Source: Diadema antillarum | Lineage: Eukaryota | Assembly (NCBI RefSeq): GCF_040938485.1 | Contig: NW_027271464.1 | Span: forward strand, 558,001-622,000 | DNA length: 64,000 nt | Direction: 5' to 3' | Part shown: positions 1 through 64,000 of the stretch, in pieces | Position numbering within the stretch: position 1 is the stretch's first letter | How the letters are laid out: every line of letters begins with the position of its first letter | Program-made: the position numbers and the translations under genes | Notes under the pieces: generated by a model | Told to the model about the DNA's origin: nothing | The model's input: only the letters and a program-made list of their open reading frames with translations | Databases searched by the model: none

Positions 1-853
1 TGTAGATAGTCTGTCTTTATCATTTATTCCCTTGTTTATGGTATGAAGAAGCCGTTTTGGATTTAGGCAAGAACCCCCCCCCCCCCCCAATATAAGAAAA
101 ATAATAAATAGAAAAACAAGAAGCAAAACAACTCACTGTAAGACATAATATCAGCATTTTCAAAAGATTCTAAACGTGGAAATGTTTAAATGGAAATCAG
201 TTGATGGTGTATCTGCGATGGCATTGAACAAAACATGGATTTTCACCACAGATAATCCCCCTTCTCCAAACTCTGCCTGTTTTATACTTTTTTCATGTTT
301 GCTTTTTATTTCTCTCCACTATATCAGTCAATTCAATCCCTCCTGCATTTTGCCCTTGCAGTTTTAGTCTACGTATTGTACCTCAATATTTTGTACAATT
401 AATATGTATGATATTCACTGACTCTGTCAATTATGTGAATTTAACCACCTTGTATTATTTCGAACTACTTTTCCCGCACTTATTTGATGTGTTGATGTGG
501 GTAATATGACAAATAATACAAGTGCTACATTAATTACCAAATTATCTGTCTCGCTATCTTGTTACTCTGGCATATCTTTGATGTGTTTCAAACTTTCACA
601 TATACTGGAGTGTCTATGCCCCGTATGAAGCTCACGAGTCTGCTTCGACAATGCAGAGAGAAAGAAGTGACAAAGTCTTCAAGCTATGCCCTAAAAACTT
701 ACTAGAATTCAGATTTAAAAAATAGCAAAATGTGTTTCAGGTGGTTGAATATGTAAATTATAATCCATTCTAGATGACTGTGGATTAGTAAAAAAACCTC
801 TGCAAATCGACACAAAATGTTCACACTTGATCTTTTTACATTCCCTCTATGTT

Positions 854-1062
854 CTGTAAAAGTGGATATTTTCGTGCGAGTAATTTTTCGCGCTAGGCTG
901 GGTGAGAAGAGTTTCGCGTGTTTTTAAATCCGTGGAATCAAGACATCACACACAGGGCTATATGGCAAGCAAAAATATTCGCGTGCTTTTATTTTCGCGC
1001 TAGTTTCTGGTTGCGCGAAATGCGCGAAAATTTCAACACCGCGAAAATTTCCACTTTTACAG
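854..1062. mobile_element. MITE with CTGTAAAAGTGGA TIRs
   Basis: TIRs at both ends; close copy at 53856-54065 and a related element near 39845-40053. Confidence 0.8.
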
Positions 1063-1391
1063 AGTATATGCTACCAACACAGTGCATCAATGATGCATCT
1101 TTATTTGCAACATATACATAAATAGCACCAAGAATGTATAAACATATAAACAAGAAAAAAAAAAACACCCCAAAACCTCAAACAAGATCTCAGTATTGGT
1201 GACAGATCCCATGAAGAGAGGGCTAACCTCTGGCTTCAATGTTTCTGATCATATTGTTTTAGTGTTTGATCTTTTCTGTTTAGATGTGTTCATTAAAGAA
1301 AAAATCCCCTCTCTGCTACAAGTGTATTTGTGTCATAAAAGGAATTATAGACTTTGTATATTCAGTTTAAATAATATATAATTATTATATA

Positions 1392-1665
1392 CACCCAACC
1401 AAAAAAGTTGTAATTTTGGATATATCTCAAAAAGTATTTCACCGATTTTCATAATTCAAATGGGATTGGATAAGTAATTTTATTACTCATAACATGAATG
1501 GCGTATCATTGCCACCAGATATCACTATTGGTGTGAAAAAAAAATGCATTTTATGTCAAAATGCATGGAAAAAAAAAGTTATTAAAAAAAATTATGAAAA
1601 TCGGTAAAATACTTTTTGAGATATATCCAAAAATGCTAGGGGGAACTTACTTTTTTGGTTGAGTG
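1392..1665. mobile_element. Tc1/mariner-type MITE
   Basis: TA-CACCCAACCAAAAAAGT...ACTTTTTTGGTTGAGTG-TA. Confidence 0.8.
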
Positions 1666-2507
1666 TATACTTCTAGACACACTGTACATTGAAGCAAACT
1701 GTGGACTCTATGAAGCCCATTATGCATGCCACAGCTAAGTTAACATGCACATTACTCTTCTCACAAATAGATATTCACAACTAAGAGAAGACATAGAGTA
1801 ATGATACTAAATGACAATGCCACGGTTCTGTATATTTGTTGCATTTTATTTACAAAGGCATTCATTTAAACATCTTCAATCAACATGACCATCCAATCAC
1901 TGTATAGAAAATATATGATTTCTTGTTTTTGTTTGTTTCTTTGCTTCTTTAAATCTAGACATATGTATGTGATCAACATCACCTTGCTCCGCAACAGTAG
2001 TGATAATTGAACACTGTGTCTGACACAAATGTCCTCAGGAACATGTACAGTCTTCAGTTGCATATCCTCCCTGAATTAGCAAAACTGTTTGTATCGTTAC
2101 AGAGAAGAATAAAGTGACATTTGAATATGTAAAACATCACATTACAGCCATGAATAATGAAGCTATTGTGATGAACTCTGTAGGCATTATCATAGGTTGT
2201 ATTCATGTTGCACTAACATTAGAATAACAGCTCAAAATGATGTTGAGAATGATAGAAGGTTGATATTAACAGTGACAACAATGATAGCAACAACCATAAT
2301 TATGATAACTGAACCTCATCTGTATATATGAAACTCAGTTAACTGCCTCATGGGATAAGGACATTGCCATACCAAGTACTGGTCTACAATCACCTGCAGA
2401 AGACTTTGAGTTCAAAAAAAAAAAAATATATGTGAAATCAACATACAGTAAAATTTTGAGTGAAATGGATAATTCTGGGAAACTTTAGAAAAGTTTGAAC
2501 ATCAATA

Positions 2508-2860
2508 CAGTGGACTCCCGTTATGACAAAGTCCTGGGGACCAGCAGTTTTCTTTCGTTATATCGAAAGTCATTATAACCGAACAAATAAACAATAAAAA
2601 TAAATAAAACCGATAACATTGCAGACTGACTTTTTACTTTCATTGCAACTGATTGACAAATTGCCCTAAATCGACGTAAATAAGCACTGAATTGATCAGT
2701 GTTTTGGTAGTAAACACTGATCAATTCAGTGCTTATCTATGTCGATGTAGGGCAATTTGTCAATCAGTTGCAATGAAAACACCTCGACGGAAGAATTCCA
2801 TGAATTTACTTTTTACATGTATTTTGTTATAATCGTGTTTGTTATAATGGGAGTGCACTG
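2508..2860. mobile_element. pogo/Tigger-like MITE with an internal ~140-bp palindrome
   Basis: TA-CAGTGGACTCCCGTTAT...ATAATGGGAGTGCACTG-TA; internal inverted repeat ~2639-2778. Confidence 0.75.
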
Positions 2861-2861
2861 T

Positions 2862-3128
2862 ATTAAAAATCATGATACTTTGTGGTTGTTTGTTTACCCA
2901 CTAGTTTATATCCACGCAAGTAGCATGAAGTTCAAAAGACTAAGATTATTTGGATGCCATAAAACATGAACTAGTACGATCAAGATTAATTGGATGCCAT
3001 GAAACATGAACTCATAAAGTTCATGTTTCATGGCATCCAATTAATCTTGGTCTTTTGACCTTCATGCTGCTTGAATCGATAGAAACTGGTGGGCAAACAA
3101 AAAACCACAAAGTATAATGATTTTTAAT
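2862..3128. repeat. Foldback (long inverted repeat) element
   Basis: ATTAAAAATCATGATACTTTGTGG... and ...CCACAAAGTATAATGATTTTTAAT arms of ~110 bp, with an internal ~40-bp duplication. Confidence 0.7.
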
Positions 3129-3321
3129 TGAAACTGTGGTGAACAGTTGATTTCTACCAATTTGCAGGAATTCTGCTAGCATACCATCCTTTATATAGCT
3201 TGAAGCTCCGAAGAGGATCACCTTTTCAGGGAAAAAAAACACCTGGGAAATATACATTACTAATTCCAGAAAAAAAAAAAAAAACTTTCTGCTTGAATAT
3301 CAACATTATTTTTTCATAATA

Positions 3322-3851
3322 CAGTGCACCCCCGTTACAACGAACACGGTTATAACGAAATTTCGTTATAACAAAGTAAAACTTCAGGTCCCGAAATTAA
3401 CGCCATTAAAGTCTATGGTACAAAATTCGCTTACAACGAACACGGTTATAGCGAAATTTTTGTTATAACAAAGTATTTTTCGAGCACCACTGACAAAGAA
3501 AAAAAAAAAAAAAGCTCGGTTATAACGAACTGAGGATCGCTTTCAAAAATACGTAGCGGAACAAGCATTCATAGCGTCTCTGCATGGGCGAATGCGTCAC
3601 ATCACTGTGTGTTCGCTTGGTGTGTCAATCACAGTTTCCGAGTTGAACTTGCGTTATTGTAATACAATAATCTGAAATTGAATAACTATTTGTTTTATTG
3701 TTCACATAGCTTTCCAGTATATGACGAGTATTCAACAAACAGAATATCATATATGCGCGGCTTCCTTGTTTTCGTTATATATTGTATTTGTTCGGTTATA
3801 ACGAAAGAAAACTGCCAGTCCCGAGCATTTCGTTATAGCGGGAGTGCACTG
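3322..3851. mobile_element. pogo/Tigger-like MITE
   Basis: TA-CAGTGCACCCCCGTTA...TATAGCGGGAGTGCACTG-TA with repeated TTATAACGAA subterminal motifs. Confidence 0.8.
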
Positions 3852-5992
3852 TACTTCCTCAATACATGTATACTCAAAGTTTCACTGATCTGCTAATTCT
3901 CTTTCAAAATTTTCTTCTAGAAGAAAATTTATTCTACAGATGTAATCCTCCTGGATCAATTGTACTATGTCATTTGCATTTGCTCTTTCACTTAAAGCAC
4001 TTAAAATAAACATAACATGCTCACTATCTTCACTCTCCGGAAATGTTTTACTTTTAAGATCTCATGTGAAATTGCACCATAATTGGGATGCATCTTGTTG
4101 TTTTTTGTTTTTCTAGATAAGATAAAATATATGTTTCAGTAGAAAAAAAAGGCAGAAAGAAAAATAATAACTTACTTATATTTGATAAATATTATATTAA
4201 ACCCTGCAAGGTGATGGAATTTAACAATTCAAACTGATATACAATCGTACTAGCCTTTTAAAAATGAACATATTTTTAAAAGTTTGAATTGGCCTGTCAA
4301 GACAGCTGCCAGCTCTAATGTTACGTGTGTATTAGGCAAGTTTGACAATTGGCTCATGCAAAGTTGATTTTAACATGGTGATTCAAATATGTATGAAATA
4401 AAGACTTGACTTTAGCTGTCCTAGTTACACAGATTTGGCAGGTCTGTTTCAAAATTGCAGTAATTCATGTCCAATGCAGTCAGGGGCACATTTTCCTTTT
4501 CTCAAGGATTTCAAGGCTAATAGCAATCTCTATACAAGATCATTCAAATCACAATAAAACAAAGAAATAAAGAATATCAATAAGTGCAATTTCCTCATCT
4601 TGTGATAAAAAATATAAGAATATTACTCATTTTCATCAAAAATCAAAAGGCTCCAAGACAAACCAAGTGATCTAAGAATAAAGCAATTGTAGTGAGTATT
4701 TTTCTATATTTTCAGCAATTAACTATTCTACAGAACCCTATAAACCCATGAGCCTTGCACCATTTTTTTTCTTCTTTTTTTTGTCAAAACAATGGCAATT
4801 GCAGCTTCATGACTATCGACCTGAGAAGTTAAAAAAAATGCTGAAAAGCAATTGTGATATTTCAACAACTCATGTTAATACTCATAATCATTAAAACACA
4901 GAGAGATGAAGTTGTTTTACATTTGTACTCCAAACAAACACCGAGTAAATTGACTAAAGTTTTACTGAAAATGCAAGGATAATATAGACTTTGGTAGTGT
5001 AGACATGACCAATGTGTGGAAAAAAAATGTGAATATGACACAATCAAATACTTTCAAGGATAAAAATTTGTCTATAATTTGTCTAAAATTAACACATTTC
5101 TTAATTTGACGGATCTAAAGTTTATAGACAAGTCATTCTAGGTGAACTTATAAATGCAATTTAAAAAAAGAATACACATACACAAGTGATTTTGGTTGCC
5201 ATATGATCAGCCTGACAGTAATCTTATAGATGCTTCTGGTGCATTACAGTATGTTGCACAGTGTACTGAAACCTTGATATCATCACCACATATGTATGTG
5301 AGCAGGGCCTCATTCAATCAAAAGATATAATCAATTATAAATGTCCTTACTAAGCAGGCTGCCATAGACTTACCATAGAAATCAACTATATAATCAATTA
5401 TAACTCTTCATAAAACAGGGCCCAGGTGTAGCAGGTATCCCCTCTATCTTTTGTAACACTTTACAATAGTCATAGACTACACATAGTTTACAAGTCTTTG
5501 ATACTATACACCGCTATATCTTGGGTAAAACGTTGCAGTAGCTTTACACAGAATTTTCAAATCTTTGATGATATAACCCTCTATGTCTTGTGTAAAACTT
5601 TACAACAGATTGCCCAGAGTTTACATGTCTCCTTTCACCATATAAATGCTTTAAATGTGACCGGGGAAAAACATACCAGCGAGTCTTAAGTTCATAATTG
5701 TAATCGCAATTGAAACTCTGGGTAATTCTCTGACTAAATGTGCATTTTTGGTCCATGCACATTGAAGTAACAAGTATGTTTACGTTGCATTCCATTGTGT
5801 TTTGTTATCAACGCAGGTATAACGTGTCCTACACACTTGAACCCCAGATTATGGGTAAACGGGCAACACATGAAGTGGACATGCCTTTCTCTCACATTGA
5901 TATGCATGATAAGTATTTGATCATGAGCCAATATCTATGACTACTTCAATACACAGAGCCAAGCATCTGATGTCTCTTTCTTTTGCCCTTAA

Positions 5993-6076
5993 CCCATTGA
6001 GGACCGACTAATTTCGCTACAACATGCATTTCCATAGACACCTGCCTGAGTATACTTTGGACTCGTCCTTAACGGG
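5993..6076. mobile_element. Tiny piggyBac-like MITE (~85 bp)
   Basis: TTAA-CCCATTGAGGAC...GTCCTTAACGGG-TTAA; inverted copy at 6312-6396 and a degenerate copy near 60785-60871. Confidence 0.75.
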
Positions 6077-6311
6077 TTAACACATAGAGTGGTTTATAAT
6101 CAGTTTCTACTCATATTTCTCAAACCAAAGTCCATGAGTTTAACATGACATTAGGTATTATGTATTGAAATGCAACTGCAAAATAAAAACAAATGCAATT
6201 TATATGCTGCATCATTAAATGTCTCACGATCAATTGCAGTATGAAACATGATAATGCATGTATGGTGAGAGGGGGTGTCTGTGTATGCTTGTTTCAAGTT
6301 GCTTTTTTTAA

Positions 6312-6396
6312 CCCGTTGAAGACGAGTCCGGAGTATACTTGGGCAGGTGTCTATGGGAAATGCGTGTTGTAGCAAAATCAGCCCATCCTCAACGGG
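6312..6396. mobile_element. Tiny piggyBac-like MITE, inverted copy
   Basis: TTAA-CCCGTTGAAGACGAG...CATCCTCAACGGG-TTAA. Confidence 0.75.
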
Positions 6397-6789
6397 TTAA
6401 GGCTGGCAAATTGCATTTAGTCCTTTGTAAAACTGACACCATGACATAAAATCTGGTCACCTTTTTCTCTGTACAGAGAAACAAATCAACAAAAATAAAA
6501 AGAACAGTAATAAATTCACTTACATTTCATAACACATTTCTATAACTCTAAGATCTTTGGATGAGACTTCCTACATCTTTCTCTCTTTCTGAATACTCTG
6601 TAATATGTATGACAAAACATCTGCAAGTGTGCAATTCATCTCCAATGTGTCTTGAATTCTGTGCACATTGAGACATAGCCAGCATTTTGATCTATGTGCA
6701 TACAGATCTTAATAGTGGACACCAATAAAGATGAAAAAACAAAAAATAAACAGATTGTTTGAAGTTTTGCTGGAAGCCTCAACTCTACA

Positions 6790-6877
6790 CTACCTCTCTT
6801 TCTGCAAGTACTTGAAGACATCTCGCCTGAGTACATAACTGAGTCCGGACGCGATGGTGGTCGCAGCTGTCACGTAC
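6790..6877 (-). CDS. CRLS1: Cardiolipin synthase exon 6 (terminal)
   Basis: tag|G TAC...: (W)YVTAATTIASGLSYVLRRDVFKYLQKER*; fits the conserved W.xTAxTTxxSGxSY end. Confidence 0.92.
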
Positions 6878-7576
6878 CTACAGTTGGGCACAAATTAGCA
6901 ACAGAATTAATCAAGATCATACAGCATACTCTGTGCCCCCATTTTGGTGATGCACCTACATTTTGGTGATGCAACTACACTTGAGATGTTCCTGCTACAA
7001 CAAACACGGTTATAATAACATTTTGTTCCATTGAAGCTTAAAAAATCAGGTCCCCAAATCATTATCTTTTATTATATCTTGATTTGTGTGGCTATAATGA
7101 AATTTCAATACAAAGAAGCAAAACTGCCAGTCACGAGGATTTTATCATAACAGGAGTCATTGGCAAACTTAAAAGACAAGGACACTTCCAGACAATATCT
7201 AAAATTATTCTCGGATAACATAGTCCCCCCTCATAATTATGTCAGACAGAAGGATTTCAGCCTATTCTCACACAGATTACTTCCATCAAGCAAGCATTTG
7301 GATATCAGATTTTTTCCCTCTTATATGTTCATTCACAGGTCTGTGCTTTGCTGAGTTTTCTTGCTGTGTTAAACATTGGCTCAAATGAATGACTTTTTTC
7401 CCAATTCTACCTTTGATAAGAAGCACTCACAAAAAAAAAAAAAATAGTAAAAGTCATACAAAACAGATAGAGAACCAAAGCATATGAATGCAATTTCCAG
7501 GACACAATGGGTTGAAAGGATTTTTGTCACTGCTATTGCTGCAGTGTGGTACATATTGCTCTGTTCATCGACTTAC

Positions 7577-7668
7577 CATAAGCCATGAAGATAAGGGTGG
7601 TCTGTGAATTCCAGAACTGGGGCAACAAGTGTGAACCCTACTAGAGATAATTGCACTGCTGTATTAAC
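7577..7668 (-). CDS. CRLS1: Cardiolipin synthase exon 5
   Basis: cag|VNTAVQLSLVGFTLVAPVLEFTDHPYLHGL TG|gtaagt; gives the conserved SK|VNTAVQL. Confidence 0.95.
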
Positions 7669-7883
7669 CTGTGTGGGAAGAAGAACACAATAAAAGATAG
7701 ATAGATTAGAGGAATAAACACAGTGTGATGACTTGATCAATGAGAACAAATTCGTAATTAGACTTACCTGAACAAAAACATTAAAGATAGCATCATGTTG
7801 CACCAAACAATTCACAGCAAACCAAACTATCAGATGTTACTACTACGTGTACTTTATGGACAGTCAAAAAACAAAACAAAAAC

Positions 7884-9067
7884 AACTAGAAATGTCGCTT
7901 TGGCGACTGGTATGCCTCCGCCATAATACATGATTCTCCTAATAGGTCTATAGTACATGTGGACAATGTGTGATTACATTTTCACAAAATTGGCAAAATA
8001 TTAAAATGACATGTTTGTCACAAATGTATTGAATGTTTACCTTCCTTGACCTATGTTTAATTGGATGAATAGGAGAGCATGTATTTGGGGATTTAAGAAC
8101 TTTAACTTGACTTTGACCATTTCATAAGTTTATGCACTGAGTAATTTTCAAGGTATGGAGAAAAAGCGCAATTTCTGTATTGAACAGTAAATTGTTATCA
8201 TTTTCATCTGGCCTTTGATTTATAAGAGAATCACTGTCAGGCAGAACATACATAAATTCAGCATGTTCTAAGTTTCAAGATAACTTGAGCCACTTCCGAG
8301 ATATGGAGAAAGAATTAAGTTCAGCACTTTCACTTGATCTTTGACCTTTTGACCTTTGACCTTCTTGGCAAAAAAAAAATCCCAGAGAATCTGTATTGGG
8401 TTATACATGCATACATCAAGTTAAAAAAAAAAAAAGTCCTGCTGGCATTGCATAAATATAAGGAAAATAGTAAAGTTTTGAAGTATTGCCCTTGACCTTT
8501 GACCCCTGACCTTTGACCCCATGAACCCTAAATTCCCTAGATAACCACTGCCAGTCAGTAGATGCATATATATACTATGTTCCATGAAGATACCTTGAAC
8601 AATTTCCAAGATACAGAGAAAAAAGTGAAAATTTAACATTTTACTTGACCTTTTGACCTTTGACCTTTTGACCTCATGACCCCAAACTTTCACCAGAGAA
8701 TCTTAATTGGGTAGTACATGTATACACTAAGTTTCAAGAAAATATCTTCAGGCATTGCATAGATATGGGGGAAATAGTAAAATTTTAAGCATTTGACCTT
8801 GACCTTTTGACCTATGACCTTGAGCATGTGCACCCAAAAGTTGATAGGCACAACTTCACCCCCTAATACACATACATGCCAAGTTTCATTAGGATACCTC
8901 AAAAGGTTTTGGTAGTTACCCTGTCCACAAAATTCATGACGGACGGAAGGACGGAAGGACGGACGGACGGACAGACGGAAGGACGGACGGACGGACGGAC
9001 GGACGAACGGACGGACGGACAACCCGAAAACATAATGCCTCCGGCACCACTTCGTGGCGGAGGCATA
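7884..9067 (-). mobile_element. Helentron-associated interspersed element (HINE/DINE-1-like), family 1
   Basis: 5' subTIR TATGCCTCCGCCA with an adjacent partial inverted copy, (TCCG)n microsatellite at 8939-9020, TGACCTT-rich core, 3' subTIR TGGCGGAGGCATA, hairpin GTCGC-caaa-GCGAC, end CTAGTT. Confidence 0.85.
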
Positions 9068-10671
9068 AAAACAAACAGACTGAAAGCAAACATGAACATG
9101 AGTGAGAATGAGAAATAATGCAGGGAGTAGGGTATAATGTGAGCATGTCTCATTTTTTAACCACTGAATATGCTGGATACACGGCTCAGAGTTGCAAGTT
9201 TACATACAGCATTCTTCCCATTGTAGATTTACGAGAGCCACAAACTTACTGAATATCAATTCATACTGTGACAAATATCAACATGGACATAGGTATGTAA
9301 TGTGGGACTTGCACTAGTATTCCCTATTTCGTACATATCATATATGTGAGTAAATCAAATGTGAAAATCAAGCCACTTTCCCTCTAGAACTTCCTTGCGC
9401 ATATGCTCAGGGCATTACCACAAACAAGCAAACAAACAAAAAGACAAAATCAAACTTTCCTCTATGCACAAATGGTTCCCTTTTCATTTAATGGCTGACA
9501 ACTTATTCATTTTAGCCCAGTAATGAGTTCCATTAGCCCAAAGCAAGCAGACATATGAGTTTATTGAGCATCTATGCCTACTTTATGTCTTCTTCCATGT
9601 GATTAGAAAAGAAATACTCAAAAGCTTTGCAATAATTATTCTAGTGGTAATATGCCCTGGCAACTAGGCTTAAAACTATGAATGGACAACCGGCTTTCCC
9701 TTAAGATTATGATAACTTAAGGAGGGAGGCCATAAGCAGGACTGTACATGTCACAGAACCCGTCTTCTGTTAAATGACCTTTGGATGATACTAAAATATA
9801 ACTTTGACAAATGAATTTACTTTATATATTTTTACAGCTTTTAATGACAAGTTGTAAAGATAAAGGCAGTAAGAATTTGCCCTCGTGCTCTTTAGCACTG
9901 TGTTTGATCTGTCCATGTGAAATGACTAAAAAACTATTTTCACCCGTGGCGTCACCAACTTTCCTCAAAGCTCTGACAATGGGGTGCTTGAACAGACCGC
10001 TTCAATGAGTGGCAAGATTGCACATGTTTGTTTGCACAAAGGGTGGGGGCATCAGGAATGAAAGGGAAAAGAAGTCAAATCTCTTTGACCTTGAATCACT
10101 AAATTTTACACATTTCAAGATAACCATTGCCTGGTACTATTAACATGGTTACACTGGTACCATTGTCTCCCCTGCAGCATGACAACAAGTTATTTACCAA
10201 GTAATCATTTACACATTAATAGTCGAACATCTTGGATCAACGACAGCAACAACATCAAAACCCCAACTACTTTTTGCTGGCAACAGTGAGGGAAAGGTTG
10301 GGTAAAAAAAGTCAGCTTCCCTTTTCTTTGGCTGAACGATTCATTCAATTGGAGTTATTTCGCTCCGAATATCATCTATAAAACACAATTAGCACAGTTC
10401 CACTGATGTCATTGTCTGGCCTTTCACAAATCATACCTACTTCTCCTGCCTGAATGAATTGGTTAGAATGGCTGGAGGCAAATTTGGGTCAACTTCAGTA
10501 CAAATGATCAGTCTCACTTTGTGCAAGAGAATATTTTACTATCTCAATGGTGAACAAAACATCTAAATCGGCACACTCTCATGCTCAAATGCAACAGCTA
10601 TAATACTTTTATGTATCATACTTTGATAAATCTTTTCATATGAGTTCTGAAAGAGTGACAGAAACAGCCTA

Positions 10672-10823
10672 NNNNNNNNNNNNNNNNNNNNNNNNNNNNN
10701 NNNNNNNNNNNNNNNNNNNNNNNNNNNNNNNNNNNNNNNNNNNNNNNNNNNNNNNNNNNNNNNNNNNNNNNNNNNNNNNNNNNNNNNNNNNNNNNNNNNN
10801 NNNNNNNNNNNNNNNNNNNNNNN
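10672..10823. other. Assembly gap (N run) in CRLS1 intron 4
   Basis: ~150 N ending ~26 bp from the exon 4 donor; true size unknown. Confidence 0.98.
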
Positions 10824-10849
10824 GGAGCTGAAAAATCTGGCAGACTGAC

Positions 10850-11004
10850 CTTGCTAATGAAGGTTGGCTTCATCTGCACCGTGGCGTGGGTGGCGTCGAA
10901 GAACCTCTTGGCCGTGATGGGCGGAGGCAGCGACTGGTAGCGGAGGTAGAAAGCTGCCGACACCAGCCCTATGTCTCGCAGGATTATCAGTGCAGTGAGG
11001 GAAA
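10850..11004 (-). CDS. CRLS1: Cardiolipin synthase exon 4
   Basis: tag|(V)SLTALIILRDIGLVSAAFYLRYQSLPPPITAKRFFDATHATVQMKPTFISK|gtcagt; phases match both neighbours. Confidence 0.95.
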
Positions 11005-12080
11005 CTAGGGAAGAGATTTGAACAGCAATATGAAAGCAAATCATCTTAAGTCAGATTGCTAGAACACTTTCTGTGTGATAGATATAAGGCCATTAATAAT
11101 CTTTTTAATGTTCACATATATATTCCCTTCACACTGTAACCTCCCATCCCCCCAAAAAACAACAACAACAAACAAACAAAAACAACAAACAAACACACAA
11201 ACACACAAGGCAAAAAAAAAAAAAGCTTTATTGTTTATGTGATATACTGGGAAGATAAATGAAAAACAGACGGCTGGAAGACAAATCAATAAAGCAAAAA
11301 GCCCATTGCAACATTATATGAAGCATCTTTGCATTAACAATGGGGTGTGCATAAAATCAGTTTTGTTTGTTATTTGTTTTTTTATTTTTTTCATCACTTT
11401 CAGATGTAAGGTTTTCTGCTGCAATCCTGAATGCATATTCTGGTCCCAAATGGAGAAAGATAGTATAATAGGAGACTATCTCTGTCATAACAAGTCTCAC
11501 AGCTTTGGCTTGACTGCTGTTAGCACATTATTTAATGCTCCATGTAGTGATATTATGTACATAGTCATCAATGTACCATCATATGCAAAGCACTTAAATG
11601 GTAGTATGGTTTTATTTGGTCCAGTGGGGTCTTTTGCTGTGGCAGGTAAGGGACCTGCTGTGTTTATTATCAAGCACAAAGACACAGATACCGGCAGTAC
11701 GCTACATTTGCTGGATTTGTTGAAAGTCAAGGAAAATATGTACACTTGAGTTTAATAAATTACTTGATATCACACAGACCTTTCTACAAAGTTGAAAGTA
11801 TCCCTTTCACAATAATATATGTTTCATCATTTGCCCATTGAACCATTCATATCTACTTTTCATTACATATATACTATTCATATCCTATTCTCCTTTGTTT
11901 ATGATTAAATGGGGATGTGGTTTTTAAAAGACTGTTTTCTACTAGAATCAACTGCAAAGTTTAGTGAAACCATGTGAAACAAATCCTGGATGGCACCTCT
12001 TTCTTTCCAACTACCATCCTCTTACACATGATGATACTGTTGCCATGGTGATGATGCTAATGAGTGGAATCTTAACGTAC

Positions 12081-12210
12081 CTGGGATGAGGTTGCTGTAT
12101 GTCAGACTGATGGTGAGGATGCTGATGAGACACTTGTCTGCCAGAGGATCAATGATGGACCCCAGCACCGACTGCTGGTTGGCAAAGTTTCTGGCTATCC
12201 ATCCATCTAA
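12081..12210 (-). CDS. CRLS1: Cardiolipin synthase exon 3
   Basis: cag|[44 protein letters not shown]|gtacgt; with exon 2 it completes the CDP-alcohol phosphotransferase motif (DxxDGxxAR...G..LDxxxD). Confidence 0.97.
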
Positions 12211-13583
12211 CTGCAAATACACAATGAGGTACTAGGCGTGTTACTTTAAAACTTACTTCTTGTTGTGGCACAGTGTGCCTGGTTGACTATTGCTAGTCAC
12301 CTGGGATGAACCACAAGGGGCCAGCATCATTCACCCATTTTTCTTGTGTTCGTGTGTCACTACAAATGACGGAGTGGACCTGCTGTTCAGAATATGCATC
12401 ATTGGTATACTGGATGGTTGTTAGTAGACCTATATTGCATTGCAGATTTAAATGAGACAACTAAATTACAGCAGGCTCAGCAAGTTATTAATCTTGAAAC
12501 CCATAACAAAATGCCATGTTGTGTTCAGACATGGTATCTATTTATCTATCAAAATAATACATTGCTGGTCACACTAAATTTGTTGCACATGGCAGCAAAG
12601 GTATTCCAAAAATTTTTCATCCTGGTGTCCAGTAAACCTTGAATTATGAAGAGAACAAACACTCTTTTCTAATCAGTATGTAGCTGCTGTAAATAATAAC
12701 TCCGACCTACAATGTAGATTTTTCTGCTGGTTTTGACAGTGAATTCTGTGATAGGAGGCATACTCTTTTTTTCTGTCTATTTGAAAATCCTTCCTTCCTT
12801 GTTCAATGCTACTTAAATTTGAAGCACTAAAATATTATCATAAATTCAAATGACTAAATGGGTGACTGAACACATTATCAAATTAATACATTTAAGAAAA
12901 AAAGATAATGTGTAAGTTCATCATGTTAAAGGTGCATGCTTGCATGCATGTTCATTAAAAAAAAAAGTTGGTAATGAGTGAAATTTATATGGGCTAATTC
13001 TAAATATTGCAGTACATCTGTAGTTGGTCATGTGTATTGAGTCCGCAGCCTCCAGTTGGTAAACACACATAAATGATACTTTAACTTTTCGAGGGGCACA
13101 ATGTGCTGAGTTGATAATGATTGCTGACTCTTGCCTGTCACTGGGGGCAAACCAAATGGGGGTCAGCTTCATTTGCTGATTTTCTGGTGCAGGTAGATGT
13201 GCACACGGTATGGACCACTTCACTAAGTTTGCACCCTGCTCTTTGTAAGAAGGACAAATGAGATCTTTGCATGTGTGAATTTTGATTCTTGACCCACCAG
13301 ACGTCCATTCAATGTCCTATTGGGGTATCTCACCAACAGACAGTTTTGCCTCTTACAAGAGAGGGCAGCATAGTTACACATAGCATTGCTCAGCTAGACT
13401 CACTGGCCCAAATTCATGAAGGTGGTTGATTCTACACCATGGTATATGCAAATTTCTTCTGCGTAAATGCGACTGACAGATTGAGTACACCAACAGACAT
13501 CCAATGACAAATGCGCATTGTTATGCACACGTGTCAAAGGTACACCTATTTCACTTTCATTTTAGACTATGATCTAAATTTAA

Positions 13584-14153
13584 AGGACAAGTCCACCTTT
13601 ATAAACATGAGGATCGAGTGAATGCAGCATTATTGGTAGAACACATCAGTGAGAGTTTGAGGAAAATCAGACAATCCGTTTAAAAATCATGATTTTTTAA
13701 AGTTTCTGCTTAGTCACTGCTGGAAGAGAAGACTACTATAGCTTGTGATGTCACATGTGTACAACGATATAATGAAAATATAAAGAAAATTTAACATATT
13801 TTAACTTATCCTGCATAATAAAAGAACACTAGACTTGCCTCTTTCAGAAGGCAGAGGGAATAATATTTCCCTGAACATACGTCAGTGACAAGTCAAGGAA
13901 ATGTGCACTTTTTACCAAAAATACAATTTTGTGAAATTCTCTTTACCGGTATATTTTTCTTATATTGTTATATGCATACAATGTGACATCATACACTGTA
14001 GTAGTCTTCTCATCCAGCAGTGACTGTGCAGATACTTTGAAAATCCACAATTTTTGAATAGATTGTCAAATTTTCCTCAAACTTTCACTGATGCATTCTA
14101 ACAATACTGCTGCTTTCACTCAGTCCACACATACATGAAGGTGGACTTGTCCT
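13584..14153. mobile_element. Kolobok-like non-autonomous DNA transposon
   Basis: TTAA-AGGACAAGTCCACC...GGTGGACTTGTCCT-TTAA; homologous to 36795-37318, with a further fragment near 25220-25320. Confidence 0.8.
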
Positions 14154-14295
14154 TTAAACCACCAAGTTGTTAAATAGGGCCTATGGTACTCCAACCTGAG
14201 CTTTTGGATCTATTGCAAGGCAGCCAACTCAGCCGCCTCACCGCACAAATAATAAACACGGGGTTGAGTTGTTACGTATAACAACGGATGCTCAC

Positions 14296-14433
14296 CAGGT
14301 CTGTGACACCGGCCAAGGCAAAGAGAACAGTGCCCAGGAGAAACTGCTCCGTGACCACCAGGTATCCCAGGACTGGCGACATCACAAGGCGGGACATTGT
14401 CAGAAGGTTTGGGATGGTGAAGATGTTCTCTCT
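14296..14433 (-). CDS. CRLS1: Cardiolipin synthase exon 2
   Basis: ag|RENIFTIPNLLTMSRLVMSPVLGYLVVTEQFLLGTVLFALAGVTDL|gtgagc; matches the CRLS1 TIPNxLxxxR...ALAGxTDL segment. Confidence 0.96.
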
Positions 14434-15029
14434 CTTCAGAATAGAAGTGAAAAGGAAAGTAAAGACACAAAGTCTATGTTCATCAAGGTTACATCTTTCA
14501 TCTGTTCATATTGAATTGCTCCTATTACTTCTGCTACTAATGATACTGATGACAACGATGATAGTAATCATGAATATTAGATACTACTTATAATGATAAT
14601 AATGGTAATAATGCGCTACTAATACTGCTACAACTACTACAACTAAATAATGAAGCAACAACACCTGCTTCAAATAACTGGGTTTTGAATAAAAAAAAAT
14701 TATGCCTTGTTGCTCTACATATGGTCATGGGTAACTTTACACACCATTTATTAATGGACTTTGCCTCATGATTGGATATTTTGATTGCTGGCCGGACACC
14801 AGAGGGCGCAATAATGTAATGTGTAACGGTACAGTATTGACTGGATACAAAACATGATAGTCCACAAAACTTGGAAGCATATTGGCAGCATTTCGTCAGT
14901 TCAATGTTATACTTATTTGCACACAGCTTGAGCTGCACCATGACATACAGCTTACTTTTCTTTTTCCTTAAATCTACACGGCCTCTTATTTTATGACTGT
15001 GTTGTGTTTCATAAGTATTGTTGCCTCAC

Positions 15030-15443
15030 CAGTTCTTTCACTTTCATCTTGCTCTGCTCCACTCTAGCTTGCATCTTCTTCTTGGTTTCCTCAAATTCAA
15101 ATTTCTCTGCCTTCTTCCTCGCCCTCCGAAGCAGACCCACGGCCACGCCCCCTTGCTTGAGCAAGGCGTAACCTAGTTTCACATGGAACGCCTCCTCGCG
15201 CATGCGCTTACTCCCACGCCTCTGCCGCTGGTTGCTCCCTGCACCGTGAGCCGAGCTGGAAAATGAATGCAGGCATGTCCAGCAGGTTGGAATACTGCCC
15301 TCACGGGGTCTCTGTTTTGACCGTGGGTCCTGCAGGCCACAGCCATGGATGTAGTCCAGTCCTGTCACACTCGTCCACACTGGATTTAGTCTGATTCCAT
15401 GACCTCTGACCCTGGTCAGTGTTGCTAGTCTTGTCCAAGACAT
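15030..15443 (-). CDS. CRLS1: Cardiolipin synthase, coding exon 1 of 6 (join 15030-15443, 14296-14433, 12081-12210, 10850-11004, 7577-7668, 6790-6877; 338 aa)
   Basis: ATG in GCCAAGATG context with an in-frame upstream TGA. Arg/Ser-rich N-terminus resembling a mitochondrial presequence. Ends ...KVKEL|gtgagg (phase 0) and joins RENIFTIPN. The N-terminal part is not conserved, so it is assigned from the splice junction. Confidence 0.8.
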
Positions 15444-16429
15444 CTTGGCAGCACTTGTCTCCCATCAATGAACAATTCTGTGATTAATCCATCTGCTGAC
15501 AGAACGGTATTTTAAGTAGAATAAAGGGGATTATTTGTCAAGAACGTAGTTCACAAATTTGTCTATTACAATTTGAAATAAAAATCCTGCATCAAGGTTC
15601 CACCTCCCATGCAAAAATTTGACCGCATGCCAAAGGCATTTATAATAGTGAAGCATAGGCTACTACTTATACTATGTATTCCAGTGGCTGAATTTTGGAT
15701 GGCTCTATATTTGAATTATTGGTGGTTTGCTTGGAAGAGTTTTGAAAAGTTTTGAAGAGAAATCCAGTATAAGTCTACTAGTCATCAACCACCTATTCAT
15801 ATATATCAGTTGACCACCCTCGCGCAATGGCTCTCTCGCGTATAAAATCAAAAGTAGACGGGGCACAATACGCCGGAACATTCGAACATGAATACAAATC
15901 AAGAGAAATTAGGGGGATACAGGTAAATAACCTGAGGAAACAGAGGAGGAAAAAGAAGTGAAGAAAATCCTCATTAGTAATACACGTTATTCTTGTTAAC
16001 ACGCATTTGCCCATTCACTCGATTTACTAACCCCAGGGCGCTCCTCGTACACAGTTATACAGTGAACGCTTTGTGTTTGGGCTGGTCGCAGTTATGGATT
16101 TACGTGCTTTTGAATGGGAAAATGGGCGGACGATTAAAATGATGAGCTTGCGCAGGTGTTCAGGAAAAAATGTCACTTGTGTTTGTTGCCAAGAGTTCCG
16201 AGTGTATGGTACGAGTCAACAATCTGAGCACAGGATATGAATCTGTGGTATTTTCTGTCTTGAGTGGAATGAAATTAAGGTGAAACTGAAGGATATTTTC
16301 TAAGATACAAGGTATTTTATCAAAAAGTGGTCAATGAGTAGTAGGTCCAACTTGAACTTTATTCAGGAGTTTAATAGTTTTAGTAGTAGCAGTACTCAAG
16401 AAGCTATCCCCCGTGGTCACCTCAAGAGC

Positions 16430-18420
16430 AGCAACAAAGAGATTAATGCAGTGATTAACTGTCATAGTTTGCGCAGAAAAGCTGCTGTAATGAACAGTTT
16501 AATTTTATAGAAGTAGAAAAACCAGATATTCTTATTGAGACTGAATCCTGGCTTGACCCATCCATCAAATCAGTAGAGATTTTCCACCCTACCTCCAGAT
16601 CTTTAGAAAGGACAGGAACTCCCATGGTGGGGGTGTCTTCATCGGGATAAATAAGGCCATCCCTAGTTTTGAGAGGACTGATCTAGACTCTTGATTCCGA
16701 ACAGATTTGGTGTCAAGCCAATCTCCAAGGTCACGTATTATTAATAGGCAGTTTTTATCGACCACCTGATTCAAAACTGTCTCCCCTCGGGGAGTTAGAA
16801 ACACGCATCTCTAGAATCAATGCTTCTTCATGATCACCACACATCATCCTTGGAGGTGAGTTCAGTGTTGCGGGTATAAATTGGTCTAACGATGTACATA
16901 GTGAACCAAAGGGTCCTCTTCAGGAAGCTTGATAGTAAGTCTGATCTCAAATGATCATCTCACTCAGAAAGTCGACTTCCCCACTAGATGTGATGAAACC
17001 TCCGGCACGGAGAATACACTAGATTTATTATTAACTACTCACCCGGATTCAATCTCAGATGTACCACCTCGCAGTGGGATTTAGTGATCATTCTATCATT
17101 CATGCAAATCTCTGTGTAAAGATTAATGTATTTAGTAAAGTTCCCCGTAAAATACCCCTGTGGAAGAAAGCAAACTGTGAGCACCTCAAGGGACTGGGTG
17201 GAAAACTTCAAGATGATTTTTTTTTATTCCAAACCTGATATGAGATCTGTTGAAGAGAATTGGACATGGTTAAGGAATTCTTTGAATAATATTGTCACAA
17301 AGCATGTACTGCATAAGCTTATTAGGGGTCGTGTTCGCCCCCCATGGTTTTCAAGCAAACTCAAACATCTTTGCAGTAAAAAAGAAAAGTTTTATATCAG
17401 AGCTAAGAAAAGCGGTTTGAAGACTGATTGGAATAAATTCATCAAGGTGCAGGAATTTGTTGATTGTTCTATCAGACGCGCCCACAGGCAGTATGTTGCT
17501 CATATTTTAGAGGAAGAGAATCCCAAGGCTTTCTGGAGATATATAAAGTCTAAATGGATAAATAATATAGGTGTTCAGATGTTGAAGATACACAATGATC
17601 TTGTGACAGGGGATATGGAAAAAGCAGAAATATTTGCAAAGCATTTCCAGAATGTTTTTGCCATGGAAGATACTGATTCCCAACTTCCGGATCTACCAGA
17701 TAGTCCATATCCTGACATGCTCCCCATCAGAGTTGATTTAGAAGGTGTTAAGAAGTTGTTACTTGATATCAGCACAACAAAAGCTATAGGACCTGATCTG
17801 ATCCAGAACCAAGTTCTCAAGATCGCAGCTGAAGAGTTATCCCAATCCTCCAGTTCATCTTTCAACAATCGCTGGACACAGGCGACCTTCCTCTTGACTG
17901 GAGGAGAGCTAACATCACCCCCCTGTTTAAGAAAGGTTCAATCACTGATCCAGCAAATTATCGCCCCATTTCTTTGACGAGCACCTGTTGCAAACTTCTG
18001 GAGCATATAATCGATAGTAATTTGATGAAGCATCTCAGTAAAGAATAACATCCTCGCGGAAAATCAACATGCCTTCCGGAAACATCAGTCGTGTGAATCT
18101 CAACTCATTCTGACAATTAATGATCTGGCTAAGAGTCTCGACACTAATACAATAATAGATCTGGTCGCCTTGGATTTCTCCAAAGCTTTTGACAGTATTC
18201 CTCACAAAAGACTACTTCACAAGCTGGAGTTTTACGGCATTCATCACGGCGTAAAGCAATGGATATCAGCCTTCCTGACCAAGCGTCTTCAGCATGTGTG
18301 CATCAACGGGAAGTGTTCCGATTGGCACCCTGTTCTAAGTGGTACTCCGCAAGGGATGGTTCTTGGACCACATTTCTTCCTTCTTTTTGTCAATGATATC
18401 CATTTCAGGCCATTTGCCAA
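16430..18420 (+). mobile_element. Degenerate non-LTR retrotransposon (CR1/RTE-X group) ORF2, 5' part: APE endonuclease and RT
   Basis: ETESWLD, RKDRNSHGGGVF, NPKAFWRYIK, GPDLIQNQVLK, LDFSKAFDSIPHKRLLHKL, SGTPQGMVLGP, FVNDI..FRPFAN (degraded FADD); many frameshifts and stops. Confidence 0.92.
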
Positions 18421-18541
18421 TCTCAAAAAAAAAAAAAAAAATTTACTTAATACCCGGACTTTCAGGAAAACAACCGAAAATTACCTAAATACCACACCCA
18501 CTAATATATACACTGTATACACCTTGGGGGACAGCGGGCCC

Positions 18542-19531
18542 CTAAGCATACAAATGTACAGCGTTTGCATAGGTGGTCTGCATGACATCAGGCAGAGCCA
18601 TCCCCCGAACCCTGGCCATGTGCTGCCCCACATCCCCCAGATACACGGGAGTGTTGTACTGACACTCCGCGTGCAGCTTGAGATGCGGGGAGTCGGTCTC
18701 TAGCAGCAGCCGGGTAAGGTGGATTTCCCTCACTGATTGGAGTTGGTCTCGGTTGAAGGACTGAATCAGCCCCAAGACCCCGAAATAGCAGTGAGGGAAG
18801 GCAGCTACCCAGGCCCGAACCATACCGGCATCCCCACTAAAGGAGTGTAGATGAACTCGCTGGTGAGCGAGATACTTCTTCTTTAGGAGCCGGATGGCCA
18901 GCCGGTTTACAGTGCTGCCACACAGGTCTGCTGCGGCACCTCGAAGGTACATGACGAGGATACGCCCCAAGGTCCCCAGTGAAAGAATACGGTTAAACAA
19001 CTCCTCCTGAGGGCACCAGAGATGTTTTAGTGCCGAGAAGTCGAAACCAACCTCACTTATGGCAGACACTCGGGGGTTGCAGAGAAGCCTGAGGAATCCA
19101 TCCCACTGGGCTGGCGTGTAGATTGCTGCCTTTTCAATGGATCCCTCCTGCCACCTTAAAATGGGGACCACGCCTCATCGACCTCATGAGGTCATTTTCA
19201 AAATCCAGGTGGGGGGAACCGCTCTGGATTGCAGAAGTTCAGGACCGCCCCCGTGATTGGAAATGGGTGGTTGGGTCCGCGGCCGGTGGTCATGATCCCT
19301 GGCTGGTGGGCCACCAACTGGAGCCGGTCTAGATGGTAATGCGTATCGAACCCGACCACCCGTTTAGTTCTTGGAGGTTCCCGAGGCGCGGTTGTGGCCA
19401 GTGCCGGTGTTGAAGTATCGGGCACTGCTGTCTCTGCATCCTCAACTGCCTCTGCAGGTAAGGGAGCCTGTGCTGGTGGGCCTGGCTCACCAATTACCTC
19501 CGCGACAGCCGCCCTCTGTTGTGTGGACAAC
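18542..19531 (-). pseudogene. Intronless TatD-family metal-dependent nuclease sequence, frameshifted
   Basis: Motifs in order across three frames: FDTHYHLDR, GAVLNFCNP, VAGGIH, ISEVGFD, LVMYLRG, VHLHSFSG, FPHCYFG, LLLETDSPHL, TTYANAVHLY*. Frameshifts near 19200 and 19136. Pro/Ala-rich linker upstream. Confidence 0.85.
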
Positions 19532-19574
19532 CTGACTGTCCCACAGAAATGCAAAAATAAAACAAATATTTTAT

Positions 19575-20745
19575 AGAAATAATGATTTGATCATTTGTGG
19601 GGGAGATTGGAATACACCGCAAAACCCTCAAATAGATACTAGGGGCGTTTCTCAAAAATGCAAGCTTCTACAACCCTTTCAAATATTTATTCAAACAAAC
19701 AAATTGATTTGTTTCAATATGAAAGAATCAAAAAGGCATTGCCACAGGTGTGGTTTGATTATTTGTGTAACAGGCAATGTACCCGAGATGTTTTGTTCAA
19801 TAAAGAATTGTTTCATATAAATACTGGGGATATAATTGAATTGGTAGCTTTAAAAACAAAACAGTTTTATTCGCTACTGCTGGATGAAAATAAATCTGAG
19901 TTAAGTGTGATATACAAATTTGTACTTTTGGACAAAAATATTACATACCTCAAGAATTTGATTGGAAGGTGTTGTTTGATTTCCAGTTTGGAAAATTATC
20001 TAATAATAAAAAAAAAAGCAATAAGTTTTAAGTTATTAGAATCTGTAGAATCTCACCATTTAAAGAAATTTAGTGAAATGAAAAATTATGTCTGACATGA
20101 TTTGTACAAGATGCAGCAAAACTGAATCGATTTGGCATGTTATGTTATATTGCCCAGATACAAGTTATATTGGGAAAAAATATCAAATTTTATATGCGCA
20201 TATTTTCATAAAATCACTGTAAATGAGCGAATGATATTAACAGGATTCAATGTAAGAGATAAATCTTTGATGTTGTTGAATTGATATTAGTTTTTGCCCA
20301 ATATACAATATTTTCGATTGTATATACTTAGCAATTATACCACAAAAGCAACGAAAGTATACGCATTATTGACAGATTTTAGAACAGAGCTCATTATGAA
20401 TTTGAAATTTTTGGTTTAAAAAAAGCTACATGTACTTGACTTCACGAAAAGGCAACTTTACGAATTAGAGCAGAAGTTGAATCACAAAATTTATATTTGA
20501 TTGGCCTGGGATGCAGAAATTAATATGTTTAGGTATATGTCACACTCAGCAAGTATCTTGGATATATTTGAAGTATACTTTCACCAGAGGAATCGAAATT
20601 CATGTGCTGATATAATTTTGACAATTAATTGTTCGTAACCTTATTTTCTACATTCATACATCTTGCTCTCTGTATGTTTTTTGTGAACTTTTCTAGATCT
20701 GAAATGAAATAAAGTCCCTCGAAGGAGGATAAAGAAAAAAAAAAT
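19575..20745 (+). mobile_element. Internally deleted L1/Tx1-type retrotransposon fragment with poly(A)
   Basis: IICGGDWNTPQNPQID (L1-type endonuclease) jumps to ORF2 C-terminal sequence (IKKALPQVW; ESIWHVMLYCP cysteine/histidine-motif remnant). AATAAA near 20708 and an A-run near 20735-20744. Confidence 0.7.
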
Positions 20746-20819
20746 AATTGCCGGTTTTGGGCCAGGCATATATGCCGCACGGGCAAACATATATATCCAT
20801 GTGTTACTTTATACAACAG

Positions 20820-21670
20820 TACAATGGTCACACCGCTGGGGTATGAAATTTAATCCTTCTAAATGTGAATCAATGCGTGTCACCAGGAAAAGAGTTCCAG
20901 GCAGTACAATGTACATCATAAAACATTCTTGGCATCACCCTCGAAGAGTCAAAGCAAGTTAAGTATCTTGGCATTAATATTCAAAATGATCTGTGCTGGA
21001 ACAGCCAGACCCACCGAGCAACAACGAAAGCATCGGTTTTTTTAAACTTCCTCAGACATAATTTTTCAAACTGTTCAACATCTGTGAAGGAAAGGATATA
21101 TTTAACCCTTGTTCATCCTCATCTTGATTAAATGCTACTACTAGTACTACTGCTTGGGATCCATGGACTAACAAGAATATTTCCTCCATCGAACAAGTTC
21201 AAAGACAGGCTGCTCGTTTTGTTTACAAACACATACGACAAAGAAGCAAGTGTCACCCAGTTGCTTAGTTCGCTCAAATGGAACTCACTCTGACACATAT
21301 GGGAAATACACCGACTATCCTGTTTTCACAAGATGCTCGGCAAGGAAATCAACATACATCATACAGACTATATTTACCCTAAACCGGATAGAAGTAGACG
21401 GGGGCATTCAAATTAGTTCGAGGTACCAACTAGCAACACAGATATGTACTGGAATTCTTTCTTCCCTCAAACCACAAGGACATGGAATAGCCTTCCCCAA
21501 TGTGTAACTGTAATCTCTCACATTAACTCAGCTACAGCTACTTTTAAGACCATGGTTTCAAAATATATTCTCCCAAATTGAGTCCACCCTCTGCCGCCAT
21601 CTCCAGTTTAAACTTCGCTTGGGGTCTTTTGGAGGATCACTACCATGTACAACTGTACCAAGTACCACGA
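20820..21670 (+). mobile_element. 3' part of the same or a related CR1/RTE-X-group LINE
   Basis: WSHRWGMKFNPSKCESMRVTRK, KYLGINIQNDLCWN, TAWDP..IEQVQRQAARFV, SFFPQTTRTWNSLP; ends in a short GTACCA tandem tail. Confidence 0.85.
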
Positions 21671-22129
21671 TTAGAAATCGATACAATTGTAGGTTGTGGT
21701 CAAAACACGGATTAATGGTATAGACTCTGAGTCTAGACTAAATAAAGAAAGCTAACAATAATCACCACAATGGTAAATTTCAATTTACACTCCTTTAATT
21801 TAGATACTAGTACTTGCCTATGCGAGTATGCCCTCACAAAGACATTGAGAAAATTATCTAGACAGTAAGTAGACTAAATTTACATGATGATAAGTATGAA
21901 ACTCTCGAACTTTCCTAGCTTAGCTTAAAGCTTATGCTTAAGCGATTGCTTAAGAGTTTAGACGGTTAGAGTCGAGTCCTTGCTTTCTCAGCACTCAGCG
22001 AAGTTCTGTCATTCACTCTCTGTGCAGTGCAGTGTGATAACCATGTGCATGATAACCGTTTCATGATCATCATGATTAGGCAAGCAAACTTTGACTTGAA
22101 CAAAGTAATTTAAATTTAGTTGACTTTAG

Positions 22130-23145
22130 AGTGGGCCTGCCTGCGCCGCGCCTGTGAGAAAGATGCATTTTACGTCATACCTTGGTCATACGTGCGTTGC
22201 TGCCATGTGTGTTGCCAGTTGGCCTGGCTTTCAACACGCTAAAGTCTGCCCGCCCCGTCGAAGGGGGTCGAACACCCCATCGCTCGCGCACGGCGGGAGC
22301 TGGCATGGCTCGAGGCAGCTTAGGGCAGAGAGGGGAGTATGCTGAACGCGGCGGCGCGGGCTCACCACTCACTGCGCCGCACCGTACCCGTAGCACTACA
22401 CTATGAAACGTTACACGAAATTCACGAGCTAGAAGTAGAACGGGATCGCGCGCGGGATGCGCGGTAACAGCTATCTACAACTAGCAAGTCAAATAACCCA
22501 ACATTCAATAGACCGGAGACCCGCCGGTGCAGTGTGCCGAGTATTAGAATAGATAGTCACCATTTAGAATTACAATAGAGGATGATATGAACTTGCCCCA
22601 TACTTGTTCCATTTGCTTATGCTTCTACATACAGTAGGTCCATACTGCACTGGTTAGGTACACAGTAGGTCCATGGGCGCCGCCATGTTGATATCTCCGT
22701 GCACTCAATGCACTGGCTCGTACATGCTCTAGTACTTTCTGATCCAGATGTGTAGCCAATCTTAAGTTAAGTCAAACCTTTTTAATCTCAATAAAAATAA
22801 TAAATATTTTTAAAAGTATAAGATTTTCATGATTTTTGAGGTGTTATAGAAAAAATTTAAAATTATTTTCAGGTTAAAATTACTCATACAATTCCACGTA
22901 CACAAACAAGCACGAGTGCCTGTGGCTGTGCTGTGGGTTGAGCTTGTAAAGTGTAAACGTTACACGTCCACGTCTTTGGGCTACAGCTGTCGTTAACTCT
23001 GCGTGACTAGGGACAGACGCCGGTCGCACAGCTGTAGCGTTAGATCTATGTTTGTAGTTGATCCTGGACAACTTAACTCCCGGCTCCCCTATCTTCAAAG
23101 AAAATGGAAGTAAGTTGATTGTATTCTGTGCCGCCATTTTAATGT
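22130..23145. promoter_or_regulatory. CpG-rich putative promoter of GNPNAT1 with YY1-type motifs
   Basis: GC/CpG-rich block in AT-rich DNA; CGCCGCCATGTT at ~22679 and GCCGCCATTTT at ~23130. Confidence 0.5.
23104..23109 (+). CDS. GNPNAT1: Glucosamine-6-phosphate N-acetyltransferase, probable 2-codon first coding exon (join 23104-23109, 25914-26076, 27082-27144, 27927-28057, 28347-28408, 31665-31842)
   Basis: aaaATG GAA|gtaagt is a strong phase-0 donor fitting the phase-0 acceptor at 25914, and lies just downstream of a CpG-rich block. Inferred; the internal Met of APMFDP is an alternative start. Confidence 0.6.
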
Positions 23146-23343
23146 AAGCACACAGCCCACAGCAACACTTATATGATTAATCTATTCAACTTTTCTTCAG
23201 CCTCAGGGAAATCTGGTAGTGGTAGCGAGAATCGAATTGCAATTGCTGTGAATAGTGTGGGATGTTGATGCATGATCATGAATGATGGTGAGGTGACGTG
23301 AGGGAGGGAATGGGGTTGAGCTCTAGTGTAGTTAATACAGTAA

Positions 23344-24933
23344 AGCTGCGTTTACACCATGTTCCTGGCAACCACAGCAGCTCCTTCTTCTTCTTCTTCC
23401 GGGTGAAGTACTGACCTCTGGAAAGAGTATTTTCGTACTTTGTGCAGTGCTGAAACTAGTGTGCCACGCTGCATTGTTTGATGCTTTTTTTTTGTTGTTA
23501 CAATTGATATAATATACACTATAAAAAGTAAAAAGTGCTCTTTGTGCAAGTAAAATTAGCTCCTCTTCCAACTAGATTTGACGCAGTGTCACCCCGACCA
23601 GCTGCCTCCTAAACTGTTCGAGGGAAGAAGCAGCTGTCACACTGGTTGGGAGCTGGTTCCAGAAGAGTATGACACTTGGGAAGAAGGAGTTTTGAAAGCC
23701 AGAGGTCCTGCAGAATTGTTGTCGATATTGAGTAGGTCTTCGTCCAGATGATCGTGTTACCGGGTAGATGTAGGGTGGTTCAGGTGGAATAGCAATCAGT
23801 TGATGTAAGATGCGGAACAGCATGATGACTTTCAGCTGGGCCCTTCTTTCTGCAAGAGATTGCCATTTCAAGGAGTGTAGCATTTCACTGACACTGTGTC
23901 GAGGGTGAAAGTCTCCCAGAGTAAACCTAGCGGCACGTCTTTGAACCATTTCAAGCTTCCTGATTTGGTCTTGGCAGTGAGGATCCCAGGCTGTTGATGC
24001 ATATTCAAGGATAGGGCGGACATATGTCACATAGGCTTGTTCTTTTATTTTCTTGGGGCAGCCATGTAGGTTTCTCTGGAGGAATCCTCGTGTGCTGTTG
24101 GCCTTTTTACATGTGTTGTCTACAATGTATATGTGTCTTCCAGCTTAGCTTTGAGTTGATATGTACTCCAAGGTACTTAGCATTGTCCACAACTGGAAGC
24201 TTGACTCCATGAAGAGAATAAGAAGAATGGATGACATTTTTCACCTTGTTGGTCACTCTCAGGACTTCACACTTGGATGGATTGAGGGACATCTGCCACT
24301 TGGTTTCCCACCCTTGGATGTTGGTAAGGTCTTCTTGGAGTCTGTCTGCATCCGTCTGTGAGCTAATGTGTCGGTAAAGGAGACAATCATCTGCAAACAT
24401 TCGAAATTCAGACGTTTCAGGCCACTGTGGCAAAAACGGGATGGACGTGAAACGACGCGGTGAGACGGGATTGTCAAACGTGGGGTGGCAGGCGGTGATT
24501 ACCGTGGATGCCGTGGGCGTGGCCATGTCAGATTTTTAAAATGTCAAAAAATTTGCCACGTACGGCAGTCCCAGTGCTAATGAGGAATTTTGTATGCCAT
24601 GATAAAACGGGGTCAACGCTACAAAACATGGTGGCACGTACACTGTAATGGACCGTATTAAAGACAAACTGGAGGTGGTCCGTAACGTAGGGCCATAATA
24701 GGGGGATGCGACAGAAAATATCGATTGTCTAGCCTGATCAGATGCCGTGAGAATTGAGAATAGCGTCTAATATAGAGCTATGTTCACGGGGGCGAGGGCT
24801 GGAACGACCAAGACTAGTCTAGATTACGAAGGGGAAAAACAGGAGAATGTCTCATCTACCCACAGCGCACTGCATTTCAGGCAAAGGGGGCCGGGGCTGC
24901 CATGGCCACTAGGAACATGGTGTAAATGCAGCA
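23344..24933. mobile_element. PIF/Harbinger-like non-autonomous element containing the LINE above
   Basis: Imperfect TIRs AGCTGCGTTTACACCATGTTCCT / AGGAACATGGTGTAAATGCAGCA with TAA on both flanks. Confidence 0.6.
23386..24420 (-). mobile_element. 5'-truncated CR1/RTE-X-group LINE (RT C-terminus, 3' UTR, (GAA)n tail) in GNPNAT1 intron 1
   Basis: FRMFADDCLLYR...NPSKCEVLRVT...KYLGVHI and YVRPILEYASTAWDP...VQRRAARF...SFFPSVILFWNQLP; tail GAAGAAGAAGAAG. Confidence 0.92.
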
Positions 24934-25913
24934 TAAATGCTAGTAGTATGTCAAGTTCTGATGCACCAAACTGAGGCAAAGTTGAACAAAATACTGTTCA
25001 ATGTGTGTGCATTCACTTGACTTTTGATATTTTAATCACACTAAAATTACATGAAGTGCAAGTGTTCAGCTTATTAGTATATGCTTTAATACTTCCAATT
25101 AAATTGAATTAGGTCACTCATAAGGAAAATGAAACCCAAATGTACATTTGTCTATTGTACAGTCGAGATTACAGAATATGGGTTGAATGGATGTAACAAT
25201 ATTAGTAGCGCACATTTATTATTCGTGAAGTTTGAGGAAAATTGGACAATTCGTTCAAAAGTTTTGAGTTTTTAAAGTTTTGGTGCCACCATTGCTGGAT
25301 GAGAAGACTGCAACATTTTGCGATGTCTCACATAGACAAGCGATATAAAAGTCCATAATGTCGTCCAAAATTTGACTGCCTGCTACATGTAGAAACCTAT
25401 ATGCTTTTACGCATGGTCGAACCTTGGCATGGGAGGTCGAACCTTGTTGTGGGTGCCGATACTTTTATATTTCTTTCATAATGAAAAAGCATTTGACTTG
25501 CCTCTTTCAGCATGCAGGGGGTATCCGCATGATCAGGAGGGGATGTGTACTTTTCATTAAAAAACCCCCCAAAAACCATGTATCCGGTAATTTCATACAA
25601 GCATGCTCATTCATGCATGGATAGACAGATGGACACACACATATACTTTATTTTATCTAGTTTATCTCAGATACAGTATGTTCTGATAGATATGTGCTTG
25701 TTATATATGAAAGCTTTTTTTTATTTCTGTCAGATTAAAAGAAAGCTTTTGTACTGCAAGTTGTACGTTTTACTGTTTAAGTAAATGTGAGACCAAGTAT
25801 TCAAGATAAGTCCTGTTCCTCAATACCCTCACAGTATAAACCCAGTTTATAATGAAAATTGACCATGCGTTTTTGTTTTCTGCAATGCAATTTATCTATT
25901 TTTCCTTTTGTAG

Positions 25914-26076
25914 AACCACGCAGATGACGCCCCAATGTTTGACCCACAAGTGTTGGAGGAACTTAAAGCCCAGTTTACAGATCTCAGCAAAGTTTCCTTC
26001 AATCCACCAATCACCCCTCAGAATCCAGGAGAGTCTTTACTGATGAGGCCGCTCTACATGTCAGACTATGACAAGG
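25914..26076 (+). CDS. GNPNAT1: GNPNAT1 exon 2
   Basis: tag|NHADDAPMFDPQVLEELKAQFTDLSKVSFNPPITPQNPGESLLMRPLYMSDYDK G|gtaagg; matches the GNA1 N-terminus (PMFDP...PGE.LxxRPL). Confidence 0.95.
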
Positions 26077-27081
26077 GTAAGGAACAAGGGGGATAGTTTA
26101 TTCTGTCACGTATATAGACATACTTGTATAATACCTCTCATGTGAGAATTGATCATGTAATGGGGAGGGGGGTTGGTTTAAAGTTCTTGAATTTCCTTGT
26201 TGTGTATCATTAAGAGGATGCAAGGGGTGCTTTGTTGTAACCAACTACTTTATATGAGATTGTTGTATATTTTGCGTTAATTATTTTAGTCAATTCAATC
26301 TGATATCCGCCATTTTTTTTTTTTTTTTTTGCTCAGTCACTTTGTAAGGTACATTTTTTTGTTATAGCCAATAAGTTAACTTTCAAACCCTGTTTTAAGA
26401 GGCCTTTACCTCGGCAAAGTTGCGACGTCCAGAGAACAAAATTTGTCTTAAAAACCAGTAAAACCGAAGGAGAGAGTGAGGGGTACTGTTTCAACAGACA
26501 CACACCAAATGCCTTACCCATGTAGGTTTCCACAAAGGGGGTGTGTCCACTGATGTGTCTACCATACCTACTGGTCAGCGCCGTCTATTGTTCTAGATTA
26601 TGCACATACAATCACTGATCTCAACTACAGTACATTTTAGAGATCAGTGGTTATGATCCATGCACATGATCGATGCGTGGCGTGTCAATCATTCTCTGTC
26701 CGCAATGTTGTTCATGAGGGTTGAGTGTTAAGGTTAGGGTCAGGGAATGTTTATACTGCAGTTGCATGCTAATAGAAGGGTTGCCAGGGTAGTGTCGCGG
26801 TAATGTCAGGGTAATGCTGAGAGTGTAGAATTTGGCAAAAGTTACCGGGACAGCATCCGAGCAACATTTTGCGGGGACTGTTTTTACAGGCAGGGTGAAA
26901 AAAGATTACCCTGACATTACCCAGATGTTGCCGAGGTAACTAGTTTGAAAGGCTCTGCTAAAACGGGGCTTCTGTATGTAGGTATGCTGTGCACATTAAA
27001 ACACTGATTGAGAGTGCTCTGCGGTAAAGTTTATACATTTAGAATGCATCCTTTCCTTTCTGTTTGTTCTTTGATGTTCAG

Positions 27082-27144
27082 GATATCTCCAGCTGTTGGC
27101 TCAATTAACCAAAGTTGGCAATATTCCAAGGGAGATGTTTGAAG
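27082..27144 (+). CDS. GNPNAT1: GNPNAT1 exon 3
   Basis: cag|(G)YLQLLAQLTKVGNIPREMFE G|gtttgt; GxxxxLxQLTxxG motif. Confidence 0.93.
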
Positions 27145-27926
27145 GTTTGTTTGTCTGGCCAAGTGAAAATATTTATTTTGATTATGAGGAGGTTTGTTTG
27201 CAAAATGGCATTACATTTATATTGTGCTTTTATTCTTTTGGTTTCATTGTCATTATAAGCAATGTTTCACAGACTGTCATTCCTGCTTATTCCATTTCTT
27301 TACCTCCTTAGAAGGGGAAAATGTAAGCAAACAAACAATGAAAGTAGAATAATTGTGATGTAGCAGTATAAAAGCCCTGTACACAGAATTAACTCTTGAT
27401 TATCTTGTTGCAATGAATTTTGTGAATGTAACTTTAACTGACACATCCTGTGTTACCAAATATTTATTCTTTGGACGTTGATTTTTCTTTAAAGTACTAG
27501 TAATGGCATTTTGTGCAGCAGCTACTTGTATTATGATGCTATGGTTAAAACTCATCACCATCATCCTCACGAAGAGTATGAATTTATAGTCAAAATAGGG
27601 TGCATCAAGTTGGGATATGTGGGGAATGTCAAATCAATGTTTTCATTTATCTATGTATCAATTTACTTTTACTTTTAAAAGCTGAAGTTTGTATATAGAG
27701 TTCCGTATATAAAGTATGTAATTTTGATAATTCTATAATTTATAGAGTAATACAGTATATGAAAACAGTAGTCACCCATGCAGGTGAACGATACAATTGA
27801 ATAATTATGTGTTCAGAGAACTATTGGACACACTGTCCAAGCACTCAGTTATTGGTTTATCACCCTAGGAACTAATTTTGTTTGTTTTTGTTTTTTTTTT
27901 TCGAACCCATGTTATGCACTGCTCAG

Positions 27927-28057
27927 AGCAATTCCGTGCCTTCAAAGCCTGTCCAAACTCATACTTCATCATTGTCATCGAAGACACCAGCCTGCAGCAG
28001 ATTGTGGCATGTGGGACCCTGGGAATTGATTTCAAATTCATCCACCTGTGCTCCAAG
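27927..28057 (+). CDS. GNPNAT1: GNPNAT1 exon 4
   Basis: cag|(E)QFRAFKACPNSYFIIVIEDTSLQQIVACGTLGIDFKFIHLCSK|gtaagc; includes the KFIH motif. Confidence 0.96.
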
Positions 28058-28346
28058 GTAAGCTGGGCAACAAACAGGAATGAAGGAAAACCTGGACAGG
28101 CATAGTGGGACCTTTAGCATAAATTGAAAAGTTTTCAAAGAATTGACGAACTTTCACTGACCCATGACTAGACTTATGGTTATCAATTTTACCAGTAAGA
28201 AACACTGAAAAAATAATAAAATGATTCATTGCTTTTTTTTCTGTGAGTAAATAAAATAATACTTTTGAATACAATTCCTGAGAGTGATCATGAATATGCA
28301 GCAATATTTAATCTGTTGGTTAAAAAGATTGTATTTTCCATTGCAG

Positions 28347-28408
28347 AAAGGAAGACTAGATGAGATTGTGGTCAAAGAGGAATACAGAGGGAAACAACTT
28401 GGAAAATT
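28347..28408 (+). CDS. GNPNAT1: GNPNAT1 exon 5
   Basis: cag|KGRLDEIVVKEEYRGKQLGK TT|gtgagt; GNAT acetyl-CoA-binding motif RGKQLGK. Confidence 0.96.
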
Positions 28409-28531
28409 GTGAGTATGAAAGTTTGTTTTTCTATACATGCTTCTTTCTTAACTTTTACTTTGACTGTTGTTCGGAAGACAGTTGCTTCCGTGACTTCTGT
28501 CATGACAAACTTATTTCCATTTCTGAGTTTG

Positions 28532-28601
28532 TTGTCCCCGCCGAACGAGTTCGAGCAGGGGACTATGAAACGGGCTCCGTACGTGTGTGTGTCCGTGTGT
28601 C

Positions 28602-28636
<35 letters not shown>

Positions 28637-29823
28637 GCGTCCGTGTGTGATCAAAATCTTCAATTTGCTACTTCTCTGTCATTTATGAGCCAATTTTGAT
28701 TCTGTTTGCTTTATATGATAGCACTACATGGGAGCTTTGAAACTTCTACACAGAATTTCAGTTGTGACCTTTGACCTTGACCTTTGACCTATATTGTACA
28801 TTTTGCTTCAAAATGCTACTTCTTCGCCATTTCTAACCCGATTTCGATTCCGTTTGCTTTATGTGATGGCACTAGGTGAGGGCTTCAAAACTTCTACACA
28901 GAATTTTGACCTTTGACTTCTTTGACCTTTGACCTTGATTTTTGACCTATATTGTACATTGGCTACAAAATGCTACTCCTTCGCCATTTCTAACCAGATT
29001 TCGATTCCGTTTGCTTTATGTGATGGCACTAGGTGAGGGCTTCAAAACTTCTACACAGAATTTTGACCTTTGACTTCTTTGACCTTTGACCTTGATTTTT
29101 GACCTATATTGTACATTTTGCTACAAAATGCTACTCCTTTGCCATTTCTAACCCAATTTCATTTCCGTTTGCTTTATGTGATGGCACTACAGTCTGTAGG
29201 TGAGGGCTTCAAAACTTCTACACAGAATTTTGACCCTTGACTTCTTTGACCTTTGACCTTGATTTTTGACCTATATTGTACATTGGCTACAAAATGCTCC
29301 TCCTTTGCCATTTCTAACCCGATTTCGATTCCGTTTGCTTTATGTGATGGCACTAGGTGAGGGCTTCAAAACTTCTACACAGAATTTTGACCTTTGACTT
29401 CTTTGACCTTTGACCTTGATTTTTGACCTATATTGTACATTGGCTACAAAATGCTACTCCTTCGCCATTCTAACCCCGATTTCGATTCCGTTTGCTTTTT
29501 GTGATGGCACTAGGTGAGGGCTTCAAAACTTGTACACAGAATTTTGACCTTTGACTTCTTTGACCTTTGACCTTGATTTTTGACCTATATTGTACATTGG
29601 CTACAAAATGCTACTCCTTTGCCATTTCTAGCCCGATTTCGATTCCGTTTGCTTTTTGTGATGGCACTAGGTGAGGGCTTCAAAACTTCTACACAGAATT
29701 TTGACCTTTGACTTCTTTGACCTTTGACCTTGATTTTTTACCGATATTGTACATTTTGCTACTAAATGCTACTTGCGGCGGGGACATATTTTACGCACCG
29801 CGTAATTTCTACTTTTCCTTGTT
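28532..29823 (+). mobile_element. HINE family 2, copy A, with ~157-bp tandem array (6 conserved units plus 1 divergent)
   Basis: subTIRs TGTCCCCGCCG / CGGCGGGGACA, (GTCC/GTCT)n microsatellite, unit anchors at 28881, 29038, 29205, 29362, 29519, 29676, 3' hairpin TTACGC-acc-GCGTAA. Confidence 0.9.
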
Positions 29824-29864
29824 TTCATTATGATACATCCTGTCCAAGATGTGGAATTCTAGTA

Positions 29865-30801
29865 CAGGGGAAACTCGGTATAACGAACACTGCTATAACG
29901 AGATATCGGCTATTACGAGGAAATTTTCCCGGTCCCAATTTCCCTTCCACACAAGTCTATGTAAAATGCTACTCTTATAGCGAGATCGGCTATAACGAAA
30001 TAACTGCTATAACGAGATAAATTTTGTGACTTCCAAACAAAGAAAAACATAGCCAATCAAACCTGTTATAACGAGGTAAAGCAAAATGTCTTCGGTAAAG
30101 CTTTAGGTCGCCTGTGCTATCATCTTCCGAGATTGTAAAGCTTGATGCGCCGAAAATTGTCTTGTACACACATAATTATTTCTTTCAGTGCACTCCAGCT
30201 AGCACTGTTGTACCTGTAAGTGTGTGTGTGCGCACACACTGATACATGCAGAAAATGTGGTGGGACGGCCATATGTACACATGACATCATCATGACGTTT
30301 AGCAGGTGTGAGGCAATCTGATGCTGTGATTGGTTTTCTACGTAGGGAAATCCCCATCTTCACACACACGCAGTCATTATGTACAGTACATACAGAATGT
30401 GTCACATACACACACAGCACTGTGCAGACCATAATTCAATCTTTCCACACAACACACACCCATACCATAACCTCATACACGTGTACCAATCCACAGACGA
30501 TCTTGACACAATCGCAAGCTATATAAATTTACAAATTCAAAAACCTACAATTAATAAGAAACACATTCTTGATATTGGATTTCATTGGCGAAAAACATCT
30601 TCTTACCCTTAAAGGTGAGTAATTCCCTCACACGCAATATCAAGTTATCAGTATTGATTGAAATATGATGGGTAGTCCCACATGTGCAAATTAATGTCTT
30701 TATGTTATGCTTTATTTTATACCTACTGATATAACGAGATATCGGCTATAACGAGGAAAACGACTCGGTCCCGACCATCTCGTTATATCGAGTTTCCACT
30801 G
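29865..30801. mobile_element. pogo/Tigger-like non-autonomous element
   Basis: TA-CAGGGGAAACTCGGTATAACG...CGTTATATCGAGTTTCCACTG-TA. Confidence 0.8.
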
Positions 30802-30904
30802 TACAGTATATTGAAATTAATTTCATACCCCCAATGAGGTTCATCCGATTGGTGATTTCATAGAAATATGTTTTCTTGTTTGTTTCACAATCATGAAAAT
30901 TATT

Positions 30905-31460
30905 TTGTACCTTAGTGAGTACTTTCACCTCCAACTGGTGGCTTCTTCAGACTGTGTCGTAGATGGCGGTGTGACGCTGGATGTGAGAGAATGGTATCAT
31001 ATAAATGCGAAAGGATATATTGGCCCGAGTTTCTGTTCATTGTGTTAGGGGTTTCCTGATGTGAATTGCCTCCCTTATCCATCTTGATGGGTGATGATCT
31101 TCTCTTGTAAGAATATGGCTCTTGTTCCATTGGATGGAATGGTTATTGATAGCAACTTGATCCCCCACGGCTGATTTGTGAATGATATTGTCTGCCGATT
31201 ATTTTCTAGATCGAGTGTAAGGGATTTGGCTGATGTTTCTAACTTCATCCTCATGCTCGCCTCTTCTTATACCAAATTGTCTGCCTGTCTCCCCAATGTA
31301 TGTAGCTTTACATTGCAGGGAATCTCATATAATACAACTCCTGCTACGTCGTCTACTTTCCGTTTGTCTTTTGGGTTGACCAGTAGGCTTCTTCTGGTTT
31401 TATGGGGCTTGACAGCAGTGGAAACTTCAAACTCCTTGATGATATTCTTGAGATCGTAAA
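30905..31460 (-). mobile_element. Penelope-like element 3' fragment (GIY-YIG endonuclease region)
   Basis: Degenerate LVNPKDK..VAGVVLYEIPC and NTMNRNSGQYILSHLYDTIL, typical of the PLE C-terminus, followed by a hammerhead motif. Confidence 0.8.
30914..30953 (-). ncRNA. Minimal type I hammerhead ribozyme (Penelope-associated)
   Basis: AGU-CUGAAGA-A-GCC(A)CCA-GU-UGG(A)GGU-GAAA-GUAC-UC-ACU: core intact, palindromic AGUACU in place of helix III, short stem I. Confidence 0.75.
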
Positions 31461-31664
31461 GGAAGATCAGAAGGTAGATCAGCAAGGTTGACAGTAATTT
31501 TGTTTCTTCTTTGTAAAAGGGGAATGTACATGTATGTCACCTACTGTGTGCAGCCTCTACTTGTAGTGAAGATGGTCAGGTGGTATCAGAATATGGGTCT
31601 TTTCCTTTTTGCCTCAAGAAACTTCTTATTCAGTCATCATGTTTTCTTTCTGGTTCCATTCAAG

Positions 31665-31842
31665 GATCGTCGAGACGTTGACATTGCTGAGCCAGCGGAT
31701 GGGATGCTACAAGACTGCGCTGGAGTGCACCACAGAAAACATGCCTTTCTACGGCAAGTTTGGATATGTCAAAGACCGTGAAAATTACATGACGTACCGC
31801 CACGAACACTGCTCCAAAAACAAGGAGGAAACATCCAGTTGA
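31665..31842 (+). CDS. GNPNAT1: GNPNAT1 exon 6 (terminal)
   Basis: aag|(L)IVETLTLLSQRMGCYKTALECTTENMPFYGKFGYVKDRENYMTYRHEHCSKNKEETSS*; CYKxxLEC...FYxKFGY motif. Confidence 0.96.
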
Positions 31843-33503
31843 TGCTTGCCTGACGCTGATCAGCCTTGAAGACTGAATTTTGGAGAAAAAAGAAAGATCA
31901 CGAGTGACCAGATACATCAATTCTTCCTGTGTGTAGCCACATCTTTGTCTGGAAAATAATCAAATGGAAGGTGCATCACACATTCCCTCATCAGTTTCCT
32001 TTCTTGCCTTGAACTCTTCCAAGAATATGAACTACAATTCTCTAAGTTTCCTTAGCTCAGGGAAATGTTTGATGTAATACCTAGAAAATTTGATACACTG
32101 TATGATAACAGTATTCATTACGGGATTAAATCACTTCCATGTGTTGAGCTGTTACCGTATGTTGCTCTTCTTCATTAGTTTCGATGTGATGGCAAAACAA
32201 GAGGATGCTAATGTAAGTAACATGCTCTTGTTCTACAGTGTATGCTATCTTCATTTTACTGTTATGCAGTCACATCTAATGTTGCTGCATTGTTCCAGGC
32301 GACATGGGTCACAAGGGCAAAAAAAAAATGTGTACAGTGGGGAAACATAGGTAAGAAAAAAAAAATGACCCTAGAACGCACAAAAAGTGAGCTTTATGTC
32401 TTTGCAGACACACAATAAATCATGAATTTGCAATGAATAATCATGTCCATTAAGGATTGACAAAAGGTAGAACAGAGGGGCTATTTTACTGCGGTTTTGA
32501 GAGGACCACTATTGGAAGCATAATGATGGCCAGAGCTGATTTAAAATGACTTCTTGTATATAAACCATGAAATCCACCGATTTTAATGAAAAAGAGCAAA
32601 AATATAGAAATTAAAACTGTTTATGGACAAAATGGAGCCTTGTCCTTAACTTGTTCCCTGTATTGAATGGCCCAGTAGCGATTGCTATAATGATTTCTTT
32701 TGTTTGGTTGTTTTTTCATGCAGCTGTACATCTATTATTCAATTTTTAATTTGTTTTAACTTAAACAAATTTATTAACATGAAATACAGGTAGCTCAAAA
32801 TGAGAATGTTATTTTCCTGTAATATCAGAGCTTAAAAAAAGATAGTATAGTGTATACAGGGCTGCACACTAAGTTTTTTTTTTTTTTTTATGCTGGTCTA
32901 ACCTCTCTGTCGGACCAGTCAGGTACCCTTTTTTCCATTTTTTACTGGTCCAATCCTGAAAAAGTTACTGGTCTAACAGGTCAGAGACTGTTGGGCCAGT
33001 TATCAGTCAATGAGGGAAAGATTTTGAGATACAGACTTTCAAATTCCTCATGTTTATTTCACCCCAGACAGACCTTACAACTCTTTGCATAGTGGTGAAA
33101 ATGGTAGCATTCACATCTTGATACAGAGCTGCCACCTGTTTTTGCAACAATTTTTTTTTTAACAACTAGTATTTGATTCTTGACAACTCAGTTGTCTCAT
33201 GTATTTGAGAGTCTAGTTACATTTTTAAAGCAGATTATTTATAAAGTATTTATGTAAATTATAGACCATTTTAAACAATACTGTCATGTTGCTTACTCAT
33301 TCAAAGTCATAAGAAGTTGCCAGAGACCACTTCAAGAGTTGGGGAAAAAATGAATAATTCAGTGCCTTATGAAGTAGGTGCTGTGGGGACTATAATTTGC
33401 CAAAGTTTGTGTTGCTGCATTAGCTGTAAGTTTCATATTCCCTTTCCCAGCGAGTATGTACAATGTATATACCCAAGCCTCGTGCATGTACTTACATCTA
33501 AGT

Positions 33504-33721
33504 CCAGGGGTCTGTTTCATGAAAGTTTTGTGAGACTTTTCACTCATAGGACATACTCATATGAGAAACTTTATGAAATGGATTTTACAATACATGTAGT
33601 TCTTCTTCTTCTTTTTTTTTTTTTAAGTCTCTAATAACTACACATACATGTATGAGCAACTTTGGCCATTCTGAGATTTATGTAGACTTTTATGAGATGA
33701 CCTCATGAAATGGACCCCTGG
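33504..33721. mobile_element. MITE with CCAGGGGTCYRTTTCATGA TIRs (Harbinger-like)
   Basis: CCAGGGGTCTGTTTCATGA / TCATGAAATGGACCCCTGG. Confidence 0.55.
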
Positions 33722-35535
33722 TCTTGTCCATAGCTGACAGACAAACCATGGAGTTGTACATGTAGCTGCATCAGGGGTGTAATCTCATGTGTTGTTGCTG
33801 TTAACCCAGTCAGTATGGAATTAACTTGCCCAAGAATGGCTGTACGGGAGAATTTGCTCTAGTGTAACTACATGTATATGGCCATGTGTCTCGTGTAGCA
33901 TTCTAGCGCTCTAAAGTGAACCAAAGCGACCCGAACCAAAGTGAACCAAAGCGACTCGAACCAAAGTGTACCGGACTGTACTGTGCCAGATGTGGAGCAT
34001 TTGAGCACTCTGTGAAGATAGGGTACCTCATGACTTATTTTCAGAGGGAGTGGCACATTTTGTAGCAAGAGGGTCATTCACCTTGCATGCTTCAACTACT
34101 AACAGATGTCCCGAACAAAGAGAATGACCTCTTTGCGTTATGACGTCTGTGCATGACAAATGCATTCTTAACATGTGAACTTTTGGTACACTTTTGGAGC
34201 GCATGGGGAAGTGGTCCACCACTTGTGGCTCAGTTCAGTTTGGTACGGTACATTTTAGAAGTGTTCGAGCGCTCCTCTGGCACGGGTTCGGTACGGTTCA
34301 GTTCGCTTTAATAGCAGAGCACTCAAATGCACCTTTTGAATCAAAGGTGATGTTAGCAAATGTCGGCTGAATGGGCCGATTTACCAGTTTTCTGGTCCAC
34401 TCCATTCCCAGAAGTATTTCCTGCTTTTTAGTTTAAGGAAACTGGAAACCCTTGTTGCTTTGAACAGTCTGATTTTTCTGGCAACTTCTCAAAGGGAAAA
34501 CAGCTTTCCTTTCATATTGCTTTATTGCTTGATGTCCATCCCAACTTTCGCACAAGATTTATAGCAATGCCTGGAAAAAAAAAAATGTAAATCAATATAT
34601 GTACTGTGTATGTGTGTTTATTATGAGCATTTCCATAAGTATATTACAGAAAGTATGTAGATTAACTTATAGAACTATCATGGCATACATTGTTCAGTGA
34701 TGTTTTGAAATTCAAAGTGACTGTGTGCCAGCAAAGGATTACATGTTAATTCTTGAAAAGTCTTTCATTCCGTAGAGTCTATTACTTGTAGTGTGTACTT
34801 TAAACATGTTGTGCAAATTTGCTTTTATGTTCAGAGTTAATTACTTCAAAATATTTCTATGACTGTGTGTTTATAGGTGATGTTGGACAAATAAGTTATA
34901 CATTATACCAGAATCAAAGAGGTTAATTTATTTTGTTTGATCGTACAGTTTATCTGTCAATACTATTTTGCAAGTGCATTATGCACACTTTTTTTGCCAG
35001 TACCATTTTTGTTAGCATACAACAGTAGGTGCAGTATGAAGAATACTAGTAGTTTGCAAACCAGTCACTTGCTGATCAAAAGGCATGGGGTAAATTGCCA
35101 ATTATTTATGTGTTTGGGTACATTAATAACCACATACAAGTGTACTGAGAAACACTAAAGTTAAGTACACCTTGAAATTGTACCACTTTTGGAAAATGTA
35201 TACAACATGGATTCCCATTATGTTTGCTTGTCTTTTGCTTGTAAGCATAATGTAACTTTTGACAGATTATATTTGTTTGTTTTGCCATTTACCTTCGGTA
35301 TACACGGTACTAAAAGCAGTATAGCTTCAGACATGCTTATATTGTGGCCATAACAACTATATCCTGGTTTTAGAAAAATACTTGTAGTGCTCTTGCATTT
35401 GAATAAAATTCATCAACTCAATACACTGTATTGACTTTACCAACAAGTTTCTATGCAGGTACAGTATGTGGTGTACATGCAAGTGTATTTAGAATGTCAA
35501 CTCCAACATCATGTGCGAGCCTTCATTTTACACCT

Positions 35536-36699
35536 AACAAGGAAAAGTAGAAATTACGCGGTGCGTAACATATGTCCCCGCCGGAAGTAGCATTTTGTAA
35601 CAAAATGTGCAATATAGGTAAAAAATCAAGGTCAAAGGTCAAAGAAGTCAAAGGTCAAAATTCTGTGTAGAAGTTTTGAAGCCCTCACCTAGTGCCATCA
35701 CATAAAGCAAATGGAATCGAAATTGGGTCAGAAATGGCGAAGGAGTAGCATTTAGTAGCCAATGTACAATATAGGTCAAAAATCAAGGTCAAAGGTCAAA
35801 GAAGACAAAGGTCAAAATTCTGTGTAAAAGTTTTGAAGCCCTCACCTAGTGCTATCACATAAAGCAAACGGAATCGAAATCGGGTTAGAAATGGCGAAGG
35901 AGTAGCATTCTGTAGGAAAATGCACAATATAGGTCAAAAATCAAGGTCAAAGGTCAAAGAAGTCAAAGGTCAAAATTCTGTGTAGAAGTTTTGAAGCCCT
36001 CACCTAGTGCCATCATATAAAGCAAACGGAATCGAAATCGGGTTAAAAATGGCGAAGGAGTAGCATTTCGTAGCAAAATGTACAATATAGGTCAAAAATC
36101 AAGGTCAAAGGTCAAAGAAGTCAAAGGTCAAAATTCTGTGTAGAAGTTTTGAAGCCCTCACCTAGTGCCATCACATAAAGCAAACGGAATCGAAATCGGG
36201 TTAGAAATGGCGAAGGAGTAGCATTTTGTAGCAAAATGTACAATATAGGTCAAAAATCAAGGTCAAAGGTCAAAGAAGTCAAAGGTCAAAATTCTGTGTA
36301 GAAGTTTTGAAGCCCTCACCTAGTGCCATCACATAAAGCAAACGGAATCGAAATCGGGTTAGAAATGGCGAAGGAGTAGCATTTTGTAGCAAAATGTACA
36401 ATATAGGTCAAAGGTCAAGGTCAAAGGTCACGACTGAAATTCTGTGTAGAAGTTTCAAAGCTCCCATGTAGTGCTATCATATAAAGCAAACAGAATCAAA
36501 ATTGGCTCATAAATGACAGAGAAGTAGCAAATTGAAGATTTTGATCACACACGGACGCACACACGGACACACGGACGGACGGACACACGGACGGACGGAC
36601 ACACGGACGGACGGACACACGGACGGACGGACACACGGACACACACACGTACGGAGCCCGTTTCATAGTCCCCTGCTCGAACTCGTTCGGCGGGGACAA
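35536..36699 (-). mobile_element. HINE family 2, copy B (inverted relative to copy A; 5 conserved units plus 1 divergent)
   Basis: Reverse complement of copy A: same subTIRs, hairpin, microsatellite and 157-158-bp units. Confidence 0.9.
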
Positions 36700-36794
36700 T
36701 AAGAGCCATACCAGTATACAGTATGTAAACTCACATCACCACTGCACACTCACACACACACACCATTGCATTTTACACTTTCTTCCTTGCTTAA

Positions 36795-37318
36795 AGGAGT
36801 CCACCTTCATAAACATGTGGATTGAGAGACCGCAGCAATATTAGTAGAACACATTGGTGATAAGTTTGAGGAAAATCGGACAATCCATTCAATAGCTCAG
36901 TCACTGCTGGATGAGAAGACTACTACAGTGGATGATGTCATATGCGTAGGACGATATAAAGAAAATATAAAGAAAATTCAACATATTTTCACTTTTCTCG
37001 CATAGTAATAGAGCACTTGACTTGCATTTTTCAGAAGGCAGGGGAATAATATTACCCTTAACATGTCAGCAGCAAGTCGAGGGAATAACATTCTGTGGAA
37101 TTCTCTTTATCATTTTCTGATATTGTTCTACGCATGTGACATCATACACTGCACATAGTACAGCTGTAGTCTTTTCATCCAGCAGTGACAGTGCAGAAAC
37201 TTCAAAAATACATAACTTTTGGATGAATCGTCTGATTTTCCTCAAACTTTCACTGATGTGTTCTACTGATATTGCTGCATTTTCTCAATCCTTATGTACA
37301 TGAAGGTGGACTTGTCCT
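36795..37318. mobile_element. Kolobok-like non-autonomous DNA transposon, second copy
   Basis: TTAA-AGGAGTCCACC...GGTGGACTTGTCCT-TTAA. Confidence 0.8.
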
Positions 37319-38362
37319 TTAAATTAAATCACCTATCTTCCATAAATAAATCACAGATAAAAGACTGACGTTTGTATTTTCAGAATATCTTTTTATTTCA
37401 ATAATTTGAACTCATACATTTCCTCACTGTATCAGAAGTATGTGATAGAGAACCTGAAAGTCATTCACTGCCATACAACATACAATGTGATCAAAACTTC
37501 TTTTTTTTGGGGGGGGGGGGGGGGAGGGGAGAGGGCAAATTGGAAAGTGATTATTCAGCTTTTGAAGTAACAAATAACATTTTGTGGACCATCCTGAACA
37601 CTTATTTTGGACCGAGATGATCACTTCTCTCAAGTGGAAGTCTCAGTAGCTTGGATGAGCAGTTAGACTACAAAGAAAATGGAGGACATTTGTAGATGAA
37701 AAAGCATACATAACTCTATTATTGTTGACGTCATGAATACCTTTTCAACTTTGTTTCCACAGAGAATATCCTATAGGGATCTCTCACTAGATGGTGTCAT
37801 ATCCACAAAGCTTACAACTTCTGGTATACTAAATTTCTGATGTGGTTACACATTTCCATCTTGGCATGTTCTCGGTGGGTGACTACACTTGCTCATTAAT
37901 TTGATCCTGTGGTGCTTTGCTGCATTGCAAATTGGAAATTGACTTGTCCTTCTTTTCGTAATTGGCACTACCCTCCTCGCAGTCCTGACATTACACGAAG
38001 GCATTCTGAGCAGTTTTCAAGACAAAACCGTTGAATGTATGCTTCATTCATATGGGCAGCTGACATTGTCACGTCCATGTCACACTTGAAAAAACATGCA
38101 ACATAAATCCAAAATTCGTCGAATCCACATGAAGTCATATGAGTGTTCCTACACCATCATCAGAAGAAGGCTACGGTGAATTCTTCCAAGCCTCCACGCA
38201 AGCCCAAATGTCATGCTCAAGATATGAAAACATGGAATTATTCTAAGAGCAGCAGATGGCTTATGAAACACAACTTCCCTCACACGCTCACACTTCCTTG
38301 GGTACGACATCATTCCCATACAGGCAAATTGCAAAAATCTCCGCTGGCAGTCCTGTTGCTCA

Positions 38363-38563
38363 TTAGTTGTACATCTCATATGTGTATTGCTCCGTGTGGG
38401 TCGCATCAAAGGACACCGATATGGAGTCAATCTCCAGCGCAAACTCCCCGTCAACGGCGTCAGCCATTGTCAGGCCGATGGCAGTGACCGACTCAAGGTC
38501 AGGAGGAGTCTGCTTGTCCTGGACACGGCCTTTGCTGGACATGAAGAACTTGGTGAAGGGTAT
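38363..38563 (-). CDS. NDUFAF1: NDUFAF1 exon 3 (terminal)
   Basis: cag|IPFTKFFMSSKGRVQDKQ...IGLTMADAVDGEFALEIDSISVSFDATHTEQYTYEMYN*. Confidence 0.96.
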   Translation of the reverse strand: MPFTKFFMSSKGRVQDKQTPPDLESVTAIGLTMADAVDGEFALEIDSISVSFDATHTEQYTYEMYN

Positions 38564-38898
38564 CTGAGGCAGAAAGAAGAGGGACAGGTTGCATATAAAT
38601 AAACATTTTGATACACAATTACATTTATATTGTAAACTGATACATAACAAGCTCCTTCCAAAACATCTTCTTGCCCCAAAAATTCAAAGTTTCTTTGTAT
38701 TTCATTGTTTTGCAAACCATGATGTAACAAAAATCTAATGTATCAAAATTCACTAATCCAAAAGAGTTTTTTTTTTTTCACAAGCTTCCACTGCACATTA
38801 AATGAGTCTATAGTAATGAACCTCATAGTTGAAACTTAATCATTATTGAGGAGAAGGCTGAAAAAGAAAGAAGAATTATGTCATGGGTCTATAAAATA

Positions 38899-39785
38899 CC
38901 AAGTGTTACAAAAACAATTTCCCACTTATTGTTTTTAATACTTCCAAAACTAGATATCAGATAACACTGACATTGATATGAGCAATAGCTAAATAGGGTG
39001 CACTTTTGTTGGAGGTACAATTGTAATTCGAAAGTAAAAAATCATAAAAACCACTTTCATTAAATTCATATAGTCATTTTTAAGTTTAAATTATATATAA
39101 ATTTGTATATAAATTTTTTATATTTAAGTTAGGGCTCAGATTTTGCTCTACTTTCAACCCTCTGTACAAAACTTTAACTTTGCACAGGGGTCAATTGGTG
39201 TGTATGAGAGTGTGTGGTTAACACCCAGGCAATGGTCGTGAATAATGGCCACGGTTTGAATGCTCTAATACATATTCATGAGAAATTCCGATATCACAGC
39301 TAGTCTTTATTCATCCTTAAATGTAGTGTATGCAAGCACATGGCATGTGCTAGCTTTTTTCACGTGAATGCATTTTACCCTTTACCATGAATTCAGAATA
39401 GCAGTGCTCAGGGCAATTCATGAATTATTAATAAAGAATTCATGTGCCTTGGAGCAAGAGACCAGAAGCCTAGTCAGCAGAGCTCTGCAAAAAATGATAT
39501 TTGTGGTATTCCTGTCTATTGTTAGGGTCATTGTAAGCACACACTGACATGTTTCTGTGTTAAGTTCAATTTTGTGCAGAGGGTTCAAATTTAACAAAAA
39601 TCTGGAACTTAACTTTAAAATCAATCATGGATATAATGAAACTGATCCATGTTTTCAGAGTCAAATTACCTCTAATAAAATTGTACACTATAATTCAACT
39701 ATTACTCATATCAATGACAGTGTTCTCTGATATGTAGTTTTCGAGCTATTAAGGATCAAAAGTGGGAAACGTTTTTTGTAACACC
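38899..39785. mobile_element. mariner-like non-autonomous element in NDUFAF1 intron
   Basis: ~110-bp imperfect inverted arms GTGTTACAAAAA...TTCCCACTT / AAGTGGGAAA...TTTTTGTAACACC, flanked by TA. Confidence 0.65.
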
Positions 39786-40370
39786 TACATGCAGTAGGTG
39801 CAACATTTCTGCAAGGGCTCTGTAGAAGTTGGACAAATGCCAAGACTGAAATTTTCGCGTACAGATATTTTCGCGAATTGCTACATGTACTTGGAGGACA
39901 TTTTCGCGTGTTGTTAATTTCGCGGTTGCGAGGGTCTAACTGAACTTAGTTATTCGCGCGTTGTTATTTTCGCGTGTTGTTATTTCCGTGGTTCAAAGGC
40001 GATTCGCGAAATTTGCGAAAATAAAACCACCGCAAAAATTTCAGCTTGTACAGTATTTGAATAATACAAGAGCATCTAAAGTGATCTCTATAAAGAAATT
40101 GTCATCTTGGGTCAGATGACTGAAATTATTTGCATACTGCTCATGAATTTGTTCTGTGTTGGATGACTTCCCCTTGTCCCATTTTACTCAAATCTGCACA
40201 TCCTTATCTCTGCAATGCCACTGAAATCATTCAAGTTTTCTGACGGAGGGAATTTCTCCTTACGGCAGGAGCAAAGGAGTGAATGGAACCTTCTTATGTG
40301 GCACAAACTTGGAAGTTTGAGCTAAAGCTTGATATCTTTCTAATGAGACTGGATGAGTCACTTCTCTTAC

Positions 40371-40556
40371 CGAAACATCCTGCCAGTATGGGCCGCCCCT
40401 TGTGAACATGAAGTAGCTCCAAACGTCATCATGCGTGTCCGTGAAATAACCCTTGATTATAAGATTCACCATATACGCCCTACCATCGCCCCTGACCCTC
40501 ATCCGCAACACGTTGAATGGAGACAGATCAAACGAAAGCTTTCTGTTGAAGGACCC
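40371..40556 (-). CDS. NDUFAF1: NDUFAF1 exon 2
   Basis: cag|GSFNRKLSFDLSPFNVLRMRVRGDGRAYMVNLIIKGYFTDTHDDVWSYFMFTRGGPYWQDVS|gtaaga; RVRGDGR and FTRGGPYWQ motifs. Confidence 0.97.
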
Positions 40557-41028
40557 CTGCAGCAGACCAAAAAAAAAAATTGATATTTCCAGCAAAGGGC
40601 AAACTGAAAGGGAATACAATAATTCCCTCAGCAGACTGCAAAGTATAACAGCAATTTGTGAAATCCACAACATCTAAATACTAGTTCATCTTCCTTGGAA
40701 GATGGGGGGGGGGGGGGGCTGATATCACCTGTTAATGTCACTTGCCATCATAATCAAATCCTGTAGCTAATCTGCATCGACTTCTGCGAATAGATATTTA
40801 CTGAATTACACATTAACTGTACTTTGTATGTACTGTATGACAATCATGTTGTATTCTGACAGGAATATAACTGTACAAATAGAAAATAAACATTTATGAG
40901 ATAAGAGAAAGAAATGAAAATTTGGGGAATGAATGACATATAGAGGTTTTACACTACATACCTATCAAATTATCACTGTACATCAAATGATATAGAGAGA
41001 ATGACTCTGACGGGCAGAATCTACTCAC

Positions 41029-41496
41029 ATAGACCTGCTTTGATCGAATAGCGCAGTAACCACTTCTCGCAGTTTCTCCGTCACGGGGTACCTCGGTACA
41101 CAGGTTACCATGGAAGAGCAGTTTGTTGTTCCGGCTGATAGACAGGGCTGCCGTGCTCCTGCCTCCAATATCCTTGTCCGTTTGCACTGTGAAATCGTCC
41201 ACGCTCTCCGGGCCGCGAAAGTGCCACAGCACTCGATTCTGGTCGAACATGGTATCGAGGTTTGGGCTGCGTAGCTTCGTCATCATCTCCTCCCCCAACA
41301 TCTTCACATTCCGATTGAAGTACTTGAGTAAACTCTCCCTACGCCGTGTACTTTGGCCATCTCTGCCATCCGAACCTGTGCTGCTCAACCTGCAACACCC
41401 AGCACAGACGGGAGGGGTCCTTCCCCAAAGTTCTAGTGTTCTTCTCCCGAATAAGTGTCTGACAAGGGCAGGGCACTTTCGTTGTAGTAGAGCCAT
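41029..41496 (-). CDS. NDUFAF1: Complex I assembly factor CIA30, coding exon 1 of 3 (join 41029-41496, 40371-40556, 38363-38563; 284 aa)
   Basis: GCACCATGG start; presequence-like N-terminus, then VLWHFRG...DKDIGGRS...FHGNLCTEVPRDGETARSGYCAIRSK (CIA30 domain); donor TAT|gtgagt. Confidence 0.95.
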
Positions 41497-42280
41497 GGTG
41501 CACAGTTCTAGGTAGATCTCCACATAAATCCTAATCAACAATACCGTGTGCTTGATTAAACTCCTCTGCTCTGGATGATTACAGTGCAGTCATTTGTACA
41601 TTCAGATTCTATGACATCATGCACTGCTCACCAATGCATTTTGAATTTTGTATGCATTCTGCTTCCTGCTGCATTGTGAACATTTCTTAAACCTGCAAAT
41701 AAGAAAATGAAAAAGGAGTAAGAAAAAAAAAAGATGAAACTTGGCCCTGCCCTGGAGGGGGAAAAACTAAAAGGGTAGACTATAGATTTAAAACTTAATA
41801 CAAAACATTCACTCATTTTAACCAGTAAATTTATATTAAACATACGTTTGCCCAACCAGACGCCGTGCGCCAGCACCGACACTTGTGTACAGCGATGCTA
41901 GGGCTGTGTATAATTAAATATACGATATATACATACATGTATACTGTTCAGACAGATAATTTGTCTGTCCTCTGGAGGCTTTTAAAAAAAATAACTTTTT
42001 GACTTTAAGTTTATGGCCCTCCTTCGATCGGAAAGAGGGGATCCTGTGAAAGCCAGATATACTCATAGTCTCTGTGGAGCATATCCCCGACTTCAACAAG
42101 ATAAAGAGTCAAACTTAAGACCCGATCTTTCGGTCAGGGTATTGTACCGGTATATGAAAAATTCACTCTGTACCATACAATCACACAAACTAGTAGTAAG
42201 ATACATGTACTGTATGTTGTGGATTGTATTCTATAGTCATATCCATTTTTAATTTTATCTTATTTAACCTGAAACAACAT

Positions 42281-42964
42281 CAATTCGGGAAACCCACTCA
42301 CAAGGGGGGCCCCTCCTTAGTACTGTAACCCGTCCCCCTTATAAGTAACCCCGTCCCCCTTATAAGTAACCCCCGGGGCACCCCTTATAAGGAGTCTCCA
42401 TGCTTTTTTGCAATGCAACGCGAAAATGAAAGGACTGCGGCAATTCGCTTGATTATGTCCATAAAGCTTCACAAGTTTCCTAGTTACTCACGAAATTTGA
42501 GCAAAAACGGTTTGAGGCATCATATCTAAAATCATGGATTTAAATGCGATGTCAAACGACCCATGCGAATGCTGAAATGCGAGCGATTACTGGCGTGAGT
42601 GTCGCCAGGCGCGGCGGCGCGGCAATGCTTGAGTGCAGACGTGGCGACCGAGTACGAAATAGACGCATAGGTCGTTTGACATCGCATTTAAATCCATGAT
42701 TTTAGATACAAGTATGATGCCTCAAACCGATTTTGCTCAAATTTCGTGAGTAACTAGGAAACTTGTGAAGCTTTATGGACATAATCAAGCGAATTACCGC
42801 AGTCCTTTCATTTTCGCGTTGCATTGCAAAAAAGCGTGGAGACTCCGTCCTAAAGTTATAAGGGGTGCCCCAGGGGTTATTTATAAGGGGGACGGGGTTA
42901 CTTAAAAAGGGGGACGGGTTACTTGGAAGGAGGGGCCCCCCTTGTGAGTGGGTTTCCCGAACTG
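42281..42964. mobile_element. Foldback element: ~290-bp near-perfect arms around a ~96-bp GC-rich spacer
   Basis: Arms 42281-42567 and 42664-42964 are reverse complements; ACAT directly flanks both ends. Confidence 0.85.
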
Positions 42965-43492
42965 ACATACATGTTGGGTCATTTTACATTTTTATTTTCA
43001 CCATGCACCATATGTTCAGACATGCATTCACTGCATACTGAACACTGTTGTAAACTTGTTACTAAATTGAATGTTATTTGTTAAATTTACTAAAATGTTA
43101 GACTTGTTTAATCCAACTAAGTTTACCAATATCATGTAATTTACGTTTGTAAAGTGTAAAACCCTGAGTCATGACTATGAGAGTATCCTGAAAGACAACC
43201 CCGAGCAAGCAAACCAAACTAATTTATAATCACATAGCCTTACTAAACGTTGGTGTCAAGCTGGAGGAGAAAGAGGAAATCCAAATAAATTTACAGTAAG
43301 ATGAGGACCCTAAATGCCTAACGCTAGACACGTCCACCTGGTGACCTACGCCTAGTCAATAAACAACGTTATATTCATCCAGAATTAGAAAGATTTTGGA
43401 TGAAGTTTCTCTAAACTAGCAACCAGGAAATAGGAATTTTCATCACTGCTCCCCCTCTGTTAAATTGTACTAAAATCTCTGGAAATACTTAC

Positions 43493-44254
43493 CAATCACT
43501 CAGATCTCGCACAGTACACTTGTATTATTATCAACCTTTTCCAGCAGTATTTTACACGTGTAGCGCGCGTGTTGCGAAATGGTAAAGCACAGTACTAGCA
43601 CAGTACAGCACGGCAATATGCGATCGCCATGCATGCACGTTGCGTATGCGCTCGCCGATCTCTCACTCGCTACCTTTGCATTTTTGTGTGCGTGTTACGT
43701 GTGTAAGTACCGTGTGATACGTGTGCGTACTGCTGTTGCGTTTACACGCTGATTGTGCAATGGCGACGATGACAAGGAATCGTTACTCAGCTTCCAATGT
43801 TCGCTCATTTTTCTTCATTTTTCAGCTTTTTTCTTCCTAACTGTGGCCAACCATTGTAATTATGGCGACTTAGGTTCCAGCAGTCGGCGGAGTGTCTTCT
43901 GAGAGAAGTGAAAGGAAAGTGTAATTCGCCGAACTGTCTCGATACGATAAGCAGAAATAAACGTCAACTTCAGTGTGTGACAAATCAACTAACATTACAG
44001 GGAAAGCAATATTGTGGGACTACGAGATCGAGTAGCTACAGGGCAGTCTTTCCAGAACCAGTCTGTGCCGCACGCTCTGTCTGACATCTGTGTCGTGTGT
44101 CTGGTCTGTTTCGCTGCTCCATCCTGATACGCAATCCCTTTTCCAAACATTCGGTATCTTTCCAGCTTGACCTTCATTTATTTTTTTTCCTCGGTGACCA
44201 GGAGACAATTAGCGTATCCTAGAAATTAGAATAGAAGTAAGGTCTACTTTCATC
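43493..44254. promoter_or_regulatory. Putative bidirectional promoter for NDUFAF1 and EIF1AD
   Basis: CpG-rich; strong minus-strand donor TG|gtaagt at 43493/43492 that would feed the acceptor at 41530 just upstream of the NDUFAF1 ATG; EIF1AD ATG at 44255. Confidence 0.55.
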
Positions 44255-44341
44255 ATGTCCAAAGCTACAAAGCGGAAACACGTCACGCGGGAAGTGTTAG
44301 AAGATTACATTTTACCAGAGGAGAATCAGCAAATCTTAAAG
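44255..44341 (+). CDS. EIF1AD: Probable RNA-binding protein EIF1AD, coding exon 1 of 4 (join 44255-44341, 46594-46702, 47600-47708, 50854-51229; 226 aa)
   Basis: [29 protein letters not shown]|gttggt; characteristic MSxATKRKHV start. Too short for the ORF track. Confidence 0.95.
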
Positions 44342-46593
44342 GTTGGTCATTTAAGATTACCTTGGAATAAACTCTTATCAAAAGTTGTAATGCTAGTGTT
44401 GCTTATTGATATAAAATAAATGTTATATTCTTATTTCGGGTAAATTACAGAATACTGGCAACCAATCACGGAGAGCGCAAATCGCTCTGAAAAGAGCGCA
44501 ATTACGCTTGCCGATAGCAACCATGAACCATCTGAAATATTAAAATCTGATCTGCGATACGGTCTGTGATTCGGCTGTCGACAATTACATTTGTTTACGT
44601 GTATTTTCTTTAATCTGTGCGATGAGAAGTAATGGTACACACAGTGTATCTTACGTTGTTCTTGGGGGTTTCGGGTGTGTCCCCTGTCTGATCCGAATAA
44701 TGTAGTTCTAACGTTTATACTTCTACCTACATGTACACGTTGTACATGTAGATCCTGACGATCCTAGTCTAGACTAGCTGTTAAAATTTTCCTGAATTTT
44801 AGGGGCTGAGGATAGAGCAAAATATCCCGTTTGCGGCAGTTTAAGCATTGTTAAAGGGGTTTTCCAACTTGTAAACAAATCAGGCAAATTATTTTCAACC
44901 ATTTCAGATATATCATAGACAAGATTATTCATTAACGCAATTGTTTTCATAAAAGAAATTTACCATTGATCAGCGCAGTTTTCATGATTTACCAGGGCAA
45001 AACCCGGCACAATTTTCGCCGATAAGGGCGATATGCGACGTAGTATTTCTGCTTGCGGCACGATGTACAATCCCTATGCAATACGCGCATGCTCCGCGAT
45101 CTTTAGCTGAATGCCTTCGCATGTCTCGCGAACATTTCGTAAGCGCCAATTCCCATTGCGAAAGCACGTGAAAATAGCGGGCGCACATGCATTGGCCACA
45201 CAAGATCGCAATTCTGGCGGTGTTGTTGATGTCTTTCTAGTGTTTTTCTGAATTTTTTCGATGGTAAAATCCACTTTCCGAACAAAAATGGTGTCCCACA
45301 TCGGCTCGCGAAAGTTCTATTTTATGTGAGGATATGTTTTCAAAATCCATGAGCATCGGGAAAACGACAAAAAAATCAAGTTTCTTGGACCATTATTTCT
45401 TAATTGTTATGTTAAGAAGTACCGAAAATTTTATTTTTGATGCGATATGTTGTCATTTAGGTGAGAAAATTTCACACTGTCAGAGATCGTGCCCATTTTA
45501 TCGGTTGGTTTTTGTTGATTGCTAATGTGTTAGTATATGTGTAGTGTGCATGTAACAGTGCAATGCTGTGTTTAGCGGTATATTACCGTGTATGTTGCAC
45601 CTGCCGCGAACGGCTGCACGGCCGCTTACTGCCACAGTTGCTCTAGTCCGTATTCATGTAGACAACTGGAAAATGATGGCAATTTAGGTGAGACTGGAAA
45701 ACAATCACTTATCTAATTGCTGGTGCTAGAGCTTTACGCCCTGTGCGGGTGCGTTTGACAGCCTACCATGTTGACTCAATATACAGCATACGTACATGTA
45801 CATTGTGCTGTGTACAAGTACGTGTGCGTATTGAGTCTGCAGATTGCGCGCATGTTTACTAGTATATAGTGTACGGGCTAGTGGTTGAGCACGCGGTTGT
45901 CTCATGACAAAACGCGTATCATACGCGCTGCCTTGCCAAACTAGTGTAGTGTGATTGATCGTGAATGACTTGTGTCAAAAAGAGATGAAGGAAGAAGGAT
46001 GCCAGCTGTGATGACGTCATCACCTTTAAAGTAGTTCCGCCAAAATCGGCTCGATTTAATTTATTGATGATTTACCGTACTCAAGTTATCTTGATTTAGA
46101 GCAGTTTTCCTCCGAAACCACTCAATTTTCTTAATAATTGTGTGGTCAACCAACTTTTTGACAGTCGTTCTGTTCCCAGACTTTTTTGAGGCCCCAGACG
46201 ACGGGAAAGAAGAATTTCAGCCCTTTGGGCTGAAATTCATCTCAAAGGAAGAGCCACCTGAGGCATCTCTGGTGGCTCTTATACGCACCAATATGCTAAT
46301 TTATATGACGCAAAACCGGTATTCTGTAATTTCCCCCTTATTTTGTATCTTTAATCAAAGAGTGGTCTATAAATAGGGTCTAGTAGTATAGTACATAGGT
46401 CCACCTAAATTTATACATGTGTTGGCCCTAGAGAGTAGAATCTATGGCAGCATTTCATTTAAGGTAAGTAGGCTCTAATAAGATGGTATGAAACTTGATG
46501 GTATTGCAATACCATAGTCTTCAACTATTTATATGAAAGCGTTTTAGTAAGTGTTCTTTTAATATGCAAATGATCGGTGTGTCTCAATCTCAG

Positions 46594-46702
46594 ATACTCG
46601 GAGGGAGGGGGAACAACCTCCATGAGGCCCAGACTTCCTCGGGGGATAAATTCCTCATCAGCATGCCCACCAGATTCCGCAAAAATGTGTGGATCAAGCG
46701 AG
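46594..46702 (+). CDS. EIF1AD: EIF1AD exon 2
   Basis: cag|ILGGRGNNLHEAQTSSGDKFLISMPTRFRKNVWIKR G|gtaaga; S1/eIF1A-like OB fold (GNNLHE...SMP.xFRKNxWIKRG). Confidence 0.97.
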
Positions 46703-47599
46703 GTAAGACACATGTGCATAGCACAGATGTTTCAGACTGGGATCAAATGTTTAAAAACATATGAACATATTTCAAGAAAGTATGTTTGTTTTCCTTTTCA
46801 TTGTATTATTATGATTTTTTTTTTAATGAAGAAAGTTAACAAGAGTGGGGGGGGGGGAGGGAGTAAACACCATGCCCCCACCATGGGGCCCTCTCAATGG
46901 AGCTGAACATTGCAATTCTGTTTAGCTCCCTTCTACAGTACTCCAGTATTCTTGACCTCAGTGTTAATGTCCCAATGCAAGGCACTTCCTCCTCAGTCCT
47001 TCAACAGGTACTGAAGGTGCCAGTACTGCAGTATCTTGGTTGTTTGCTCCTAAAGTGTATTTGAACTGTATCCTTTTAATTTGCTATGTAGAATCAATCC
47101 ACTCTAACTCAAACTAACATGAAACAACATAATAAAAGATAAAAAAGAGCTGAAACTAACTGAATTATTAATTTTTTTTTTCTGCTAATCACTGTCTTTG
47201 TTTTTCATTGATATTATCTGTGAATCCTTGTAAGGGGTATGTTTTATTACCGTGTAAAAACTGGCGGTATTTTATTAAAGATGTGAGGCATCTGTTTTTG
47301 TCAGTTTACATGTACACAGTAACACTTTAAGGGACTAATTATAGCCTCCCATGAAGTTTGCCATAGTTTAATCAAATCTTACATTCATACTTAATACATA
47401 TCTGATTGTATATGTGTCGAATATACTACTAATTTACTCTGCTTCAAAATGATGTATTTTTTGTGTTTTTTTAAAAGTGAAAGTCAAATATTTGATTTCA
47501 GTAATGGTTTGAACGCTGTGATTTAATATCATCTCTTCATTGACTACAACACGCTCTAGTCAAAATCAAATTCAACTCTACCTGTTGTCTGTAACACAG

Positions 47600-47708
47600 G
47601 AGATTATGTTGTTGCGGACCCCATCGCTGAAGGTGACAAAGTGAAAGCAGAGATTGTAGCCATCCTCTATCCTAAGCAGATCAAGTACATCAAGCATGAG
47701 GGCCTTTG
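47600..47708 (+). CDS. EIF1AD: EIF1AD exon 3
   Basis: cag|(G)DYVVADPIAEGDKVKAEIVAILYPKQIKYIKHEGL TG|gtaaga. Confidence 0.96.
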
Positions 47709-47837
47709 GTAAGATCTATATCATTATACAGTAGCACTATCTGAATGTGTTTTGTGTTGTGCTAGCAGTATTGCAGTATTCGGTAATGTTTGATAGATCG
47801 TTCTTCTATATTGTCAGTGTAAATATGAGATGATATA

Positions 47838-48766
47838 CAGTTAAACTCGCATAAGTCGATCTTCTCGGGACTGAGCAAAACACATCGACTTAAGCGATTT
47901 TCGACTTGTGCGTAAGTCGAAAAAAATCGACTTAACAACAGTTACACCACATGTACATTATGTATAAATGTACATGTATGTTGTCTACTCTGGAGCCGAG
48001 AGCTGGAGAGGTGGTGTGCCGCAGCGCAGGTCGCCCGGCAGGGCCGCGGCTAACTTTGCATGGACAGTGCATTAGTATTGGCACAGGTCCGATTACTTTA
48101 CACCCTTGTTAAACCTTGGGGAAGTGAATATGAACGATATTTGAGCAGTGATTGATTCCAGTTTACCATACCGTGGCTTGAAATGCGTGTAACCTTAGAG
48201 GTGTAATTCTGATTTACCTGTGCCCGTAACTTTCCCCCTTCTTTCCGCTTTGAAAACTCAGCAGCTTCATCCATCCACTGCACAGCGCAGACTGCAAACA
48301 TACACAGACTATACACAGCCCAGTCGCTGTACGCACAACTATTACACAGCCGAGTCGCTGTACGTACCTAGCGCTAGCGCGACAGGGCTGGACCAGCGGA
48401 CCGCTCCAAACACGAAGAGAGTTCAACAATCGCGTGCGATCGCTTTGAATTTTGATACTTTAGATCTTTTTTTTGTCACTTGTCTGGTCGGGCTAGTTCT
48501 TATGTAAACAAAAACTGGCATCTCGTGATTTTGACAGTGATTTATTGCACAATAAAATCGTATTCGACTTAGGCACAGTGAATTCAATGGTTTTTCCGTG
48601 AAAGTGTTCTTGGAATTTCATCGACTTAGCCGAGTATTCAACTTACAAAATTCGACTTGTGAGTGAATTAATACACGTAAGTCAATGGGGAAAAATCGGG
48701 ACTTTTTTAAATCATCGACTTGCGCGATTATTCGACATATGCGATGTCGACTTAGGCGAGTTTATG
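47838..48766. mobile_element. pogo/Tigger-like non-autonomous element
   Basis: TA-CAGTTAAACTCGCATAAGTCGA...TCGACTTAGGCGAGTTTA(T)GTA with repeated TCGACTT motifs. Confidence 0.7.
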
Positions 48767-49129
48767 TAAATTCAACATTTAGGGAGTATACAGCTCTACA
48801 CATAATATATCCTTTGTATAAAGGGAAGATGGAATGTTGTATGAAGGATCCCATGGCATGTACATGTAGCAGCAGCAACAACAACAACAACCCTGAAGTT
48901 GTCTTGGTTTTGATATTGCAATGCAGTTGATATGGATGTGCATGTCATATTTGCGTTGGAACAAGTAGATTGAATTTCTTCTGTGACTTGTCTTACCTTG
49001 ATAACTGATATTTGGGGGGGGGGGGTGTATTCCTACTTGTACTGTACAGTGTAGTACATGTAGAAAAGCCCCCTTCTTATCAAGAAATGTTTAAGTAAAA
49101 TAGAACTCATTGAATAAGTCCTTTTTTAA

Positions 49130-49880
49130 CCCTATTTTAACTGGGCTATTTGAGACCAAGTTTTTACTGGGGGGGGGGGGGTCAATTTGACCCCCCTTCA
49201 GATCTCGGCCGCCGATTGCGCAATCGCTGCAAAATTTTGCCTGAACATAGAACCAGTTGTCAACTACAAGATTACATGGTCATACAATAGAAAAATGTTG
49301 ATTTTATATTTTTAAATAAATTAATTATGCAAATTTACGTATGAAATCATATTTTCACCTATAACTCCATCAAAAAGACTGAAGGATTGCTTAATATTTG
49401 TGTCAGAGTTCCTCAAGACACATGAAACAATTTCCTTGGAAAAAAATAGCGCGATCAAAATCAGTTTCTTTTTTTTTATTGTTTTGTTAATTTCTTTTGT
49501 ATTTTATTGTTTTTTCGACCTTTTGTTTTCTATTGTTTTTTGCCAAATTTTGTTGCGAGCACTTTTTCAGGCTTATCTACATTAGAATTGATTGATTTCA
49601 ATGGTTAAAAGTTGAAATAATCTAATTCATATCAATTAAACAAAAAAAATGCAATTTGCATTGGATTTGCACACAAAATCATGAATTTGAGCTGTTTTGG
49701 GGTTGACATGCATATGCAAAACATTGCGTAACTTCTGAATGGTGTACCCGTATGTCGCAAATTTGGTCTCAAAATATGCGCGAGACTTCAATGAAAAAAG
49801 TCATGAAACGATGCGGCAAAATCTTTGCGTGTTGTGGAATCGTGGCGCGAAATGTTGAGGGGGGGTCAGTTAAAATAGGG
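49130..49880. mobile_element. piggyBac-like non-autonomous element
   Basis: TTAA-CCCTATTTTAACTG...CAGTTAAAATAGGG-TTAA; perfect 14-bp TIR. Confidence 0.85.
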
Positions 49881-49907
49881 TTAAGGGGACTTCCGTGTTA
49901 CAGATAC

Positions 49908-50338
49908 AACTAGAAAAGCACTTGGGGAGAGCACAGATCTCTACCAAGCATCTCATTTCCACCCATACACACATTCTGAAAATTGCCCTATTTCCCAGTC
50001 ACAGTGTGTCTCAGTCTTCCTCGTCAGCTTACTGCACACTGTGTCTTGAGCACACGCTAAGTATGCGTATGTACACCTCAGATGCTTACAGCTTGAACTC
50101 CATCATTTGTTGGCCCCATTTGCCAATTAAAACCTTTTTAAATAAATTGAAAAACATTCCTAAATCAAGACGGTGGTCTGGATCACTACCAAAATTCAAT
50201 CATCCATTTCATGTGTCATTATCAACTTTTCTTGTAAGTTTCATCCAAATCCATTCACAACTTTTTGAGTTAGTTTGCAAACAGACAGACAAACAAACCA
50301 ATGCAGACAAAAGTATAACCTCCTTGACAGAGGTAATA
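49908..50338 (-). mobile_element. HINE family 3, degenerate copy
   Basis: TTATTACCTCTGTCAAGGAGGTTAT start, (TTTG/TCTG) repeat, CTTGGTAGAGAT subTIR, TTTCTAGTT end; related to 59729-60177. Confidence 0.65.
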
Positions 50339-50853
50339 ATACCCCTGTGATTGTAAAGACATGATTCATGACTTTTCCATTTGTTAATATGATGTTTTAT
50401 TTCTTTAAAAAACTGAAACTATTCATTATTTTAAGAAATAAAAAATAACTCAAAAATTCAAAACTAATTCTGAAAACTGAAAAGATTTGTAATTCTCATG
50501 AATAATCTGTTAGAATCAAGTATATGACTCTGAAGTTGAGTTGGTATATACCATACAGAAGAAATTTGGGGATTAATGTATTCTTTGACTTCAGGCCCCT
50601 TATAGTGCCAAACTGTGATTAACAAATACTTTATATGCATTTAGTAGTATGTTTTTTCTCTAACCTACAGTCAGACACATTGATAGATCTGTTTTTCCTC
50701 TTGTGCACGTTTTTTGAGTTAAATGAGTCATGCTAACCTCAGAGATAAATACATTCATTTATGGAATGGCAGTCAATATATGCAAAATCACATTTTAACT
50801 GCATCTCTATGTGCATGATTACTTATTCTGAGGTCTAAATATGTTTTGTGCAG

Positions 50854-51229
50854 GCCCAAGGGTTTTGATGCAGAGCCAAACCAGGCCAGAGAATCTGACC
50901 TCTCATCAGATGCAGGGATTGACGGTTTGACCAGACAACTCAACGCTGCAAACTTGTCTGGAGACGGGGAGAAGGGACTGACGGAAGATGGCGACAACCG
51001 CGAGGAGGTTGAATGCTACGAGGATGAGTACAGCAGCGAAGATAATGACGATGACCTCTTCGTGAATACCAACCGACCGACAGTCACCTATTACTACTCG
51101 GAGAGCTCGGAAGAAGAGGAAGATGAGGAGGAGGAGGGGGAAGGGGATGACGACGGAGATGATGCAGATGATGACAGAAATGAGGGAGATGGTAGTGGCG
51201 GTAGCTATGGTGATGACACAGACCGGTAG
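50854..51229 (+). CDS. EIF1AD: EIF1AD exon 4 (terminal, acidic tail)
   Basis: cag|(W)PKGFDAE...DDDLFVNTNR...SESSEEEEDEEEE...DTDR*; conserved DLFVNTNR motif. Confidence 0.95.
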
Positions 51230-52870
51230 GCAGACTATGACGCAAAAATTCATGTTGCCAAGTGAGGAACTCTTCCCATGGGGGTGAGTGTCTTGATGAA
51301 GGAAGGGACATGAGAGCATCAGAACACTGACATTTTAGTGATACATATGTGTGAAGAGGAAGTTATGTCATTATCAAAGAGCAAAGAGCAGTATGAATGT
51401 TGATACAATGTAAGTTGTCCAATATGACATTTCCCTCAAGTTTACCCTGGCTATTTAACCATGTGACGTGGCGTGGTTCTCTGCATGAAGTGACAGCAAC
51501 TCTTGTTTTAGTTTTAAAAAAAACAACAACAACACTGTAACTATTTTTCATCTGGACACTGCTGGGAACCTGTCACATCCTGCATGACAGAAGAAGGCAA
51601 TTCTTTATCAGAGAAGTGTGATGGTATTAGCCCTATGGGTACAAAATTGTCGAGGACTACTATCTGCTTATTAAGTGACATCACAGTCACATGCCTAAGA
51701 CAGCTTGTAATGGGATGTTCGCAGGGTGACATATTAAACGACGAGCTCTCATTCTGATTCTGTATTGGCTCTCAAATGTGTGATTTCGGTCACATTTTCA
51801 CATATTGTTATGTATTGCTCATTTTGAAAAAAAACAAACAAACAAACACCAAAAGTTCCAAGGGTAGGTTCTCTTGTACAATCGTAAGTATAATGTCCAC
51901 GCTGTGTATCAGACTCCAAAAATGAGTGTGGTGCTATTGCCATTGAAATATTGTGTGCCATTCTCCTTCTTTTCCTGTGAGCTGTGTGTCACATTCAACA
52001 ACAGTCCACTGTCGTGAGAAACCCTGTGTTCCATTCGTATTGCGTTGAATACTATGTATAAGGTTGTCAGATTGGTAGACTTCAGATGCATTGCAGCTTT
52101 GAAAGCCTTTTGACAGATTGCGTAATGCCAATTAATCGCAGATGAAACACGGCTCTGTTTTACTGTAGATGGGTATTTTGTTTTTGTTTGTGTAAACACA
52201 TCTCTTTCATATTTGTTGGCAGTCTTTGCCTGAAAAAATGTAGAGAGGTTTGAGTGATAGATGACTGAACAAAATGGTGGATTTCATGTGCATGTAGCCC
52301 AATGGTGTCTGCATTGAGATTGCAGCAGGCCAATGGCCCCACACCTTCCATTGAGTTCTGCATGGCTGGTTTTAAGGTGGGCCCACTCTTGAACCCTACA
52401 GTGTCCAAAGCAATCGTGTGTGCTACCAGCCCATGATCTGCCAGTAGAGTGAAGGAATTTCAGTGTTGCAAATGTTCTTCTGTATTTTCTCGAGTATTCA
52501 TGTGAGTTGTATGTTCATTTTAAGTATACTGACGTACAAGTGTATGTTTGTGTGATGTTCTTCATGCCATTAAATGCAAATTACAAATGAAATATGAATG
52601 TTGTTATTGCACATTTTCCTTTTTTTTCCTGCATACTCATTGCCTACAGTATACAGATGCTTGACCAAGGTTGCATGTGTCTTTTGCAAGCATTGCATTT
52701 TGCAAGCAGGATTCATTGTTGAAATTGATGACACCTCTTGAAATACTTTCAGGGTTTAATATTTTTTTCTAATTATTTTTTAAATATATTTTTGTAAAAT
52801 ATTCAATTAGCAACCCTGACACAAATGCAAATATGTAATGCTTGCATGCTTATGTGTGAGCATGTATGTA

Positions 52871-53047
52871 CAGTCGATCCTGTCTATAGTGGCCATCCAA
52901 GGGAGACGAAAAAGTGACCTTTATAGACAGGTAGATGCTATAGACAGGGTCTGTAACATGCCTCTTCTCTCAGAGGGAATTTTTTAGTGGCCATATGTGG
53001 CAGGTGGCCACTATAGACAGTTGGCTGCTTTAAGACAGGCTTGACTG
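52871..53047. mobile_element. Tc1/pogo-type MITE
   Basis: TA-CAGTCGATCCTGTCT...AGACAGGCTTGACTG-TA. Confidence 0.7.
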
Positions 53048-53546
53048 TATTACAATCGTATTTACTGTATACAAGTGAACCCTGTTAAGAAACACGGATA
53101 CAAGATTTCATCAGGGAGGTGTGACAGAGACTCCTGCACATCTCCCTTCTTTCATCATTATGAGAAGATTTTTCCCACCACAAATCTTTAGCATGAATGT
53201 CTATGGCACAACTCCCTTGATGTAGTGGGCTTATTTTTGAAACTTATAACAAGATTTGTTAGTACTACAAGAGGATTTTACTGGTGACACCATCATTATT
53301 TCCCATACTTACATTGTTCATTACAATGAGATCAAATGAGAGATGGGGGGGGGGGGTGATCAAATTTGAAACTCAAACATGTTTACAAATATGTACATTC
53401 TTTTTTTTCACAATATTCTGTTAGACACAAAGTTGCTAACAACAATTCTCTAACCTACAAGTGGGGCTTAATGTGTCATGACTATCTGTAGTCCTAAACG
53501 TGTGTATTTTACAGCAATGTTTGGGCATCTGTTTTATTGGATTTAA

Positions 53547-54142
53547 AGGGATCGTACAGATCTGGTTGAGACCTAATTTCACGTTTCTAACTTCTTTTTT
53601 TTTGTGAGATAATGAGAAACCACTTATGAAATATGAAAGAGCATGTAATTCTATAAGGAATTCAACGTTTATTTGATGAAAATTGGTTTTGAAATGGCTG
53701 AGTTATCAAAAAAAGAGCGATTCTAATAAAGTGTGGGACCCACACTTTATTATGATCGCTTTGTTTTACTTTGTTTTTGGATGTTTCAGTCAATCCAAAC
53801 CCGATTTTCATCAAATAATCTTTGAATTCCTCTTAAAATGGTATGCTCTGTACTACTGTAAAAGTGGATATTTTTGCGCGACTAATTTTTCGCGCTTGAC
53901 CCAGTAAGAAGAGTTTCTCATGTTTTTAATTCCAAGGAATCAAGACATCCGCTACTGGAACATTATGGCAAACAAAAATATTTGAGTGCTTTTATTTTCG
54001 CGCTGGCTTCTGGTTGCGCGAAATGCGCAAAAATTTTAACACAGCGAAAATTTCCACTTTTACAGTATATCAAGTGTTTTCTTGGTATCTCGCAAAAAGT
54101 TAAAAGCCCAATTCTCATCTCCACCAATACTGTATCATCCCT
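53547..54142. mobile_element. Kolobok-like element carrying a nested MITE
   Basis: TTAA-AGGGATCGTACAG...CTGTATCATCCCT-TTGA (imperfect TIR and TSD). Confidence 0.55.
53856..54065. mobile_element. MITE with CTGTAAAAGTGGA TIRs, nested in a Kolobok-like element
   Basis: TA-CTGTAAAAGTGG...CCACTTTTACAG-TA. Confidence 0.8.
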
Positions 54143-54340
54143 TTGATTATGAGAAATTCTCTCGGTCCAAGTATCTCTTTGTAATGGGGTTTTATTCACC
54201 TGTATAATGATTGGAAGGTGCCATGTAAAAAATGTCTATCATACAGTTTTGAATGTACATATGTATACTGTATAATTATAAATAGTAATAGTGAAGTCAC
54301 GATAGAGGAATGCATTAAATGCCAATTGGTTTTTATTCAA

Positions 54341-54379
54341 AATTCAAGTTTTCGGGGGCCTCCCCCTTCGTCAGGGATC
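54341..54379 (-). ncRNA. Degenerate minimal hammerhead-like motif (Penelope-type terminus)
   Basis: GAUCC-CUGACGA-A-GGGGG-AGG-CCCCC-GAAA-AC-UU-GAAUU, then AAUAAA; one mismatch each in stem I and the helix III palindrome. Confidence 0.5.
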
Positions 54380-54492
54380 ATACCAGATGAAAGTGCTTAA
54401 AAATCTTTACAGTGATATCAACTGTTGATATCACTGATATTACTATTGCTATTACTATTACTACCAATTATTTATATAATTATATAATACAT

Positions 54493-54553
<61 letters not shown>

Positions 54554-54572
54554 TTTTTTTTTTTTTTTTTTT
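54493..54572. repeat. (TA)n microsatellite followed by poly(T)
   Basis: Read directly from the sequence. Confidence 0.95.
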
Positions 54573-57500
54573 GTAAATGGAACTGAGTACAGCTAAAAAT
54601 GAACACAAATAAACACCGATATCATTTGTACAGATGTGGTGCAACAACTGTTTATTTTCTTTTCTTTTCTCATAAAACTACAATACATGTACAACAAACG
54701 CAAGGACGTCTGACAGTTCTTTTTCTTCTCTTGTCAAGTTCAATATCTATCTTCTTCTTTTTTTCAAATGTATTCTCATTTGTCAAACTGTGAAGGTTGA
54801 AGTAAAACATCTACATGATATATATTCATATATATATATAGGAGATGCAGTTCTTAGCTAGTCACCGTTACACACAGATCTAATTGGTATATGAGTCAAA
54901 GAAACAGAAAAATCCACTAAGGCAAACATGAACCACAAAGTTATTCGTAAAGTCCGCTAAAGTTTTAGGTCAAAGTAGATGCTACATGCCACAAGTCGTT
55001 CACAATAGAAACCTTGCCCTCGTCTGCTTTTTGACCAGCATTGCATAACAAACGCCACCATCTTCTCGGCTTCATCTTAATTCATGCGAGTTCACGACGC
55101 AAATACAATGTAAAGAAAGAAATGGATCCAAGTTACTCTCAAATATCGCGTTCAATATCTCTACAAAAATTAATGTTTGTCATAGTGTGCTAGGTGAAGA
55201 ATCCTAATCAATTGCCGATTATCATTGCAACAGGTCCACAGGTAAACATACAAGAGGAGCGTCATCCAAATTGGCAATGACCATCACTCAAATAATTAGC
55301 AATGTAATTGAGCTTCCTTTTTTTTTTAATCTTCACACATAGATAACAAAGTTCAACAGGACAGTATATTTCTCTCTCTCCCTCTCTCTTTCTCCCTCTC
55401 CAGAAACGAAAACAAAAACATGAATCTGTATTTACAAATTTTTGTATAATTTATAGCACAATCACTCAAGAGTACATACATCTGCTGCAAAATTTCCTCG
55501 ACAATTTTTTCCCCCGATTTTTTGAAGAATCTCCAGCACCTTTAACATCTACACTGCCATTCGTTTCTGAATGTGTTGCCTGCACACTACACACATGTTC
55601 TACCTAGCATTTAACTATGAATGAAAAGTTTAAAAACAGATGCAGCTACCACATCCACAAGTATGCCCGATTTCTGGGTGCAGCCTCTTCTTTGGCAGTC
55701 AGTGCCAAAGCAGCCGCTGCAGGTCCGCGATATTCTAACGCTACACATCCATGTCTACAAAATTTTGAGTGACGCCGCTCATTCATCTAGGAACGCCTAC
55801 AAGCTGACAGGATTGAATGTTGACACTGCGAAGAATTGGAAAAAACACATGAGCCATGAATGGTCTTTGTACAATGGATATTACTTCTACAGCATCAGCC
55901 TCATTGCTCTTTCAATTGACAAGGATGAATTCCCTCAATTTATTGCCCACCAGCTTTGTGAAAATCTGGTTGTCCTGTCTTGCATTGACATACTTACCTA
56001 CTACTATTCTTCATTTGACACTAAACACATTTTTTTTTTTGCTTTTTTGTTTTAGTTTTTTTTTTTAAACTGTAAAGTTTCCGGCAAGTTCGTTGCACTA
56101 TCTGCATGGACAACATCACATAGCAAATTTGAATGGCATATTTGATTGGTGAAATGCTACGAGTCAATGCTCGGCACACTATGACCTATATTTTTTTGTT
56201 GAAAAGAGATAGAAAAAAAAGAGAGAAGAAATGGGCTCCTCAAATGGTCAAAATAAGTACACGAACATCATTTCAATCCGTGATATATCACGTTTCTTAC
56301 TCTAAAAGCTTTCTCATTTACATCTCGGTCCATAAAATATGATTGCACACAAACCTGTTGCAGCCTCTTTTTTTTTTCAAAGTTTTCTTTTATACACAAA
56401 TACAAAACAGACCAACACAATGCTGTATTTTTCCCCAAATGGACATTGTCTCCTTTAGAGTTGTTATACGGGTATTCAAAGACTAAAATCATTCTCCAGT
56501 ACAAAAAAATAAAATAAAATAAAATAAAGGTGATTACAAGAGCACATAATGCTTAAGAGAGATATCAATAACCAATTAGCATGATTTTATCCGCGACCTA
56601 CATCAGCTCATGTATTTACATAAGAACAACAGCAAAAATGAACTTGAGTTAGAAAATAATACTCCAACAATTATCATGATCATAAAAATAGAGTTATCTC
56701 TTTGCCAAGTAAGACATTAAATGAAGAAAAAAAAAATGAGAAGATAACATCTTCAGGTCACAACAAGCAGGACAAGTGAGGACAGAATCAGATGTACAGT
56801 CTACAATACGTGAAATAGTGTATGTGTTATTCTTTAAACCTCCCCCCCTCCCCCATCCGCCTTCTTTTATTAACACTGACATTTGCAACAAATCTTACTC
56901 TTTTTGACTTATTGCTGTCAGGCGATACAAGTTCACATCACTACATGATGACACGCAGACTGCATTGATATGGTGTTCGAAAAAAAAAAATCATATAAAA
57001 AATCATATCATGCGCATCCTCATCAGAAGGTTTCCATGGCAACATGGATGCATGTGAGATGTTTGCCGGAGCGGCAACAACTTTGCTCCCAAGTTCAACT
57101 GTCACCAAATAGAATCTAGAAGTGGTGTGAGATGACTAGCTCATTACAAGTCATTTGAGTGGGACCAGTCTTTGAATTTGATTCTGTCACAACCGTCCAT
57201 TCTACTACAATGTACCATGAATTTGAATCTTGTGTTACACCCCCCCCCCCCCCCCTCCTCCTCCTAGCTTAGCATCCTCTCTAAACAGAATCCAATAGTG
57301 GTGGGGGCATCAATATATTTTCAACAAAATTGGAAAGGTGGGGTGGGGGTGGCCATGGGGGTTGAGCAGAAGTGACATCAATAAAAACAGAAAGACAAAT
57401 TTTCTCTTTCAAGTCTGAAAGTACCATGCTGGTTTTCAGCTCCTTGATTTGCACCATTCAATGTCATTTTTTTTTTCTTTTTTCGTTAAATACAATTGCA

Positions 57501-59728
57501 CTGAAGGGCAGTAAAAAAAACATAATTTTGTGTACATTTACATCACTGTGACGACTATCAACCCTTTGAAAAAAAAAAAAGATATATATATATATTTCTT
57601 TCATGTAACAGTTTGCCTCATGCAGTAAAGGAAATAAAAAGTGAGAGAAAAATAGAGGCCCTCAAGTTATCTTGAATGTAAGCATCAATTGGCAGATAAG
57701 AGAAAGAATGAGAGGAGTATTAAATCGTAGCTACATAATGTTGAGGAAATAGATGTTTGACGGGACAGCACTAGACTTTGAATCTCCCTGGCAATCATAC
57801 GAAGTGAGGAGGTTGAATAGTTTGTGCACACTTGACTGGCTGTTCGTTGCTGATCCTGGGGATTTGAATCCAGACCACAATGTGTGAGGTTGTTAAATGA
57901 GGATTAACACTGCTCCTCTCTACTCTGGTGCAAGAATGGGCAAGAGGAAAGGTACGAAGCCTTGTGTGCTTGGACGCCGCAACTTTGTCGACAAAAAACA
58001 GGCGGCAGGAATGCTGCACAGAGGGTGCAGAGAGGGTGTACATTACTGCACCAGAAAGCAATGCATACAGCAAACCAGTCGGTAGGGGTTGGCTAGTGGG
58101 CTGGTGAGTGGGTTGGGGATGTGAAGATTGGGTGAGAGAAGTGGCTGAAAGTTGCAGTGACCACAATCAATCCATCAAATGATTCCCGACATATTGTGCA
58201 AAGAGATCTCTGTTCCAACAAATCCGTTGATTCTGCGGGTGCGTCTGGCTCATGAATGACCCTCGCATCAAACTGTGACACTTTCTCAAATGAAAAGAAA
58301 GAGAGATTTGTGCATGACAAGAAGTTAGTGTGCACCACAATTAATGATTGCTTTCCCTAGATGCAGTATGTACATATTAGAAGTCCATAATTAACACTGA
58401 ATGGCAGTCACATTTTGAAATGCATGATGCTCATGTAAGAAATCTTGAGCACATCTTACATGAGGGTACCCTGCTTGCATATCAGACACATGTGATTCTG
58501 TAGCGAAGACTGGAGTCTCAAGTTGAGAAAACTTCCTTGTTTGTAGATCTCGACTGTTACAGCAACTCTGTTGAAGACACTCTGATGAGATTACGTTTCG
58601 CTGGTAACATCTGGGCATCTCTTAGTCACATGAGCAAATACTGTGCAATTGGTGGCAATGTGTAAACATAATCATTATGAAAGCAACAACAGTGCCTCAA
58701 CTGGGAATGGGTGCATTTTTCATAGGATTATAATACTGCCGAAAACAAAGAAACAAGCACAAAAATTATGCTATCCGACAAAATCACATCAAAATATTTT
58801 TTTCTCTTCCATCATTTTTGTTTGAGAATGCAATTTCTTGGATAGAGGGTGGAAAACGGGTGTCTGGGCGTGTTGGTCAGATTCTCCCTCGCCGGTGAAG
58901 GTGGTCGGAACTACTGGACCGAGTGATTCTCCTACCACTGTGCATGCCCCACTAGCAAGATGAAGCACTGCTAGTTTACAGCAACCCCTCAATGTTCAGA
59001 TATGTCCGTGTGCAAAGCAGCTCTGGTGGAATATCCTCAAATCAAGACTTGCCCTAATACAGACTGAATGTGGATATATATCTGCAGAAGGGAAAAACAG
59101 TCGAAAGCCTGGAGGCAAGGCTACAGAAACTGTAAGTGTGGGCCAGTATGATCAAACATGGACCACTTGCATTTTAAAGGGCAGGTATCTGTTCTTTGTC
59201 AACCGGGCACTGGCCTACAATTTGATACATGATAGAATGCTCCTGCAGTAGAAATAAATGTACACATAAATGTTCAAACAGGAAATGTACCTCACTCACA
59301 AGTCAATTGTGCATTTGGACAAACAAGACCTATCTTCTTCTTTTCTTTCTTTCTTTCTTTCTTTTTTTTTTGCAGCCTTTTAACCCATTAGCTATAGAAA
59401 CCAAATTTGCCATGTATCACTTCTATGGCAAATTACCATATGTCAAGCAGCAAGGGCTTAAACATACTTTCGAAAAAGAGTCAGAGATATGAAGTGAAAA
59501 AGCTAGTATTACTTCTGATACTCTCGCAAACCACAAATCTTAAACTACCATTGCACTTTGTCTGAATCCCCTATGAAGTAGGTTGTTTAAAGAAATAAAA
59601 AGTAGACAAACACATACAAAGATTGCAGGAACTCTAAAAGTAGCATCTAATCTCAGTCCTAGAAGCCATGAGTTGCTGACCCATCTACACTCCCATGTAT
59701 GCCAAGCGCCAATTGAAGTCTGGTCTTT

Positions 59729-60177
59729 TTACCTCCGCCAAGGGAGGAGGTTATGTTTTCGTTACCGTTTGTTTGTCCGTGCGCAAAATAACTCAAAAAG
59801 TTGGGAACGGATTTGGATGAAACTTGCAGGAAAGGGTGAGAATGACACAAGGAACAGATAACTAAATTTTGGCAGTAATACAGAAACTTTTATGGATTTA
59901 ATGAAGGATTTTCAATATTTTGGCAGGTAGTACCTTGGGAGTTCAGGCTGCGCATTTTTGAGGTTTTCATATGCGCACTAAAGTGCGTGCTCAACTGCGA
60001 GGCGCACCGCGCAGCTCAGAGTTGATGACGTCACAAAAGCCTTCGATATCTGGGAACTTGGACGATTTTTAGCATGCAATACGTACAGGTGGAAATCACT
60101 GATCTTTGGAAAAACAGGATTATTGGAGGAAATTAGCTGCTTGGCGGAGGTCTGCGCTCTCAGCGTGCTTCTCTAGT
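59729..60177 (+). mobile_element. HINE family 3
   Basis: subTIRs ACCTCCGCCAAG / CTTGGCGGAGGT, adjacent GGAGGT inverted repeat, GCGCT-ctc-AGCGT hairpin, CTCTAG then T-run. Confidence 0.75.
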
Positions 60178-60316
60178 TTTTTGGTTTGGTTTTTTGTGTT
60201 GTTGGTTTTTTTTACAACCTATTTTAGGCTCAGAAGGGCTACTAATATATAATTTTTGATGAAGAGATACAATGTATATCCCACTTTACCCTGTTGTCAT
60301 TCAGTGCTCTTTCTAC

Positions 60317-60318
<2 letters not shown>

Positions 60319-60356
<38 letters not shown>
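60319..60356. repeat. (TG)n microsatellite
   Basis: Read directly from the sequence. Confidence 0.95.
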
Positions 60357-60361
<5 letters not shown>

Positions 60362-63300
60362 TATAGGTCATCTTTTCAAATGTGTTCACTTTATATAGAA
60401 AAAAAAAACAACAACAACCCACAAATATTTTCAGAGTTGAAACTGCTGGGGAATAACAGATTTCAAGATCAATAAGAGGAGATCATTGGAGCCCTGTAGT
60501 CTAGCTTTGGTAATGTGTCACAGCAAAAATAAGATCAAGGTTGAATTTTCACGGGTGTCTGTGTCATTATACATTCACATGAAGACAGTCAACATTCCAG
60601 TCAAAGACAGAAACAAAAAAGCTGTACAAAGGCAATGTTGTTATCATACTTTGTTTTCTTTCCTCATCTGTAGTCTCTCTGTATTCTCTTCTTTTTCTTT
60701 TTGCCCTGCACTGTGAAAGCACATCTGATATTTAACAACTGAAAAAAAGTTAAGAGCTGCTCCTTTGTTAACAGGTCAGACTCACCCTGTTGAGAACAAA
60801 ACTGATTTTGCTATAACGCGCATTTCCCATAGACATCTGCCTGAGTGTACCCTGGATTAGTTTCCAAGGGGTTTATGGCAACATACTACAAGAGAACATT
60901 TAGATGGCAGGTGTTAGCCTGTGGGAACATTGATCTGTATGATACAAGTTCGATAAATACTTCCACACTTTGGGACAGATAAAAAGAAAAAGAGTTGGTG
61001 GTGTTTACTTGTGAGATGTAACAGAATAGGAACTGATTTTATGGCACTTGGGAGGTGAAAGTGAATTTTCACCCTTGGCAAAGGGGCTACACTCTTCTTT
61101 CATCTCTATGAGTGACACGCCCAAGACTATACATCGCACAGGTGTTGAGGTCAAAGGTCAACGTGGATGGCCTCTGCAATATTGAAGGCAAAGATTTCAG
61201 CGTGAACCATTTCTCCCCAAATCAACTCTGAAAGCACACATGATATCGTTAACATACACACATATACCTAAACTGCTCTCTACTTTATGTTCAGTCAGTC
61301 AGAATAGTCTGTGAGATAGTGCTTCCTTTTAACAAGATCCACTCTGTTCGGGTGGGAAACCGTTTTCCTACGTTTAGAGGCTGCACTGACAGTTTTCCCC
61401 GCATCTGTGTCATAAAACGGCAGAAAGTCAAAAAACGTTGTCATCTTGGACAGGATATTGCAACACGCATTTTCGTTAAAAGTCAGTCGATCACACATAT
61501 TATGTACACAAACATAAAAAAAAAACACGAGATAAAATGAAAAGGAGATTGCATCTGTGATGGCAAGAAACAAGAGAGATACAGCAAGACGACAGCGAAT
61601 TATTTTATCACATAGGAGGAATTGAAGAAAACGAAAACACATCTTTTTTTTTGCCTCCGAGTTCAATAAATAATCCACCATCAATACAAAGAGAGACATC
61701 GTATTTCCATTACTACTTATAATGAAATAATATATTCATATTTATAGATTTATATATATTTATATATATTATGATGATATATACACGTTGGCATATTCAT
61801 TATGTAGTCACATTTGTGCCTTTCCATTGTTTTTGTTTTCCAAATACATATGTACACACATATTACACATCTTCTAGCAGTCGAATCTGTCATATTTTTG
61901 AATTTATCATAGTATTTAAAGAATGTCACTCACTCGTGGGATTCCTTGCTCCTCCCATTCATGAGACACGATATTTATAGCTCCCATACACAGCACACAC
62001 ATACACTTACTGTTTTTCGTTTTTTCATCCTTAACAATAGAGTGGCGCCAGCTTCCAGAATGAAATCTAAACAAACGTAATAAAGGTCATGGCACAAATA
62101 ATCTTCCCAGATTTGAACTTTTCTTTTTTTCTCTCCTCTAATTACATCTTGACTACCAAATTGTGATCATTAAAACTATTCTTGCATGTACACATGCCAA
62201 CTTGCTACCTAAATTTGCTACAAGCTCATTGCATGTCATTTTTTTTTTCTGTTTTCATATCCTAAGAGATAAATCAGATCTTTCTCCAGTTAGTTAACTC
62301 TTCAGATCTTTGCAATCTTTTAAGTTATTCCCATGTATGCAGGTAAAAATCATCGTCACAGTTGAAAATCCTTTTTAATTCCTCTTCACCTAGACCTGCC
62401 ATGGTATAAATTCATGAAAAGCATGAACAGACTGACTGCATAAAAATATCCCTTTACTTCTGGGCCACTACAATACATGGACATTCCAATTGCTTTTCTT
62501 TCCCTATCTGTGCATTTGGTTTTAAAAAAAAAGTCCAATTGCCATCATAAATGAGATACAGAGATTTCCATGGTATCAAAAATGTATGAGAAAATAATGG
62601 CAAGTCATTTACACGATTTTGACGGGGTGCGTGAGAAATCACTTCCGAACAGTTTATGTTGGAATTTCTTGGGATTGAGTGTGTCGTGTTCACATATTGG
62701 AATGATAAGTGGAAGAATCTGAACTGATGTAACATGATGGATTAGATACTCCTACTCCTCCAGCACCATGTCTTCATCAGATTTGTCCTCCCCCGGACGC
62801 ACACGAACACCAACGTTCGCGCAGTCGCCATGCAAATTCATCACGTTCTGCTGCTCCTATGGAGCATGTTTTACGGTACACAGAACATGACGAACTCCAA
62901 AACTTCTCATGCCCATCTGTCTACAGTGGATAAAAACTGATAATTTGTTCAGTTTTCAGTACCTTCTGTATGTTTTTATGCCCACTGCAATAAGTAGCCC
63001 AACACGATGCTATTACTGCCTGAAGGCTGATTTCACTCTCAGATATTAAGCACGAAAATATGCAACAAGTGATGCTTGTCACAATCGACAAATTCTACAG
63101 ACAGTTTATGGAACAGACAAAAAAAAAGTGTGCCACAAATGCAGAATACCTTCCTGATTCAATGCACATGACTATTGCTTGGAGCCTTGATTGACAAAAT
63201 ACGAGCTTATATCCTTTGAAAACGCACGCGACTGAAAATCTGAGTAGTGATGAAAATTATGGCACAATATCTAAGGACAGATACCACTTTTGTGGTGATG

Positions 63301-64000
63301 ATCAGAAAACTCTGAATATTGCATGGATTTCTTTGCTGAGTTGATAGAAATACATATAGGATTGTCACAACGCTTTTGCTTCAAAAACATCCAAAGACTT
63401 AAGACCCTCATTTTTAAGCGCTCGCCATGCGATGCACCCAAGAATTTACAGTTAACACATCAATGATTTCTCCCCTCGCACTCACACACCTCTTTACCTC
63501 TGAAACTAACAGAAGAATGTAAAGGTTGCATAATTCTTTGTCAAGACTATTTCATTAGTTTGCTATTTATCCCATAATAATAACTACAAAGATCTGTTGA
63601 TCACCCTCTTTTCACTACTACTGCAAACTACGGCATACGGCGTGACGTGGGAACACCACTCAATGTGCAAACTGATGTGGGAAGGTGTGGCCGACACTAC
63701 TTATTCTACCTCTAATAAGTCCATTCGCTGAGAAAGACATGTGTTTCTGTCTGATGAAGACACATTCCCACTCCTCTCTCTCTCTCTCACTCTCCTTCCG
63801 TCTCTCAAAGTTCCCTCTGTCTGCGCAAGCCTCGCCTGGCGATTTTCAGACACAAAATGTCGGCGATTGTCGCGAGCCAGCCGCTCTAAACCTCAGCCTC
63901 CCCTCCACCTTGCACGTCAGCGCCTTCCTCCACATTCGTTCAAGTATCTAAGAATTGCTAGAAAAACACCTGTCATTCTTGGCTCTCCTGTGATTCTTGT

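What the first reader, a model, noticed from the sequence alone, without database searches (positions are those of the whole stretch)
18422..19575. Intronless TatD nuclease embedded in retroelement DNA: candidate mobile-element-borne TatD system
Seen: a GC-rich, complete TatD TIM-barrel sequence (DTHYH, GIH, SEVGFD, HLHSF, ETDSP) with no introns, two frameshifts and one metal-ligand His changed to Tyr (a single CAC>TAC step). It is preceded by a Pro/Ala-rich linker and an acceptor-like site (19531) and followed by a T-run. Established: TatD proteins are metal-dependent 3'-5' exonucleases/AP endonucleases, and the canonical animal TATDN genes are multi-exon housekeeping genes. I know of no described retrotransposon clade that carries TatD but cannot verify this. 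Inference: the head-to-head junction with an L1/Tx1 piece that begins mid-endonuclease and ends in poly(A) is the geometry expected from twin-priming 5' inversion. That would place TatD in sense, upstream of ORF2 on the source RNA, i.e. an L1/Tx1 element with a TatD-bearing ORF1. Alternatively it is cargo of another large mobile element. The missing TSD weakens the single-event model.
Basis: partly seen in the sequence, partly recalled or inferred. Interest (0 to 1): 0.8.

Follow-up and report, generated by a model that had tools for sequence, protein, structure and literature searches.

The report
Dead TatD gene from Gypsy retrotransposon
The broken TatD nuclease gene is a decayed piece of the third gene of a sea-urchin Ty3/Gypsy LTR retrotransposon, one of a large family in echinoderms and molluscs that carries a conserved TatD nuclease and that I could not find described in the literature.

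Summary
Window 18542-19552 (minus strand) is an intronless, GC-rich TatD pseudogene with at least two frameshifts, an in-frame stop and a His-to-Tyr change at an invariant metal ligand.

The L1/Tx1 ORF1 twin-priming model does not hold.

The genome is Diadema antillarum. It has at least 100 TatD matches. Every intact copy with enough flank is ORF3 of a Ty3/Gypsy LTR retrotransposon: gag (CCHC), then pol (PR-RT-RNaseH-integrase-PHD), then ORF3. ORF3 holds a novel zinc-finger/helical module, a disordered linker and TatD.

Four full-length elements (7.0-12.6 kb) have 100% identical LTRs, 4-bp target duplications, a primer-binding site and a polypurine tract.

The window copy is a remnant of such an element. 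It was inserted antisense into a CR1-like reverse-transcriptase ORF at GTAC. It keeps 73 bp of its 5' LTR (20747-20819). An A-tailed L1-like fragment interrupts it, and its 3' LTR is deleted.

The same architecture occurs in zebra mussel. A starfish gene model joins integrase, PHD and TatD. TatD metal ligands are invariant or nearly so across 42 sequences. About 1,550 protein clusters match strongly.

No paper in the searchable library links TatD to retrotransposons. Other first-stage notes from this scan had already flagged TatD in LTR elements elsewhere in this genome.

The parts
15222..18401 (+). Left part of a CR1-like non-LTR retrotransposon. It holds the end of the endonuclease and the N-terminal half of the reverse transcriptase, and breaks off right after the codons for ...VNDI. 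This is the host into which the LTR element was inserted.
   Evidence: RVT_1 hit at 18170-18430, E 4.9e-13. 96.6% identical to L040:1-3149. In L040 the RT reads on for 38 more codons to ...INTMV before the LTR.
18402..18541 (-). 3' untranslated internal region of the LTR element, between the ORF3 stop and the polypurine tract. It includes the T-run at 18424-18440. It is cut off about 45 bp before the polypurine tract and 3' LTR, which are deleted here.
   Evidence: Alignment with L035, L042, L044 and L040. The homology limit of all copies is at 18401/18402. L040:3150-3757 (about 114 bp of RT, the 3' LTR and the PPT region) has no counterpart in the window.
18542..19552 (-). Remnant of ORF3, a pseudogene. 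Stop codon at 18542-18544. TatD domain at 18545-19353. Pro/Ala-rich linker at about 19354-19480. Last helix of the conserved N-module at about 19481-19552. Frameshifts near 19216 and 19136, and probably near 19535. In-frame TGA at 19134-19136. His-to-Tyr at 18947-18949. The 5' end is truncated at 19552.
   Evidence: Other copies extend 250-900 bp further upstream. In the tree it pairs with L035 (SH-aLRT 99) inside the echinoderm ORF3 clade.
19553..20746 (+). A-tailed fragment of a non-LTR (L1/Tx1-like) repeat, with an A-run at 20733-20746. It sits in the opposite orientation inside the LTR element, between LTR position 73 and mid-ORF3, where the rest of the 5' LTR, the leader and the 5' part of ORF3 should be.
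   Evidence: At least 43 genomic matches. Most cover 19709-20740 at 82-88% identity. No Pfam hit, so the L1/Tx1 assignment itself is not verified.
20747..20819 (-). First 73 bp of the element's 5' LTR. On the minus strand it starts TGTTGTATAAAG at 20819.
   Evidence: Alignment with the LTR starts of L035 (both LTRs), L040 and L044. It is preceded by target DNA and not by a polypurine tract, so it is a 5' LTR.
20820..20823 (.). GTAC, the surviving right-hand copy of the 4-bp target-site duplication.
   Evidence: The window reads ...caaca|gtacaatggtcacacc. L040 reads ...aatacaatggtac|LTR end. Removing the element and one GTAC restores the RT reading frame ...INTMVQWSHRWGMKFN.
20820..21500 (+). 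Right part of the same CR1-like reverse-transcriptase ORF (QWSHRWGMKFNPSKC...).
   Evidence: ORF 20801-20962 and the ORFs after it. Continuity with the L040 RT.

Best explanation
The window's TatD sequence is a dead, 5'-truncated remnant of ORF3 of a Ty3/Gypsy LTR retrotransposon of Diadema antillarum.

History of the window copy. The element was inserted in antisense into the reverse-transcriptase ORF of a CR1-like non-LTR element at a GTAC site. An A-tailed L1-like fragment later took the place of most of its 5' LTR, its leader and the front of ORF3. A deletion then removed the polypurine tract, the 3' LTR and about 114 bp of the host RT. The copy has no function now.

The living family. Elements are built as LTR, long leader, gag (CCHC), pol (protease, RT, RNase H, integrase with a C-terminal PHD finger), ORF3, polypurine tract, LTR. 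ORF3 has a variable disordered N-terminus, then a conserved module of about 135 aa (a CPxxGC-x9-H-x3-H zinc finger plus a helical bundle with no detectable known fold), then a Pro/Ala-rich linker, then a complete TatD TIM-barrel with all metal ligands.

What is shown: the architecture, young intact copies, conservation of the catalytic residues across two phyla, and moderate purifying selection.

What is inferred. ORF3 may be translated from an env-like spliced subgenomic mRNA, because a pyrimidine tract and AG precede its ATG in 4 of 5 elements. It probably makes a zinc-finger-tethered, metal-dependent nuclease. TatD enzymes are 3'-5' exonucleases and AP endonucleases, and TATDN2 degrades the RNA strand of RNA:DNA hybrids. 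The likeliest target is the element's own reverse-transcription or integration intermediates: trimming ends, clearing RNA remnants, or processing abasic sites left after host deaminase attack on the cDNA.
For: Family census: at least 101 six-frame TatD matches in the genome, many inside open frames of 430-1025 aa. A Pfam HMM scan finds 12 complete, uninterrupted TatD domains.

Linkage: gag, pol and ORF3 lie on one strand in L031-L034, L036, L038 and L039.

Intact elements: four full-length elements have 100% identical LTRs (196-317 bp), 4-bp TSDs (GTAC, GTTA, GTAT, GAAA), TG...CA ends (three of the four; C590 ends ...TTTA), a TGGCG... primer-binding site and an A/G-rich polypurine tract.

Derivatives: L042 carries gag, part of the protease and ORF3. 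L035 is LTR-ORF3-LTR, about 3 kb.

Window anatomy.

Other phyla: Dreissena polymorpha has the same four-part architecture. An Acanthaster gene model joins integrase, PHD and TatD. Named homologues come from 4 echinoderm and more than 10 mollusc genera.

Conservation: C11, C16, H26, H30 and the TatD residues H196, H198, D200, D295 and H326 are invariant. E291, H360, E409 and D411 are at least 90% conserved in 42 sequences that are 28-46% identical to the reference.

Structure: AF2 model pLDDT 88, with best PDB matches TATDN3, E. coli TatD and S. aureus DNase (E about 1e-13, TM 0.75-0.84).

Selection: dN/dS is about 0.4 at dS 0.10 within one family.

Abundance: 1,550 clusters at E <= 1e-30.
Against: No RNA data could be found, so expression and splicing of ORF3 are untested.

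No biochemical evidence exists for any member. The substrate and the role in the element's life cycle are pure inference.

The C633-type family (at least 6 copies) lacks the zinc-finger module, so that module is not indispensable.

The subfamily closest to the window (L035, L041-L044) consists only of decayed or internally deleted copies. No autonomous partner above 62% protein identity was seen, so its parent element is not identified.

The census of linkage rests on 7 loci with long flanks.
Confidence: 0.92

Rival explanations
1. TatD is, or was, ORF1 of an L1/Tx1-type non-LTR retrotransposon. The head-to-head junction with the L1-like piece would then be a twin-priming 5' inversion of one insertion event.
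For: The TatD remnant abuts an A-tailed non-LTR fragment in the opposite orientation at 19552/19553.
Against: The junction is seen only in the window and its near-identical locus L040. Every other copy of the TatD unit continues into ORF3 N-terminal sequence instead. The L1-like repeat has at least 43 other matches, none of them next to a listed TatD match. The TatD unit carries its own LTR start, TSD, PPT and 3' LTR. Intact TatD ORFs always follow a Gypsy pol.
Confidence: 0.02
2. It is a processed pseudogene of a host TATDN gene, retroposed by a LINE.
For: It has no introns, it is decayed, and it lies among retroelements.
Against: There are more than 100 copies with deep subfamilies. The homopolymer after the gene is T on the sense strand, and it is an internal tract shared with other copies. 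The upstream sequence is the ORF3-specific N-module and linker, not a host 5' UTR. The host's own TatD gene is a separate multi-exon locus, at C1035:144176-146950 and C90:120656-123404. The domain scores far below every curated TatD equivalog cut-off.
Confidence: 0.01
3. The TatD ORF is a passenger. It would be a once-captured host gene that rides in these LTR elements without contributing to their replication, or that serves the host.
For: Internally deleted derivatives that keep ORF3 but lose RT and integrase have multiplied (L035, L042, L037-type). That shows ORF3-bearing RNAs are mobilised in trans. No functional data exist.
Against: Architecture and catalytic residues are kept across echinoderms and molluscs at about 30% identity. 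The TatD tree separates echinoderm from mollusc rows, which points to very long retention. A useless 1.3-2.7 kb ORF would be lost quickly from a retroelement. dN/dS is about 0.4.
Confidence: 0.05
4. It is bacterial contamination or a recent horizontal transfer of a bacterial tatD gene.
For: The best solved-structure sequence match is E. coli YcfH (9e-13). Some database relatives are labelled as MAG proteins of Sedimenticola or Thiodiazotropha.
Against: The sequence is nested inside eukaryotic retroelements on megabase contigs. The MAG-labelled proteins sit on 1-11 kb contigs, and at least one of them (P0013) carries the eukaryotic ORF3 N-module. That fits DNA of the clam host binned by mistake. 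Bacterial-like TatDs form the outgroup in the tree.
Confidence: 0.005

Closest known systems
Ty3/Gypsy (Metaviridae) LTR retrotransposons with a third ORF, such as the env-bearing errantiviruses (Drosophila gypsy)
   Same: LTR-gag-pol-ORF3-LTR layout. PR-RT-RNaseH-IN order. 4-bp TSD. ORF3 sits just after pol and is preceded by an acceptor-like pyrimidine tract plus AG, as expected for a spliced subgenomic mRNA.
   Different: ORF3 encodes a soluble zinc-finger plus TatD metal-dependent nuclease, not a membrane glycoprotein. The integrase ends in a PHD finger rather than a chromodomain.
Cellular TatD-family nucleases: E. coli TatD, YcfH and YjjV; human TATDN1, TATDN2 and TATDN3
   Same: Same TIM-barrel fold (TM 0.75-0.84) and the same metal ligands: HxH, Glu, His, His, Glu/Asp. 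TATDN2 likewise has a long N-terminal extension before a C-terminal TatD domain (my own knowledge, not tested here).
   Different: Only 15-24% identity to solved structures. Scores lie below every NCBIfam equivalog cut-off. The TE version has no introns, is multi-copy and is fused to an N-module not seen in solved structures. The host's own TatD gene is a separate multi-exon locus.
Accessory nucleic-acid enzymes of retroelements: the dUTPase of some retroviruses and LTR elements, and the esterase and PHD domains of CR1-like ORF1 (Kapitonov and Jurka 2003, cited in PMC6673714)
   Same: A hydrolase and a chromatin-reader domain acquired by a retrotransposon lineage and kept for a long time.
   Different: A different enzyme family, carried in a separate ORF and not inside pol or ORF1. 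No TatD case was found in the literature.
QatD, the TatD-family nuclease of the bacterial Qat anti-phage system
   Same: A TatD nuclease used in a genetic-conflict setting. The TE TatDs hit the QatD model at E 1e-11 to 3e-22.
   Different: Far below the QatD cut-off (43-79 bits against 230). Eukaryotic retroelement context. No Qat partner genes.

Membership tests
TatD_DNase (Pfam PF01026) | Profile match above the gathering score | tested here: met
   Window piece: 93.9 bits against a cut-off of 27. Intact relatives: 103-134 bits.
TatD_DNase (Pfam PF01026) | TIM-barrel fold like solved TatD enzymes | tested here: met
   Tested on the intact relative L034 ORF3, not on the window copy. pLDDT 88. 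Foldseek matches 2y1h, 4p5u and 6l25 at E about 1e-13, TM 0.75-0.84.
TatD_DNase (Pfam PF01026) | Complete set of metal ligands and an open reading frame, meaning a working enzyme | tested here: not met
   Window copy: His-to-Tyr at 18947-18949, at least two frameshifts and an in-frame TGA. The family as a whole meets the feature: the ligands are invariant or at least 90% conserved.
Bacterial TatD, YcfH, YjjV and QatD equivalogs (NCBIfam) | Score above the curated equivalog cut-off | tested here: not met
   TIGR00010: 90-124 bits against 206. TatD: 56-79 against 395. YcfH-type: 48-74 against 438. QatD: 43-79 against 230.
Ty3/Gypsy LTR retrotransposon | Direct LTRs with TG...CA ends, short TSD, PBS and PPT | tested here: met
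   Four full-length elements have identical LTRs, 4-bp TSDs, a TGGCG PBS and a purine-rich PPT; three of the four end in CA and C590 ends ...TTTA. Window: 5' LTR start plus GTAC TSD. The window's 3' LTR is deleted.
Ty3/Gypsy LTR retrotransposon | gag with CCHC, and pol in the order PR-RT-RNaseH-IN | tested here: met
   Pfam zf-CCHC, Retrotrans_gag/PNMA, Asp_protease, RVT_1, RT_RNaseH(_2), Integrase_H2C2 and rve, in that order. None of gag or pol remains in the window copy.
Ty3/Gypsy LTR retrotransposon | Placement in a named Gypsy clade by RT phylogeny | not tested
L1/Tx1 element with a TatD ORF1 | Sense linkage of TatD upstream of an L1/Tx1 ORF2 in several copies | tested here: not met
   No copy shows it. 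The only TatD / L1-like junction is antisense and private to the window and L040.
Processed pseudogene of a host gene | Sense poly(A) tail, flanking TSD of LINE type, and derivation from a host mRNA | tested here: not met
   The homopolymer is T on the sense strand and is internal. The flanks are the element's own UTR and LTR. The family has more than 100 copies.

The most novel reading that the evidence does not exclude
A lineage of Ty3/Gypsy retrotransposons, old enough to be shared by echinoderms and molluscs, depends on its own zinc-finger-tethered TatD nuclease. The nuclease would act as a replication or counter-defence factor, for example by clearing RNA:DNA hybrids or abasic sites from cDNA attacked by the host's expanded AID/APOBEC-like deaminases. 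That would make TatD a new class of retroelement accessory enzyme alongside dUTPase and Env. A further possibility, not tested here, is that animal TATDN2-type genes are related to this ORF3.
Probability: 0.2. Interest if true: 0.8.

Novelty: new variant of a known kind. Interest (0 to 1): 0.6.

Why it matters
LTR retrotransposons are thought to need only gag and pol, with env in some lineages. This family adds a conserved, catalytically intact TatD nuclease and an unknown zinc-finger domain, kept across two phyla and present in young copies. That points to an undescribed step in retroelement replication or in the conflict with host nucleic-acid defences.

It also matters for annotation. Hundreds of invertebrate 'TATDN2', 'YabD-like', 'YcfH-like' and 'mucin-17-like' gene models, and some 'TatD hydrolases' in symbiont MAGs, are probably retrotransposon ORF3s.

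The window copy itself is an ordinary dead fragment. Its value is as a pointer to the family.

Tried and rejected
RNA evidence. The look-up of sequencing runs (kind rna) for the ORF3 of an intact element found no RNA run, only one DNA-type holder with a 0.20 share of words.

Fold of the ORF3 N-module. The model is confident (pLDDT 92), but nothing significant matched: Foldseek against PDB, best E 2.6; ESM Atlas, TM at most 0.41; VIA-align wide, best Z 3.6 with weak XRE/HTH-like rows. This does not prove the fold is new.

Wider linkage census. For the same reason the host multi-exon TatD gene could not be fetched, so no tree against host TATDN1/2/3 was made.

Pol-ORF3 fusion by splicing. I considered whether a GTAAGT donor-like site at the pol stop codon in the C750 and C325 elements could splice pol onto ORF3. 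The exon would still contain the TAA, so I dropped the idea.

First word-based search. A search with a whole ORF3 returned only the protein itself, because low-complexity words saturated the candidate list. Restricting the search to the TatD region solved this.

Pfam on the L1/Tx1-like piece.

Between-family dN/dS. It is saturated.
Full report
OBSERVATION

On the minus strand, window 18542-19552 carries an intronless TatD sequence. Pfam TatD_DNase matches the longest open piece (18542-19171) at E 1.4e-26. The segment is 55-57% GC in a 33-41% GC neighbourhood.

tblastn with the ORF3 of a related copy places the gene in three reading frames. These are 19533-19219, then 19214-19137 followed by an in-frame TGA, then 19135-18545. 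A third probably lies near 19535.

The Tyr at VMYLRG (TAC, 18947-18949) replaces a His that is invariant in 42 relatives.

WHAT THE GENOME SAYS

A six-frame search of the window's own 1.75-Gb assembly gave at least 101 TatD matches. Many have no stop codon and lie at the C-terminal end of open frames of 430-1025 aa. A Pfam-HMM scan found 69 matches, 12 of them complete uninterrupted domains. It also found a separate multi-exon locus (C1035:144176-146950 and C90:120656-123404) that looks like the host's own TatD gene.

One ORF3 is 100% identical to an NCBI 'uncharacterized protein' of Diadema antillarum, so the organism is that sea urchin.

CONTEXT OF INTACT COPIES

I fetched 10-kb flanks for 14 loci. 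In all seven with an intact TatD ORF (L031-L034, L036, L038, L039), the ORF follows two other ORFs on the same strand:
- a gag ORF with a CCHC knuckle and a PNMA/Retrotrans_gag-like capsid;
- a pol ORF with aspartic protease, RVT_1, RT_RNaseH, Integrase_H2C2, rve and a C-terminal PHD finger.

After adding upstream sequence, four elements could be delimited fully:

| Element | Length | LTR | TSD |
|---|---|---|---|
| C590 | 12,061 bp | 276 bp | GTAC |
| C750 | 12,355 bp | 196 bp | GTTA |
| C325 | 12,593 bp | 317 bp | GTAT |
| C633 | 7,044 bp | 280 bp | GAAA |

A fifth, C261, has LTRs of at least 672 bp whose 5' copy runs off the fetched sequence, so its ends and TSD were not determined. In every case the two LTRs are 100% identical over their compared length. 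The four delimited elements have a TGGCG... primer-binding site and a purine-rich tract before the 3' LTR; three of them end TG...CA and C590 ends ...TTTA.

These are textbook, very young Ty3/Gypsy elements whose third ORF ends in TatD.

Among the 30 best loci with 1.5-kb flanks, 8 show the integrase-PHD end and 20 show the ORF3 N-module just upstream of TatD.

ANATOMY OF THE WINDOW COPY

Homology to the other copies of the window's subfamily (L035, L041-L044; 78-81% DNA identity) runs from 19552 to 18402. Those copies extend further upstream into ORF3.

L035 is a 3-kb LTR-ORF3-LTR derivative. L042 keeps a gag remnant and part of the protease before ORF3. The subfamily therefore consists of internally deleted Gypsy derivatives.

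Downstream of the stop codon, the window aligns with the element's 3' untranslated region.

The window's homology stops at 18402, directly against the codons ...VNDI of a CR1-like reverse transcriptase on the plus strand.

L040 is a 93-97% identical locus on contig C1392. It is either an allelic haplotig or a segmental duplicate. There the RT reads on for 38 more codons to ...INTMV and then meets the end of the 3' LTR. So the window has lost about 608 bp: some RT, the 3' LTR and the PPT region.

On the other side, window 20819-20747 (minus strand) is the first 73 bp of an LTR (TGTTGTATAAAG...). It is flanked by GTAC and then by the RT sequence QWSHRWGMKFN.... Removing the element and one GTAC rejoins the RT frame as ...INTMVQWSHRW....

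Between LTR position 73 and mid-ORF3 lies an A-tailed fragment on the plus strand (19553-20746). It belongs to an independent repeat with at least 43 matches at 82-88% identity. None of them lies next to a listed TatD match apart from the window's near-copy on contig C1392.

The head-to-head junction is therefore a later insertion or deletion event inside an LTR element. It is not a twin-priming inversion.

THE ORF3 PROTEIN

I aligned 42 ORF3 sequences from Diadema, other echinoderms, molluscs and unnamed marine assemblies. They are 28-46% identical to the reference. The alignment shows four parts:
- a variable, low-complexity N-terminus;
- a conserved module of about 135 aa, with invariant Cys, Cys, His, His (CPxxGC-x9-H-x3-H) and an NSPAxLxHWR motif;
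- a Pro/Ala-rich linker;
- the TatD domain.

In TatD the HxH-D motif, the GLD Asp, the HLR His and a Gln are invariant. The metal-binding Glu, the HCF His and the ETD Glu and Asp are at least 90% conserved.

AlphaFold2 models both folded parts confidently (pLDDT 88, and 92 for the N-module alone). The TatD part matches human TATDN3, E. coli TatD and S. aureus DNase (E about 1e-13, TM 0.75-0.84).

The N-module has no significant match in PDB or the ESM Atlas.

By sequence, the domain is nearest to E. coli YcfH (9e-13), then TatD (1e-10) and TATDN3 (4e-8). TATDN1 is not detected. The domain scores far below every NCBIfam equivalog cut-off. It is thus a deep, separate TatD branch and not a recent copy of a host gene.

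Within one Diadema family, dN/dS is about 0.4 at dS 0.10.

In 4 of 5 elements a pyrimidine tract plus AG lies just before the ORF3 ATG. This fits an env-like spliced mRNA, but no RNA data were available to test it.

DISTRIBUTION

Word-based searches found long ORF3-like proteins in these genera:
- echinoderms: Lytechinus, Strongylocentrotus, Acanthaster;
- molluscs: Dreissena, Pinctada, Pecten, Ruditapes, Saccostrea, Ostrea, Haliotis, Elysia, Mercenaria, Mya, Mizuhopecten, Tegillarca and Plakobranchus.

All are uncharacterised or auto-named: YabD-like, YcfH-like, HI_0454-like, TATDN2, mucin-17-like.

The Dreissena locus has the same architecture: gag, then PR-RT-RH, then IN-PHD, then ORF3 with TatD. 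An Acanthaster gene model joins integrase, PHD and TatD.

An exhaustive profile search gave 1,550 representatives (50% clusters) at E <= 1e-30. All of the best 150 scored below 1e-83, and most match both modules.

In a quick ML tree the retroelement TatDs separate from bacterial-like TatDs. The echinoderm rows form one clade (SH-aLRT 94). The window pairs with L035 (99), inside a clade with Diadema C261, Diadema C633 and a Strongylocentrotus protein (97). For that tree the window's protein was read through with X at each break.

MECHANISM

Shown: the window copy is dead. The family is alive in this genome and keeps a catalytically complete TatD.

Established for the TatD family: TATDN2 degrades the RNA strand of R-loops (Jaiswal et al. 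2023, as cited in PMC12754012). From my own knowledge, TatD enzymes are metal-dependent 3'-5' exonucleases and AP endonucleases.

Inferred: ORF3 is a nucleic-acid-tethered nuclease that serves the element. Most likely it acts on reverse-transcription or integration intermediates. Alternatively it is a counter-measure to host attack on cDNA. The PHD finger on the integrase probably reads histone tails to guide integration, by analogy with chromodomains (PMC6673714).

NOVELTY

Eight full-text searches that combined TatD with LTR retrotransposon, Gypsy, retroelement, transposable element and integrase, transposon and sea urchin, Repbase, and retrotransposon alone returned no paper linking TatD to a retroelement. 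A separate search on PHD fingers in Gypsy integrases added none. A survey of mollusc LTR elements does not mention extra ORFs.

Closed-access papers and Repbase notes were not searchable.

Seven other first-stage notes from this same scan had already flagged TatD in LTR elements elsewhere in this genome. I reached the linkage before reading them, and tested it here.

VERDICT

The L1/Tx1 model is refuted, and the mobile-element cargo reading is supported. The window holds an ordinary dead fragment of what looks like an undescribed variant of Ty3/Gypsy retrotransposons with a TatD-encoding ORF3.

Noticed in passing
L037:908-5343 (G000:C71:2752800-2762799), and four more places listed (C429, C2, C598, C1239): A repeated family with gag (CCHC), then a 936-aa ORF that has an aspartic protease but no RT or integrase and runs into a weak TatD-like stretch (27% identity). 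The open frames are 722-1025 aa (four of the five at 1012-1025) with one TAG inside. It looks like an amplified non-autonomous gag-PR-TatD derivative.
   Followed up: partly
L037:8047-8970 (+): A 308-aa ORF about 3 kb downstream of that element has weak APOBEC_N and NAD1 (AID/APOBEC-like) hits, E 2e-4 to 4e-4 and below cut-off. A deaminase gene next to a TatD-bearing retroelement could bear on the counter-defence idea.
   Followed up: no
G000:C1035:144176-146950 (+) and G000:C90:120656-123404 (-): Three Pfam TatD segments (profile positions 1-107, 101-165 and 160-228) spaced about 1.2 kb apart. This is probably the host's own multi-exon TatD gene, present on two contigs.
   Followed up: no
P0013, P0129, P0166, P0169, P0223, P0226: Proteins deposited as 'MAG: TatD family hydrolase' of Sedimenticola or Candidatus Thiodiazotropha (bivalve symbionts) lie on 1-11 kb contigs and group with the retroelement TatDs. 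P0013 carries the ORF3 zinc-finger module. They are probably host retrotransposon DNA binned by mistake.
   Followed up: partly
merged elements C590:1144-3380, C750:968-3323, C325:1076-3687 (L046+L032, L047+L033, L048+L038): The 12-kb elements have a stretch of 2.2-2.6 kb between the 5' LTR and gag with no ORF over 165 aa. That is an unusually long leader of unknown role.
   Followed up: no
merged C750 about 9335-9345 and C325 about 9590-9600: A consensus donor-like AAG|GTAAGT overlaps the pol stop codon, about 75 nt before the acceptor-like tract in front of the ORF3 ATG. Splicing there would not remove the stop codon.
   Followed up: partly
merged C261:5739-6203 (L045+L034): A tandem array of 93-bp units, 90-93% identical, lies inside the gag/pol overlap region of the C261 element.
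   Followed up: no
L040 (G000:C1392:272600-282599) against window 15222-19707: The whole nested composite exists twice at 93-97% identity, with large indels: a 608-bp stretch absent from the window, about 1.1 kb extra in L040, and about 8 kb extra further on. L041 and L044 are 97% identical over 9.4 kb, and L016 and L017 gave identical matches. The assembly may hold uncollapsed haplotypes, so copy counts may be inflated up to two-fold.
   Followed up: partly
window 23572-24030 (-): The C-terminal part of another CR1/Jockey-type reverse-transcriptase ORF (RPILEYAS...VQRRAARF...), on the opposite strand.
   Followed up: no
window 30914-30953: Another first-stage note reports a minimal hammerhead ribozyme at the end of a Penelope-like fragment. 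I did not examine it.
   Followed up: no
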